Shown: positions 1-64,000 of the stretch, piece by piece | How the letters are laid out: each line of letters starts with the position of its first letter | Position numbering within the stretch: position 1 is the first letter of the stretch | The notes under the pieces: generated by a model | Databases searched by the model: none | The model's input: the letters and a program-made list of their open reading frames with translations, nothing else | What the model was told of the DNA's origin: nothing | Assembly (NCBI GenBank): GCA_965645245.1 | Contig: OZ287068.1 | Coordinates: 496,001 to 560,000 of the forward strand | Source of the DNA: Massalongia carnosa | Lineage: Eukaryota | Direction: 5' to 3' | Length of the DNA stretch: 64,000 nucleotides | Program-made: the position numbers and the translations under genes

Positions 1-1
1 T

Positions 2-1798
2 GTGGACGAATATGATGTATGGCCTGGGGATCTTGTGTCACAAAAAGACGGTGAGGAAGCTATGCTGGAAATAGGGACAAACATCTTTCGTACTCGCAAC
101 ATTGCTGTTGTGCAATCGGCCAATGCGGCTGAACGCGTAGCAAAGGTTCGGTGGTTTGAAAATACCGACGTTTTGATTGGAGGGGACGACCAGTCCTTGC
201 TACTATCTCAGGGTATGATTGGCTCCATAGGGAAGAGGCAAAGTGAAGTCTCGCTGTACGAGATTGCTGCATACCCAGCTTTGGCAAAGAATAGAGGGGA
301 CATTGTGATTGTCATACCCTATCCATTACCACCTCCTGACGCCCTTGATATCCCTGAACAAGCCTCCACCTATCAAGCTCTAGTCACCCAAGCTCGTAAT
401 GCAATTCAACTTGGTCAACCTGACCTGATTGCCTCTGACCCAGTGGATGTCGGAACCTCGGAAGGCTTTGAATGGGTTGGAGAAGTTGTGCACGTTACCC
501 TAGATGGCCGTGTAGTGGTTCGCCTTGGAGCATTGTCAGAAGCTCGAGATATTATCCTGCCTTTGGAGAGGATTATGGTTGTGGCTAGCAACGACGACGA
601 AAGTAGCGCTACGCTATCGGAGGAGGAGGACGGAGATGACTCAGGTGGGAGTGATTCCGAGGCAGCTAGCAACTGGAGTACAGAGAGTGGCTCTGTCGAA
701 ACGATCAGCGTAACTGTAGAGTACGAAGGTGGAAGGAGATTAGACGAGGATCAAGACGATAGCATGTGGACAACGGAGGACGAAGAACTTGCGACTACAG
801 ACCCAAAAGTCTCGACAGCTCTTGCGGCCGATCGAAGCCCGCAACTCGCCGTTGGTTTACTTGGATCCGAGGCGATGGACATCGAGTCGAAAGTTATTGC
901 TGCCGGAAATCAAAAGGTCCTTTGCTTCTCAGACTATCCTACAATGCCTCCTCAATTTGATGTTTTGGAGAGCCCTGTTCCGAATGATCATCACTTTTAT
1001 GACTGCAGTGGAGGCCTGACTGCTGCGGCGATGCGTCGCGTCGGCAAGGAACACGAGATTTTGAGATCTTCTCTACCTGATGGCATCTTTGTGAGGACAT
1101 GGGAAAGTGCGCTCAATTTGCTCCGCGTCGTGATAGTTGGTCCTCGCGATACACCCTACGAGCTCGCACCCTTTGTCATCGACATTCAGCTAGACTCGCG
1201 CTTCCCAGCCTCTCCTCCAAACGCTTTTTTTCACTCTTGGACGAATGGCATCGGCCGAATCAATCCCAATCTGTACGAAGACGGCAAAATTTGCCTCAGC
1301 ATTTTAGGCACCTGGCCTGCTGATGAGAGAAACGAAGGGTGGACCGCAAAGGGCTCCAGCATCTTGCAGGTCCTCGTTAGCCTGATGGGTCTCGTTTTGG
1401 TCAAAGAGCCCTATTACAACGAAGCCGGCTTCGACGTTTTAGTTGGCACTGAAGAATCCCACGTTACCTCGGCGCAATACACCGAAAAGGCCTTCGTCAT
1501 GGCCAAGGGCTTCGTCAAGACAGCGTTGGCTCAGCCCCCTAGTGGTGTGGCGGACATAATCAATTGGCTCTATCTGCCTTCGCAGCCTGGTCCTCATCTT
1601 CTCGAACTTATCGTTAAAGAATCGAAGGCGCTAATCCCTGACTCGACACCAGTCCCGTCCCTGGATAGGAGTGCGAGCGCAGGAAGTGGCCAGGCGGCCC
1701 GTAGACTAAGTGCGGGCGCATTGGTGCTCTTGAAGCGAAGCGTTGAGTGGCTAGAGTCATATCTTCAGCATGAAGAGGTGGCTGCAATTCAGGCTTGA
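2..1798 (+). CDS. UBE2O-like (E2/E3 hybrid) ubiquitin-conjugating enzyme, 5' end outside the window
   Basis: 598-aa open frame. C-terminal UBC fold (IVGPRDTPYE...RINPNLYEDGKICLSILGTW, catalytic Cys; LVKEPYYNEAGF) follows a long acidic region typical of UBE2O-class E2s. Confidence 0.9.
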   Translation: MDEYDVWPGDLVSQKDGEEAMLEIGTNIFRTRNIAVVQSANAAERVAKVRWFENTDVLIGGDDQSLLLSQGMIGSIGKRQSEVSLYEIAAYPALAKNRGDIVIVIPYPLPPPDALDIPEQASTYQALVTQARNAIQLGQPDLIASDPVDVGTSEGFEWVGEVVHVTLDGRVVVRLGALSEARDIILPLERIMVVASNDDESSATLSEEEDGDDSGGSDSEAASNWSTESGSVETISVTVEYEGGRRLDEDQDDSMWTTEDEELATTDPKVSTALAADRSPQLAVGLLGSEAMDIESKVIAAGNQKVLCFSDYPTMPPQFDVLESPVPNDHHFYDCSGGLTAAAMRRVGKEHEILRSSLPDGIFVRTWESALNLLRVVIVGPRDTPYELAPFVIDIQLDSRFPASPPNAFFHSWTNGIGRINPNLYEDGKICLSILGTWPADERNEGWTAKGSSILQVLVSLMGLVLVKEPYYNEAGFDVLVGTEESHVTSAQYTEKAFVMAKGFVKTALAQPPSGVADIINWLYLPSQPGPHLLELIVKESKALIPDSTPVPSLDRSASAGSGQAARRLSAGALVLLKRSVEWLESYLQHEEVAAIQA

Positions 1799-2567
1799 AG
1801 GACCAGGCAGGCATTTTCGATCCGACGGCGGGGTTGGGATCCTTGGGGAAGGTTGTTATGATATCCCTTATACTTGGGCATAGCAAGGGGCGTTAAAAAT
1901 ATCCATTTCATAGCGTAAGTAAACGTTGGCCAATCTCAAGGCCATTTTATCGTTCCTCGGCCATCAGCCCAAAAGAATTGATGAGATCCGGTCAGTCGTA
2001 TCATTCCAACATTTTATGAGGGTGACGGTTCTGCCCGCCGTTAGGCTATCACTTGAAGGCTGATTGGATGTGTCAACCCTATTCATTCCTCTGGAGCACT
2101 TTCTTTCTTGATCCTCTTTCCCTTTCACGTCGTAGTTAAACCCCCCGCTAGTTACCTTGAGTATCCCGAGGTCACCTTTTCAATCAGAGCAGCTCAGATT
2201 ATCTTCATCATCATCGTCATCATATTGAATTACTCATAAGGAAAGGCAACAGTTGATAAGTGGAAATTTGAACATCTCGAGTCAAAGCATGTCGGTTTTT
2301 TATCAAATAGGAAGCAAATCGGATCGAGAAATGAAGTTGAATAAAATCATCGTGATAATCAATTTGTTAATTGAGTTTAAAGTCTGCTTAATGCACATGT
2401 GAAAAATCCTCAAAACATGCTTTCTTCATTCGTTAATTCTGTTCAGTTTAATCATATCTTGAAGTTTTCATTTGATTAATTAACTATGCACCTGCGTAAA
2501 AATTTTTTGACTTCGTTTGTTTAATCGTTGTTGTTGAAACTGAGACTTCAACAGGCAATTGATATAA

Positions 2568-2640
2568 CTATTATGATAGATCGTTAGTGTCTGGATACGC
2601 GAATTTAAACGAACTTCATAGCAATATAAATTATCTGTTG
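2568..2640. mobile_element. Terminal fragment of the Tc1 family seen at 16592-18118
   Basis: actattatgatagatcgttagtgtctggatac...gaatttaaacgaacttcatagcaatataaattatc aligns with 16593-16666, mostly with G>A/C>T differences. Confidence 0.7.
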
Positions 2641-4088
2641 TACGACACGGGTCAGCTATGTCTATCACACGGGTCTCCTTCGTCTACAACACGGAGCCCT
2701 TCGGCTGAAAGAAATAAAATATATAGACACATAGTGTAGGGTCACCCTACACGATACAAGGGATTTGGGTTATGAAAACCATCCGATTGATGGCTACCGT
2801 GAGCAATACGGCCCGAACCGGAGTCGTATCGGGGATGATGAAGGCAACCCAGTCATCAAATAAGACATCCTTGAGACAAGAAGAGGGCAATATACGAGGA
2901 ACCCGTTAGTTGATAACAGTCTAAGCCCTGAGTTAATAGACGAATTTCAAACGAGCATCCTCCGAGTTGTCCTCGACTCGTTTTGATTAGTAGGAACCGG
3001 AAATCGATACTATACTGCCTGATCAGGAGCATAATGGCCGAAATCCCTGCGAGACATGATCGGTTCATAAACGGGAGACCTTTATGAATAACGCGAAGTG
3101 GGCGTAAAAAACCCGTGAGGCGTGATATGCAATGACGGCCACCGTACGGAGACCGTCTGCATAGCCCGAGAGGACAGTATGCGCATGTCGGTGTATATAG
3201 AGCAGCGAATGTCTATCTCGCTCGTAAAGAGACCCCGTCGGTTCGCCGGCGCATGGGCTACGGCTAGACTCGCCCTTGATATATGCTTAAGGAGTAAACT
3301 GGGACTGACCTGGGCGAAAGGGACGTCGTTCATCCCAATCGTAGAATTCATCAATAGTCTTGAGCCGTAAAACGCACCAGTGAGATGAACGAAAACTGGG
3401 ATAGAGACTTCACGAAGGAGATGTCAGCTCTATTTTATCATTCTTAGTAATATCAGAACCGCTTACTCCAGCACAAGCAGCCCTACTCACAAAAAAACGC
3501 ATCAAATTACACGAAACTCTAGTCAAAGCAGAAAGCGCTCTAACAATTCAGATACGCTCAGAAAAGATAGATCTAGCTGACTTCCTATTTAGACATCGCG
3601 TTCCCGACGTCTTGAAACCGAAGTGTCCATGTGACTGGTCAAAACAAACAGCGAAACATGTAATCATGTTTTGCAAACTCAACAGTAACAGACATTCAAT
3701 ATTACGCTCCATCGGAACAAATAATATCGACTCATTACTGACTTATTCAGAGCGATGAAACTAGTCACCGGTTGATTAATGAAGATCGGCTTATTAATCC
3801 AGTTCTCACAGGCAGCACAGCATTTATATCATTGACAATTGGCGATTAAATACGTCGATTCTTTTCTTTAACTTGTCATCGATCAACTGTTCTTTAGGAA
3901 GATCTCTCGACGGAGCCTCGGAGAGTATTCGTAGAAGTATCGAATTACTTAGTTTTTCTTCCTCAAAAGGTTTTCCATGTATTCCATAGACTGGCCCGCA
4001 TGGGCCGGCCTTCGGCCGGTACCACATCGGAATAAGAATGTCATGGTGTGAACATGAGACGTGGAGGTTCATTGAACAGGTCCATATA

Positions 4089-4581
4089 CGGCTGCCCTAG
4101 ATGGACTTTAAGTTTTAGCGCCGGCGGATGATCGTGGTTAGACTGCGAGCTTACCTAGTTGGGCTTAGTGTTCCTTTTCAGGAGTTAAAGGAAATCTCTG
4201 CGAGCAGTTACTGTTTTCCTCCTTGTGTTCGTTTCGTCAGATTATCATGTAGTATAGTCGATAGCAAAACACTGTTCTACCACATGGATAGGATCATTGG
4301 ACTCCTAATGTGACAGCAACAACAGATAATTCATGATAATGATGATAATTCTTTGTCACGGTAGGAGTCCAATGATCCTATCCATGTGGTGGAACAGTGT
4401 TTTGCTATCGACTATACTACATGATAATCTGACGAAACGAACACAAGGAGGAAAACAGTAAGTTAACTGCTCGCAAGAGATTTAACTCCTACAAAGGGAC
4501 ACTAAGCCCCACTCGGTAAGCTCGCAGTCTAACCACGATCATCCGCCGGCACTAAACCTTAAAGTCTATCTAGGGCAGCCG
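4089..4581. mobile_element. Foldback/MITE-like palindromic element
   Basis: ~225-bp inverted arms (4089-~4315 and ~4354-4581; CGGCTGCCCTAGA...TCTAGGGCAGCCG) around a ~40-bp AT-rich spacer. TA on both sides (4087-88, 4582-83). No credible ORF. Confidence 0.85.
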
Positions 4582-4583
4582 TA

Positions 4584-6264
4584 CGGAGGATGACACAGGA
4601 AGTTCTGGCCGACGCTAATATGCACGCTAAATAAGCCACCTACAAGGGCCTCAGCCCTACGAAGATAAACTCCTTTATTTACTCCTTTTTTACCTTCTTA
4701 TCCACCTCCTCATCAGTCTACATTGGCCCACTCCTCCTCATCTTCAGTAGGACCTCTCTTTGAACGCAGATTACGACTGCGCCGCTCCTCAGCATCGTAA
4801 GGTCGTACCATTCCTCCTGTTCTCCCTTCTCTGTACTCGTTTCCTCCTTCTAATTCAATGACAGTCTGTATGTGACGAGGCATTCTCTCTATCCAGCTTT
4901 GTATTTGCTCCTGCGATAGCTCGTCCCAACATTCAGTCCATGCTACTTCGGCCTCCCGTCTGCTTCGTGGAGCTCCGAGGTGGGTTGTACGTCTTTTCAT
5001 CCAAGGCCAGCATGGTTCAATCATGTTGAGATCAGGTGAGTTGCCAGGCCACAAAAAAAGCGAAGCACTCGAAAGTCCATAAACACCACATCCTGATGCT
5101 TGGAGGTATGACAGGGGGCCTTATCTTCTTGAACCACCGTGTTTGGACGATCTTTCATGCATTCGGTAGCGAATGGAAGAAGTTTGTCTATCAAAATATT
5201 CTTTTGATAGCGATACCAGTCAATTCCTCCCTTTTTATTATCTCGCACGATCTTTCCATGTTTTTGATCCCATATCCATCGAGGCTGTCGTCCTCCTGGA
5301 TTTCTTAGTCTCATTCGTCTCATTCCATTTTCTAACTCCCAATTGAGCTTCGCCTCTGATTCCAACCTCTTATTGAGAAGCTTCAGCTCTTCCTCGGCTG
5401 CCTTCTTTTCTTTTGCAGACTCAGTCTTCCAGATATGAAAAGGACCTTTTTTATCGTACGAGAAACACCCCCAAAACATGAACTCTGAGTGTCCTTTCCA
5501 TCGACGACGAATGCATGTTTTATCATTCATTTCTTTCGAGGTTCTCCATTGCAGTCTTCTTCCTCTTACTGCATTCAGCATCACGCTCGTCTCGTCACTC
5601 CAGATGACGTTCTTCCAGTCTTCAAGGGTCCAATGCTGATGATCAATGCAAAATTTCAGACGTGCTTCCTTCATGATCGAAGTAAGGCCAGGCTTTTTCG
5701 TTGATTTACAGGCTCGAAATCCATTCTTTTTAAGAACCTTCAAAATAGTGGAAGAACTCAGCTCATGATCAAAAGCCAACATAGCTGAAGACTTCTCCCT
5801 TCTGTTTCGATCTTTGCGTACATCAGTCAATATAGCCTCCTCCAATGCAGGTGTTACTTTAGAAGGTTGGCCTGAACGAGGTGCATCTTCTACATATTCC
5901 ATCTTCAAGACTCGTGAGATCTCGGGATCATATCCTCTGCTTCTTGCTTTCTTCTTGGTATGACTGATAGATCTCGTCGAGACTTCAGTGATTTCCTCTA
6001 CTCTTTTGGCTGATACTCCATGCTCTACGAGAGTCAAGGCCTGAAGTCTTTGAGCGAGAGTCAGTGTGTTATCTTGAGGACGAGTCATGATGATGATAGC
6101 TACAAAATACCAACTAAAATCAACTATTAATTACAAATAATAAAGCATTTTATCTCTTGATGCCCGGAGAACCTTTTTTTAAAAAATTTACCACCCCCCT
6201 GTCTAGTGGCGGAAGCTAATGCAAGCTAAAATACGCGAGCCAGAACTTCCTGTGTCATCCTCCG
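4584..6264 (-). mobile_element. Tc1/mariner (DD34E) DNA transposon
   Basis: Perfect 26-bp TIRs CGGAGGATGACACAGGAAGTTCTGGC (4584-4609, 6239-6264), TA target duplication, transposase inside. Confidence 0.95.
4713..6088 (-). pseudogene. Tc1 transposase with one frameshift near 5052-5059
   Basis: ORFs 5021-6088 (HTH, WSDET, QEDKA) and 4713-5054 (WPGNSPDLNMIE) join across a T7 run; spacing DD34E once repaired. Confidence 0.9.
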
Positions 6265-6405
6265 TAGATGGATGACAGTTGCTCTTATAAAATCAACGTT
6301 TCATTATTTACATATAATTAATATTTAATCTTTATTTGCATTCAAAACTGCTTGCATTCGACGAGACATTGATTGCATTAAACTTTTTAAAAACGTCTTC
6401 GTTAT

Positions 6406-6536
6406 TGTGACGAAGCGAGATGGTGAAAGGCACAATACTTAATCCGCACACCAAGCTCTATTTTACTATAACTAGGACTCCCGCTATGTTCGCTGTAGGT
6501 CCTGCCGTCCGGACCACGCATGGTCGAACCGTTACA
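6406..6536. mobile_element. Solo LTR
   Basis: TGTGACG...CGTTACA termini with an exact 5-bp TSD GTTAT (6401-6405, 6537-6541). Confidence 0.75.
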
Positions 6537-6605
6537 GTTATGTAAATTGAAAAATTCTTTCGCGATCTTATTGCATAAAGATTAGAAAACGCGTTGTTTT
6601 ATAAA

Positions 6606-9094
6606 GGCTTCTAACCGGGACACCCCTTTTCACTACCTTGACACCCCATTTTACTACATTAACACTCCCCCCAAGCTAACCCAATCTGGTATGATTCCAA
6701 CCCGCCCACCTGAACTTCAAAGTAACACAATCAATAATCGTCCGCCATCATCATGACTCTTGCACCACCCCTGTTCATGCTGCAGGAGACTTATGGTTCT
6801 GTCGATCTTCTGATTCTCGTCATGCAAAAACATGCTGGCCCTCAAGGATATGCGGTCTGTCAACTTCGGACCAAAAAATCCTCAACCACCGGTCTAGTGG
6901 ACACATGCTACATTTGTTGTGATCAAGGGAGAAACGAGCGTCAGCCCCGGGGCCAAAAGCGCTTGCATGGAGCCTCCAGGAACGCCGATTGCCCCTTCTC
7001 CATAGTAGTCAAACGGAAGGATGACGGCTGGATAGTTCGCGACATTCGTAATCCAGATCACAATCATTTTGCTACTGTCGAAGGCGCCCATCCATCGCTC
7101 AGGAAAATCGCCCTCAACCCAGCTATAAACGAGGAAATTGTGCGCGCCACAAAGGTTCAAATAAACCAAGTCAAATTATTTCGACATTACGATTGGGGCA
7201 AAGCAATGAAACAGATGACGATAATCTCATTTTCAAACGTCAAGACATCTACAATGCAAAGGCGGTAATTCGACATAAGGCTTTGGGAATACTGTCTCCT
7301 ATACAAGCATTATTGAAAGAATTAAATCGCGATCATTGGTAAGTCTTTGAGGGTATTTTTCTTTCGATTTATATACTAAACACTGTAGGGATTCGTCTCA
7401 CTTCAAGGATAATTCTGATCGAATCACTCATCTTTATTTCAGTAAAGACACGAGTCAAAACACTTTGAAAACAAACCCGGACGTGTTAATCATGGACTGC
7501 ACGTATAAAACCAACAGATATAAACTACCATTGATATCAACCATGGGAACAACAGCATTAAACACCTCTTTCTATGTAGGGTTTTCCTTCCTTCGTCAAG
7601 AACGTCAGGAAGACTATATCTGGTTTCTTCAACAATTAAAGCACCTCTATCGTAAGCTTGAAATCCCATATCCAAAGTTGGTGGTGACCGATCGCGATGT
7701 CGGTTTGATGGCGGCCATTTACAAGGTTTTTCCTGACACACGTCATCTTCTATGCGTGTGGCATATTCACATCTGTGTTCAAGACATCTGGAAACCGATA
7801 TTCAGAAGCAATGAGCACCCCGATGATGATTGGATAGCTTTCGAAGTCATGTGGCATGCAGTGGTTTATTCGAAGACGGAGGAAGAGTATGATATCAATT
7901 GGGATGCCCTCAATGACGCTTATTCAACTGAGCATCCAATGGAAGTGCAGTATTTGATAGACACCTGGCTAGGCCCATACAAACGTAAATTCGTCAAGGT
8001 TTATGTCGACAAAATCCTTCATTTCAACAACACCGTCACGTCGAGGGTGGAGGGTGCTCATGCAGTTTTAGAGCATCAATTGGGCTTTTCCACCGGTGAT
8101 TTGAAAAAGGTAGTGGATAACATCGACCTGCTGATAAAGAATCAACATCAAGAGTATGTTATAAAATTGAATGAGGCCAAAATTCGATTTCCCACCAGAT
8201 TACAAAAACCTTTTTACAGCGATGTACGAGCTCACATTACACCATTCGCCCTGTTGAAAATTCATGATCAGTATGAACGCTTTATGAATCAAAACACCCG
8301 TCTACCACCTTGCACGGGAACTTTTCGAGCGACAATGGGGCTACCATGCGCTCATGAAATCGAGGTAAGTTGATAAACTGAACGAAATAGCCCTGAAAAC
8401 GTACTAATTCTATTGCAATCAGGTTCGACTGTCTGGCCCGGCCCCCAACGTGCTTCAGCGAGATGATATTCACGTCAAGTGGTGGTTTCAGCGCCCTCCA
8501 GAACAGGCTCATCATCGTCATGACACACCTCCTCCAAATGTCATTGATCCCTTACTTTTAGTGCATGAACCCGAGATAGTAGCGCGTCCCCGTGGACGCC
8601 CTACAATCGCAATGAGAAATGAACGGTTACGAACGGAAAGGGCTCAGCGAGAGGCTAACAACTCTACCCAGCGGGAGCCCTCCGGATTTGAACGTATGGA
8701 GGAAGCATTAAATGCACCTTCGACTCGGGGCCGAGGACGAGGGCGAGGGCGAGGGCGAGGGGTAGCAAGGGCTAGAGGAAGGGGACGAGGTGGTAAAGGA
8801 GGGACCTCCGGCGATGTCATTCAATCAATTGAAGTAGATGGAGTCGGTTTATTTCAGGCCTTCAGAATGTAATTACCTCGAAGGGAAAAAGCTGCTCGTC
8901 TATATGCCTGTTTACCATACATTGCAGAAGCCCTCATTTCCCATTTCCATCTTATCGTGTGCCCATTTCGCATGCTTTGATCGGGCGGGTGAACCTCGGA
9001 ATCATACCCGATTGGGTTAGCTTTGGGGGGTGGTGTTAATGTAGTGAAATGGGGTGTCAAGGTAGTGAAAAGGGGTGTCCCGGAATTAGATGCC
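6606..9094 (+). mobile_element. Mutator-like element (MULE)
   Basis: ~95-bp imperfect TIRs (GGCTTCTAACCGGGACACCCCTTTTCACTACC... / ...GGTAGTGAAAAGGGGTGTCCCGGAATTAGATGCC) and 9-bp TSD TTTTATAAA (6597-6605, 9095-9103). Confidence 0.93.
6753..8872 (+). pseudogene. MULE transposase (FAR1-like N-terminus, MULE DDE domain), 2 introns, one frameshift near 7160
   Basis: CDQG..CPF..HNH; DIYNAK; IMDCTYKTN, VTDRD, LLCVWH, SRVEGAH, GLPCAH. Introns 7339-7388 and 8365-8422 restore the frame. RPRGRP and (GR)n tail. Confidence 0.88.
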
Positions 9095-10247
9095 TTTTAT
9101 AAAAGACGAGTCCGATCTTTCGAGTCTTTCTTTTCTCTTTAGCTTTATTATTTTCGTTCATGACGTTTCTATGACCAGCCTATAGATAGATCGTAATATC
9201 GATATTAGAATAGTCGTGTCTGCGATAACGTGTTAGACTAACAGCCGACGTTAGACCTAATTAAACTCTTGGTATCGTAACATTTATTTGATTTTTCATG
9301 ACGTTGAAACGGTAATTAAAGTGTTACAAATTTTATGTTAATAGGTAATCACGCTGTACAAAATAAGAGAGCTTGTAATAGATTAATGAACTTGTGATAA
9401 CTATGAATTAGTTACGATCTTTCTAACTTGTACGTAGAAACTGATTTGTTATATAGTCGTGTTCTTCAGCGAAATGGTCACTGGTGATCAAGAGTTGATC
9501 AGCAGCAATCGAGTGGTGATCATGGCTCCTTCACGGTATAACAGACCTTCTTTGTCGACATAGATACGAATTGCTTTGTCAGCTGGTTTCGATACCTGGC
9601 ATCGGTTGCCCGTTTAACAGTCGTCGACTGGTTTTCTTTATATAATTCGCTATGATGTGGTAGTTCAGACGACGAATGAGGACTGGATTACGCTTTCTTG
9701 TGTCCGATTTCATCGTTTCACCTACACACACGAAGCGGGTAGATAATAACTTGATAGGTGCTTGGCATTACTAAACCCGTTCCTATCTCCAAGGGACGAC
9801 AACGCCTTCTTACTCGAATCTGCATCTCGTTATTTTCTTGATGGGTTCTGTGGGGAGCGGGAAATAGCGATTCGGCATGTTAGTTCTAGTTACCTTCTTT
9901 TCCCCCCTTAGCCTTGTTGTTGAAACAGGTTTATTCCTGCTCGCGCATGCCGCTTCAGATTTAATCATGTATCCTTTCTCTTGTTTCGTTTGCGGCGGTA
10001 TGTGTGCCGAGATAAGGCACTTTCGGAGATGTTGACGACGACGATCTGGCTTTCTCACCCGCTATCGAACCTCGTGGATCTTCCAAAGCATCCAGTTGAC
10101 CATGTTCCAGGCCTTCCGGTATCCGTTGACGAGCTACCTCGCAACTCCGAGAAACTGCGTTATAAATGCTGTGTATAGAATTCCCAAATTCAGCGCTAAT
10201 GTCGAGCGTCCTGAATTATCTCTGTATTCATTAGGATTGTTTTCAGG

Positions 10248-10901
10248 ATGCAATTTACTGCCCGTATTGCGCTTCTTTCTCTCTTCTGCGCTCTTGTGGC
10301 TTCGGCGCCTTTAGCTTGTGATGTTTACACTACAGACGACGCAGGAGTGGAGACCTGTGCTGCGGACCCTATATCTCCGCCAGGCTTCGGTTTAAATGAC
10401 GCGTCGACTATCGGAGCCGACGTCAACATTGCCAGCAGCGAGTTTTCCAACAAGGACGTTTCTGGCCCCGTTGTTCCCAGCAACGATGGTCCCAGCAATG
10501 CAGCTTCCACCGGGTATATTGCGGGCAACCCATTCTCCGACTTCGCTAACTGGTTCACCGGTCACAAACCAGCGCAGCGAGCGGTCCCGATTTCAAGCGC
10601 GATTAAAAACAGCGATTTATATGGCAAGGGATACAAAACTACATTTTGCGACGACGACACATATGTACGGTTTTCCCACCGCCGCCGCCACTACCACTAC
10701 GGAGGGCGGGATCTTCCAAATGGTCCAGTCTTGCTGACGAGCATGCAGGTGTGCGATACGGGCTTGCAATGTTTAGGCTGCCACAACCAAAATAATTTTC
10801 ACGCATGCATCGATCCAACGTACTGGGTGCAGAACTTTTGCGGACCGGAATTCCTTGAGCAATCGAAAGAATTCCGATGCAGCTGTGGACAGGTCCGGTA
10901 G
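10248..10901 (+). CDS. Small secreted cysteine-rich protein (effector-like); probable in-frame intron 10665-10748
   Basis: Signal peptide MQFTARIALLSLFCALVASA-P and an 8-Cys C-terminal module; GTACGG...GCTGAC...CAG 84-nt intron candidate. Confidence 0.7.
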   Translation: MQFTARIALLSLFCALVASAPLACDVYTTDDAGVETCAADPISPPGFGLNDASTIGADVNIASSEFSNKDVSGPVVPSNDGPSNAASTGYIAGNPFSDFANWFTGHKPAQRAVPISSAIKNSDLYGKGYKTTFCDDDTYVRFSHRRRHYHYGGRDLPNGPVLLTSMQVCDTGLQCLGCHNQNNFHACIDPTYWVQNFCGPEFLEQSKEFRCSCGQVR

Positions 10902-11264
10902 AAGGTTCGGATTGGGATATTGGAATCCTTTCAAAACAGTAGAAGGGTTGTGGCAAAACCGTGAGAGAGAGGCAAGGCCCCGGAGGTCGAGGGGGGAGGG
11001 CAGGGAAGAAACCGGGCACATGCACGGCTATCTACCTATCTATGTACCTATTCACTCACAATCGATACCGGGTTCAGTAAATCGCAAGCAAAGTTTATTG
11101 TTCGACATGTCACAATCCGTTCATTAATCTGTAAACCCCCCATTCCGGGTAACCATTCCGGGTAAGTTCCTACGTTCATAAGGCCTCGCGTCTTACCTTG
11201 GGGGAAAGGGGGGGGTCGGTCTTTCGTGTCTTCGGTTCCCGGGTTCTGGGTTCCTTTTGGTTTT

Positions 11265-11271
11265 GTGATGG

Positions 11272-11300
<29 letters not shown>
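11265..11300. repeat. (GAT)n microsatellite
   Basis: gtgatggtgatgatgatgatgatgatgatgatgatg. Confidence 0.9.
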
Positions 11301-11302
<2 letters not shown>

Positions 11303-12031
11303 AGGCGATAGATGGGGAGAAGGAGAGATGGGAAGAGATATATGGAGTAGAGTTATGAATAAATGAATGGATAATAAAGAAAGGAAGGAAGGAGCATAAG
11401 GAAAGGGCTAAGAATGCGCAGAGAGAGAGAGAGGAATGGATGAACGGGATTTTCCAGCGTCGAGGATCACCCAGTTGAGTAATTACCAGGTGTGCCTAGC
11501 TGCCATATATGAGTCTTCTCAAATAATGGCAATTTGGGGGGGTTGAGAAAATATGGCGTTCTGGTTCGACTGGTTGGTCGACTGGTTGGTTACATTTTGG
11601 TGGAATGAGAACTAAAATCAAGAAGGGGGGAAATAAGGAAGAGAATCAACGGAAGAAAAGCATAATTGTCAATCTACTCGTAGCGCTCCCTCCCTTTTTC
11701 GTAAACATCTATCCCCTCTGGAAACCCCCCCCCTTCCCCCGCCAAAATGAAGAGACTAATCCGCCTTCTATGCAACCGCTCCTGTTTTATGTTTTTGTGC
11801 GCTGTGTCCCAGCACTTGGTCAAGCGAAACTGTTTTTTTTTTGGCCGGTAAATGTAGGGGTTTTTTCTTTCTCTTCTTCTAACCCAGAAAAAAGTGGATT
11901 TCCAACTTTATTTTGTTTTTTTTTGGAATGAAACGACAAAGTACGCAAAATACGAATGGACTTTTACACCATCGTGTCGCCCTTAGGGAACAACTTAAAG
12001 AAAATGCGGGAAGATTTTAGGATAAAGCCTA

Positions 12032-13540
12032 TTAGTCATACTGGAAGAGAACACTGATGCTCTCACCATGATGGACTCGTCGAATCGCCTTTGAGGTTTG
12101 TCAGTTTTCCGGGTTCTCGTCTCGAAGGCAGGGGAATGCGGTACCTCTGCGAAAACATGCCCGATGCCCAATACCTCAAGTTTGGGACATCGTTTTTGAT
12201 GCTCGTCTTGAGGGACGCTGTTGGTTACTACGACTTTGTCCAATGCGCTGGCATTGATCCTATCGATAGCGTCTCCGCTCAGAACACCGTGGGTAAGCAA
12301 TGCAATTACTTTGGTGGCACCTTCTTTCTTCAGCAGCTTGGCCGCTCGCGTGATGGTATTGGATGTGTCCGCAAGATCATCCACGAGTATGGTGGTACGA
12401 TTTGCTACGTCTCCTACTAGCATCATCGTTGCGTTCTGTCGGTCTGTGATCTTTGTTGGGCGGCGTTCCTAGAAAATCCAATCAGGATCTACAGCGTGGA
12501 AGCAGCCTGGGGAGAGATACCTTGTGGATCAAGGCAAATGGCATTCCTAATCCGTCCGCGATCGCCGTGGCCCTTTTCGCACCTCCGGCATCGGGACTCA
12601 CGATGACTGCGTGTTGGTAGTCTGGAATCTGATGCTGGATGTATTTCTTCAGTAGTGGCCTACCGTAGAGATTGTCGACGGGAATATCGAAGAAGCCTTG
12701 ATATTGCGGGTCATGCAAGTCCATAGTGATGATGTGGTCGGCTCCAGCGCAGGTAAGGAGGTCTGCCACTAGTGTCCCAGCCTGAGCGACCCATTGCTTA
12801 TAGCCAGGTCGAGGCTGGAACGATGTGTCTTTCGAGGAAGTTGAAGATGCACTTGCCGAGTCCTCATGAGAACACCCATTGGCATTCGAGGTCGAGGAAT
12901 GATTATGCTGGCGTGCGGAGTTGCTGGACTTGTTTGATTCCATCGTATCACTTCGCTTGGGGGGGCCATTTGCATAGTTCGCATAGCGAGCGCTTTGTGG
13001 CGTGGTAGGAGCGCTGGTTGGGCCGTTGTCGTCAATTTGTACCTTGGCAAAGCTCTTGTGCAACCGTTCTATGCCGTTATGAAGATCCATTGAATGCGGA
13101 TGGTCCGGATGAGGCGTTTGCGGCTTGCTCTCGAAAGAATAAGGAGTTTGCGGTTTGCTCTCAAATGAATAATTAAAATCGAGCTTGTTGTAATTGTTTG
13201 ATGCCTTGACCAAAGGGGCGCCGGTCTTGTTGTAAGGAATATCACTTTGTCTCGAATACGGAAACAAGGGCAACACCGCGGTGACCTTAGCAGCCGAAGC
13301 CGTCTTACAAGCAGAAATTGCAATGAGCAATTCCATCAGATGGTCATTGACCTTCCCCCCACCAGATTGAATGATGTAGACATCTTTTCCTCGCACCGAT
13401 TCTTGGATCTCCACTCGAGTCTCTCCGACGGAAAACTTGGAGAGGAGAGCATTGCCCTCGGCAATGCCGAGATGATCGCAGATCGTTGCTGTCAGCTGAG
13501 GATGGGAACTTCCTCCGAGCACGACGATGTTGCGAACCAT
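12032..13540 (-). CDS. PRS5: Ribose-phosphate pyrophosphokinase, PRS5-type (long non-homologous insertion)
   Basis: MVRNIVVLGGSSHPQL, YSRQSDIPY, GYKQWVAQAGTL, ITMDLHDPQYQGFFDIPVDNL, VSPDAGGAKRA, ILVDDLADT. Introns 12469-12520 and 12089-12144; ends SVLFQYD*. Confidence 0.93.
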
Positions 13541-14114
13541 TGTCGACTTGGCTCGATGGAAAAAAGGGGTCAAACTTCAATATTCTCACGCGACGTATGC
13601 GAAGAAATCTACTGCCCAGCGGGGCGGGAGGGAAGATGGAAGTAGGAGGAATCTATCGACGAAGGAGGAAACAAGGGTTGGGTTGGAATCAGCTGTTGTA
13701 CTCGGTCGATGCATACACCCAGGATCACAACCATATGATGATGGCAGAGCAGCTCCTCGTTCTCCAACCACAGAAGCAGTCGGAAGTGATGAGCGTGTTG
13801 GGAGTATGATTAGTCATTGTGAGGATGAAAGTCAAAATGAGCAAAGTGCGGAGATGGAAGTGAAGAATGTGGGTTCCTCGTGGATATGGGAAAATTTTCT
13901 TTTGAATTTTTTTTTCGAAAATTAATTTTCCATCCACGACATTTAAAAAATTCCGCACGAGGTGCGGATAATCAGGACTTAAGCACGTCACACTCGAATA
14001 TGCCATGCAGCGAATGCTGTAATTGGCTAATTTCCCCGCAATCGGCCTGGGCAAAACGCTTTCTGACGCCGCTAGTCCGTTTTTAGACTAGCTAACTATT
14101 CCCACTTGCCGTGT

Positions 14115-14345
14115 TACTCTACTCCGTACTCTATTCTATATTCTGTACTCTATATTCTGTACTCTATACTTTGTACTCTATATTCTGTACTCTGTACTCT
14201 GTACTGTACTCTGTACTTTGTACTCTGTACTCTGTACCTCATCCGTGGAGTAGGTAGGTATACCCTTGTAGTTGTACGAGTACGCATTCCCGTCCGTACC
14301 CTATCGTGCCTACTCCGTATCCTATTCCGTATCCTACTCCGTACC
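14115..14345. repeat. Degenerate (TGTACTC)n minisatellite grading into TACTCCGTA-like motifs
   Basis: tctgtactctgtactctgtactgtactctgtactttgtactctgtactctgtac..., then tactccgtat, tattccgtat, tactccgtac. Confidence 0.8.
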
Positions 14346-15088
14346 CTTTATCGAACCCCAGGGTGGTATTCAAACCCTACCCACGTGACATTGTTGGTGT
14401 TTGAGATACCGCAGGCTTGTTGTAGAGTACATAATGAGTACAGAAGGAGAGCATGCTTCACACAGCGCATCGAATCAAGAGGTTGGCACCAATGGTAGAT
14501 TCAGCCGGACCTATGCACCCAGTACGGCGTTTCAATCTCCTCCCTACGCCCTGCAGAAGCATATTCGGCAATAGGCGCATGCGCCCGTGTATTCTGTACG
14601 GATCTCAATACGTTCAGGGCGGTGGAGTCATGACCTCTGATGCTAGCTTTGGGTCTTCCTTTCACCCTTGGTTGCAACCAAGCACCCCTATCCGACTTCC
14701 AGCCACACCGAACCTGCTTCAAAGCCCTGTGGATGTTGATCATTCGCTCGCTCTCAGTTTTATGGATGACGTGATAAACACCTCGATGAGTGTTTTAAGA
14801 TGGTGAGAAGGGAGACATAGAGGCGTGTAAAAAGTCCAGAGAATCTTCTTAATAGATAGCCGTAAAAATAGATTCCGTTCATAAAGGAACGGCCCGGCAC
14901 CCAGCTGGCCGTTGAGATAAAGACTCCATTGGAATAAGCAACGTCTGTAGCGTACACACAGCGAACAATGACAAATGGACCGGCCGGAGCTAGGCAATGG
15001 TAAATAGTGCAGCTGCGCTATCACCCGATGATGAACAGGGTTCACATCAGAGGAAGCCAGGCAGGAAGCCAGGCGGCAAGCGCGAGCG

Positions 15089-16513
15089 CTATGCTTCGTG
15101 TGGGTTGATATACGTCCACTCGATCAACTGACCCGGAACGGCCTTGATATGCGTCTGATCAAGTTTTTTCTCTCCAAAGGGTACCCGTTTGACCAGCCCG
15201 CTCTTCATATTGGCATCATGAGCTACACCAACTCCATCTTCCGCAGCAGCAATGGCTTTGGAGCCGCTTGTTTGATTGTCCAAAATCCGCCTTTGGGGTA
15301 GATCAAGTGATACCCGATCTTTCAGAATCCGCTTTGTGGGGTGATTGATTTTTCGATCGACTTGGATGTGCTTCGCGCCATTAGGTTCCAGGAATTTCCA
15401 GATGAACCGCTCAGAAGGGTGGGGCCAAGGCCTACTAGATGACAAAAAAAGTGATACTTGCTCTTGGGTTTTGCTAGAGAATGTCCCGCCAGCCTGCATA
15501 TAGTTACACAACTTTTCTTTAGCACTACCAGGATAATGACGATTAATTATTCTATCGCTGTCCTTTTGGACCAGTTCTGGGCAGTCTTTTGGGACATTCT
15601 CTTGAGTGTCCTGAGTCGCCCCCTTTTCCTGCCCCTTGTTTGCTCTTCCGCTGCGCTGTTTCTTTTCCTTTATCATCCTTCTGTTTTTTTCTTCTTTCCT
15701 CCCTTGCTCAGACCTTTTCGTGCCCTTATCCGTGTCCTCTGGAGGGCAGCTTCTTAGTGTGGTATTGCCCCCCTGAGCGCGGATTTTTTCCGCAATGGTG
15801 TCTTGATAGCTCTTCAACGCCGTGCCAGCGAAGTTAGGAACTTTAAGCGTTCCCCCTCTCCAGCCTTGATCCTGGGGAATCAGCTCCTTACATTCCACTG
15901 CCCATACTATTTGCGTGCCATCAATGATTGGCTCCGCCAGAACCGTGGTTCCCTTCGGCATCGATGCTAGCATACATTCCGGCCTCAATTGCATACAGTT
16001 TTGGAGCGCCCAGTCTACCGTCTTGGTTTTCGTACTTGACCTTGGCTTTAAGTGAAACGCCACCCGTTGACCTTTCAATAGGAAATCATAAGCTATGCTA
16101 AGGATATGCTCCAGGTGGTCTCGAGGGGTCACAGTTGTCAAATGTATCTCCTTGGCTCGACCAGCCCACTTAAACTTTGGAGCTTTAGATTTTGGAGGGA
16201 GCTTAATAACTTTCAACGGGCGAATGGTATAGAGAGGACCGTCGGGGATTCGCGATATGTTGCAGAGGTAAGTAAGCGGCTGGATCAACTTCACAGCGTC
16301 GGACAAGGTTATTACGGCGGTTTTTCTGGTCTGGTGATCAAGGAGCTGAAATTTTTTGTTCGTAACGTCAGGCAGTTTCTTTCGTGGAAGACCAATAAGC
16401 TTATCCGTGGGCGTCTTGGTGAACAGTTCGTGGATCAAGTGTAAATGGCGCCGAGAAGCTGGAGAGAGAGCGCGAATGATACATGGATGAAATACAACAG
16501 ATCGTATATGCAT
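15089..16513 (-). CDS. Mitochondrial translation initiation factor IF3-like protein with low-complexity C-terminal extension
   Basis: Arg/Ser-rich presequence-like start (ATG 16513). IF3 C-domain-like segment KEIHLTTVTPRDHLEHILSIAYDFLLKGQRVAFHLK. Confidence 0.6.
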   Translation of the reverse strand: MHIRSVVFHPCIIRALSPASRRHLHLIHELFTKTPTDKLIGLPRKKLPDVTNKKFQLLDHQTRKTAVITLSDAVKLIQPLTYLCNISRIPDGPLYTIRPLKVIKLPPKSKAPKFKWAGRAKEIHLTTVTPRDHLEHILSIAYDFLLKGQRVAFHLKPRSSTKTKTVDWALQNCMQLRPECMLASMPKGTTVLAEPIIDGTQIVWAVECKELIPQDQGWRGGTLKVPNFAGTALKSYQDTIAEKIRAQGGNTTLRSCPPEDTDKGTKRSEQGRKEEKNRRMIKEKKQRSGRANKGQEKGATQDTQENVPKDCPELVQKDSDRIINRHYPGSAKEKLCNYMQAGGTFSSKTQEQVSLFLSSSRPWPHPSERFIWKFLEPNGAKHIQVDRKINHPTKRILKDRVSLDLPQRRILDNQTSGSKAIAAAEDGVGVAHDANMKSGLVKRVPFGEKKLDQTHIKAVPGQLIEWTYINPHEA

Positions 16514-16591
16514 ATGTAGCCGATTAGATGTGAGCTTATAGGAACAGACGTAACTGTTCAAGCTCGAAGAAACGTACGGGTAGGGTTTTTG

Positions 16592-18118
16592 CACTATTAT
16601 GGTAGGTCGTTAGTGTCCGGATACATAGGCGAATTTAAACGAATTGCATAGCAGTATGAATTATCTATTTTTTATTATTAATTCATTAAGCGTATACATC
16701 CTAAGGATATGACGCTGTAACTGCTATTTATGTACATAAACAACAGTCAGGAAGTGGAAACCTGGCCCCCAGGGTAAAACCACTCCGTTGTTCCATGTTG
16801 AACGCAACGAGACCGTCCTTCTACCACGCGGTGCATACACCCAGATCTTCAAACGCTAGGAATCCTATTGAATTATCTATTGTTGCTGTTACGTTTCAGT
16901 AAAATAATGCGATTATTTGTTTACATATAACTAATATTTAGTATAACCTCCATTTGCATTCAGGACTGCTTGCACTCGACGAGGCATTGACCGCATTAAA
17001 CTTTCCAAAAACGCCTCCGTTATGCAGTCCCATGCCTCCAAGACAGCATCAACAATGGCCTCTTGAATTTTTGGGGCACTTGCTGACAGAATGCGTAATT
17101 CGGGGTGTCTTCTAAAGACTATGTTCTTCACTTTCTTCCATACCATCTCGATGGGGTTCAAATCGGGGGAGTAGGCCGGCCAATCCATGACCGTGTACCC
17201 CTTTTCTTTGAACCAGTCCATTGTCTCTCGAATTTTGTGTGTTTTAGCTCCATCTTGCATGAAAACAATGCCCGAATCGTTATCGAGCATGGTAGGAAGA
17301 TGTTCTTTATAAGCATCGAGTATAATCAACCCTGTGATACCTTTCTTTCACGTACGATCTGGATCGGGCTCCAACGAGGTCAAACCACCCCGTCGATTGC
17401 CTGCAAAGCAGCCCCAGAACATCTTTGTGACTCTCGATCCATTGTTGACTGGTTCGAAGCATTCTTGATCCCATTTCTCATTTGGAAGTCGAAAAACCCA
17501 CACGTTCTCACTCCCATCCTGTTTGCAAACTGACATCTCATCAGACCAACACACTTGAGCCCACTCATCCTCCGAAACATCCTCATATTGACGTGCCCAG
17601 GCCCAGCCGATCAGCAATATGAGCTTCCATTAACATCGTACAATTAGCTGTGCGCCATTTGCGAACGTTTTGATCACGAAGACGTCGTTTCATGGTGGTT
17701 CGAGAAACATCGGGCATAATGTTAGCTTGCAACTCCCCCAGAGGCTGTCGACGACCCTTTGACCCCGATTTAATCGTTGCTCGTATCAAATGACGATCTT
17801 CTCGTGCTGTGATTATTTTGGGCCGACCAGATCGTACTTCCGTTTTGTGGTCGTCGCGTGTTGTAGCCTTTTTCAAAGTGTCTCCTATGGTCGAACGACC
17901 CCATTGCGGAAACTTTTCGTGTATAGTGCTAACGGAGGCAGCGGCGAGGCCCATACCGTACATTTCAGCTCTGATTATGACGGGCACTTCTTTGCGCGTA
18001 GTTTTGGGCTGTTTAGAGCTACGTGGTGGTGGCATGATGGATTGAAAGGTGGTTGTTTACTTTTCAAAACTAAAAAAATTCTCGCCTATCCTGACACTTC
18101 TGACCCCGCATAATAGTC
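16592..18118 (-). mobile_element. Degenerate Tc1/mariner element; transposase pseudogene 16931-18035
   Basis: Imperfect TIRs (ACTATTATGGTAGGTCGTTAGTGTCCGGATA / TATCCTGACACTTCTGACCCCGCATAATAGT). Three ORF pieces: RSGRPK HTH, WSDEM, MQDGA...WPAYSPDLNPIE...GGYTKY. Confidence 0.88.
16670..16868 (-). mobile_element. 5'-truncated copy of the non-coding retroposon (3' tail only)
   Basis: Highly similar to 19510-19712. A-rich tail at left (plus-strand T/TTA run). 13-bp TSD TGAATTATCTATT (16657-16669, 16869-16881). Confidence 0.88.
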
Positions 18119-18190
18119 AGTCAAAGTATGCCAGTAGTGCTATTCTGCGCTTTTAGTTCGTCTTCAAGACATGTCAAACGACTAACCACG

Positions 18191-19087
18191 ATGCGAACAT
18201 CCTCTCTTCCCTTCGTTGAAAAAAGTCCATTAAAGTTCCCAAGAATTGTCTGTTACCACCAAACGCATTACTACCAAGGACACTTTGTCTCGATCCTCCC
18301 CCTCCTCGACGCTGGCGCGACACACGTTATAATAGCAGCGTTTCACCTTAACTCACGCGAGATCATCACACTGAACGATGATTCCTACCGAGATCCTAAG
18401 AACGAGCCTCTATGGGCTGAAGTCCGCACGCTCCAGCGCTCTGGGATGAGAGTTCTTGGCATGCTGGGCGGAGCCGCACAAGGTTCATATAGGGCTCTAG
18501 ACGGCGAGGCGGAGAGCTTCGAGGCGTACTATAAGCTAGTGCACGAGATGGTGGCTTGGACGGGCCTCGACGGGCTGGATCTGGATGTGGAAGAGGCATT
18601 GTCGCTCGCGGCAATGATCCGGCTAATCAACCGCCTTAAGATGGATTTCGGGCAGGATTTTCTAATCACGTTGACGCCTGTCGCGACGGCGATGCGAGGC
18701 CAGCAGAACCTGTCCGGATTCGATTATGAGGTTTTGGAGAAGGCATTTGCAGTTCACATTGCTTGGTATAATACGCAGTTCTATTGCGGATGGGGGTGCA
18801 TGAAGACGACCCACGATTATGAAAAAATTATCAATCGCGGATGGCCGCCAAGCAAGATTGTTGCCGGGCTTGTGACAAACCCGGAAAACTGTTCAGGATG
18901 GGTACCTGATGAGCCGCTACGCAAGACTCTACTGGCACTGAAAAAGAACTACCCTGATTTTGGAGGGGTCATGGGGTGGGAGTACTTTAACTCGCTGACG
19001 GAAGCTGACGGGCATGGGAAGCCTTGGTGCTGGGCACACTTCATGAACAAGATCCTTCGGCCATCTAGCTCGAACGAGTGGGAATAG
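18191..19087 (+). CDS. GH18 chitinase (catalytic domain only, no signal peptide)
   Basis: RIVCYHQTHY, GMLGGAAQG, catalytic GLDGLDLDVEE (DxDxE), WYNTQFYCGWG, FGGVMGWEYFNS. Alternative start at 18128. Confidence 0.9.
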   Translation: MRTSSLPFVEKSPLKFPRIVCYHQTHYYQGHFVSILPLLDAGATHVIIAAFHLNSREIITLNDDSYRDPKNEPLWAEVRTLQRSGMRVLGMLGGAAQGSYRALDGEAESFEAYYKLVHEMVAWTGLDGLDLDVEEALSLAAMIRLINRLKMDFGQDFLITLTPVATAMRGQQNLSGFDYEVLEKAFAVHIAWYNTQFYCGWGCMKTTHDYEKIINRGWPPSKIVAGLVTNPENCSGWVPDEPLRKTLLALKKNYPDFGGVMGWEYFNSLTEADGHGKPWCWAHFMNKILRPSSSNEWE

Positions 19088-19509
19088 GTGATTGGGAGCG
19101 GCTTATTGTTGAGATCCGCCTTGATTGCTTAAACTCCACTCCATTTGCACCATCCCAGCGCTGATATTCCTTCCCAACAACCTTTCTCTCATTTCTGCCA
19201 ACCTCCTCGTTGTACCCTCACTCACCTTTCCGGTCCCTTTCCACAAGATCTCTGCGGTTGCGGCTGCCCTTGGCCATAGCATCGCATCCGACGTTACACT
19301 ATCCGTAAGCTGACCCCATAGATGAACTTCACCACCAAGCAATAAGTGTCTCTGTTCCTTAGGAATACCTGCGAGAGGATCGTATGAATATACTTGCCGC
19401 CAGTTGTTATATGTGCTTGGCCAATCTAAAAAAGGGGGCTTGATGGTTGATTCTGGATTCGATAGATCAGGGTCTTGCCAGTTTCCGTATCCACAACTCA
19501 GATCCCAGT

Positions 19510-20263
19510 TTTTTATTTGTTTATTCATTAAGCGTATGCATCCTTAGGATATGACGCTGTGACTGCTATTTATGTACATAAACAACAGTCAGGAAGTGGA
19601 AACCTGGCCCCCAGGGTAAAACCACTCCCTTTTATTCCATATTGAACGCAACGAGATCGTTCTTCTACCACGCGGTGCATACACCCAGATCTTCAAGCGC
19701 TAGGAATCCTATAGACCCGATGAACTAGACAGTGTATCTCCACACGTTCGACGAACATTCTCTCTCTTTAACCGTTTTGACTCAATAGATGATAGACTGG
19801 CCATGATCGAAGGCAGATCGTGGTGTCGTATGAATGAAGATGTGAAAATATGGCCATTCCGAATGAATGGGCTTTTTCGATGAGGTGAGAGGCTTCCGCC
19901 TGGGGGGTGTGGCCATTCCGACTGAATGGGCTTTTTCGATGAGGTGAAAGGCTTCCGCATGGGGGGTGTGGCCATTCTGACTGAATGGACTTTTTCGATG
20001 AGGTGAAAGGCTTCCGCCTGGGGGGTGTGGCCATTTCGACTAAATGGGCTTTTTCGATGAGGTGAAAGGTTTCCGCCTGAGGGGTGTGGCCATTCCGAAT
20101 GAATGGGCTTTGTATGCCTTCGAAGTGGTGAATGATCAGTAGAGACGTTGATCATTCAAACGGCCACCGAGGTGGGCTTCAGCGTTGGCGATGATCAGAT
20201 ATTGGCCACCTCCGAGGAGGTGTTGATAAACTGCACCACGTAGAGGTTTCTGACCTAGCAGGC
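19510..20263 (-). mobile_element. Non-coding SINE-like retroposon (~754 bp): candidate ribozyme head, 59-nt tandem repeats, structured A-rich tail
   Basis: 16-bp TSD CAACTCAGATCCCAGT (19494-19509, 20264-20279). A-rich 3' end. 3' 200 bp duplicated at 16670-16868. No protein-like ORF. Confidence 0.88.
19851..20111. repeat. 59-bp tandem repeat, ~4.4 copies
   Basis: Unit TGGCCATTCCGACTGAATGGGCTTTTTCGATGAGGTGAAAGGCTTCCGCCTGGGGGGTG starts at 19851, 19910, 19969, 20028 and 20087. Confidence 0.95.
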
Positions 20264-20264
20264 C
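20194..20264 (-). ncRNA. Candidate HDV-like self-cleaving ribozyme (degenerate)
   Basis: Minus strand: (G)GCCUGC UAG GUCAGAA ACC UCUACGU GGU GCAGUU UAUCAA CACCUC CUCG GAGGUG GCCAA UAUCUGAU = P1, P2, P3/L3, P1', P4, J4/2, P2' in HDV order. P1 has a mismatch and the P1.1 GG is missing. Confidence 0.55.
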
Positions 20265-22758
20265 AACTCAGATCCCAGTGGCTACGCGGGCCAAAAAGAG
20301 CTTTGTAGCCTTTGGCGACGACGGCTGCAAGCGAGGCTTGTTCACGCCACGTCTGGATAATCATAGATTCTGGGAGATCTAGCTCCCACTCCAGAAGCAA
20401 TTCTTCCCAAGCGATCGCAGTGAATGAGTGCACTGCTGTGAGAGAGAGGACGTGGGAAAAGAAACTTTGCAGAAAAGGCCGGATAATAGATTTTGAGGAC
20501 GATTCGACTGTGGAGTCAAGGCTACATACTTTGGTGTTGATTTCATCGCCGCTATGTTGGATTGCGAAGAATAGGCCGAAATGCGGGGCAAAAGGTCCTG
20601 GAAGAGTGTGTTCAGAAAGCGAGGAACTGCTGCGGAATTCAGCTTCATCTGGCCAGAGGGTGGGTTGGCGGCCCATGTTTCCCATGGCTGTTGGTTGTAA
20701 GCAGCGATGAGGGAGGGGTAGGAGTGATGGATTGATGCAGTATGACCAGGAAGGCTAATCTCAATGTACACCTCAACGCCACGGTATGCCCCGAATTCTT
20801 GGACTTCTCGAGGATCTTTAACTTCCCAGATCTGACTCTTATGATAGGCGCCTTTGAGGGCCAGTTGAGGAATAGCAGGGACATAAAGAGGCCAGGATTG
20901 GACGCCATTTGCATGCAAATGCAGACGGTTAAACTTGTTGAAGCTTAGCGCTTCAAGAGTACGCTTGACATCTTTGGGTGAGACCCGGTTCTTGGAGATG
21001 TCTAGGTGCAAGCCTCTATGCTCAAACGATGGCCAAGCATCGATGAAAATGGCAGCATATGGCGTGTACACGGCACCTTCCGTTTTCGAATGTGCATAGA
21101 AGAGCTGCGCGAGGGTGTTAAATGCGTGCAGTCCCCCTCGGGTTGATAGGATTTTGATCACTGCATGCCCATCTCTCTCAATTTCTATCGAGTAGGACTC
21201 GTCTGATAGGATGTAGTTAGCATCTGGATAAGCGATTTCCACATGCTTTTCAATGTGTATACGCCGAATATAGATTCTTGGGTCCTTAGCGTTCGGCTCG
21301 AAGTCAACGTTCCTTGGGTAGAATTTATAAGGAATGAACTTTTCGGAGAAAAGATTCTCTTTCATGCGTTGAAACGCATCCCCCAGGACGTACTCCTTCC
21401 CCTGGAAGTGCTTATGAGCACATTGCGGGTGCTCCTCCCCAGGGAAACCCCGTTGGCCAACAAAGCTGAAGGGCGCAAGGCAGACGGACCAACTCACATA
21501 CACAAGATATGATCGATCCACCTTTCAACAGAAGGGTCCGGTAGGTATAATCCACAGCCGGTGACATCCAGAGGGTGCTAAAGCCATGCGAGTACATTTG
21601 CGGCATTGGCCATGGAGCCATGATAAGCGGCGAATGGCCGAGGCATATGCGAAGCTGTTCAAGTTGCAGAGCCCGGTGCTCGAACTGTGATGTCAGCGCA
21701 GTGAGCGTGGTGAGGGCCTGGAGAAGGAAAACCTGGCAGGCTCAAAGGGTAGCTGCCGAACCTTTCCGGTCTTTCAGTAAGAGCAGCGCGTTTCGGTTGT
21801 CCGTCAAGACCCGCTTAAGGGGGGGCGAAGGTGAGCGCTTGCACGTACGTAGTTTATATCTCTATATTCTATAGAGCTGCATGAACAACATGGTCTACCT
21901 ATCCCATACATGAAAATTAGCACAGGGTAGGTAAATGATGCAGAAGCCAAAAAGCCTTTAACGTTGATGAATAAGTCGCTGCTTCCCTTTCCAGAGCTGG
22001 GCCCAGGTCCAAGAGCATCGTTACTGTTTAGTCATGCTAGGGCGATATTTCCATTTTACCTAGATCGTCCCTGCTAAAACCAAGAATGTCAAACCTCAAT
22101 GCTCAAACAACCTGAACTGGCAACCAAAAACATATCTCATCCATCCACAAGAAACGTCCCCAAAACTAAGCATATACCGTAAACACGTCTTTGCAGAGCA
22201 AAATACTGCCTGATCCTCCTTCATCTAACCAATATTTAGACAAGACTTTGCATATAAGTATCTCCCCCCTGTTATTTAAAAGTCTTATGAACTGAGGGGT
22301 GCCAAGTTCGTTGCTGAATTAATAACAATAGGACTTTTTGAAGATGAATAGAAGGTAGCACTCTTTCTTATCCTCTGGCATGATGTTTAAATGCAGATAG
22401 ATACGGGGTATAGGCTTCTGATCGTAGCAGTGCGGCAGGTTAGTAGACGCTGATAGCGAGAGTAGCGTCTAGGGGAAATGAAAGCCTGCTGATAAGTGAA
22501 TATGTAAAAAGGGATGGCAAATGGGTCGTGAGGAGGGGGCACGCTCTGTGGAAATGTTGGTTCATATTTTTGTAGTAGCGGTATTGTTGAGGAGAGATTG
22601 AAATGGTCGGGGACGACAAGATGGCAGAAGAAGGAAAGAACTTTAGTAAATGCCTATGATAGCACTAAAGAAAAGAGATGTGGGTATGATTCGATTGGTT
22701 TCGTCAAAAGCACTTCACTCAACAAAGCCTGAATATCCAAAGAAGTTCACAAGATAGC

Positions 22759-23552
22759 TCAGTCACCCGTATCAACCTCCCTGTAACGGTATTAGTTACC
22801 TAGCCAAGACTGAACTAGAGCATTAGAAACTTACAAATCCAGCTGTACCCCATTACTGACTCCGTAATCCTCCAGCGTCAAGTGGTCCTTGAAAGGCCGC
22901 TCGCCCTGTCGTTTCAACATGATCTCGTGAGGCTCGCGGCCAATGCGTGCAGCCACTTGGGCCTTGAAGAGCTCTACAAAAAGCTGCATCAGTAGGTTGC
23001 ATAAACACGATACGCGATGTGCGGCAACCCCCCAAAATACATACTAATCGGATCCGAAGCCAAACACGGGATTGAAGCCTTGGTACCCAACCGATCGTTC
23101 ACATTGACAATGATCATTGGTTCCCCCACCGGCGCAATTGTAGGCTTTTTCTCCTTGTTCTCTTTCCTCGGCGGCTTCTCCGCCGCTTCCTTACCGCCAA
23201 CGGGCGATCGAGGTCGCCGGCGCTCTTGCTCGCGATATCCTCGTTCCAGGCCTCCTCTGTTCCGCTCTCCACCACGCCGGCCCGGCTCCTCCTCCCGGCG
23301 CTTGTCCTTCCAGCGAAACCCACCACCATTTCTTCGCTGGGGAGAGCGGCTGAATCGGCGCAGAGGAGAGCGGGGCGGGGGGGAACGACTCTGTCTTCGG
23401 TGCGGGGAGCGGGGCGCCGGTGAACGGCTGGACCTTTGACGACGGGGGGAGTCGTGGGATCGGCGTTCTGGCGATCGGCTAGGGCGTCGGCGAGGTGATC
23501 TGCTTCTTCGTCTGTTGTCACGTTGCGAAGGGGGAAACCGAGCATCTTCCAT
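22759..23552 (-). CDS. HUB1: Hub1/UBL5 ubiquitin-like protein with long RS/RP-rich N-terminal extension
   Basis: MIIVNVNDRLGTKASIPCLASDPI|KLFKAQVAARIG...FKDHLTLEDYGVSNGVQLDL|EVDTGD*. Exons 23552-23045, 22973-22835, 22780-22759. Confidence 0.88.
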
Positions 23553-23788
23553 AAATGCGGTGATTGCGTTGATTGTTTAACAATTAACAAAGAGGTTAAA
23601 TAACCGTACAAGGTACCTGAAAAGAAACACGTGCATTCGCTTAAAATGACGGACAGTCGGCACTGCTAAGCTCCGACGCTAAAGATAACTAACCATGCAT
23701 TTCAGCCCTACGAGTATCAAATCATTGAAATCGTCAATTTGCCTCTAAATCTCCAGAATATGTGATCCCACCCAGGCCCTCCCCCAAA

Positions 23789-24851
23789 ATGCTATCCTCC
23801 CCCCCCCATCTTACCACCTTCCGCCCCTCCCCTACCACAGTTTCCTTTACCGTCTCTACCGCCTCCTCCTCGCGCTTGCAACACCACCTTCTCCTCTTCC
23901 TCCGCCTTGTAGCGGGACTCTCCACCTTGCTTGTTATCCTCGCTCGCGGCCTCGCTTCACCGCCTAAGTTTCTCTTCCCGCTGGCTAGATATGTGACTGC
24001 GTTGTCGTGGACGGTGGTGGGGCCTGTGGTGGTTGGGAGCATTTTTGTGGTGTTTCGGAGGTTTCATACTGGTACGCGCAGCACTTATGAATTTTTGTCG
24101 TACATGTGTTTTTTGGACCTTATGTATTCCATGTCAATCGGATTTTCTCTACGGGTTTTATTTCGGGGGGACATCATCAATCTCTTCCCCAAAAGAGCTT
24201 TTAATTAAGTTTTCATCTTTCTCCTTGACATGCCCCCGCCCCAAACTCCTTGATAGCAAATATCCTAATCCTCCCCCCCCCCCGTTTCCTCGAACAGAAG
24301 AATCCCTCCTAGTTCTCCGCACCTTGGGGATCCAAACGCGTACTCTCTCCCCTTTCTACCTCCTCCCCGCCACCACGCGCTTCATCCCTACGGCACAGAT
24401 CCGCGACCTCTTCATCCACGAGGCATTTCGCGGCCTTGAGGTACGTTACTACCTCGCCGTCGTGGTGGAAGGGGAGGGCGATGTGGTCGTCGTGTTTCCA
24501 GTGAGCTTTTCTTTTCTTTTCTTTTCTTTTCGTTTACGCGTTTCTTATAGTTTTGTTTCTTCTGGCTCTTCTGGTGAGAAGGGCAGAGATACATGTCGAG
24601 CATATCGACAGATGAGGGGTTATCGCTGATGATGGAACTGGGTGGATGGGCCCTACCAGACCAATACACCGCGACTCACACAACTTCTTCCCTTCCACCT
24701 GCACAACAACCGAGTCTCATACTATTGAAAAACTAACTCGAACGCCTCACCGCAGAACCTTCTCCCCAACCTCGCAACTGTGGAACAAGTCTGGCGTGGA
24801 GCCCGGGAATGCCTTTATGAACCTTGGTGCGCTTGGGACGATGCGAAATAG
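23789..24851 (+). CDS. GPI15: GPI-GlcNAc transferase subunit PIG-H/Gpi15
   Basis: EESLLVLRTLGIQT, TRFIP..IRDLFIHEAFRGLEVRYYLAVVVEG..VVVVFP|NLLP..VWRGARECLYE. Exons 23789-24071, 24298-24500, 24756-24851. Confidence 0.85.
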
Positions 24852-25320
24852 CGCTCTTGACGCGTGGATCTGAGGGGGCGAGAGGGAGGATTAGGTAGTT
24901 AGCGTATGATGAAGCAGGAGGCGGGATTCGCTGGGAACGGGGTGATTATTTTCAAGTAGCGCTCAGGCGCCAATGGAAGCTGAAGTATTGAGGTGAAGTG
25001 AGGAGACGTTAGCCCTGCCATAGGCACAAAATGTTAGTCAATAGCTCTTAGGCTTTTACATGACTCCCGCTACCGAGCTACGGTATCTAGCCTACGAAGC
25101 GTAATTAATCTTGAAAGTCGCAAGTTTGCAGATAACCACGCCGTCGAAAACCAGGGGTATTGAATCCGAACAGAAAAATCGCTTTCATACAGACGTGTTA
25201 TAAGAAGCATGGCTTAGTGCCAACTTCATCATTGGGGTTGTCCATACATCATAATACAGCCTAACAGACCAGCTTCAACTGAATCCGACCAACCTCTTCG
25301 TCTATGCGGGTATCCCTCCA

Positions 25321-27025
25321 TCACCTCTCGTCAGTCTCTTCCACCCCCCTTCCCCTCCTGCGAAACGTATCTGTCCGTGCCACAATCATGGTCCTCATAT
25401 CCGATAGCGGCGCATCTTCACCTCGCAACATCGCGGCAGCAGCAACGGCAGCATTAGCGCCAACGTAGTCCGTAATTGGCGGTGAAAGATCGTTTATAAG
25501 CTTTCGGTTCATGCTCCCTGGCGCCCTCTCCTCCTCCCTCGCCGCAGCAGCCATCAAAGCTAGGTCAGCGACGCGTTCCTGTTCCGTGAGCGGGGGAGCG
25601 CGCTGGTAATCGTCCTCCTTCTTGCGTTCTTTGCTGTACGAGCCAATGTATGGGATTGCAGACGCACGACCTGCCAAGTCACTAGGGAGGGCCGAGGATG
25701 TGAGCGGAACGGAAAGATTCATAGTGCGGCTGGAGCGCGTAGCATGGTGGGAGCTATTGGCCGTTCGGTCCATCTCGGGGGCTGTAAGGAAAACATCCTC
25801 ATTTTCTGCTTCGGTAGCGTTATGAGGATTGATGAATGCACCGCTGGTGCCGTCTCCGGCGTTGTCTTCTGCGTCGGTGGCATCAGCGTTGCTAAGGGTA
25901 CCGGAACCTTGGCTTTCTTGGCTCAATTTGCAGCGCTTGTAGTTGATGGCGTCAATGGCTGCGTGGGAGGCAAGTTGAAGGTTGAGGTTTAGTTCTTTCT
26001 CCGAAAATAGCTCTTCAATCGACATCAAGGGAGCGGTCATCTGCTGCGCTTCTTGTTTCGCTTGCAGCTCCTTCCAAGTTGAGATTCCATCCGCTAAGAT
26101 ATTTCTTCCGGGAGGGCCAGGGGAGCCAACGTCAGCGTCAGCAGGGGCTTTACGCTTCCTCTTGTTGCCATCTGCAAGCGTTCCAAGTTCATCAACATCT
26201 TGTCTATGCCGTGTGTGCCGGGTCTTACGGTTGTTTTGAGTACCGCCCGGGCTTGCGGGATTATGCAAACTGAAATGATTGGGATGAAAAAGAAAAGCAT
26301 TAGTGTCGCCAATATCGAGTCGGTCTTTTTCTCTCGTTAGAATTGCCTTCTTTTGATTGACTTGGTGAACGACGCGATCCCGAATCTGGTCCATTAACTT
26401 CTTGCGCTCTTCTTCGGCAACCTGCACGCTATACTCGTAATCTCTTTTAAGGTCATCAATCTTGCAATTATGTCGGTACTATGATATATGATGTTAGCTC
26501 GCGTTTGGTGTTGCCCCTTCAGAACGGAGAGATGATCCCTTCGCAAGATTCAGCGAGGAAATGGTCTCTCACCCCAACAAGTGTCAGCTGAGTATCTCTG
26601 TGCTCTATTGCGTCGTTAATTTCTTGTGTATACTTTGACGACCAGAAGCCAGCTCTTGGTGAAGCTTCCATGTCTGACTTTCGAGCTCGAGATAATCGAA
26701 GGGTTTCGTTTAGATTCCCAGCAACCGCTGTAGTCATCTCGTCGAGAATATCGCTACTGAAATCATCCAGCATACAGTCCCCGTACGGATCAGCATGATT
26801 GATGTGGGCAATGTCGAACTGAAGAGTTTGTAGCTGTTTCCGATAATTGTCATCCCGGTTCTGGGCAAAGCTCACGCTGATGTTGTTCAGACGCTCCGCC
26901 AATGCATTTCTGCGCTTTTTTTGTTTAGAAACTACTTGCGTGAAGGGAGGAGTCACTGATTGACGGAGGACCTGGGGTGTAATAGAAGCCGCAGTGAAGC
27001 CACCTGGGCGAGGCGGATACGCCAT
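25321..27025 (-). CDS. Sds3-like Sin3/Rpd3L HDAC complex subunit
   Basis: Coiled-coil KKRRNALAERL...FAQNRDDNYRKQLQTLQFD..., later NPASPGG...RKTRHTR. Intron 26479-26572 joins the two ORFs in frame. Confidence 0.75.
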
Positions 27026-27927
27026 CGCGTTGCCTTCCTTTAAGACCTTCGGATGTGTAAAGCTATTTCATTAGCAAGTGAGACTTTAAAAATAAGGTAT
27101 TGAGGCTTAAGTTCTTCTTACTCACTTGGTCAGAGTCCTAGTGACGATGAAGCGAGGGGCGCTTCAAGAGATTATTTGAAGGGTGAGGAGCTTGAAGTCT
27201 AAGTCGAAATCAAAGTAAAGAGATGATGTCTTTGAGTATTATGGACGTTGAAGGCATTTATGGAGGATGAGGAGTAAAGGTTGAGGAACATGTTAGTGGG
27301 AAAGGAATTGGAAGTGAACATAGAGTCTCTGTACATAATGACGAGGATTCAGGTGCACATTCAAGGTTTCGTTGTTAGCGTGAGGGAATGCAACGTAAAG
27401 TACCGTAGTCTGTATTGGGCGATATTATGAAACATACGTGTTGGATAGAACAAGCGTCCGTAAGGCTGACTTAACCTCATGGCTTAACCCGGTTTTCCCT
27501 TCACAACTACTCCGTACTCTAGTCATATCTATCTATATCAATTCTACCACTCATTTCTTGTTCCAACTTTGTGTTGAGGCGATCGAGGGAGGCAATTTTA
27601 GGATCTACATAAAACTTTGAGTTTACGATCTTCCTTTCAAGATAGGTGGGTATGTAAAAAGCACCCTAGGCAACCGCTGAGAGGTCGTTCTCAGTGGTCT
27701 ATCGCCTAAGTCACGGAATATCACTTTCCCGTTCGACAACAAACATAGAAACTGCTCATAGCTTTTCTAGTGAAACACTTTCTGCTTGAGGCGCACGGGC
27801 TGTGGACCCATCGCTTATTGCTACAATACGAATCTTTGATGAAAAATAACAGGAAAAAAAAGGAAAAATAGAGAAGAAAAGGAAAGAAAGAGCATCACAA
27901 ATCGGTAGTAGAAGCTGCTTTCATCTC

Positions 27928-29796
27928 TCACGCTTTCCCTTTCCCCTTCCCCTTCCCTTCCACCATTTCTTCCTCCAATCCCGCCCCCGTCGAGGTCCCA
28001 GCCTTCACCTCGGTCTTGGCCTTCCTGGCAGCGGCGATCTCCGGCGTCCAAATTGCGCCAATCGGGTCTGGGTAGAGAGTGATGGTCTCCAGGCCATTAT
28101 GCGCCATTGACTGGCGCACCTTGCCCCAGAGACCATCTTCCCACTGCTCCCCCCCCTGCCAGAGGTCCATGCATGCAACCCCCCCGGTGGACAAGCGGAG
28201 CGCTGTCCGCTTCATTGTCGCGGGGAACTTCTCCACCTCGTTCCCCGCATTGTCCACCCCACCCCCAACAACTGCCGTGCAGGTCTCGAGGCGCTTTGGG
28301 CAACTGGTAGCCTCAACGGGCAGCCCAAAGCATGCCCACTTCCCCTCTTTCCCCTTCTTCCTCTCCTTCCCACTTTGGCGGAAACGTATTCCCCAAAAAA
28401 ACCAATCCCCTTTTCCCATCCCCCTCCTTGTTTGCTCTTCCTCGAGCCTCTCGCTATGCCCACCCTTCCCGGTCTTCACAGTCCCCAGTTTCCCAACCCG
28501 CTTCTCCCGAACTTCTCGCTTCCAATTAGAACTTTCATAGATCGTCACCTGGCCTTGGCAAAGAGCCTCCACACCGTCAAGCCCCACTTCAAAATGCGCC
28601 AGTAAGACGCGAGACCTAGCTTTTGGGCTATGCATTGGGGGGGTGGTAGCGATGAATGAGATCGCAAGAACAGGAATAACGAGGAATTCGCGTTGATGAC
28701 AGATGGCGGAAGTAAATGTACCAGGCATCTTTGTTAGGTCAGGAGTGTTGAGAGAAGTTAAATATTTCTTGACGGTGGCAGCTGTTGTGGTGTTGCTTTC
28801 TTTCTCTTTGATATTACCGAAGGTATTGCTAAAATCCGCTTCATGATGAAAGTTCTTTGGAGTGGCATAATCTTCGTGGATCCCAAACGCCTTTGGGGTA
28901 TCGTCGCTGCCTGTTGTCACTTGATGAGGGCTGCTTGTCTGTGTTGCAAAAATTTCTTCTTGAGTGCTGGATTCCTTGTTGGCATGCTCACCACCAACTG
29001 TCATCTGAAGAGTGTTGGCAGCCTTTGGAGTAACATCCCAATCGATATCCGTCATCATAGTATCCGGTGTATCTTCGAGCCTATGATACTTTGGCTGGTC
29101 TATGGAATAAGCTTCATTGATATCAACTTCCTCAACTTCCTCAGGCTTGGCAGTATCTAGATGCTTCTCGTCATAAAGCTTGAGGATAGTGTCATCAAGG
29201 AACGCGCGATCTTCTGACTTCCGGTTCATGTCCACCGCAAAGTTCTCACATATGTTCAAAGTGGATCTAAGATTGAAAGCATTGGATTTAGACAAGTTCT
29301 TGGAGATTTGTGGCGCTGAAGATGGAATGGGCCAAGGTTCGTCGTCAAATATCTCAAGCGCTCGCTGCAGACGCCGACTAGCCTCTTGCGCTTTCGGCAT
29401 ATCTTCCTCGAGATGCTTGTTGCGAGCCTCCTTAACTTTCTTCTTCTCTTCTGCCATTCTTCCTTTATGTCTTGATGCTTTTGGAGCTGAAGAGGTGGAA
29501 GCTTGAGCTAGTGAACCTGAAAGTGTTAAGGATGAAGTGAGGTTTACACCTTCTTGACTTGAGATCGCGAGGTCTAAGGTGTATTTAGAAAGCTGATCAA
29601 TCAAAGCATCCGATTCTACTTGATGATCTAGTATGGCGCTAGCTGAAAGAGATGGTACTGATGCAGAGCCTGTGGTAGAAGGTGTCTCGTTGATCTTAAG
29701 AGGAGTTTGTGACAGTAAGGATTCAGAAAGCTCGCTTAACTTGTCTGTCAATGTTTTTCCGGAACTATTCCCTTTAATCGAAGCCGGTGGATCCAT
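27928..29796 (-). CDS. Hypothetical protein (~620 aa; disordered N-terminus, compact C-terminal domain)
   Basis: Uninterrupted 627-codon ORF, first ATG at 29796; no recognised motif. Confidence 0.65.
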   Translation of the reverse strand: MDPPASIKGNSSGKTLTDKLSELSESLLSQTPLKINETPSTTGSASVPSLSASAILDHQVESDALIDQLSKYTLDLAISSQEGVNLTSSLTLSGSLAQASTSSAPKASRHKGRMAEEKKKVKEARNKHLEEDMPKAQEASRRLQRALEIFDDEPWPIPSSAPQISKNLSKSNAFNLRSTLNICENFAVDMNRKSEDRAFLDDTILKLYDEKHLDTAKPEEVEEVDINEAYSIDQPKYHRLEDTPDTMMTDIDWDVTPKAANTLQMTVGGEHANKESSTQEEIFATQTSSPHQVTTGSDDTPKAFGIHEDYATPKNFHHEADFSNTFGNIKEKESNTTTAATVKKYLTSLNTPDLTKMPGTFTSAICHQREFLVIPVLAISFIATTPPMHSPKARSRVLLAHFEVGLDGVEALCQGQVTIYESSNWKREVREKRVGKLGTVKTGKGGHSERLEEEQTRRGMGKGDWFFWGIRFRQSGKERKKGKEGKWACFGLPVEATSCPKRLETCTAVVGGGVDNAGNEVEKFPATMKRTALRLSTGGVACMDLWQGGEQWEDGLWGKVRQSMAHNGLETITLYPDPIGAIWTPEIAAARKAKTEVKAGTSTGAGLEEEMVEGKGKGKGKA

Positions 29797-31699
29797 ATTG
29801 GTTACTTGCACGTGATACGGTCAGGACTAAATAATGAAGAAAAAGATGATGCTGAAAACGTGATGTGGATTCTAGATGTTGGGAACGTGATCTTGGATGA
29901 GGAAACGAGTTTAGTAAACAAAAAGAAGTCACGGGACGTGAATAAATATGCCTGTTGACAAGCACTAAACCCCTTTGAAGCGGACGACATTGTGTTGCGG
30001 CTAGGGGATTCACACACTTTCTCGGAAAGGGATAGAAGTCTTCTTTGTTTCATTGATCTTCTTGTTGGAGTCTTCAAAACAACAATAGCCCGTCTTTATG
30101 GCTGTTAAAACCTGGTTCCAAGGACCTCCCCTGAACTCATACTGTCCGGCGATTCTTCCATTCCCTGACTATTTGGGTTCGCGGGTGAAGTGCAGGAACC
30201 GAAGACCTCCAAGCTGTGATTCTTGACTACCGCACAGAAAAACAGCATATGCATAAGTCAGGAAAATGTTAAGAAATGACCTAGCCTTCGCCAATCTAGA
30301 ATAGTATGCGTCATGTAGGATGACTTCTTTCTTTTCCTCACCGCCGACCATTTCAATCATGTTCAGTTTTTCTTTCTTCATGGTCCACTTAGCCTTGATT
30401 CAGATCCAGTAGCCACCTGTAGTTCCATCTACTTATAGATTTACAGATCAAGATTGGACTTTAGTAAAATTTGCAGCATTAACGAAAGATACTCGTGACA
30501 GCTGTGAGTATCTTCTTCATTAGGCAGCGCGAGTTAGTTTCGAAATATGGCATCTGAACTTTGCTTGCAGATTATTCTAGTCAAGGATCAAGATACTCTA
30601 TGCCTAAAACTCCTAGTTGTAATACTGACACAACCGTGGATATAGTATTATCCAGTCCTTTAAAAGGGCATTGAGCTTGTAATCCTAAGCACGAGTTCAG
30701 CGAGTACTAGAATGCCAGAGCTGGAAAAGGCAAGAGATTTCCCCGAAACCATCGATTACATGGGTGACCAGGCAAGGACTTTTTAGTAGGAAGGGCAGCG
30801 TCGACACGGAAACATGGGGCTAAATACCTACTTTAGATGGAGACCTGTCCCGTGGAGGAGCCATCTAGATCAATAGGACCATCTACCAGCGATAGTTACT
30901 CAGAGTTTCTTTCTTTGGCCACAATGAAAACCACAGTATGAATCAGCGATCATCCGAAACGCTTTCCAATAAATGTCCTTTCAAATCTCTTGAATCATTT
31001 GCTGGCAAGCAAAAGCCAACTCGCGGTTCCTTAGGCCTCTTTTTATGAACGTTGATTTCTGGCATTTTCCTTCTTTTCCTTCTTTTCGATGCGGAGTAGC
31101 TGAACTATAACTAGCTTAGTAGTTATCCCCAGCGCAAAACACGGTCTTGTTGTTATTTTCTGTCGCAAACGTGGTTTGATAAGGCTTGAGGTCTCGATTT
31201 TGATTTTCACGGAGTGCCATTTTGTGCTTAACTTATTCTCAGGGGTTGTGAAACCCTAAGTCGAAGGTTTATTCAACACTTTCTTCACGTTTAAACCCGG
31301 ATGATTTTTGTGGAATGAAATTGTCAGCCTCTTGCTGAGCTCTTTCTGTTCGTAATTCATTTTACTGTGCGTGCAATTTCAAGTCCCATTGCCCCAAGGC
31401 ATATCAAGTACTCAGCTCACAAACTGTGGTAGCCACACGATCCTAGGACTAGGCAGCCATCTCCAAAATTTGAAGGTAAGTTTAATGTCCTCTTTAAGTA
31501 GGTAAATTTGGCTTATACTTCCATTTAGAGACTTCGATATCGGACATACAAAGCTCTCTGAAACGGCTAGATTCGGAGTCATCAACTTTCCTATATATTC
31601 CTCTTGCACAATCGCAATCCAGTCGTACATCTCCCACACCCGAGGACACTACTCCATCAACCCCAGTGACAATACCAAGGTTTAAAATGCCCCTTGGCC

Positions 31700-32280
31700 A
31701 CTTCCTTATAAATCACAATGCCAATACGAGTGAAAGATATTTGGACCCACGTCTCTAGAATCTCTGATGCACGACATGAACAACCGCATCATCGAGCCTC
31801 TCAGCGACACTGGATCTGAAAACTAGACTACGAGGGAACACGCTTTCCCCGCACTACACAATTGATCTTCTGATAGACCGGGAAGAGGAACTCATCAAAG
31901 ACGGCTCAGCACCTACAGCGCCTCCCTTCTCCATTTTAGAGGCCATTGATTGAGGCGTATTTCGCGGCCATTAACCCCTATTTCCCCATCTGGACATAAG
32001 AACGCTTCATTCGGCTTGCTGCGGCCTCACAGGAGTCTAATTACCTTGATTAAGACCGAGCATACATTGTATGTTCCAAAAAACCTCATTCTCATGACCT
32101 TAGCAGCGAAGTCATTACGTTGTCGTCCAGGAAAGTAAGTGCAATCTAAACACATATACATGACTTCATCCATCGACTTCGATCTTACCAAAAGTTTCCT
32201 TACGAACGCAAAGCGAGCCATCGAGAGCATAGAGCTTCTGCTCTCACCCTCGTCTTATCAATGTTCAGGATATGCTCCAC
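31700..32280 (+). pseudogene. Remnant of a fungal-specific (Zn2Cys6-associated) transcription factor domain
   Basis: Broken frames read ..AYFAAINPYFPIWT*ERFIRL.., NLILMTLAAKSLR, DLTKSFLTNAKRAIESIELLLSP; stops and frameshifts present. Confidence 0.5.
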
Positions 32281-32677
32281 ATCATCACCGACTCACGAGA
32301 AGGGAATTCATACAACAAACGACTACACGAAATCTCCCTCATCCTCATGGACGTAATAGCCGCCCTGAAAACCCCAGGGGAAACGCCGCAAAACCCAAAC
32401 CAATCCAGAGAGACCAACCAAGCACGCCCCATCTCAACGCAGCAGCCATATCCTTCCCCAGCCCTAGATCGGATACAAACTCTCACGGGTAATAGTCGCA
32501 CATCTCCACACGTCCCGCAAGAAGACCACCCAAGCATCGAAAGTCTCATGTTTCCGGACTTGGACGACTCGCTTACGCTCATCGCTTCGACCGATTTGGA
32601 GCACGGGGGTTTCGGGAAATATTCGGCGGACAAGTTGGCGGCGATTATGGGTTACATTTGTTAGGGTGTAAAAAGGA

Positions 32678-32844
32678 TGTTTGATTTGAACTGAGCTGAG
32701 CTCGTCTATATACTGCTACGCTAGTCCTAAACGAGTCATGACGACCGGTGACGAAAGCGCAATGCTTCATTTGCTTGATAAGCTACTAAGTTAATGCTAA
32801 CTGCGATATCTCCTAATCGCTTTATCTCCGTATGTACCTCAACA
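32678..32844 (-). mobile_element. 3' LTR of the chromovirus
   Basis: Minus strand TGTTGAG...TCAAACA, preceded by polypurine tract AAAGGGGGCACT just after the end of pol. Confidence 0.7.
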
Positions 32845-33034
32845 AGTGCCCCCTTTGAAAAGATCGCCAGCGCTCTCGTTGGCCTAGTCGATATCATCGG
32901 GTGAATTGTAGTTTATTGCTTTGAATGTTGGAATAGATGCATGTTTTGCTAGGGATGTTGTCGGAGGCGTTGTGGTTTGAGCTGATGGCGGATTTTTGCT
33001 TACTGCGGTCAGTTCGGCCGCTGTTGTAGGTGTA

Positions 33035-34359
33035 CAGTCGGGTCTAGGAAGTGACCGAACAGCGCACGTTCCACCCCCATTTTACCCCTCACCCCTAATG
33101 ATGAAAATCACCCCAATCAATCAATTTCCAACTTGATGCTTTGAGACCTTCATATTTCGTCAAATACTGTATGCTGAAGAAGATTAAGTCATCAGTATTT
33201 AATAGAACCCCCTTTAGCCTTAATAAGAAAGCGAATACGCTCAGGCATGCTCTCAATGCACCGTCTGAAGTCCTCCTCAGTCAACAGCTCCCATTCCTCC
33301 CGAATAGCCTGCTCCATGGCCTCAATTGTATGGATTTGGTGACGACGGGCACTGACCCTTATTTTGATAATACGCCAGAGATTCTCAATGGGATTCAAAT
33401 CGGGTGACTGAGGTGGCCAATCCATGCGTAAAAGCCCGTTTCGTCTTCCCCAATCAATCACCTTTTTCGAAGTATGATAGCTGGCTCCGTCATCCATCCA
33501 GATCGTCAAACCTCGCCTAGTCAAGCATGCTTCATAAAACGAGAGCCCTAAAGGCCGTAGCACCTCGTCAATGTAGATATCTGAATTCATTCGTCTCCCC
33601 TTATTCAAAACGAGCATAGGGCCTTTTTCACCCAATCGTATGCTAGCCCAGATGCCCACAGTGCTTCGTCCGCTTTTGTATGTAGGCTTCAGATATCTAG
33701 ACTCCATGGCCGTGCCTTTTCGTCTCATGACGTAGCACGAGCGAGTGTCTAAACCAGTTTCAAACGTAGCTTCATCTGTCCATATAACTCGGCCCCAATC
33801 TCCTACCGTCCAATGCTTATGCTCCTTGCCCCATTTTAGCCTGATTGCTTTGTGACGTGCTGATAGAAACGGCTTTTTTCTAGCCCTGAAACGGAAATAG
33901 CCACCGAGCTTCAGATATTTTCGTACGGTGACGCGAGAGAGCTTTTGACCCGATTTGGAAGGGGTAGTCAGGGCCAGCAAATTATCGTGTGGATTTTTCT
34001 CAACATGGCGAATCAATGCCCGTCTGGCACGGACATTTAGCTTGGTTGGCCGACCAGTACGTTTTTTGGGAACGGAAGAGGCGTCGGCTTGTCTCTTAGC
34101 TCTATGAACTATGGTGACCACGGTGGAACGGGCCAGCCGAACTTGACGGGCTATTTCAGCATAGGAATAGTGGACTTCATGAAGGGCTACAACGATAGCA
34201 ATGGTTTCAGACGAATGTTCACGTCTGGCCGTCTTGGGTTTGGAAGGCATTTCGTTGATCAGATGAAAATTGATGGAGAAAGGGGAGGGTGAAGTAAGGG
34301 GGGAATTTAGATGAGGGGAAATTAAGCGAAGTGTTTGCTGACTTCCTAGACCCGATTTG
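33035..34359 (-). mobile_element. Tc1/mariner element nested in the chromovirus pol tail
   Basis: TIRs CAGTCGGGTCTAGGAAGTGACCGAAC / GTTTGCTGACTTCCTAGACCCGATTTG; TA at 33033-34 and 34360-61. Confidence 0.93.
33192..34250 (-). CDS. Intact DD34E Tc1 transposase (352 aa)
   Basis: HTH and GRP motif, WTDEA, MDDGASYH, WPPQSPDLNPIENLW (34-residue D-E spacing), KGGSIKY; no stops. Confidence 0.92.
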   Translation of the reverse strand: MPSKPKTARREHSSETIAIVVALHEVHYSYAEIARQVRLARSTVVTIVHRAKRQADASSVPKKRTGRPTKLNVRARRALIRHVEKNPHDNLLALTTPSKSGQKLSRVTVRKYLKLGGYFRFRARKKPFLSARHKAIRLKWGKEHKHWTVGDWGRVIWTDEATFETGLDTRSCYVMRRKGTAMESRYLKPTYKSGRSTVGIWASIRLGEKGPMLVLNKGRRMNSDIYIDEVLRPLGLSFYEACLTRRGLTIWMDDGASYHTSKKVIDWGRRNGLLRMDWPPQSPDLNPIENLWRIIKIRVSARRHQIHTIEAMEQAIREEWELLTEEDFRRCIESMPERIRFLIKAKGGSIKY

Positions 34360-37300
34360 TACCTGTGCGTGCCATGTGTGATGTTTTGGGCTTTATTAGA
34401 AGCCCTTTAGTTGCTACAACCCGCTGCTTTCGTTGTGTCTTTGATTGCTTTACCTCCGGATGAGTTGATTCGTATTCTTCTACCAGTGTTAAGCAGTCTC
34501 CTAAGGCTGCGATGCTTCTCCATTCATCGTACTCTGGTCCGTACCCCAGCCATCGTACGAGGTATTGAGTTACTGTGGTCTTCCCATATTTTCGGAGCCG
34601 TTTGGCTATTATCTTCTCCACTTCGTAGGATTTATTGTCAATTGTGTCGCCTAGCATCTCCACTGATTCTGGATGAGTGGGTCTATAACGATCATACGGG
34701 TCCTTTGTGGTGTCTGCAGGCTCAAGCTGGGCAATGGATACGACGGGATGTACCCTCCATTTAGGAGGTAGCTCTAGTTCGTACGCCAGGCGCCCTACCC
34801 TTTTCTTAATGAGAAAGGGTCCAGTTCGCTGACTGCTCAGCTTCTTATTAGGTTTGCCCGGTAATTGATACCCATTGTGAAGGCGTAAATACGCATAGTC
34901 CCATTCCTTCAATAACAAAGGCTTGTGTCTTGCATCGTAATAGATCTTTGCTTTTGCATTGGCAAAAGATGTGGCGTCTGCGGCCTCTTGTGCATACTCG
35001 AGTCTTTTTTCGGCTGTGTTTAGCTCTTTATCGGGAGCCAGTGTTGACAATATTTCTTTCACTTTGAATCCGTACATTATTTCATTGGGAGATAGTCCTG
35101 TGGATGACGTGGGAGAATTGTTCAGACTTGCTTGTAAAGCTGGAAGCGCTTTCACTACACTTATATCGGGATTCTCGGTGATCAGGTATCGAAGCGCTAT
35201 CTCCACGGTTTGATTTGTTCTTTCGGATAAACCGTCCGTCTGTGGATGATATGCTGTACTTGTCAATAGACTGGTACCCAATCTTTTGAATAGGCCCTTC
35301 CAGAATTCTGAAAGAAACTTGGGGTCTCTATCCGAGATTATAACCTCTGGTATCCCCCAATCGGCTATCAATAGGAGCTCTAATACTAATTCGGCCCATT
35401 CGTCCGCGGAATGTGTTGATTTACCAGCGATAAGCGATTTTCTCCTGGTCGCTTTGTCTGAGATTGTGAGAACTACATCTAGGTCACCGGGGATTGCGAG
35501 TATGAAATCCATAGCAATTGTTCGGAATGGTATTGTTGAAGTAGAAATTGGCATCAATTCGCCGTATGGGGGATGTCTTTTGGTCTGAATTGGCTGACAT
35601 GCAGGGCAGTGTTTAATGTAGAGATGAAGTTTGCGAGATAGTCTTGGCATGTAGATGCTCTCAACGAAACGGCGATAAGCTTTATGATGGCCGGCGTGAA
35701 AGTTCTGATCGTGGGCCAGTTGAAATACTTCCTTTTCGCAATTTTGAGGAATGCACAGCCTGCTGCTGTTGCTGGTGGCGTTACTGCCCTCGTGTTTGTG
35801 ATATATGAGACCGTGTGCGAGCACGAAGTCCACGCCCGTTTTCACCGCATTATCATCGGAATTGCTACTTTGTGTAGTTACTTCTTTCATCTTACGCTTC
35901 TCCAGACCCTCTAACATTCCCAATATTTTGCACCACGATTTGTCCTTAATATAACCCGTTGCGAGTTTTTTCTTGAACTCTGTGGATAGTGTTATCAAGG
36001 CTTGACTGTGGGCGTACACTCGATCTGATTCTGGGATTCTACGGAGGTTTAATAGGATTCCAGATTAATTGTCTTTGGTGTACTTCGGTTAGCGACGGGC
36101 AATCGGCTCAGTGCGTCTGGGACTATATGAGCTTTGCCGGGTTTGTACCGTATGTCTAACCTGAACTGAGATAGATATGTGGATGCTTTGACGAGATTGA
36201 GGTTGAGCTTGTCGATGCTACTTGTAGACAACTTGGTCTGTTTAGCAATTGCTGTATTTGCCTCATGATCGGTATAAATAGTAGTTGAATGTCTCGATCC
36301 TTGAATCATATGATGAATTCTCTTTACCATCCATACTAGCCCATTCATCTCTAACTCAGTGGGCCAGTATCTTGATTCCGCGGCCGAAAGAGTTTTGCTG
36401 AGAAACAGGATGGGGTCTACGTCTTGTCTTTTCGGAGGTAGTGCGGGTATTGATACTCCGTCATCACCTCTATCGCTTTTTAAATGATATACCATAACTC
36501 CTACTCCTTGCTTGGAGGTATCTACGTCGGCGTACAGTCTTCGTGTTGTGGAAAAATGAGTGAGCAAGCTAGGCTTGCTGAATGCTTCTTGTAATTGAGA
36601 GTAGGCGTCCAGCTCTGCATCGGATGGGTCTGCGATAAGGGTTCGAAGGCTATAGTTCTTCCTAGCTTTACCCTTGTTGGAAGGAGAGTCTCTAAGAAGC
36701 ATGGTCTTCCGAATTTGCAACGGTTCCGCCTTTTGTGCGTAGTATGGTACATAATCGCGAAGCCATCCGGTGAATCCAAGATATCGCTCGAGATCTTTGA
36801 GCCTTTCTGGGAAACTCATGCCTGCTATTGCGGATAGCTTTTCGGCTGCGGTTGTGAGGGCAAGACTATCCACCTTCTGTCCTAGAAGTGTGATGGTAGG
36901 GTATCCGAGGTACGTCTTAGAAGGCTTGATTGCCAGATTGATTTTGCTGAATAGTTCGAAAATCTGATTGAGATGGCGAATATGCTCTTCCAAAGAGTGG
37001 CTGAATATGACTATATCATCTACGTATGCCCTGGCAAAAGCTCAATATGGCCTGAGAATCCCGTCGATTTGACGTTGCGCATAGGCCGGGCTGTTTCTGT
37101 ATCCCATTACTGCCACGTTCCATTGTTCTGATCCTCTATGAGATACTACTGTGAGTTTGTGGCGGTCCGATTTTTTTACTGGCCACTGATGGAAGAAACC
37201 TGCCCCGTCCATGACGCTGATGTAGGTGTAGCCCTGAATAGCGGAGGTAACATCCGCCTGTCAAAGCATTGGGTAAGCATCGAATTCGGATAACTTATTG

Positions 37301-40300
37301 AGCCCTCGAATATCTATGACGACGCGGCCCTTCCTTTCTGGAATCTTCCCTGGGAGATGAATTGTTCGCCATACCACGAATACTGGGTTTGCGAATGGTG
37401 TGGGTTTGGTTGTCCATTCCATCTTGCCACTCTTGTGCATCGCATCGAATTCTTTGTCAACTACCGCTCTATCCTCTGGTCCCAAGCGAAAGACTCTGGC
37501 TGGCATGGGCTTTGCGTCATTTACTGTTTTTATTTCCATCCAGTCCTTTTCTGGGATATTCACAACACCTCCTTTGTCCCTCCATATATCGTGATAGGCC
37601 TTTGCCACTGCAGAAAGCCTATTGTATGTCGAAGAATCGCCGTATATGGTTATTCCGTTGTCTGTTACCCTTTCGTCGATTTCACTGTTTCGTCGGATGA
37701 TGAAATAGAGACCGGTGTAAATGAAGTAGTAGACGATGAACATGTCGATAATGGCGTGAATGAAAGTGGAAGGATGAAGAAGAGACGCCTGCTGGCAGTA
37801 AGGAACGCAATGCACAATCGAGAAATTGATCCTAGCTTCAGCAAGTTCGATGTCCCAACAAAAAGAAGACGGGTACGACGACAACCAAAAAAAGATGAGG
37901 TCCAGCAAAGACGAGTTATGAAAAGTCTTATTCGTCTACCTCGATGCTCAGAGACTTCTTCGGAATAACAAATAAAGAAGGGTTATTTGGCACGTTGAAA
38001 GGACATGTGTCATATATATTATCGTAAGTGTGGATGAGGAACGCTATAATGCGGTGATCTTCAATGTGGCTTGAAGTTACTAAACCTGGCATGGACTAAG
38101 TCCAGTGGTCCGCAAGGTCCTCCAACGAACTTGGACAATTGCTGAATCAGGAGCTGTAAAACATAAATATCTCCTGATCTAGGAGATGTATTCTGTCGCC
38201 AACCTCGTGAACTGATCGAAGTGACTGTGAGATATGAGCGGTGCATATTCCTTGAGTGCGGAACACTTCCGTATTTCATATCAGGATACTGTAAGATTCA
38301 ACGCTTAACGTTATCCCTTGTAGGAGTTGCGTGGCCTGTTTTCTCCCTCCCCTCACCCTAACTTGTCTCTTCTTCTCTCATCCTCTTTCTTCTCATACAA
38401 ATGGGGCTAAGCAAGGATTCCGACACTACACCTCGAGCGTAGCCCCTTTTCGCCTCCAAGTGTAAGGCTTTCAGCTTTTCTCAATTCCTTCACGGAGTGA
38501 TTATTCAGCTATTTTCGACCCGCCCCCTTATGGAGCGAATCTAGCCCTTTTTGACTTTATTCTCCTTAAGCACATAGTTCTTTTGATGTCTTTTATTATC
38601 CTGCTTTGTAATCTCGTTAAATCCATAAACACAACTCTGAAACATGTCTTTTGTGGATGAACGGATGAGAAAAGTGTTATGAACATATTTTATTAATTGC
38701 CTCAGCAGGACTCTCTTTCGCAGATTTTCGATGTTGATGGCCTGATCGCAAGGCTTTCAAGGTAGACGATGAATCTCTCCTCTTTTTGCAGATCGGATTA
38801 GTAATTTAAGTTGTGAAGTCTTCAAGGCATCGCTTTTTGTAGATGTCCTCCTCAGCACGTTTCGTACGTTCGTCACTTTCGATGACGTTGCCGGTTCTTT
38901 TGGTGTCCGTTTCAACGTCGCGTTTTTCATGTGTGAATTTTAACCTCATCATCTGGATACAACATAATAGTACAAAGTCTATGCATGAAGGATGCCGTTG
39001 GAGGAGCGCAATAGCACAAAACCCGAAACTCATAACCTGTTGATAAACAGCTGACGGCATAATGTTGAAATTACTATAGAGGTGTAGCAGTTATGGCAGC
39101 CTGCAGGGCTAAGCGAGTATTCCACCATATCATGGGGTCAACGCAAGCGTATCGCGTAGTTATTGTTGACATCGCTTGAGGATCATATACTCCATGTGGA
39201 GGTAGAGATTTGATGACAAAAGAGTCCCCAAAAGGGTTTGGTAAACGGTACGGAGTACGTAGGCTTGAAAAGGAAAGGCCAATCCATGGTGACGACCGCT
39301 CTGCTATCTCGGACTGTTCTGGGCGGGCCCATTACAACGTCTGGACCCTGAACCGATAGTCCGTATTTTGTGCATCTTCTTCTCATAGCGCATAAGATTG
39401 ATTCTGACAACAACCTCCTTGATTTGTCCGTATGAGAGCTAACGGTAATTTGGTACAGAGTATTTACCTATATGATATGTAAGCCTAATACTGCAAGAAC
39501 CGGCGGGGTCAAAGGCCCACCTACGTCATGTTAACCAAACATGCTTTCTTTCGCCCTTCGTATCAACTCGAGGCTTCCTGTAGCTGACGTCTCTTTTATC
39601 AGCTTCATGGTCTTCGCACTTTACCCACGGCATGGAATGGTTTCGTCCGGTCGAGTTATGCAGCAGTGTAGAATGAGGAAATGACAATTCAGTGCAGCGA
39701 TGATGCAGTGCGCACACATATTGCGCTCGGCCTGTACCTTTGAAACCATCGCGCCGAGAAGGGTCAATTGAAGCTCATGCACCTGTCCGGATTGCATCGT
39801 AATCTGAATCATATTGACCTGTCGAGTATGGCCGATTTGCCTCTGAACTTTTCAAGCCGTTCCGCAGCAGTATTACCAGTGCCCGGCCCAACTGCTCCAG
39901 ATTCATCTGTGCAATCGTCCTCTGGACTACGGAAGCCACTCCGCACACCTCTCCTGCACCATCGTAGGTTTTGGTCCAATGAACAAATGGCTAGGCATAG
40001 TATAGTGTAGCATGAAGCAAGAAATTGGAATCGCATAGTCTTCCCTTTCTGCATCACACAACCACTCTGCAAGAGATCGACGAATGATCATCCGGAATAA
40101 CAAAGCAAGAACCATTATACTAAACCTAATATCAATGGGGCGTCGAAGATGGGTAAATCCAATATCTTCAGAGTACTTTCATTTCTATACCAGTATTTTC
40201 TCGATTAGTTTACCGTTTTAATTTATTTTTCATATCGCCAAGATCAGCCTAGGTTATATTTTGGTCATGAATTTTTAAAGGATTCTCCCCAAGTTGAGCT

Positions 40301-40769
40301 AGAATCATATAGTCAACTGTTTTGGAATCTTTCGCTTTGCTTGTCAACGTGGCTGAAGTAACAGGCGTCGGATGCTCCCTGCCGTGTATGGACACGAATC
40401 CCGGAATAACTGGAGAAATGCGGTGGATAAGGGGAGCATTTTGTCGAACGGTCCAGTAGGAAGCAAAGGAATATCTTGTTTTACAGGAGTACCGAGATGT
40501 TTAGGTAGGCAACAAGGCCGGAGGCAGGGAGGAAGGGAGGCAGGACAACATAACTCGAAACGCTAGGAAGAAATTCAAACTTACGGATCTTACCGTATAG
40601 AACGGATTAGTGTGGGATCGACATCATCCTTGCACAGGGCTCAATCGCCTGGTCTAGAATCGAGAAAAACGGTCTCGGCCTGGAACTCTAGCAAACACTA
40701 GCGGAGCACTCCGTATCCGTACCATCTGTATCTGTACTTTCTACATATTCAACCTCCAAAAGAAAGAGG

Positions 40770-40819
40770 AAAAAAACAAAAACAAAAACAAAAACACAAA
40801 CACAAACACAAACACAAAC
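40770..40819. repeat. (CAAAAA)/(CACAAA)n microsatellite
   Basis: aaaaaacaaaaacaaaaacaaaaacacaaacacaaacacaaacacaaac. Confidence 0.85.
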
Positions 40820-41039
40820 GATTCTTACAATCTGCTAAATCTTCACTCCATATCATTGCCATCACTCTGGTCCAATCCCTTTGCCCTCGTCCCATCCCTC
40901 CTGACACCGAAACTTATTGTGAGGCACCGAGCTCCCAGCCCACTGTGGTTGTGTTATATGTTACCGGCGACTTCCGATAACCCGTTGAGCGCTGGCAACA
41001 TGCAATACCTGTTCAGCAAAAGGCTATGAATCAGACTCG

Positions 41040-42762
41040 ATGACGAACCAGGCCACGGCGGGGCTACGGCCAATGTTGTCGGAGCGGGATGTAATCCAGA
41101 CGAGCCTGGAATCGTCTCTGAAAGACCTGCAAAGTGGCCCACGAGACTCTCCATGCTCGGCGTCCCAGAAAAATCAGACAGTCTTAGATGAAGACTGGGA
41201 CTGCAGAGCTGAGTTTTCTATGAACAAGCGGCGCTCATTGGTCAAAACGGTGCGATGGCAAGACCACTTGTCAAATACTGCTAGCATTGCTGTAGAGGCC
41301 GCAAAAGTACTCGAAGCTCGGCCGTCACCAGTTTCACGTAACGTGAAAGCGCGTCAACATCTCCAGCTTCCGACTTTCAAATCGCTGGGTATAGCAGTAC
41401 CGCATCCTGACTTTTTACTCACGCCTCCCGACGAGGTTGACCTCATGTGGAGTACGTCTTTTCACGATCCTGCTATGACCACAAAGAATACACCAATACT
41501 GCGTCCGACGAGCGTTGCCTCAGAAGGCACAATACCTGATACACCTCATGTTCATGAGTTCATGTCCGACAGCAGTGCCAACACCCCATTGCCGTCTCAG
41601 GCACAAACACCAGGCGATGCCGGAACAGGCTCGGCTGATGCCAGTAACGAAAGGTCGGCGTGGCTCGAGCAAGCGATTGAGATTGCTAGTAAGCGTGGGT
41701 CTTTGGTGATACGCGATGGTCCCTAACCAGTGTTTAGCATCACAGATTATATCTGGTGACTCGCGTCAGAACGTCGTGAACGTACTTTGCCATTCGCAAC
41801 CATGCCCGCTATCTGATGAGGCCATCACCACGCCATCTGCTTTCGCCCCAATCATCACCGCCTTACAGGTAAGAGTTGAAGCGACACAAGGCTGCTACAT
41901 CGAAGTGACCCATGCGGTGCCCGTTAAATTCAACATGGCACGACTTCCAACAAGTCCAGCAGGAACCCCGAATCCAATGACCTGTGGACCCAGGGAGGTA
42001 GACTATTTCAACATGACGGTATTTGCCAAAGCTGTTGTGGCCGTGGATCACCATGATGCAAGCATAAGGTCCGTCCCATCATCGCCTCATCCAGTAGTCG
42101 CCCCCTCGAGCGTTGGCATATCCCTTCTGGAGCGATTCATCCCACCCACCACCCTTCAGGAATTCCTCGACCTCTTCACCCTTGATAGTCCCTCCGTCCT
42201 TGTTGACCGCCTCGTCGAGCTCAGTCCTAATAACGGCAATCTTATCTTCATCTATCCGACCGCCTACGGCGCCGCCACCTTCTCGGCCAATTACCTTGGT
42301 CCGCTTCTCGACCCTTTGCTGCGCACCCTGGTTGGAATCCACGAGCTGACGGCCGACATGGGCGCCAATGTAGGCAAAATGGCCGTGGTAGAACACATGA
42401 TTGCGTTTGAGAAGATGACGCAGAAGATCAACCTGCTGCTGCGACGCATGGACACATACCGCGGCCAGCGCGGTATCGGCGCCCCACCGAAGTACACACT
42501 GGTACATTCGAGCAAGCAGACTGTGCAGCTAAAGCGCAAGGCATGGACCGAGTGGTGGATTCATCAGGAAACACCCCGTGTTCGGGAGGTGATGAATCGG
42601 TATTTTCAACGCGCCGTGAGGCTACCGCAGAGCAAGGAGACTACGGCGGGGACTCTGCTGAGAGAGATTATGAGTGGGGTGGAGAACCGGGGGTATGCCG
42701 AGTATGATGCGAGGAGGGAAGGGATTGAGGTTGGGTTGTTTGTGATCAAGAGGACGGCTTGA
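41040..42762 (+). CDS. Hypothetical fungal protein, 2 exons
   Basis: ORFs 41040-41726 and 41716-42762 join in frame via intron 41689-41737 (GTAAGC..CTAAC..TAG). LTPP motif and conserved-looking C-terminus (ERFIPP, FIYPT, WWIHQE, GIEVGLFVIKRT). Confidence 0.8.
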
Positions 42763-43517
42763 GGAAGCGAGGGAGGGAAGGGAGGGAAGGGCGGGAAGGG
42801 AGATTATTGGAAGCCAAGAATTCATTGGGCAAGGGATTACCGAGGATAGTAAGCCGGTGCGAGGGGCGCTAGGAAGGTTTGAAAGCGAGAGCATTGTGCG
42901 ATGCGAGCTGAAGACAATGTTTTCTGCAATGAGGCCTACGATAACAAGGAAAATGAAGCCAAGAGCTAAAAATCTGATTCAGGAAAACGGATTTTTTTTC
43001 CCCCTCTTCTGGGGGGGGGGGTTTAATTAGGGAAGCACCCAATATAAATACCCAGTTGCTTTTTTTCTTCTTCTTCAATTCCAAAGGACATGAATACTGC
43101 GATAGTTAATGATGGGGGATGATGATATGTAAAAAGGCTGCGAATACCTCGATCGGTATTAAACTAGAGTTACAGAAGATGGGTGAAGAAGAACTAGTTG
43201 ACTTTGTTTCTTAATCTTCCTTCTTCTGTTTCTTTTCACTTTCGTGAACTCCAACAGGCGCTATTCTGCGTACATTCTACTCGGTCGAATGCTCCGCTCT
43301 CGTGAATTTCGATTTTGATTTTGATTTTGCTGCGGGATGGGAATTGAAAGTACCAATAGGGGAGAAAACGACATATTGGAAAAAAGAAAAAAAAAGGTAA
43401 AATCATCCGACGGCTTTATCAGCACAGCGAATCGCCCCAAATCTAATGCCCACCCTCCTCCCTTTTTATCACTCCACTTCCAATACCCTTCCCCCCCTTC
43501 TTTCCCCCCATCTCGAA

Positions 43518-44018
43518 CTAAAGAATCTGCACCCCCTTCTCCCCACCCGCCTTTTCCCCCTGCAGACGCCTCCACCCCCAAACCCCTATTCCCAAAAACA
43601 CCAGCGCGCCACCGCCCACCCAAGCAGCCGGCGGCACCGTCAGATTACCTTCGACTAGACAGGCGCCTACGCCTAGAACGTCGATCGCGTCGACCACTGC
43701 ACCGGTGACGAGCGCTTGCTGGAGCGCTGTGGCTGAAGTTGCCGCGTCGGGGGGGTGGGCCGTGGGGGACGAGGCGAGGCCGGATGTGGAGGGCTGGAAG
43801 GAAGGAGGTGGGGTGGTTTTGGAGGAGGAGGGGGGGGACGCGGACTAGAGAAGGGCGCCCAGGGCAAGGTCCCGTGCGCCGAAGAGGCGGATGATCATGG
43901 TTGAGGAGGCGGCGGTAGGGAGGAGGAATGTGCGCGTTGTGAGGTGCGGGAGGACGAGGAGGGAGAGACCGATGAGGGAACGGGCGAGGGCGAGGGTTTG
44001 GATGGGTAATGCCACCAT
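43518..44018 (-). pseudogene. Small multi-TM membrane protein (RLFGARDLALG motif) with an in-frame TAG at 43845-43847
   Basis: Frame continues past the stop: ...GALL*SAS...ALQQALVTGAVVDAIDVLGVGACLVEG...WVGGGALVFLGIGVWGWRRL...IL*. Confidence 0.65.
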
Positions 44019-45117
44019 TGGTATTATTTTTGGGGGGAGTTTGTTTTTTTTTGGCGTGGGAAGATTTTGTTGGTGGGCGAATAGGGGTGGCGATCGAAAA
44101 GAGGTGGATGGGGAGCACAGAGTCTTGGAAGTGAAGGGGAAATGGGACTGGAGTTTATATTCCGCATTCACACCGTAGGCAGCAATATTTGGGCCTTTCG
44201 CTGTGATAAACCTCGGCTTCTACGTAGAACGGAAAGATGCAAGGATCCGAAACTAAAATTTCCTATTTAGTAGTGAACCATGTCCAAATTCGCGCAACAG
44301 TATTTTTTTCCGATAATGACAAACGGCTTATGTTGGAGAAAGCAATTTCTTTTCTGGAACCAAACGAGCTCCTTGCTGGTGACATGATTCTGCCGTTCTG
44401 CCGAATACGTTAAGTTCAGGAATCTTGCTTTTATTCATCTCTTAAGGAATTAAATATTACCCAGAAAAAGTTTCCAGGATCGAGGTAGCTACAAAAGCAA
44501 GACCATATTTTTTTACAGCATAGGCCCACAAGTAGATGATGGCCCAAAGAAAGAGTCCAAGAAATGCAAAGGTGAACTCAAGCTCATAGTTCTCAAGAAA
44601 TGCATCCAAATCTATCATGACCCGGCTTCGGTTTAGTCTGAAATTGCTCCATTAGGTTTCCTCTATCCTGGTACTGGTTTATCCTATTTGAATTCTCGGC
44701 ATTGTTGTATCCTATTTTAAGTGTCTTCAAACATCGACCGCATTTTTCCAAGGCATTTCTAGTGGATTTGCTGATAAACTGTACCGGACATGTGTACTCG
44801 TTTGAGCTTCTCATCCCCAAATAAACCCAACAGAGTATATCGCCAATGTTTCTTGACAACCATTCCTGCTAATTCCACACATTGTTACTCGTCATTGACG
44901 GGGTGAGCAACTGTTTGATTCACGCCGGAGAGAACTTCGCTATACATTAGTCCTCCTGCATAATTGCGGATTCGTCTTCTTCGCAATTTTCTGAAGCTGA
45001 TCGTATTGCGATAGGGATTTCTGTTGATTTTGGAAGAGCTAGGCAGCTAACGCTGCTGGCAGAAAGAGACCGAAGAGGAATTGCTTCAACACCGGCGCTT
45101 TGACGAAGCCAGCCAAT

Positions 45118-46367
45118 TCAGCACTTTGCGGTGATATGTAATCGGCTCTCTAGAACCCTATCCGAGTGACTAGTACTTCTTTCTACAGTCGCTCCCTCTT
45201 CGGCAGGTTCCAGTAATTTCCATTGACATGAGATGTTCTGCCTCCTGAACCGTTCAGTGATGCTATCAGCTATCTCTTTGAAATTAGCAGTCGCAAGTGC
45301 TAACATGGTAGGGCCTGCCCCTGATAGGCATATCCCAAGTAGTCCAGGCTGCGTCGATGGATTCATAGATTGCAAGATCTCTGTTAGACCAGGGATAAGG
45401 TTTTGTCGATAGGGCTGATGAAGTTTATCCTGCATTGCTAGATATATCATATCCGGATCTGGTGGGGATTGGCCGAGAGCAGATGGAAGTAAAGCAGCGC
45501 GCTGTAGGTTGAAGATCTAGATAATATTAGTAAGTTGGAGATATGCACTTTTGAACGAGCATATCTCACCACATCCGCTCTGGTGTAAGTCTTGGGCAAC
45601 ACATCTCGCGCAGTAGCAGTAAGTACTTGATAGTTAGGAATGATGACGATTGCCTTGATTTCTTTCGCCCATGCAAACTTCCTGTAATGACCAATACTTA
45701 TTGGTGGCTCCGGGGGCTTCAATCCAGTATCAATGCCCCCAGCCGGAGTAGGGAGAATTTCACTTAACGGTACCTCCTTCCGAGCCGCGTCCTCTGAGTT
45801 GAGCTCGTTCAGATAAGTACCCACAAACCCTCCATATAACGTTGCAGCAACGTTGTCCGGGTGACGCTCTATAAAGGCATGTTTAGTGAAAATGAGCATA
45901 TTATGAAATGCGTAACTATTCCGATTCTTACCTATCATTAAACAATAGTCCAGTATTCGTGCTCTAGTTAATCCTAGTTGTCCGAGTTCATTGCCAAGCA
46001 ATACTCCCGCCACGACCGCTGTCCCCGACGAGCCCAACCCTCTCCCGAGCGGTATCGAGTTTATGATTTCAATATGAGTTTCAACCGGAAAGGTATAGTG
46101 ATCATGGCATTTAAGTACATAAAGGGCGACGCGGGTGATCAGATTGACTTTAGGATCAAGACTGATATCTCCTGTTGTCCCGCTATGGTCTTCATAGGAG
46201 AGCACGCAATTTAACGGCTGCTTGGAGGATGTCTGAGGGTCGTGGATTCTAACACGTAGTTCGAGGTATATAGGAAGCGCGAGACCGATAACATCGAACC
46301 CAGGTCCAATATTTGCAGATGAACAGGGTGTTCTAATAGTGAAGGCCATACCTAGAGATTGAGGCAT
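45118..46367 (-). CDS. THR1: Homoserine kinase
   Basis: PCSSANIGPGFDVIG, IPLGRGLGSSG (GHMP), ERHPDNV, MQDKLHQPYR, CLSGAGPT. Introns 45869-45931 and 45517-45569. Confidence 0.95.
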
Positions 46368-47375
46368 AGTTGTGAATTGAGATATAATACGCAAGGAAAG
46401 AGTGAGCAAAGGAAGGAATGAAGTAGATTTTGCACTTTACTGTATGCTTTTTTTTTAAAACCTGGGGGTCCGTACTCCTAGAAGCAGAAAAAGAGAAATA
46501 TAATTGGGCTGCAGGCGAATTTTCTGCTTATACGATATTTCTTTTGATATCGTTGAAAACTAAGCTAATTATATCTGCTGTCATGCAAGAAGAGAACACA
46601 GGAGCGGCGATATTGGAGGCTGGAGTTAGTTTTTTGTGTTTGCATCAAAACAATAGGGTTTGGCGAGAATCTCACTGTAAGTCGACATTTTAACGTTTTA
46701 CATGTCATATCCAACAATCGGTTCCTTATATTGTTCATAAAGGTGATTTTCAAATGTCTTCTTCACATATATTATCTTAATACTTATGCAGAAATTCCGG
46801 TATATATAGATAGACAAAGTCCTCGGCGCATGTTTTGTGTCTCATTTATCAGTTAACTGACGATGTCTAAAATGCCTTCGTAATCTCATTGGCTCTCAGG
46901 GACTTCTTCGCCATGAATGAACAGTCAAACTGGCTCTGAAGAGATCTGAAGAACAAGATCATAAAGCAGGATAATTAGATATTTAACTTAAGGCAAGGGG
47001 TGAATCAAAGGATTTGACGAGTCAGTTTTGCTTAACTCGAATCGTGTAAGACAGCAAGGAACGACAACCCCCTCCCCCATCTCTTCATGACACAAACCAA
47101 GAATCACCACCTTGAAAATGCAGCTTAAGCAAAATAAGTAACAGTTTCAGCACTCGCATAATTTCCTCCCGTAAACGTCAACAACAGATCATAGAAACCC
47201 CAAAATCTATATTTCACGCATTTCAAAGGTGCTTCTTCTAGAGAAAGCATCACCCTCATACCTCACAGATTCATCTTCACATGAGGTGGGATGCACGAAT
47301 GCTCGAATATATACTATTGATTGTTGTCATCGATACCGAAGAGCTTTATGAGACCCTATTAGGTGCATCATATAT

Positions 47376-47941
47376 CTAAGAAGCAGATCCTGGAGGGCAT
47401 GCGCATGTCTTTCGATCGCGCGGTTCTCCATTGGGACATAGCGACTCGATGCAAAATACGGGTCCTTGTGGCAAGCAAGTACAAGTCTTCGGGTCCCATG
47501 ATTGTTCGACAGGGCAGGCTATCTGTGGGCAAGGTCCGGGCCTGGGTACTGGACAGGCACAAGTCTCTGGGTTCCGCGGTTGTCCATCGGGGCACAGCGA
47601 CTGTATGCAGATTGGAGGTTCTGGAGGGCAGGCACATGTCGTAAGATTTCGCGGTTGGCCAGCGGGACAAATGAACAGTGGGCATGGATGCTCTGTCGGA
47701 GGCGGGCAGCCGCAGGTCTTCGGGTTTCGTACTTGTCCGTCAGGGCATAATGATTGAATGCAAACTACTGCTTCTGGCTCCGTGGCGTTCCGAGCTTCTA
47801 AGGTGCGTTAACTCCATTCCCTTTTCAGTGGTTTTTCAAAGACTCACCCAACGAGTTTGGGTCAGCGCCCGCTGTAGGAGCTGCAAAAACAACACTAACG
47901 AACCAGATCGCTGCTACTACGCTCGCGCAGAATGTCTTCAT
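47376..47941 (-). CDS. Secreted cysteine-repeat protein (171 aa; 5 x C-x4-C-x10-C-x-C)
   Basis: Exons 47941-47848 and 47797-47376: MKTFCASVVAAIWFVSVVFAAP...LEAR...CIQSLCPDGQVRNPKTCGC..CPLFICPAGQPRNLTTCAC..CIQSLCPDGQPRNPETCAC..CPQIACPVEQSWDPKTCTC..CIESLCPNGEPRDRKTCAC. Confidence 0.85.
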
Positions 47942-48465
47942 CTTTGGATGATGTTCTATGTAGAGTGGAAAGGAGGTAAGGGCGCGTAATAAGTAGAAGA
48001 GACTGGATAAATTGTAGTGCAAACTGAAGATGAGATTGAAGTGGCAGAAGTGAAGACCTTATATGAAACCCAACACTTGATTCGGCAAAATCCCCTACTC
48101 CTAGGGTACGATTGCCAAGCAGCCCCATCTCACCATCAGCACTTGTATGTACACACCATAACCGGACGCCAGCCATGTTCAGCGGATGACCCGAGCATCA
48201 GGTTGATTGTCTCACTATTTCCCCAAGGTCCTCTTACCGATCAGCCCTGGTAAGGTGACTGAGAGCGTTCCATTCCTCGGGGTTTGGTTTTTGCCGAGGA
48301 AATGCCATTCCGCTTGGACTAGTCTGATTGGTGGGCTTGGTTCCGATTCCACTGAAGTCCGCATATTTAGCCAACATGGGGGCTACTTCATTCCGGAGTC
48401 TGAGCTTAAACAAAAGACCGCTGAGTTGATGAATAGGTACGACCAATTATGCGTGTTTGCATAGT

Positions 48466-48665
48466 TGTAAGGAAAATGTAAAGCCTAAGCCTGGAGCCCG
48501 CGCTTCGGAGGGATCCGGCGCTAATTCTTTCCAAGTTAGGCGGATGTTATAATTGGCTCTTTCCAGTATTGGACCCCTAACACAACCAACTATGCTCAAC
48601 CCCAATCACCTGATACTATTCCCCAAGACATCCTCAGCTCTTAGCTCTATTCCCTCGTCCTTACA
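48466..48665. mobile_element. Probable solo LTR
   Basis: Perfect 8-bp inverted ends TGTAAGGA...TCCTTACA; flanks TAGT/TATT (imperfect TSD). Confidence 0.55.
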
Positions 48666-49302
48666 TATTCCACCGCCTCTTCTAGCGGTGTAAATAACTA
48701 GGCCATGATCTTCGTTACGCTGTTAGCCACGGAGGTTGCGAGTAACTATTTTGTTGCGCCCCGAACCTGGTGGTGGACGGAAGTGACGGTGCAGGGCAGA
48801 ATATCACCATACACCAAATCTCATTTGCAGGCTAGACCAGTGTGGTTTTCTTTCTTTCGCTGGTGGTTTGGCACCACCCGCTCCAATTGTATTCGGAAAA
48901 TCTTTATTCTGGTGAGGTGGTGCCAAATCACTAGCGAGAGGGATAAGGTTTGTTGTAGCTTTACCGCATCAGTTCCGCTGCTATAAATGTCTTAATGATG
49001 TTCATTGCATTTTCTGTTCTCTCTTATCGTTACCCAAAAACTCAACTTTTGGAGGGTGCTCAATTTACGTTGTCTAAGAATTATGTAGATGTCTCTTTGT
49101 TTGTAGCTTTGGCTAATGTGTAACTACCTAAGGGAGCAGGCTAAATGATCGTAGTATTCATAGTCAGAACGAAAACCGAAATATTCACGATATCTCTCAT
49201 CTCACACCTCAGCGCTCATTCTATTCTGTTACGTCCTTAACATCACATTCACATCAGCACCCCAAGTCCTTCCCCCCATAGATTTTCAATCCCTTCATAA
49301 TC

Positions 49303-49933
49303 CTACTTACCATTATCCAGCGCCGCCAACTCAATGGCGTTGCACCCGTTCAAGTTCGGGATCGAAAACGTCATTTGCTTAAAGAGTTTGTACTGGCCCT
49401 CACTCACAAAGCACGCGAACCAAAAATTGTTGCTCGAACCCAACCACTGGAAGACGCCGGGAGGCTCAGCTGCAAAGCTCGGCTGCGGTGTGAAAACCGC
49501 GTTGCCGGAGCCTAGATGCAAGAAATTGGTGAAGATGGCGCCGGCAGGCGCGGAGGGTGCGGTGTAGCCAAGGTGCCCGTCAGCGGTGTCGAGGAAGACC
49601 TGAGCACCTGTAGACTGCAAGGTATGTGAGTAATTTCTGCCTCCTAAGGGCTTTTGGAGGAACTGTGAAAGGAGCAAGGATGGCGCTCACAAGGGTCGCT
49701 TTCCCGACCTGGTCGACCTCTAGAACGGGCTTAGATTTAGGCGCGTCCTTGGTGAGGAAAAAGGTGCCATCTTTAGCGGCGAGGTAGTAGCCGGTTAGGC
49801 CAGTGCCAGTTGGGTAAGGAGACTGGTAGGCTTGGACTGTGAAGGTGCGAGTAGGGGATGGGGTAGCGAATCCAAGCGGGAGGGTGAAGGCCGTGATAGC
49901 GAGCGCGGTGAAGAGTGTCTTTAGGGTCGACAT
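49303..49933 (-). CDS. Small secreted protein, PhiA/IgE-binding cell-wall protein-like
   Basis: Signal peptide; intron 49615-49690; GAQVFLDTADGHLGYT, FWFAC...YKLF...C.AIEL pattern. Confidence 0.7.
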
Positions 49934-50981
49934 TTCGAATTCCTGGGTAAATACGATGGTTTGTAATGAGCTCTAAGTGACCTAGTTCGAAAGCTGGAGC
50001 TGGAGAGCCTTGTTAGTGCGTGGATAGAAGTTTGGTAAATGGTCAAGGTCCTCAGATATATAGCTTTTTCAGGCTCAGTATCGCACGACAAGGCTTTGAG
50101 TGTTCTTTCAGGGAAGCCCCAAATACATTACGTTGGAGGAAATAGAGAGAGGATCCGTCACATGATTCTTGCATCGCTGATGGCAGCACCACCGTCAAGT
50201 AACTAGATGCGCTTATAATGCTAATTATCAGACTTCCATTGCTGTGTCCGAAAGCCACAGACCTTCACATATCTAGAAATCGTATCATTATACCACGTAA
50301 GGTTAGACAAATTGATCGATCCATCAATCAACTCTCGATTTGTTTTACTTGGGGAAAGCTTCGCCCCCATTGTGGATTCTCAAATACGAGATTTTATCCC
50401 CACGATCCTTCCTAGTCTCGTTGTCTTTGCATTCTAACAGAGCAGGTGCTCCATGAACCAGTTGAAAATTTTGCATTCCCTTTGGTTCAGGGCCTATTCT
50501 CGTATTCACATCTTTCGTGTAACGTCTATACGATCATCCTGCTTTGATGGGATCATCCTCGAGGTCTAAAATTTGAATCCCGAGTACTTGGAGCTGGTAG
50601 CTTGGATGTATGACAGTTACTTTTCCCAATTAAAAACGTGACACAAGGCCAGACTCTGGGCTGCTCGACGTTTGCAGTTAAAACATGCATCTATCAAAAC
50701 GAGAGAAAATGCCTCGAGGCACCAAGCCAGCAACTGAACACGTTTAGTCATCGGTGCAGGTGTCCATGAGATAGTCTACAGAGTACTGTTCAGTTGTTTT
50801 ATCCGTGCCGCGTAGCTGGCACTCAGTCCGCAGGACTGAGTGCCGAACACCCATATAACCGTTTCATCCATATAACCGTTTCACCCATATAACCGTTTCA
50901 CCCATATAACCGTTTCACCCATATAACCGAAAATTTAAATATTTTGACCAACCACCTTGATAAATTATCATCAACATCATC

Positions 50982-52626
50982 ATGTCTTCCACTTATCAGG
51001 AAATTGAGGCTCGAATTCAACTAGCTATTGATCATCTACGAAAAAATCCTACAGCTAAAAGAGCTAAAATTGCGCGTCAATTCGACGTGCCTTCGCAGCG
51101 ACTTCGTTTTCGACTTCAAGGTCATCCCCCCGCATCTGACGTACGAGGACTGCATGGACGTACGAGGACTGCATGGACGTCGATTATCATCTGATCAAGA
51201 CTTGGCCTTAGTCTTATATATTCAACGAATGATCGCATTAGGCCTTCATCCTCGTCTTCGAATGATAGAAGCAGCTGCCAATAAGTTGCTAATGCAGGGC
51301 TGGACTGATTCGACCCCACCACAACTATTGAGTCATGCATGGGCCACGCGATGGATGAGTCGTCATTCTGAATTTCAGAAGATTAAACGCAAGCCTATTG
51401 CAGCCGTACGAAAGGATGCGGAGGACCCGGTCGTTTTACGAGCTCATTTTAATCAGTACAGTCAGATAGTGCATGAGCATGGCATATGTGATGAGGACAA
51501 ATGGAATTTTGATGAGACGGGCTTTCGATTAGGCATCGCACGATCAGATTGGGTCATTACTTTAGCAGATGACAAGCAGAAAAAGGTGTTTTCCAAAGAT
51601 CCAGACAATCGTGAAAGTTTGACAGCCATCGAATGTATAAATGGCGCTGGGGGCAGCATTCCTTCATTTCTCATACTCAGTGGATTAATGATTCAAGGTT
51701 CATGGGCCGAAAATGATTTGAATGATGGAGTCATGCTTTCGACAGCCGAGACTGGTTATTCAAATGACTGGTTATCTATAGAATGGCTGAAGCATTTCGA
51801 TAAGCACTCCTCAAAGAGTCAAAAAGGGGCGTATCGACTGCTAATGATGGATGGTTATGGGTCGCATCATACTATTGAATTTATTGAGTACTGCAATGAG
51901 GCCAAAATTATCCCCTTCGGCCTGCCACCTCATACGACTCATCTGTTGCAACCATTGGACGTCGTAGTTTTTCAGCCCCTGAAACATTGGCATGCTGAGG
52001 CGGTTAAGGATGCAATGGCCCATGGGGACGAGACGTTTAATAAGGTGGAATTTTTGAATGCTTTCAACTCGTTTCGAAATAAAGCATTCAAAATTTCGAC
52101 TATAAAATCAGCATGAAAGGCCGTGGGCATCATTCCTTTCGATCCGTCCGTTGTCTTCGATAAATTGGGATCAGGGGCCTCGTACATTGAGGCCGATCCT
52201 TTTGCTGATATTTATGATCAAACACCTGATCATTCGGATAATGATCTTTCGGACCCGCAAACTCCGAAGAATTTGAGTGCTTTGCTTCAAGCTTCGTATG
52301 AAATTGAGGCTCAATATCCGAAATTTGTCAAAGGCGCTTTAGCATGTGCTCGAGAAAGCGAGCTGTTATCGGATCAATTAGCACTGACTAAAGCAGCCGA
52401 AAACGCTCGAAAGGTGAGGGCCAATCAGAGCAAGCATTACGTTCAAAAAGGGAGGAGTTATTCAGGTGGATCAATGCAGAAGAATGACTTTCGAGCGAAA
52501 GGAGGAAGAGGAGCAATTGGAGTCGGATCGTCAGAAGAAGGCTGATCGTCAACAACGAAAGCGATGGGGGCCGATATTTAGGGAGTTGAAACGGAAGATA
52601 CCATATTATATAGTGAATGGCTCGTA
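50982..52626 (+). pseudogene. pogo/Fot1 DDD transposase A
   Basis: psq/CENP-B HTH, WNFDETGF, MMDGYGSH, LQPLDV. Frameshift from a 19-bp tandem duplication (~51138-51175), TGA at 52114-52116, further frameshift near 52450. Confidence 0.9.
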
Positions 52627-54777
52627 CTTATTTTATCACCGGATGAACTTTATCACCGGATGAACACCCCTCCAGAAATGGTAATTACGACCTAAAACTA
52701 GAATATCTCGATGAACAATGAATATAAGGCTATAAAAATCATATGAAAGGGTAAATAGCATTGTACGAACACGATAAAGCTATTTTCTACTCCTTAAACT
52801 TAGAAGGAATCACTACAGTGCGCCCGCTACGAGCTACTCTCGTTTCGGGCAGTTTCGGCTCTATAGGAGGTGGGTCCTCCAGTTTTCGCTTTCTAGCTAT
52901 AGCAGCTTGCTTCTTTTGATCCTTTTCTGACTGCTCTTCAAGCCTAAGCTGCTTGTTAAGCTCCTTCTGCTTCGTACGAGCTTCTTTTTCACGCTGCTTC
53001 TGCTCCAGCTTTTCAGCCCGAGTCTTCTGCCTAGTTTCGCGCCGTTCTGAGCTTCCTGAGCTTTGCGCTCCCTCTTAGCAGCCCGATTTTGACGCTCTAC
53101 TTCCTTTTCAAGCTTCTCCTGTTCTTTCTGAGCCTCGAGCTCCTCTTGACGGGTCCGAACCGCAGCAATTTTAGCCGGAGAAAAGAACATAGCCTGCCCG
53201 GGCTCATCTTTGACAAATAGACCCATCGGTTTCCCCATTCTCCGGCCTTTTTTTTCGTCTACTAGTTCTGTACGAAGCCCAATAATCTTGTGTTCCAGTA
53301 TATCATTTTTAATTGCTAGTTTCTCGCTTGCTCGAATCATCAAATCCAGTCCTGCAGCTACGTCGGTCGTTTCGGATCGAATCGCTTTGACTGCTCTTCG
53401 TACACCTCGTACGGAGCCCGGAGTCTTTTTCTTAGATTCGCAATCGCTTTGAATTGGTGATGGAGTCTTCCTTTTGAGCTGGTTTATAACTTTTTCGGGG
53501 CATAGTGGGTAAACCGCAGTGGCAGCGAAAGCTGAGCGTATATTTTCGAAGCTTAGGGCTGTTTTCCATGCCGTACGGAACATAGACCAAAAGCTACGCT
53601 TAGTAACTCGAGAGAAGCCCTGGCTCGACTGGATCAAATGGTCAATTTGGTTCGAATAGGCGGTAGAGAGCGGTGAGAAGATTCCAACATCCAGGGGATG
53701 TAACCGATGTGTAGAATGCGGGGGCAAAATAGCTAGAATAATCCCATGATTATCGCATAACTCGATAAACTTCATGTTTACATGGCTCGAATGACCATCC
53801 ATAATCAATAGGCGCCTAGCGTTACCTGCCTTTTTGCGCGTAATCGGTTCGAAAAGCTTTGAAAGCCAGGAAAGCCCCAGTTCTTCATTGGTCCAGCCCT
53901 TTTTGGATACAGCAAAGTAAGCTTCATCTGATGAGCAGTCATAATCTTCGAGCCAGGTATCTTGTAGATCGTACGAATCCCCCTGATAGATCAAAGCTGG
54001 TGTTAGAGCGCTACCGTCGGCGCAAATCGTAGCCAAAAGGGAGATGAAATCGCGAGATCCGTCCTGACTCGAACCGAGCGTCTTTTTGCTTCGAAGGTGA
54101 TCAATCGGTACGATACGCTTCATAGTACGACATATACCCATTAGGAAGCCTTTTTCATCGAAGTTGTATATGTTCGAGGGCTTGATGTGGTATTTTTCGA
54201 TCTTCTCCTGGAGATAGGGGGTCTAGGGTCAGTTCAGCGGCATAAGCATAGATTATAGGGAAATGAGGGGAAATGGGCTAGTACGACTGCAAAGTAATGT
54301 TCAATATGCTTAGAATTATCCGCAATATGCCTAGATTGGTCGATATTGCGTAAATATACGCTTGTAAGCTCATTTTCGTAGCGCTCTAGAAATCGATAGA
54401 CCCAGCACTTCCCGACGTGCTTTCTCACGAACTCCACAACCAGATTTTCGAGTATTTGAGGAGTGGGATGAATACCCCGGTCCGAAAGCTTTCGAATATG
54501 CTCAATGAGGACCGATTCTTGAGCATTGGTCAGTAGCTTATGATGTCTAGAGTGAGCTTCGGCGCTCGAGACGGTTTCGCCTTTGAAGCGACGCGTTAAG
54601 AGGTACGCTATGCTTTTTAGCAGTAGCAGCAAAATTAGGAGCTTTCTGGGATTTTAAATCAATAATCGCTTCCTGAATAGCTGCTTCGTTGACCATTTTA
54701 GACCAATTGGAATATTGTGGGTTGATTTTGATGGGTGTGTTCATCCGGTGATAAAGTTCATCCGGTGATAAGATACG
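52627..54777 (-). mobile_element. pogo/Fot1-like element B nested in A; transposase pseudogene ~52787-54696
   Basis: TIRs C(T/G)TAT(T/C)TTATCACCGGATGAACTTTATCACCGGATGAACAC; TA flanks. YNFDEKGF, IMDGHSSH, LHPLDVG; intron ~54208-54284; frameshifts. Confidence 0.92.
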
Positions 54778-55482
54778 TAATGGTTTATCAAAACGTTGAT
54801 AACCTGATGTTTTTGGGCCTGTAGGTGAAATAGTGAAATTTTCGGTTGTATGGGTGAAACGGTTATATAGGTCTCAGTCCTGTGGACTGAGTGCCAGCTA
54901 CGCGGCACGGATAACGTCTATTACTAAGACCAGTGGAAGTGGTAGTATGGCGTCTAGAGAGACCAGATGGTCTGCACCTTCCAAGGCTGGCACCTTCCTA
55001 TTTTAGTTAGTTAGTTAGCTTAGACTAGTGCTGGTAAAACTAGGCCTTTTGGCCTGGGATACCTTCAGAACGCTTTTCGGGTCCATGGCTTTTCTGTGGA
55101 TAGGTTATCTTGGGGTCTAACTATTTCTATCACTTGCCTATTTCGGCTTTGAAATACTAGTGTATATAGCTATTGTAAAATGGAAATGGGAAAGCAACGA
55201 AGAATGACAAGACGTAAGAGCCGTTACTTTCATCCTGATGTTCATCATAAGCTTGTTGGGGCACAACAAGACCTAAATTCTATTGCTATCAAATATTATA
55301 TAATTCTCGAATTACCCTATCACCACGGATAAGCCACCTGATGGAGCCTCCGTGTTTGTGCTTTCAAAGTATAGAGAATGTACCGCGGAGGTACATAATT
55401 AAAGCGACAAATTCTCTAGTTGATGGAAATTTCTTGCGCATGTCCCGAATAATCTGTAGATACATAGTTGAAGATAGATGTA

Positions 55483-57172
55483 CCAATGTGGTGACACGGA
55501 AAGTCCTTGGATACGCTAAGAATAACACCAAGCATTTAGCGCAGCGCTATTGCCCCTTTTCCGTATTTACGTATTTTGATTATCGTCTTCACCTTTATCA
55601 CCTTCATTTCTAACGATATAATACATTAAAATCTGGCCTAAACCAGTCTATATCATCGTCATCAGGCTTCATATTTTTGCGATAGCGAATGCGACGATCT
55701 TCCGAATTGTATGGTCGAATTACACCGTTGTCTCGACCTTCTCGATACTCGTTTCCCCCATTCAAAGCAATGACTTTCTCGATATGTCGTGGAATTCGTT
55801 CTATCCAATGCTGAATTTGTTCCTGTTTGAGATCTTTGATCCAGCACTAAGTCCATGCTTTGGCAGCCGTAATACGATTTCGAGGTGCTCCTTTTCGTGT
55901 GGTTTGTCTTTTCATCCAAGGCCAACATTGCTCGATCATGTTTAAATCGGGAGAATTACCCAGCCACAGCAGACGCAAGACTCCTGCATCCATAAAGACA
56001 AGGTCTTGATGTTTGGAAGTATGACTGGGAGCCTTGTCCTCTTGCACAATAGTATCGGGACGATCTTTCATACATTCTTTGGCAAATGGAAGAAGTTTAG
56101 GAAGAAGAATGATCTTTTGATATCGATACTAATCGATGCCTCCTTTGCCTTTTCGAACCACTTTTCCATGCTTTTCATCCCATCTCCAGGTTGGTTTTCG
56201 GCCTCCTTTGTTACGCAGCCCCATTCGTTTCATGCCTGTCTCCAGTCCCCAACTTTCTTTCGCTAAAGGCTCTAATGTCTTATTGATTTTGTTAATTTCT
56301 GTTTAAGCAGCCCGTTTTTCTGATGCAGTCTCCGGCTTCCATATATGAAAAGGACCTTTCTTTTCATACGAATAACAACCCCAAAACGTGAATTCGGAAC
56401 ATCCTTTCCATCTACGTCGAATGCACGTCTGAGTATATTTTTCTTTCGAAGTACGCCATTGAAGTCTTGGCCCCCTTCGAGAGCCTAACAAAACACTAGT
56501 TTCATCGCTCCATATAACATTCTCCCAATCTTCGAGCGTCCGTGACGATAACGCAAACAAAACTGCAATCGAGTCTCTTTCATCGCTGAATCAAGGCCCG
56601 GTTTCATGGTAGATTTACAGGAACGACAATTGTTGCGTCGAAGGACACCGAGAATGACTGTAGATGAAATTCCGTGTTCATATCCCAAAACGGCCGAGGA
56701 TTTTTCTCTACCGTTTCGATCATGACGAACGTTGTTCAATATAGCCTGTTCTATTGCAGGCGTCACTTTGAAAGGACGTCCCGAACGAGACGTATCTTGC
56801 ACATATTCTACCTTCAGAACCCGTGAAACTGTGGGGTCATATCCTCGATCTCGAGCCTTGCGTTTGAGAGAGCTAATAGACTGAATGGAGACTTCGGTAA
56901 TTGCTTGAACGACTTTGGCTGATATGCCGTGTTCAATCAATGATAATGCTTGTAATATTTGTCCAATGGTTAGACTATTACTCTGGGTTCTCGATGTCAT
57001 GATTTGAGGTATATAAAATTTTATTTAACGATATATAATAAATGAAAGATGCTGTACAGTCCCAAATGTACAATGTTTATAATAACCCCCTATTTGATTT
57101 TTAGTGTCTCTTCTGCATGACGCTAAAATAGCATTAATGCGCGCTACTAAGGACTTTCCGTGTCATCCTTCG
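55483..57172 (-). mobile_element. Degenerate Tc1 element related to 4584-6264
   Basis: TIR core TGACACGGAAAGTCCTT at both ends, TA flanks. Fragmented transposase 55662-57000 (WSDETSV, QEDKAPSH, GNSPDLNMIE) clearly homologous to the 4.6-kb copy. Confidence 0.88.
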
Positions 57173-57537
57173 TAGATGCAGCATATTCTTTGTGTATTCG
57201 TATGAAGAATTCCAACCTTTGCCGTTCATCTACCTTAACTAGTAGAGTATTACGATCCCGTTGGAATGATGACGGATGCTAGCTAAAATGTCATAACATT
57301 CTTGTCTCTGGTTCCCTTCTGGGAAACGTCAGGATAATTGTGACTGATCGTGAATGTCCTGCGGACTGCGGTTGACCGGCCGGCGGAGGCCAGTTACTGC
57401 CAAGTGGGCAGATGACTGCCAGTGGCTATGAGTCGTGATTCAGCCGCAGCATGCATATCAGATCCCTTGAATATACTCTGTATTGCATATATTTGTATGA
57501 TCTGTAAAGCTACCTTCATAATATCACCACCGGCATA

Positions 57538-59285
57538 ATGAGTTTTGGCATAGGACTTGGTGATGTGTTTCAGCTCACTAATCTGATTATTACGACGATT
57601 CGAGATATTCACAGCGCCCCGCAAGAGCTCCAACAACTTGCAGCGCGGGTAGATTCGGTTGCTGCCACTCTGGAACTCTTGCGCGAGCTGCCATACGCCA
57701 GCGGATCAAAGGACGGATCAATTGACAATGAGCCGTAGGGGTTTAAGATTTTCCTAGATGCCCTAGCATTATTGCTAACATTAAGCAAGATTAGCAAAAA
57801 GCCACGATGTCGCGGAGTTCCAAAAGCGTCAAATCAAAGAGACCCTGTCCGGGATGCAGAAAATAGTACTCAAATATAAAGACACTTCGGTCCTCAATAG
57901 AGGCAAATATCTATTATCGAGCAAGGGCAATCTTTCCGATCTGGATACAAAACTTTCGCAGCAAACTCAGGACCTAACTACGCTCCTCACAATTCAGAAC
58001 GGGCTGCTCACAAGCCAGCTTCGGCCATTAATTGAACAAGTCTTATTGAAACAAGATCAAGCGAGCGAAAAGGAGGGAAAGAGACGAGCGGCCGCGCATG
58101 GCGGAAATATATCGGGCTTACCTAGAATCCCCGGGGCACCTCGGACCATGCCTGAAAAAGTTGATCAGGTGCAGACAGCGTTAAACACGGTCATGAATAG
58201 CACACCTTCAGGCATTGCTAAATCTATCCAAAACGACACCTTTGTACAGAACGATATTGAGACGCGGTTGAGACAAGCCGGCCTCAATATAGTTGACATT
58301 GACGCCCTCGTCAAGATGATTGTTCGGCAGCGTGAAAGTCTCACTCATCCAGAAGATATTGATATTACATTAGCTGCTGGAGGTAAGAAACGATCAAACG
58401 GTCCTAGCGGCTGGATCATGATGGTTGATAATCACAACACAGGTACTACCTATAATATCTGCAACCCATGAACACGTTAATCTACTGACCTATATAATTC
58501 AAGTCAGTTCAATAATCGCCCAGACTTACCTTGAGCTTGTTCGTATCTGGACTGTCAACACGACAGGCGATTGGCTGTTCAAACGCGTCGAGTCTGCTGG
58601 CGTCCAGGTTGCGACAAAGTTCTCTCAAAGTTGCTCCAAATTTCTAAAACGGCCCTTTCACCCCGGTGGAGATACTCCGGAAAATGCAGCCATAGAAGCA
58701 ATCGCGGGAAGGGATGAGTACTTCAAGTCCACCGAGAAAGACGACGTCTTAGCTCGGATCCGCACGCATCGCAGTCGAGGCATCGATGACTGGCATTTTC
58801 GTAAGTACGACTATATGCTCTGCTTCAGCAAATCCGCCTTCGACGCACTACAGGTGCTCGAGACCCAATGCTGGAAGAAAAACGCCAAAAACCCGTCGCA
58901 CGCAACGCCTGCGAAAGTCCTCCTTGTGTGCAACCTTGTACTAGACGGCACGGTCGAGAGTCTCACAAAAGCGCAGGTGAAGGTCTTGGTTGACACTATC
59001 AAGTCAGGTCTCCAAGACTTCTTGACTAAAGCATACGGTTGGAAGAGACCGCAGAGAAGCATCGTCCAGGGCCCCTTTCGCACCCAGCAAATCGTTCTGC
59101 CGTCCACAAAGATCATGGGGCTAGAGCCTGATGTTGTGGAAACCAAGTTGCACGATATCAAGAATCAGACGGAATGTAGAATTCGTATCACGCATGAGAA
59201 GTTTGGCAGCCAGTTATTCCCCATTACGGGTCGGAAAGAAGCTTTGCCTCTTGCAGTATCGTTACTGACTAAATGGTTGATTTGA
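57538..59285 (+). CDS. Multi-domain protein: fungal STAND N-terminal (HeLo-like/SesA) domain + LMW-PTP-like domain + KH-like domain
   Basis: MSFGIGLGDVFQL...APQELQQL..VDSV. Introns ~57735-57789 and 58443-58503. WIMMVDNHNTVSSIIAQ..VESAG..HRSRGI..FRKYDYMLCF; C-terminal LHDIKNQTECRIRI...ITGRKEALPLAVSLL. Confidence 0.65.
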
Positions 59286-59502
59286 AAAGAAAAGGACTGA
59301 TGAGGTTATGTAAAATTTTGTGGTATACGTGAACATTTAAGAATGACACTGTTGTGCATCTAAATCTGCTCATTGATTACTCAAGTTAATACTATGGATT
59401 TTTAAATTAAGTATCCGACTTCTCTTTCCATTTCATGGTTTTCGAAAAATTCGAGCTTAACGTAACCACTCTTTGGGAAAGAAAAGAGGGAATAAGACAG
59501 AT

Positions 59503-60860
59503 TCAATCTGTCATGTTCTCCTTTTGTATCTCAGTAAACCAAGCATCGGTATGTATGAAACCCCCCATACTGGCCACATTCACTCCATCGTTCTCAAGTT
59601 CCTGCTCAACGAACCCAAGCCAATACTGATACGAAGAGGAGGCGTCACCCTCACTGCGGCCGGGACTCCTCGACCTCCCGATTGTCAAGCACTTCAAGTT
59701 CGCACACGCTGAGAACAAAGTTCGGGCGACACTCTTACTAACTAATATCTTCCACTCGTAAGAATCATGCACCTCAAGAATGTATTCCCTCATGAATACT
59801 TTTTCCGTCAGAAGGGCGTCAAAGTCGAAGCCGATTTTTCGTATGTGTGCCAATACAAGGCTCTCTAGATGAGTGAAGCGGGATAATGTTTCTATTAAAT
59901 CCTGGAAAGAGCGAATCAGAGAACTCGAATTCACGCATCTGCTCGGCAACGTTGGTTGAGTAAAAGATGAGAGGTACATACTAATATTGATGAGCGGTAA
60001 CGGCCCGTGCAAAGATCGAGGCTCGGGATGCGTGGGACTGCTTTCAGCACGGCTACATTCTCGTGGCATTCATCATCAGCGAGACTACATTGAAAGGGCG
60101 TAGTGTGGAAGGCGCTTACCCTCGAGAAATCCAACATCCCACCGCTCCATCATTTTCAGATGGGTCAGCTGCAGCGCACCTCCTGCGGCCTGAAGATCGC
60201 GCGCCAGCAGGTTCCCTTCAGCGCGTTTCACCTTCGACCGAAAGGACTTATGCAACCATTCGCGAGTCACGGTTTTGCGAACGTTTGGGCACGAGGCGAT
60301 GACAATGCCACAGCAAAGCCCCAATATCAAGGTACGAATCACGGGCAGATTGACACCGGCTTCACAGAAGGCCAGCGCGAACACGGTTAGTGTGGTGATC
60401 AGGGATCCAGAGATCTAGTGTCTCCAGGCGCGCCATGGATTTGAGCAGTCTCGCCAGCAAGGGAGCTAAATTATCTGGTGGATACCCTGTTTTCACCACG
60501 TACCTGTTTTCGTTCGTGAATCTGAGCGACTTGGGGATCAGGTTAGGATCATCGATACACAAAACCACGAAATGATGAGAAGCAGCAGCAGCAGCAGAAG
60601 CACAACAAATCTAGCATGTGCGCTTAGTATGGGGCAAGCCTCCATGTCGTTTAAACGGTGCATAACTTGTGCCCATTCGCCCTGGATGATAGTTCTCCGA
60701 AACATGGCCGGAAGGCATAGATCTCGGCATAACTTCGTCGTCCAGGACTGTCCAACTGCCTGATTCGAGAAGCTGTAGGAGAATCCTCAACTATAAGACC
60801 CCAGATTTGCCGCGAAATGTCATAGGGCAAGTCTTGCAGCATCAGAGATGTAGACTTCAT
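59503..60860 (-). pseudogene. F-box/LRR-like gene, apparently frameshifted
   Basis: LQDLPYDISRQI F-box-like start; LRR-like LKSMARLETLDL, LPVIRTLIL, LSRFTHLESLVL, CANLKCLTI spread over several frames. Confidence 0.5.
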
Positions 60861-62181
60861 GCTGTGGAGCACGATAGAAACACGTAAGGAGTAGGAGTAG
60901 AGATGAGCGTAGATAGAACGTAGGATATAGTCACATAACTAGCCAAAAGGAACCATATTATAAATTATAGCGAAATTGGTTTCTTTTGTATTTCCTACCT
61001 CACGATGTCGCAATCGTTGCAGAATTCTAGACTTGAAAGATTTTAGCGGTTCGCTGCAAGGTTATGCCAAAGAAGGGTGACTCACATCTGCCTTTGGTAT
61101 AGAGCACCTATGATTCATATGATTCATACCCACCTCCTCAAGCCGAATCGATAGTCCGAGTGAAAGATATTAATTCTAGTATAGCATTCAGGATATAATC
61201 CATTACTTATCTGTAAATCTCAAATGTACAGAGGTACATTGGTTATGCTTGGAAAGAAACCCTTTTTTACGCCTTTTCAACGAGTCAACTAGTCCAGTAA
61301 CTTGACACCACTAAACTAAAGTTCAGCGAGTTGGACTCGACCTGTGTTAGTTACTCGTCAACTTGCGATTCTGATTCATCTCTGGGCTGGGCTGGGAAAG
61401 GGGAAGAAAAGGGGATGTCCGGAACAAGGGCCCCGACGAAAATAGTCATGGAATTCACTAAGTTACATAGTCCGACTAGTTAGCGAAAACCGAGAGAAAA
61501 GTCTCATAGATATCAAAAGATATGTTACGCCGGTCATTATCAAAAGGAAAAAATGGTATAGATGTGTGGCGATTGGGATAAGGTGACTTAACTCTTATCC
61601 GGAGTCTATCACGTCTACCTAGCTATCTCGAACAACTTCCATTTATGACTCTTCCATTTGTCATAACCGGTCCCTATTATGGTGAGATCCTGAATAGTCA
61701 AGGGGGCTGAATTAAGTATGGTTGTTCAACTGTGGAATGAATTTGAGAATTGCTGTTGAATAGTTTATCAATCGTGGGTGAGCGGTTACTTCTTCGTCCA
61801 GCCGTTTTCCATAAGGAACAGCCTTTCTGCTCAGTAGTCCTACTCTGCACCTCCCTTCGTATCCCAAAGGGCTGAGCAAGATCTATGCATTCTCACTTCT
61901 TGGGCACGCATCCATTCATCGTCTAGTTCTGAAACAAGTTTCCCACGCCACAACAAACTGCTCTCCGATCGCGCTCATGACGGCTAGTACGGGTACTGTG
62001 AACATGAAGCTAATCTAGACGTTCGATCATAACATTGGCTCGCAGCATGCATCGCAGACTCGGCTTGCGTAGGACTTGGCTAGAGAAGTTTGGTAATGCT
62101 TACTTCGATTTCATACCAGTGTAGCACAATGAGGAAGCTTCAGGACAACAAGCTTCTCAACCTGGGCTAAATAATCTCACC

Positions 62182-62700
62182 TTGGACCAAGAGCTTGTTG
62201 CTCGTGAAGTAGAAAATTTAGCAAAAATTGTTCCTATAATGCGTGCAAGCCCTGATAGACGTTATGGAACCCAAAATAGTAATAAGGGGAAGCTAGCCGT
62301 TGATGTGATGATGTCTACCTTCAGCGTCAGTTGCGAACCCAGTTTAGGCAGCCCTAGGCAGACAAATTGTTTGAGAGCAGCCTTTGCATACGATGATCTC
62401 ATGGGCGCTAATGTTGAATTCAGTCCAGAAGACCCCTTGTTTTCACGAAAATATAGTATATCCCCCAGTACTTTGACGTTCCATTGCCCTAGCAATCGAG
62501 CGCTAAATTTCGATAGGTGACTGCATTATAGCGGTAGAATTCAAAGGAGAGACGTCGATTTCTGGAAGTGCTCTCAAAAACGTTGTCGATTACGTATTAG
62601 AAAAGTGTTTGAGGGCTCCTTTAGCACTCCTGGTTGGGGGCACTGCCATCAGTAAAAATCCTCAAGGAAATACTCGAAAAGAGGTAGATAACCCGTTCTC
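62182..62700 (+). other. Exon fragments of a probable secreted cysteine-patterned protein (gene or relic)
   Basis: VSCEPSLGSPRQTNCLRA, then after a probable intron GDCIIAVEF...VDYVLEKC...VGGTA; gene model incomplete. Confidence 0.35.
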
Positions 62701-63846
62701 TGTTATCTAATGTAAATCATTGATGTCAGTACCCAAGTTGACTCTGTGCCATTCTTCCTGGCATGGAAGTAACAATATATGAACAAAACGAGGCCTCGAC
62801 CATTAACACGGATACCTATGCTTGGAAGGCTGTTTCAACTCATGAAGGAGATATCAGGCAATGCCCTAAAGGGACTAGACCTCCAGTAAGCCCACCCTAT
62901 CAAGGTATCTGGAGACAGTAAATCTGGGCCAAGGCATACCTGTAGTGAAATTTAGCACCCAGCTGATGAGTATCAACCTTCTATCTAAGGATATTTTACT
63001 CTTTGAAGTGCGCAGCAACGGAAGGCAATCCAGCAATGCCTCGATTTGTCTCCAGCGGGTGATGTTCGATGACATCCAAAAATTAACAGCAACCAAGACT
63101 AAGAAGCGCCTCATGAAACACTGTAGCTCAGATCCACTGATTCTGCACGGGGTCAACCCACAAAAATCTTCTCACCGTTCATGGTTATGAAGACTTGGCT
63201 GTCGCTTCAGTGGAGCGAGCATTCCGCTTGCCTCAGTACCTCAGACCTGCCTTGCCCTCGCCACAGCTAAACCTATTCAGATTAGTATATTATTAGTCTA
63301 AAGCTAAGCTAGTTTAGTGAATAGTTTAACTATTTTGGGTTAAGACTCTGTTTAGCTTACTACGCATGCTTCGGGCGGCAGGTCTGAGTTCAAAACTCTG
63401 TAATTTTGCCAGGTTCGCGTTATTTTGGTGACAACACATGTAAATTTCGTGCTTAAGATAAAAAATCATCGTTTTTCACGTTCAGGACAGGATCAACGAC
63501 AACACATGATAATTGTTATATAATACTTCTTTGTCGCCGCTACTTTCAGATATGCTTTATTGAATGCCCTAAAATTTAAACGCCCTGCATGCGTTGCGCG
63601 AATATCTTCCTCGTCGAGCAACATCGACTCAAATTGTTTCTCAAATCCCGACAACAGCACGACAATATCAAATTGAGTCTTGCTCTTCAAATCAACGGTC
63701 GGCGCTTATATCCATCATATTGCCTTGACGGATCAAGTTATTGTAGTCCTTCAGGGCTCCGAACTCGAAAACCTAGTCGTCGTCCTTGCTAGCGTGCTTT
63801 TTGACAGTTCGAAACTCGATCAAGATTGTAGCGCTATTACATCAAT

Positions 63847-64000
63847 ATGAACGACGCGATACAGGCGTTGACTCTTGAGAAGATCGAGAGCGTTTTTGAT
63901 CGTTATTTCGGATTTCGTCTAAAGAGGGCGCAGGTGGATGCTCTTCATCATCTGTTGTGCGATAGGATGGATTTGATTTTGATAGCAAAAACAGGCTTCG
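63847..64000 (+). CDS. N-terminus of a RecQ-like SF2 helicase (runs off the window)
   Basis: MNDAIQ...RYFGFRLKRAQVDALHHLLCDRMDLILIAKTGF(G): Q-motif-like segment followed by the start of Walker A. Confidence 0.6.
   Translation, partial: MNDAIQALTLEKIESVFDRYFGFRLKRAQVDALHHLLCDRMDLILIAKTGF

Follow-up and report, generated by a model that had tools for sequence, protein, structure and literature searches.

Judged from the accessible parts of the reports on them, the described systems that appear closest in function to the element analysed here are NARTc, RIME and SIDER of trypanosomatids and the R2 SIDEs of Drosophila, and the closest in fold are the ribozyme family RF02682 and the HDV ribozyme variants of fungi. 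NARTc, RIME and SIDER are short and non-coding and are the non-autonomous partners of L1Tc/ingi; according to the available portions of two reports (PMC3185411, PMC4035085), about the first 77 nt of these elements constitute an HDV-like ribozyme that cleaves at position +1 and possesses a P1.1 of a single pair. The non-coding NARTc has the same head as L1Tc, as described in the part of PMC3185411 that was accessible. The R2 SIDEs of Drosophila are presented in the available sections of PMC3414825 and PMC6765202 as internally deleted derivatives of R2. From fungi, Li and Breaker (2017) reported 230 HDV variants in 26 species, with many copies per genome and with variable gene neighbours, and two of these variants were demonstrated to cleave; in the accessible part of this report (PMC5640933) they are marked by a cleavage site that typically has a C-G pair, by one additional nucleotide separating P2 from P3 and by a loop E within P4, and the word retrotransposon does not occur in PMC5640933. 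The RF02682 ribozyme is bacterial and is located upstream of glmM, according to the accessible part of PMC6765202.

The window, which is the whole stretch of DNA that was analysed and comprises 64,000 nucleotides, carries on its minus strand an insert for which a preliminary description had given a length of 754 bp; the insert itself was recovered, and it is 755 nt long. It is flanked by an exact 16-nt direct repeat at 19494–19509 and 20264–20279, in line with the target-site duplication that had been claimed, and the G at 20264 closes the upstream repeat copy and at the same time opens the element. The final 13 nt of the insert (19510–19522) are A-rich, so that the 3' tail of the earlier account was found as well. 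The insert, its parts, the flanking repeats and a second copy of the same family are located in the window as follows.

20265–20279, minus strand: upstream copy of the target-site duplication, 16 nt including the common G at 20264
19510–20264, minus strand: whole retroposon copy, 755 nt, non-coding, delimited by the exact direct repeat and by contig stops and giving no Pfam match
19851–20111, minus strand: 59-nt tandem repeat, 4.4 copies, whose number differs among family members, as joints skipping 234–236 nt in other copies reveal
19510–19720, minus strand: structured 3' domain with hairpins and a palindrome at 19560–19591, according to minimum free energy (MFE) and shuffles
19494–19509, minus strand: downstream copy of the target-site duplication, an exact 16-nt repeat
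16670–16868, minus strand: second copy of the family, 5'-truncated, comprising the 3' 199 nt and thus without the ribozyme, 92.7% identity

The element is composed of a 72-nt ribozyme, a short linker together with 59-nt repeats in variable number, a 3' domain that is strongly folded, measures about 200 nt and contains AATAAA, and an A-rich tail. The 3' domain has an MFE of -67 kcal/mol (z = -3.68), and none of 200 shuffles was equally stable. AATAAA is found at 19520–19525, at the border between the body and the variable A-rich tail of 19510–19522, a location that, as far as the letters go, would be compatible with 3'-end formation by Pol II. A scan for promoters and terminators of the bacterial type, otherwise irrelevant for a eukaryote, displayed a small hairpin inside each 59-nt repeat. 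Seven internal frames were present and none of them gave a Pfam match at E ≤ 0.1 (one DUF match, below its cut-off, had an E-value of 0.15), which agrees with the previous statement that no protein-like open reading frame exists in the insert. Equally, no tRNA or 5S head was detected: ARAGORN reported 0 genes, and Rfam scans at E ≤ 10 contained no tRNA, 5S or 7SL. The insert at 19510–20264 does not have the Pol III-type 5' part by which SINEs are classically defined, and its sense strand contains TTTT twice, a weak point against Pol III.

The truncated copy at 16670–16868 has its own duplication of 13 nt (16657–16669 and 16869–16881) and an A-rich tail, and this combination is the outcome expected from target-primed reverse transcription. 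The 3' domain is unusually stable and is what the truncated copy has retained, as would suit a site recognised by a reverse transcriptase. Apart from this copy, nothing else in the 64-kb window resembles the head or the tail of the element. Other mobile elements present in the window are of the Tc1/mariner, MULE, chromodomain Gypsy and pogo types, and no LINE was detected within the 64 kb. The C-terminal 49 residues of the internal frame of 148 aa were used in a search for longer proteins, which gave 10 candidates, none of them at E ≤ 0.01.

A survey of the family was carried out with contigs of four public runs (X1, X3, X5, and X6), which were compared with positions 19300–20500 at a likeness of at least 80%. 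Matching contigs numbered 2022 in X1, 240 in X3, 121 in X5, and 26 in X6. In all four runs the summed contig depth on the element was hundreds of times the depth on its flanks; in X1 it amounted to about 160,000–680,000 on the element vs about 850 on the flanks, a depth that is not a copy number. Contig matches ended at 20264 in 33 contigs (13, 12, 5, and 3 in the respective runs), and it is evident that full-length copies begin at the G of P1, as had been predicted. Stops at 20265 occurred 4, 4, 3, and 0 times in the respective runs, that is 11 of 44, about the rate of one chance base. Beyond 20264 the flanks stop being like one another (agreement 0.41–0.59). On the 3' side contigs stopped at 19509, 19516, and 19523, indicating a tail of variable length. 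Joints within contigs reveal copies with fewer 59-nt repeats or with different middles and one head-to-tail pair. The depth of the bin containing the ribozyme was the highest or second-highest in three of the four runs. The earlier proposal of a SINE-like retroposon is borne out by the duplication, the A-rich tail, the truncated sister copy, the non-coding body, and the many dispersed copies, and these results support that the insert is a non-coding, non-autonomous retroposon of the non-LTR type.

The insert splits the catalytic domain of a gene for a GH20 hexosaminidase-like protein and has the same orientation as this gene. The frames on either side of it match PF00728 (GH20) at positions 167–273 and 284–347, and after in silico deletion of the element together with one copy of the repeat, the host frame is open over 293 aa. 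Among the 15 contig joints listed, of 28, there was no empty-site joint that skips the whole insert. Some of the run labels read 'lichen metagenome', and one run so labelled matches the window flanks without difference; judged only by run label and gene content, the host is a lichen-associated fungus. The analysis shows a young, high-copy family whose insertions can inactivate genes of a lichen-associated fungus.

The first 72 nt of the element were then compared with the HDV fold. In the list below nucleotides of the head are numbered such that nt n corresponds to window position 20265 - n.

20193–20264, minus strand: HDV-like ribozyme head, 72 nt, to which positions 1–74 of the RF02682 model align end to end and which is backed by covariation
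20258–20264, minus strand: 5' strand of P1, GGCCUGC, nt 1–7, with predicted cleavage 5' of the G at 20264
nt 8–9 of the head, minus strand: J1/2, UA
20249–20255, minus strand: 5' strand of P2, GGUCAGA, nt 10–16, forming 7 of 7 pairs with 20193–20199
20248, minus strand: extra base A, nt 17, between P2 and P3
20235–20247, minus strand: P3, ACC/GGU (nt 18–20/28–30), with L3 UCUACGU (nt 21–27), identical to the RF02682 consensus
20228–20234, minus strand: 3' strand of P1, GCAGUUU, nt 31–37, with changes private to the window copy at 20229 and 20230
nt 38–42 of the head, minus strand: J1/4, AUCAA
20207–20222, minus strand: P4 hairpin, CACCUC-CUCG-GAGGUG, 6 pairs, stems nt 43–48/53–58
20200–20206, minus strand: J4/2, GCCAAUA, nt 59–65, whose first C (20205) falls on the catalytic C of the model in the alignment
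20193–20199, minus strand: 3' strand of P2, UCUGAUC, nt 66–72, the last paired bases of the ribozyme

All helices P1 to P4 and J4/2 are therefore present in the HDV order in which the preliminary description had placed them, with a P2 that is longer than noted there and pairs in 7 of 7 positions, and the C at 20205 is, from its place in the sequence, the putative catalytic C. The match to RF02682 starts at the first base of the element, which means that the 5' boundary and the predicted cleavage G coincide, again as proposed, and this first base is fixed independently by the duplication and by the 33 contig break points. An Infernal scan with Rfam models, which had been suggested as a check, gave a divided result: RF02682 matched the head from end to end, and its score was 23.4 bits vs a gathering score of 44, with an E-value of 0.28 over 4 kb and of 4.5 over the whole window. 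No HDV-type Rfam family matched at its gathering score in the window, and RF02682 is the sole ribozyme family among the 16 whole-window Rfam matches at E ≤ 10. With a loose topology descriptor the head ranked 1 of 161 sites in the window, and the same descriptor found at least one equal-scoring site in 18 of 30 shuffled 64-kb strands (mean 1.0 per strand). Considered alone, the fold would fail in a blind test. It is raised above chance by its position at the 5' end, by the letters that the majority of the family has, and by the covariation in relatives. In addition, pairing of P2 in 7 of 7 positions has a chance of 0.6% when five offsets are allowed. The P2 pseudoknot is invisible to covariance models.

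In the window copy P1 forms 6 of 7 pairs, and the alignment with RF02682 contains one non-pair. Positions 20229 and 20230 of the plus strand read G instead of A and C instead of A, respectively, in about 99% of the contig depth in all four runs (44, 28–29, 15–16, and 6 contigs in X1, X3, X5, and X6), and the 3' strand of P1 in the family majority is hence GCAGGCU, which pairs in 7 of 7 positions with G1.U37 and six Watson-Crick pairs. HDV ribozymes typically have a G.U wobble where they cleave. With the letters of the family majority the energy of the nested helices P1, P3, and P4 changes from -15.9 kcal/mol, the value of the window copy, to -24.0 kcal/mol. P1 and P4 also appear in the minimum-energy fold of the family-majority head when no constraint is set. 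The 5' strand of P1 has no family-wide difference among the best supported 40 of 88 variant places; besides 20229 and 20230, none of the other 38 places listed (of the 88) falls in the 72-nt head and 8 fall in the 81 nt that follow it, a count from which minor variants of the head may be missing. Four contigs of organism B stay similar as far as 20193, the last paired base of the ribozyme, and diverge past it. There are hints, no more, that among the modules of the element the head is conserved best or that it is common to other elements.

To find relatives of the head, a metagenome collection was searched. An exact 25-mer of the head had 0 matches in this collection, and a core-only descriptor, in which P3/L3 is followed after seven free bases by AUCAA and, 10–36 positions further on, by GCCAA, and which leaves P1, P2, and P4 unconstrained, recovered 14 loci. 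Five of them (L003, L004, L005, L009, and L013) were rejected as chance matches in GC-rich coding DNA, in which the core spells Leu-Tyr-Val-Val; even with free offsets, the best P1 of these five reached 3–5 of 7 pairs and the best P2 3–4 of 6. L003 and L009 read alike over the printed stretches. In the remaining nine loci P1 forms 5–7 of 7 pairs at the fixed offset, with 7 of 7 in six of them, P2 forms 5–6 of 6, and P4 pairs also. L002 and L012 are decayed copies. RF02682 matches all nine relatives with 24.7–43.6 bits, the best being L008 with 43.6 vs the gathering score of 44. Past a core of 14–20 nt the relatives have no similarity to the window element.

The head of the window family and the nine relatives were aligned by fitting them to a covariance model (R1) which comprises P1, P3, and P4 and was built with 8 seed heads; a MAFFT alignment, in which P4 and the 3' end were misplaced, was discarded in favour of the model-based one. 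P2 was left out of the alignment model and added later as a pseudoknot for the counting of pairs. R1 matches the window once only, at the head (24 bits), and this match is not independent support, because the seeds were found by a pattern derived from the window. In the alignment of ten heads, 96.2% of the cells hold standard pairs vs 81.7% in shuffles, and 0 of 500 shuffles reach 96.2%. After the partners were slid by 1–3 columns, 23–44% of the cells were paired. Changes on both sides occur in 15 of 24 pairs, compared with a shuffled mean of 4.8, and are distributed over P1 (6 of 7), P2 (5 of 6), and P4 (4 of 8); P2 pairs in 98.3% of the cells. Within the group of eight related loci, compensated changes in P1 are seen, from U-A to C-G in L010 and L011 and from C-G to U-A in L006. 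The covariation comes from three independent lineages only, namely the window family, L008, and this group of eight, and it tests P1, P2, and P4, as the search pattern had already prescribed P3, L3, and the junctions. These results support that the first 72 nt of the head belong to the HDV-like fold class.

In the surroundings of the relatives, 17 frames of L008, L011, and L014 were scanned and no reverse transcriptase was found; frames of L011 and L014 gave hAT transposase, BED, and Myb/SANT, and L008 gave one weak match below cut-off. The 16 nt upstream of the L008 ribozyme have no repeat that was found downstream, and none of the eight related loci visibly has its ribozyme at the start of an element flanked by duplications.

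The window copy had been thought to be decayed on account of a mismatch in P1 and of a missing GG in P1.1. The mismatch exists and is private to the window copy, and, from the pairing model, the two changes in P1 probably weaken or abolish the cleavage of this copy itself. The missing GG, on the other hand, does not look like decay, since sequences with the AUCAA junction pair well in P1, P2, and P4. J1/4 reads AUCAA in all nine relatives, in which it was fixed by the scan pattern, and permits one U-A pair of P1.1 next to a C/U mismatch. L1TcRz, according to the accessible part of PMC3185411, is a fast and active ribozyme with a one-pair P1.1.

In our reading, which we regard as probable, the insert belongs to a high-copy family of non-autonomous retroposons of the non-LTR type that bears an HDV-like self-cleaving ribozyme at its head, has its 5' ends cut by this ribozyme, and is mobilised by a LINE. 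A copy would be transcribed from an outside promoter by read-through, and the window copy, in sense inside the GH20 gene, sits where this could happen. The ribozyme would then cut 5' of G1 to leave an RNA that starts at the first base of the element, and the 3' end of the RNA would be set close to the A-rich tail. Finally, the reverse transcriptase of a partner LINE may copy this RNA at a nicked target, which would give rise to duplications of 13–16 bp and occasionally to 5'-truncated copies.

The head might also act, mainly or additionally, at the level of DNA as an internal promoter with its start at +1, like Pr77 of L1Tc, with the fold in a secondary or backup role. Uniform 5' ends are as much in keeping with a fixed start site as with cleavage, and in L1Tc and NARTc promoter and ribozyme lie within the same 77 nt, as the accessible portions of PMC3185411 and PMC3383444 describe. 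We consider this explanation unlikely, because the covariation in P1, P2, and P4 points to selection on an RNA fold, for which a DNA promoter alone is no explanation; the two roles are, however, not mutually exclusive. Another explanation, which appears quite improbable to us, is that the fold is a relic of an ancestral ribozyme, that present copies no longer cleave, and that the head was kept by the youth of the family or as a stable 5' structure. The reduction of P1.1 to one U-A pair and the broken P1 of the window copy would be in keeping with such a relic. Against this, an active ribozyme with a one-pair P1.1 is known (PMC3185411), the head contains only the two changes of the window copy among the 40 of 88 variant places listed, and nine distant relatives have the same junctions and well-paired helices, six of them with a complete P1.

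A resemblance of the 5' end to the HDV topology by mere chance we hold to be very improbable. Such a chance origin would account for an RF02682 score of little more than half the gathering value, for the whole-window E-value above 1, and for the equal topology scores in more than half of the shuffled strands. Yet the match begins exactly where the repeat unit begins, the sole mismatch of P1 is mended in the family majority, the complete pairing of P2 would rarely be met by chance, and a descriptor restricted to the core recovers sequences whose free parts pair and covary.

Insects and trypanosomatids are established hosts of retroposons with a ribozyme head, and fungi are known to have HDV-type ribozymes, for which no role has been stated; the element from the lichen fungus joins both. 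It gives the fungal HDV-type ribozymes a context that can be tested, namely the formation of the 5' ends of mobile RNA. Our search of the literature, with most subscription journals outside it, found no paper linking HDV-type ribozymes to fungal retroposons. We propose tentatively, as something quite possible though short of probable, that the 'orphan' HDV-type ribozymes of fungi are at least partly the heads of promoter-less retroposons, that the lichen-fungus family with its hundreds of copies would be the first worked example, and that this family would also define a subclass common to fungi and other eukaryotes, recognisable by the additional base that separates P2 from P3, by AUCAA as J1/4, and by a P1.1 of one pair.

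When the head is compared with the described ribozymes, RF02682 of Faecalibacterium prausnitzii shares with it the same order of helices, an identical consensus in P3 and L3, and J4/2 GGC-AA; it differs in a J1/4 of AGG, which gives a two-pair P1.1, and the head of the window scores below the gathering score of this family. The extra base between P2 and P3 that marks the fungal HDV variants is present as the A at 20248 (C in eight relatives and U in one). The C-G pair that these variants have at the cleavage site is replaced by G.U in the family, whereas six of the nine relatives have C-G, and P4 is here a plain hairpin of six pairs, where the published description of the variants, in the accessible part of the report, has P4 partly replaced by a loop E.

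In architecture, the R2 SIDEs resemble the element in combining a 5' ribozyme with the 3' end that is needed for target-primed reverse transcription, according to the available sections of PMC3414825 and PMC6765202. R2 and its SIDEs occupy a single site in the 28S rDNA and are co-transcribed by Pol I, in contrast to the lichen-fungus family, which is dispersed and whose copies have flanks unlike one another. NARTc, RIME and SIDER, as far as the accessible parts of the reports describe them, are like the element in being short and non-coding, with a ribozyme-type head, a one-pair P1.1, target duplications, and an A-rich end, a likeness of architecture. The trypanosomatid elements, in those same parts, have 5' and 3' ends in common with a known LINE and a head that is also a promoter, whereas the family described here is distinguished from them by its fungal host and by the 59-nt tandem repeats in its body.

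Besides the full retroposon copy that splits the GH20 hexosaminidase-like gene (19510-20264, minus strand), the window holds a second family member that is truncated at its 5' end, and it is rich in further mobile elements, namely Tc1/mariner, MULE, pogo/Tc5-type transposases and a chromodomain Gypsy element.

16657-16881: 5'-truncated family copy, 199 nt, with a 13-nt duplication
5021-8373: other mobile elements
16930-18056: other mobile elements
33192-37041: other mobile elements
51025-54222: other mobile elements

The truncated copy is inserted directly downstream of a Tc1/mariner-type transposase frame and on the same strand. Upstream of the full copy's insertion, GH20 matches were found in both of two overlapping frames (20379-20754), indicating that the gene shifts frame there, which either a short intron or a frameshift could explain. 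Elsewhere, weak matches to plant and animal miRNA precursors cluster on both strands at 27841-27982, overlapping the end of a 630-aa frame, and indicate a long hairpin or inverted repeat.

Among the joints listed for the public sequencing run X1, one contig joins window position 20264, the first base of the element, back to 19523. This joint places two family copies head to tail somewhere in that genome, the first of which lacks its last 13 nt.

The ribozyme core of the window head was also detected in eight AT-rich eukaryotic metagenome contigs (L001, L002, L006, L007, L010, L011, L012 and L014), and a predicted HDV-like ribozyme of a separate lineage lies in a further metagenome locus, L008.

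L007:1712-1790: predicted ribozyme, example of the eight
L008:17-86: predicted HDV-like ribozyme

In the eight loci, the conserved block lies upstream of the ribozyme. It contains T runs, a box resembling TATAAA some 40 nt ahead of the predicted cleavage site, and a run of 10-12 A that directly adjoins this site. Between distant pairs, likeness stops at the ribozyme end or at most about 100 nt past it. The ribozyme setting is thus unlike that of a retroposon head.

When eight frames in the 4.1 kb following the L008 ribozyme were scanned against Pfam, only one weak match, below the cut-off, was obtained. The L008 ribozyme itself has perfect P1 and P2 and scores 43.6 bits against RF02682, the Rfam HDV ribozyme of F. 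prausnitzii (gathering threshold 44).
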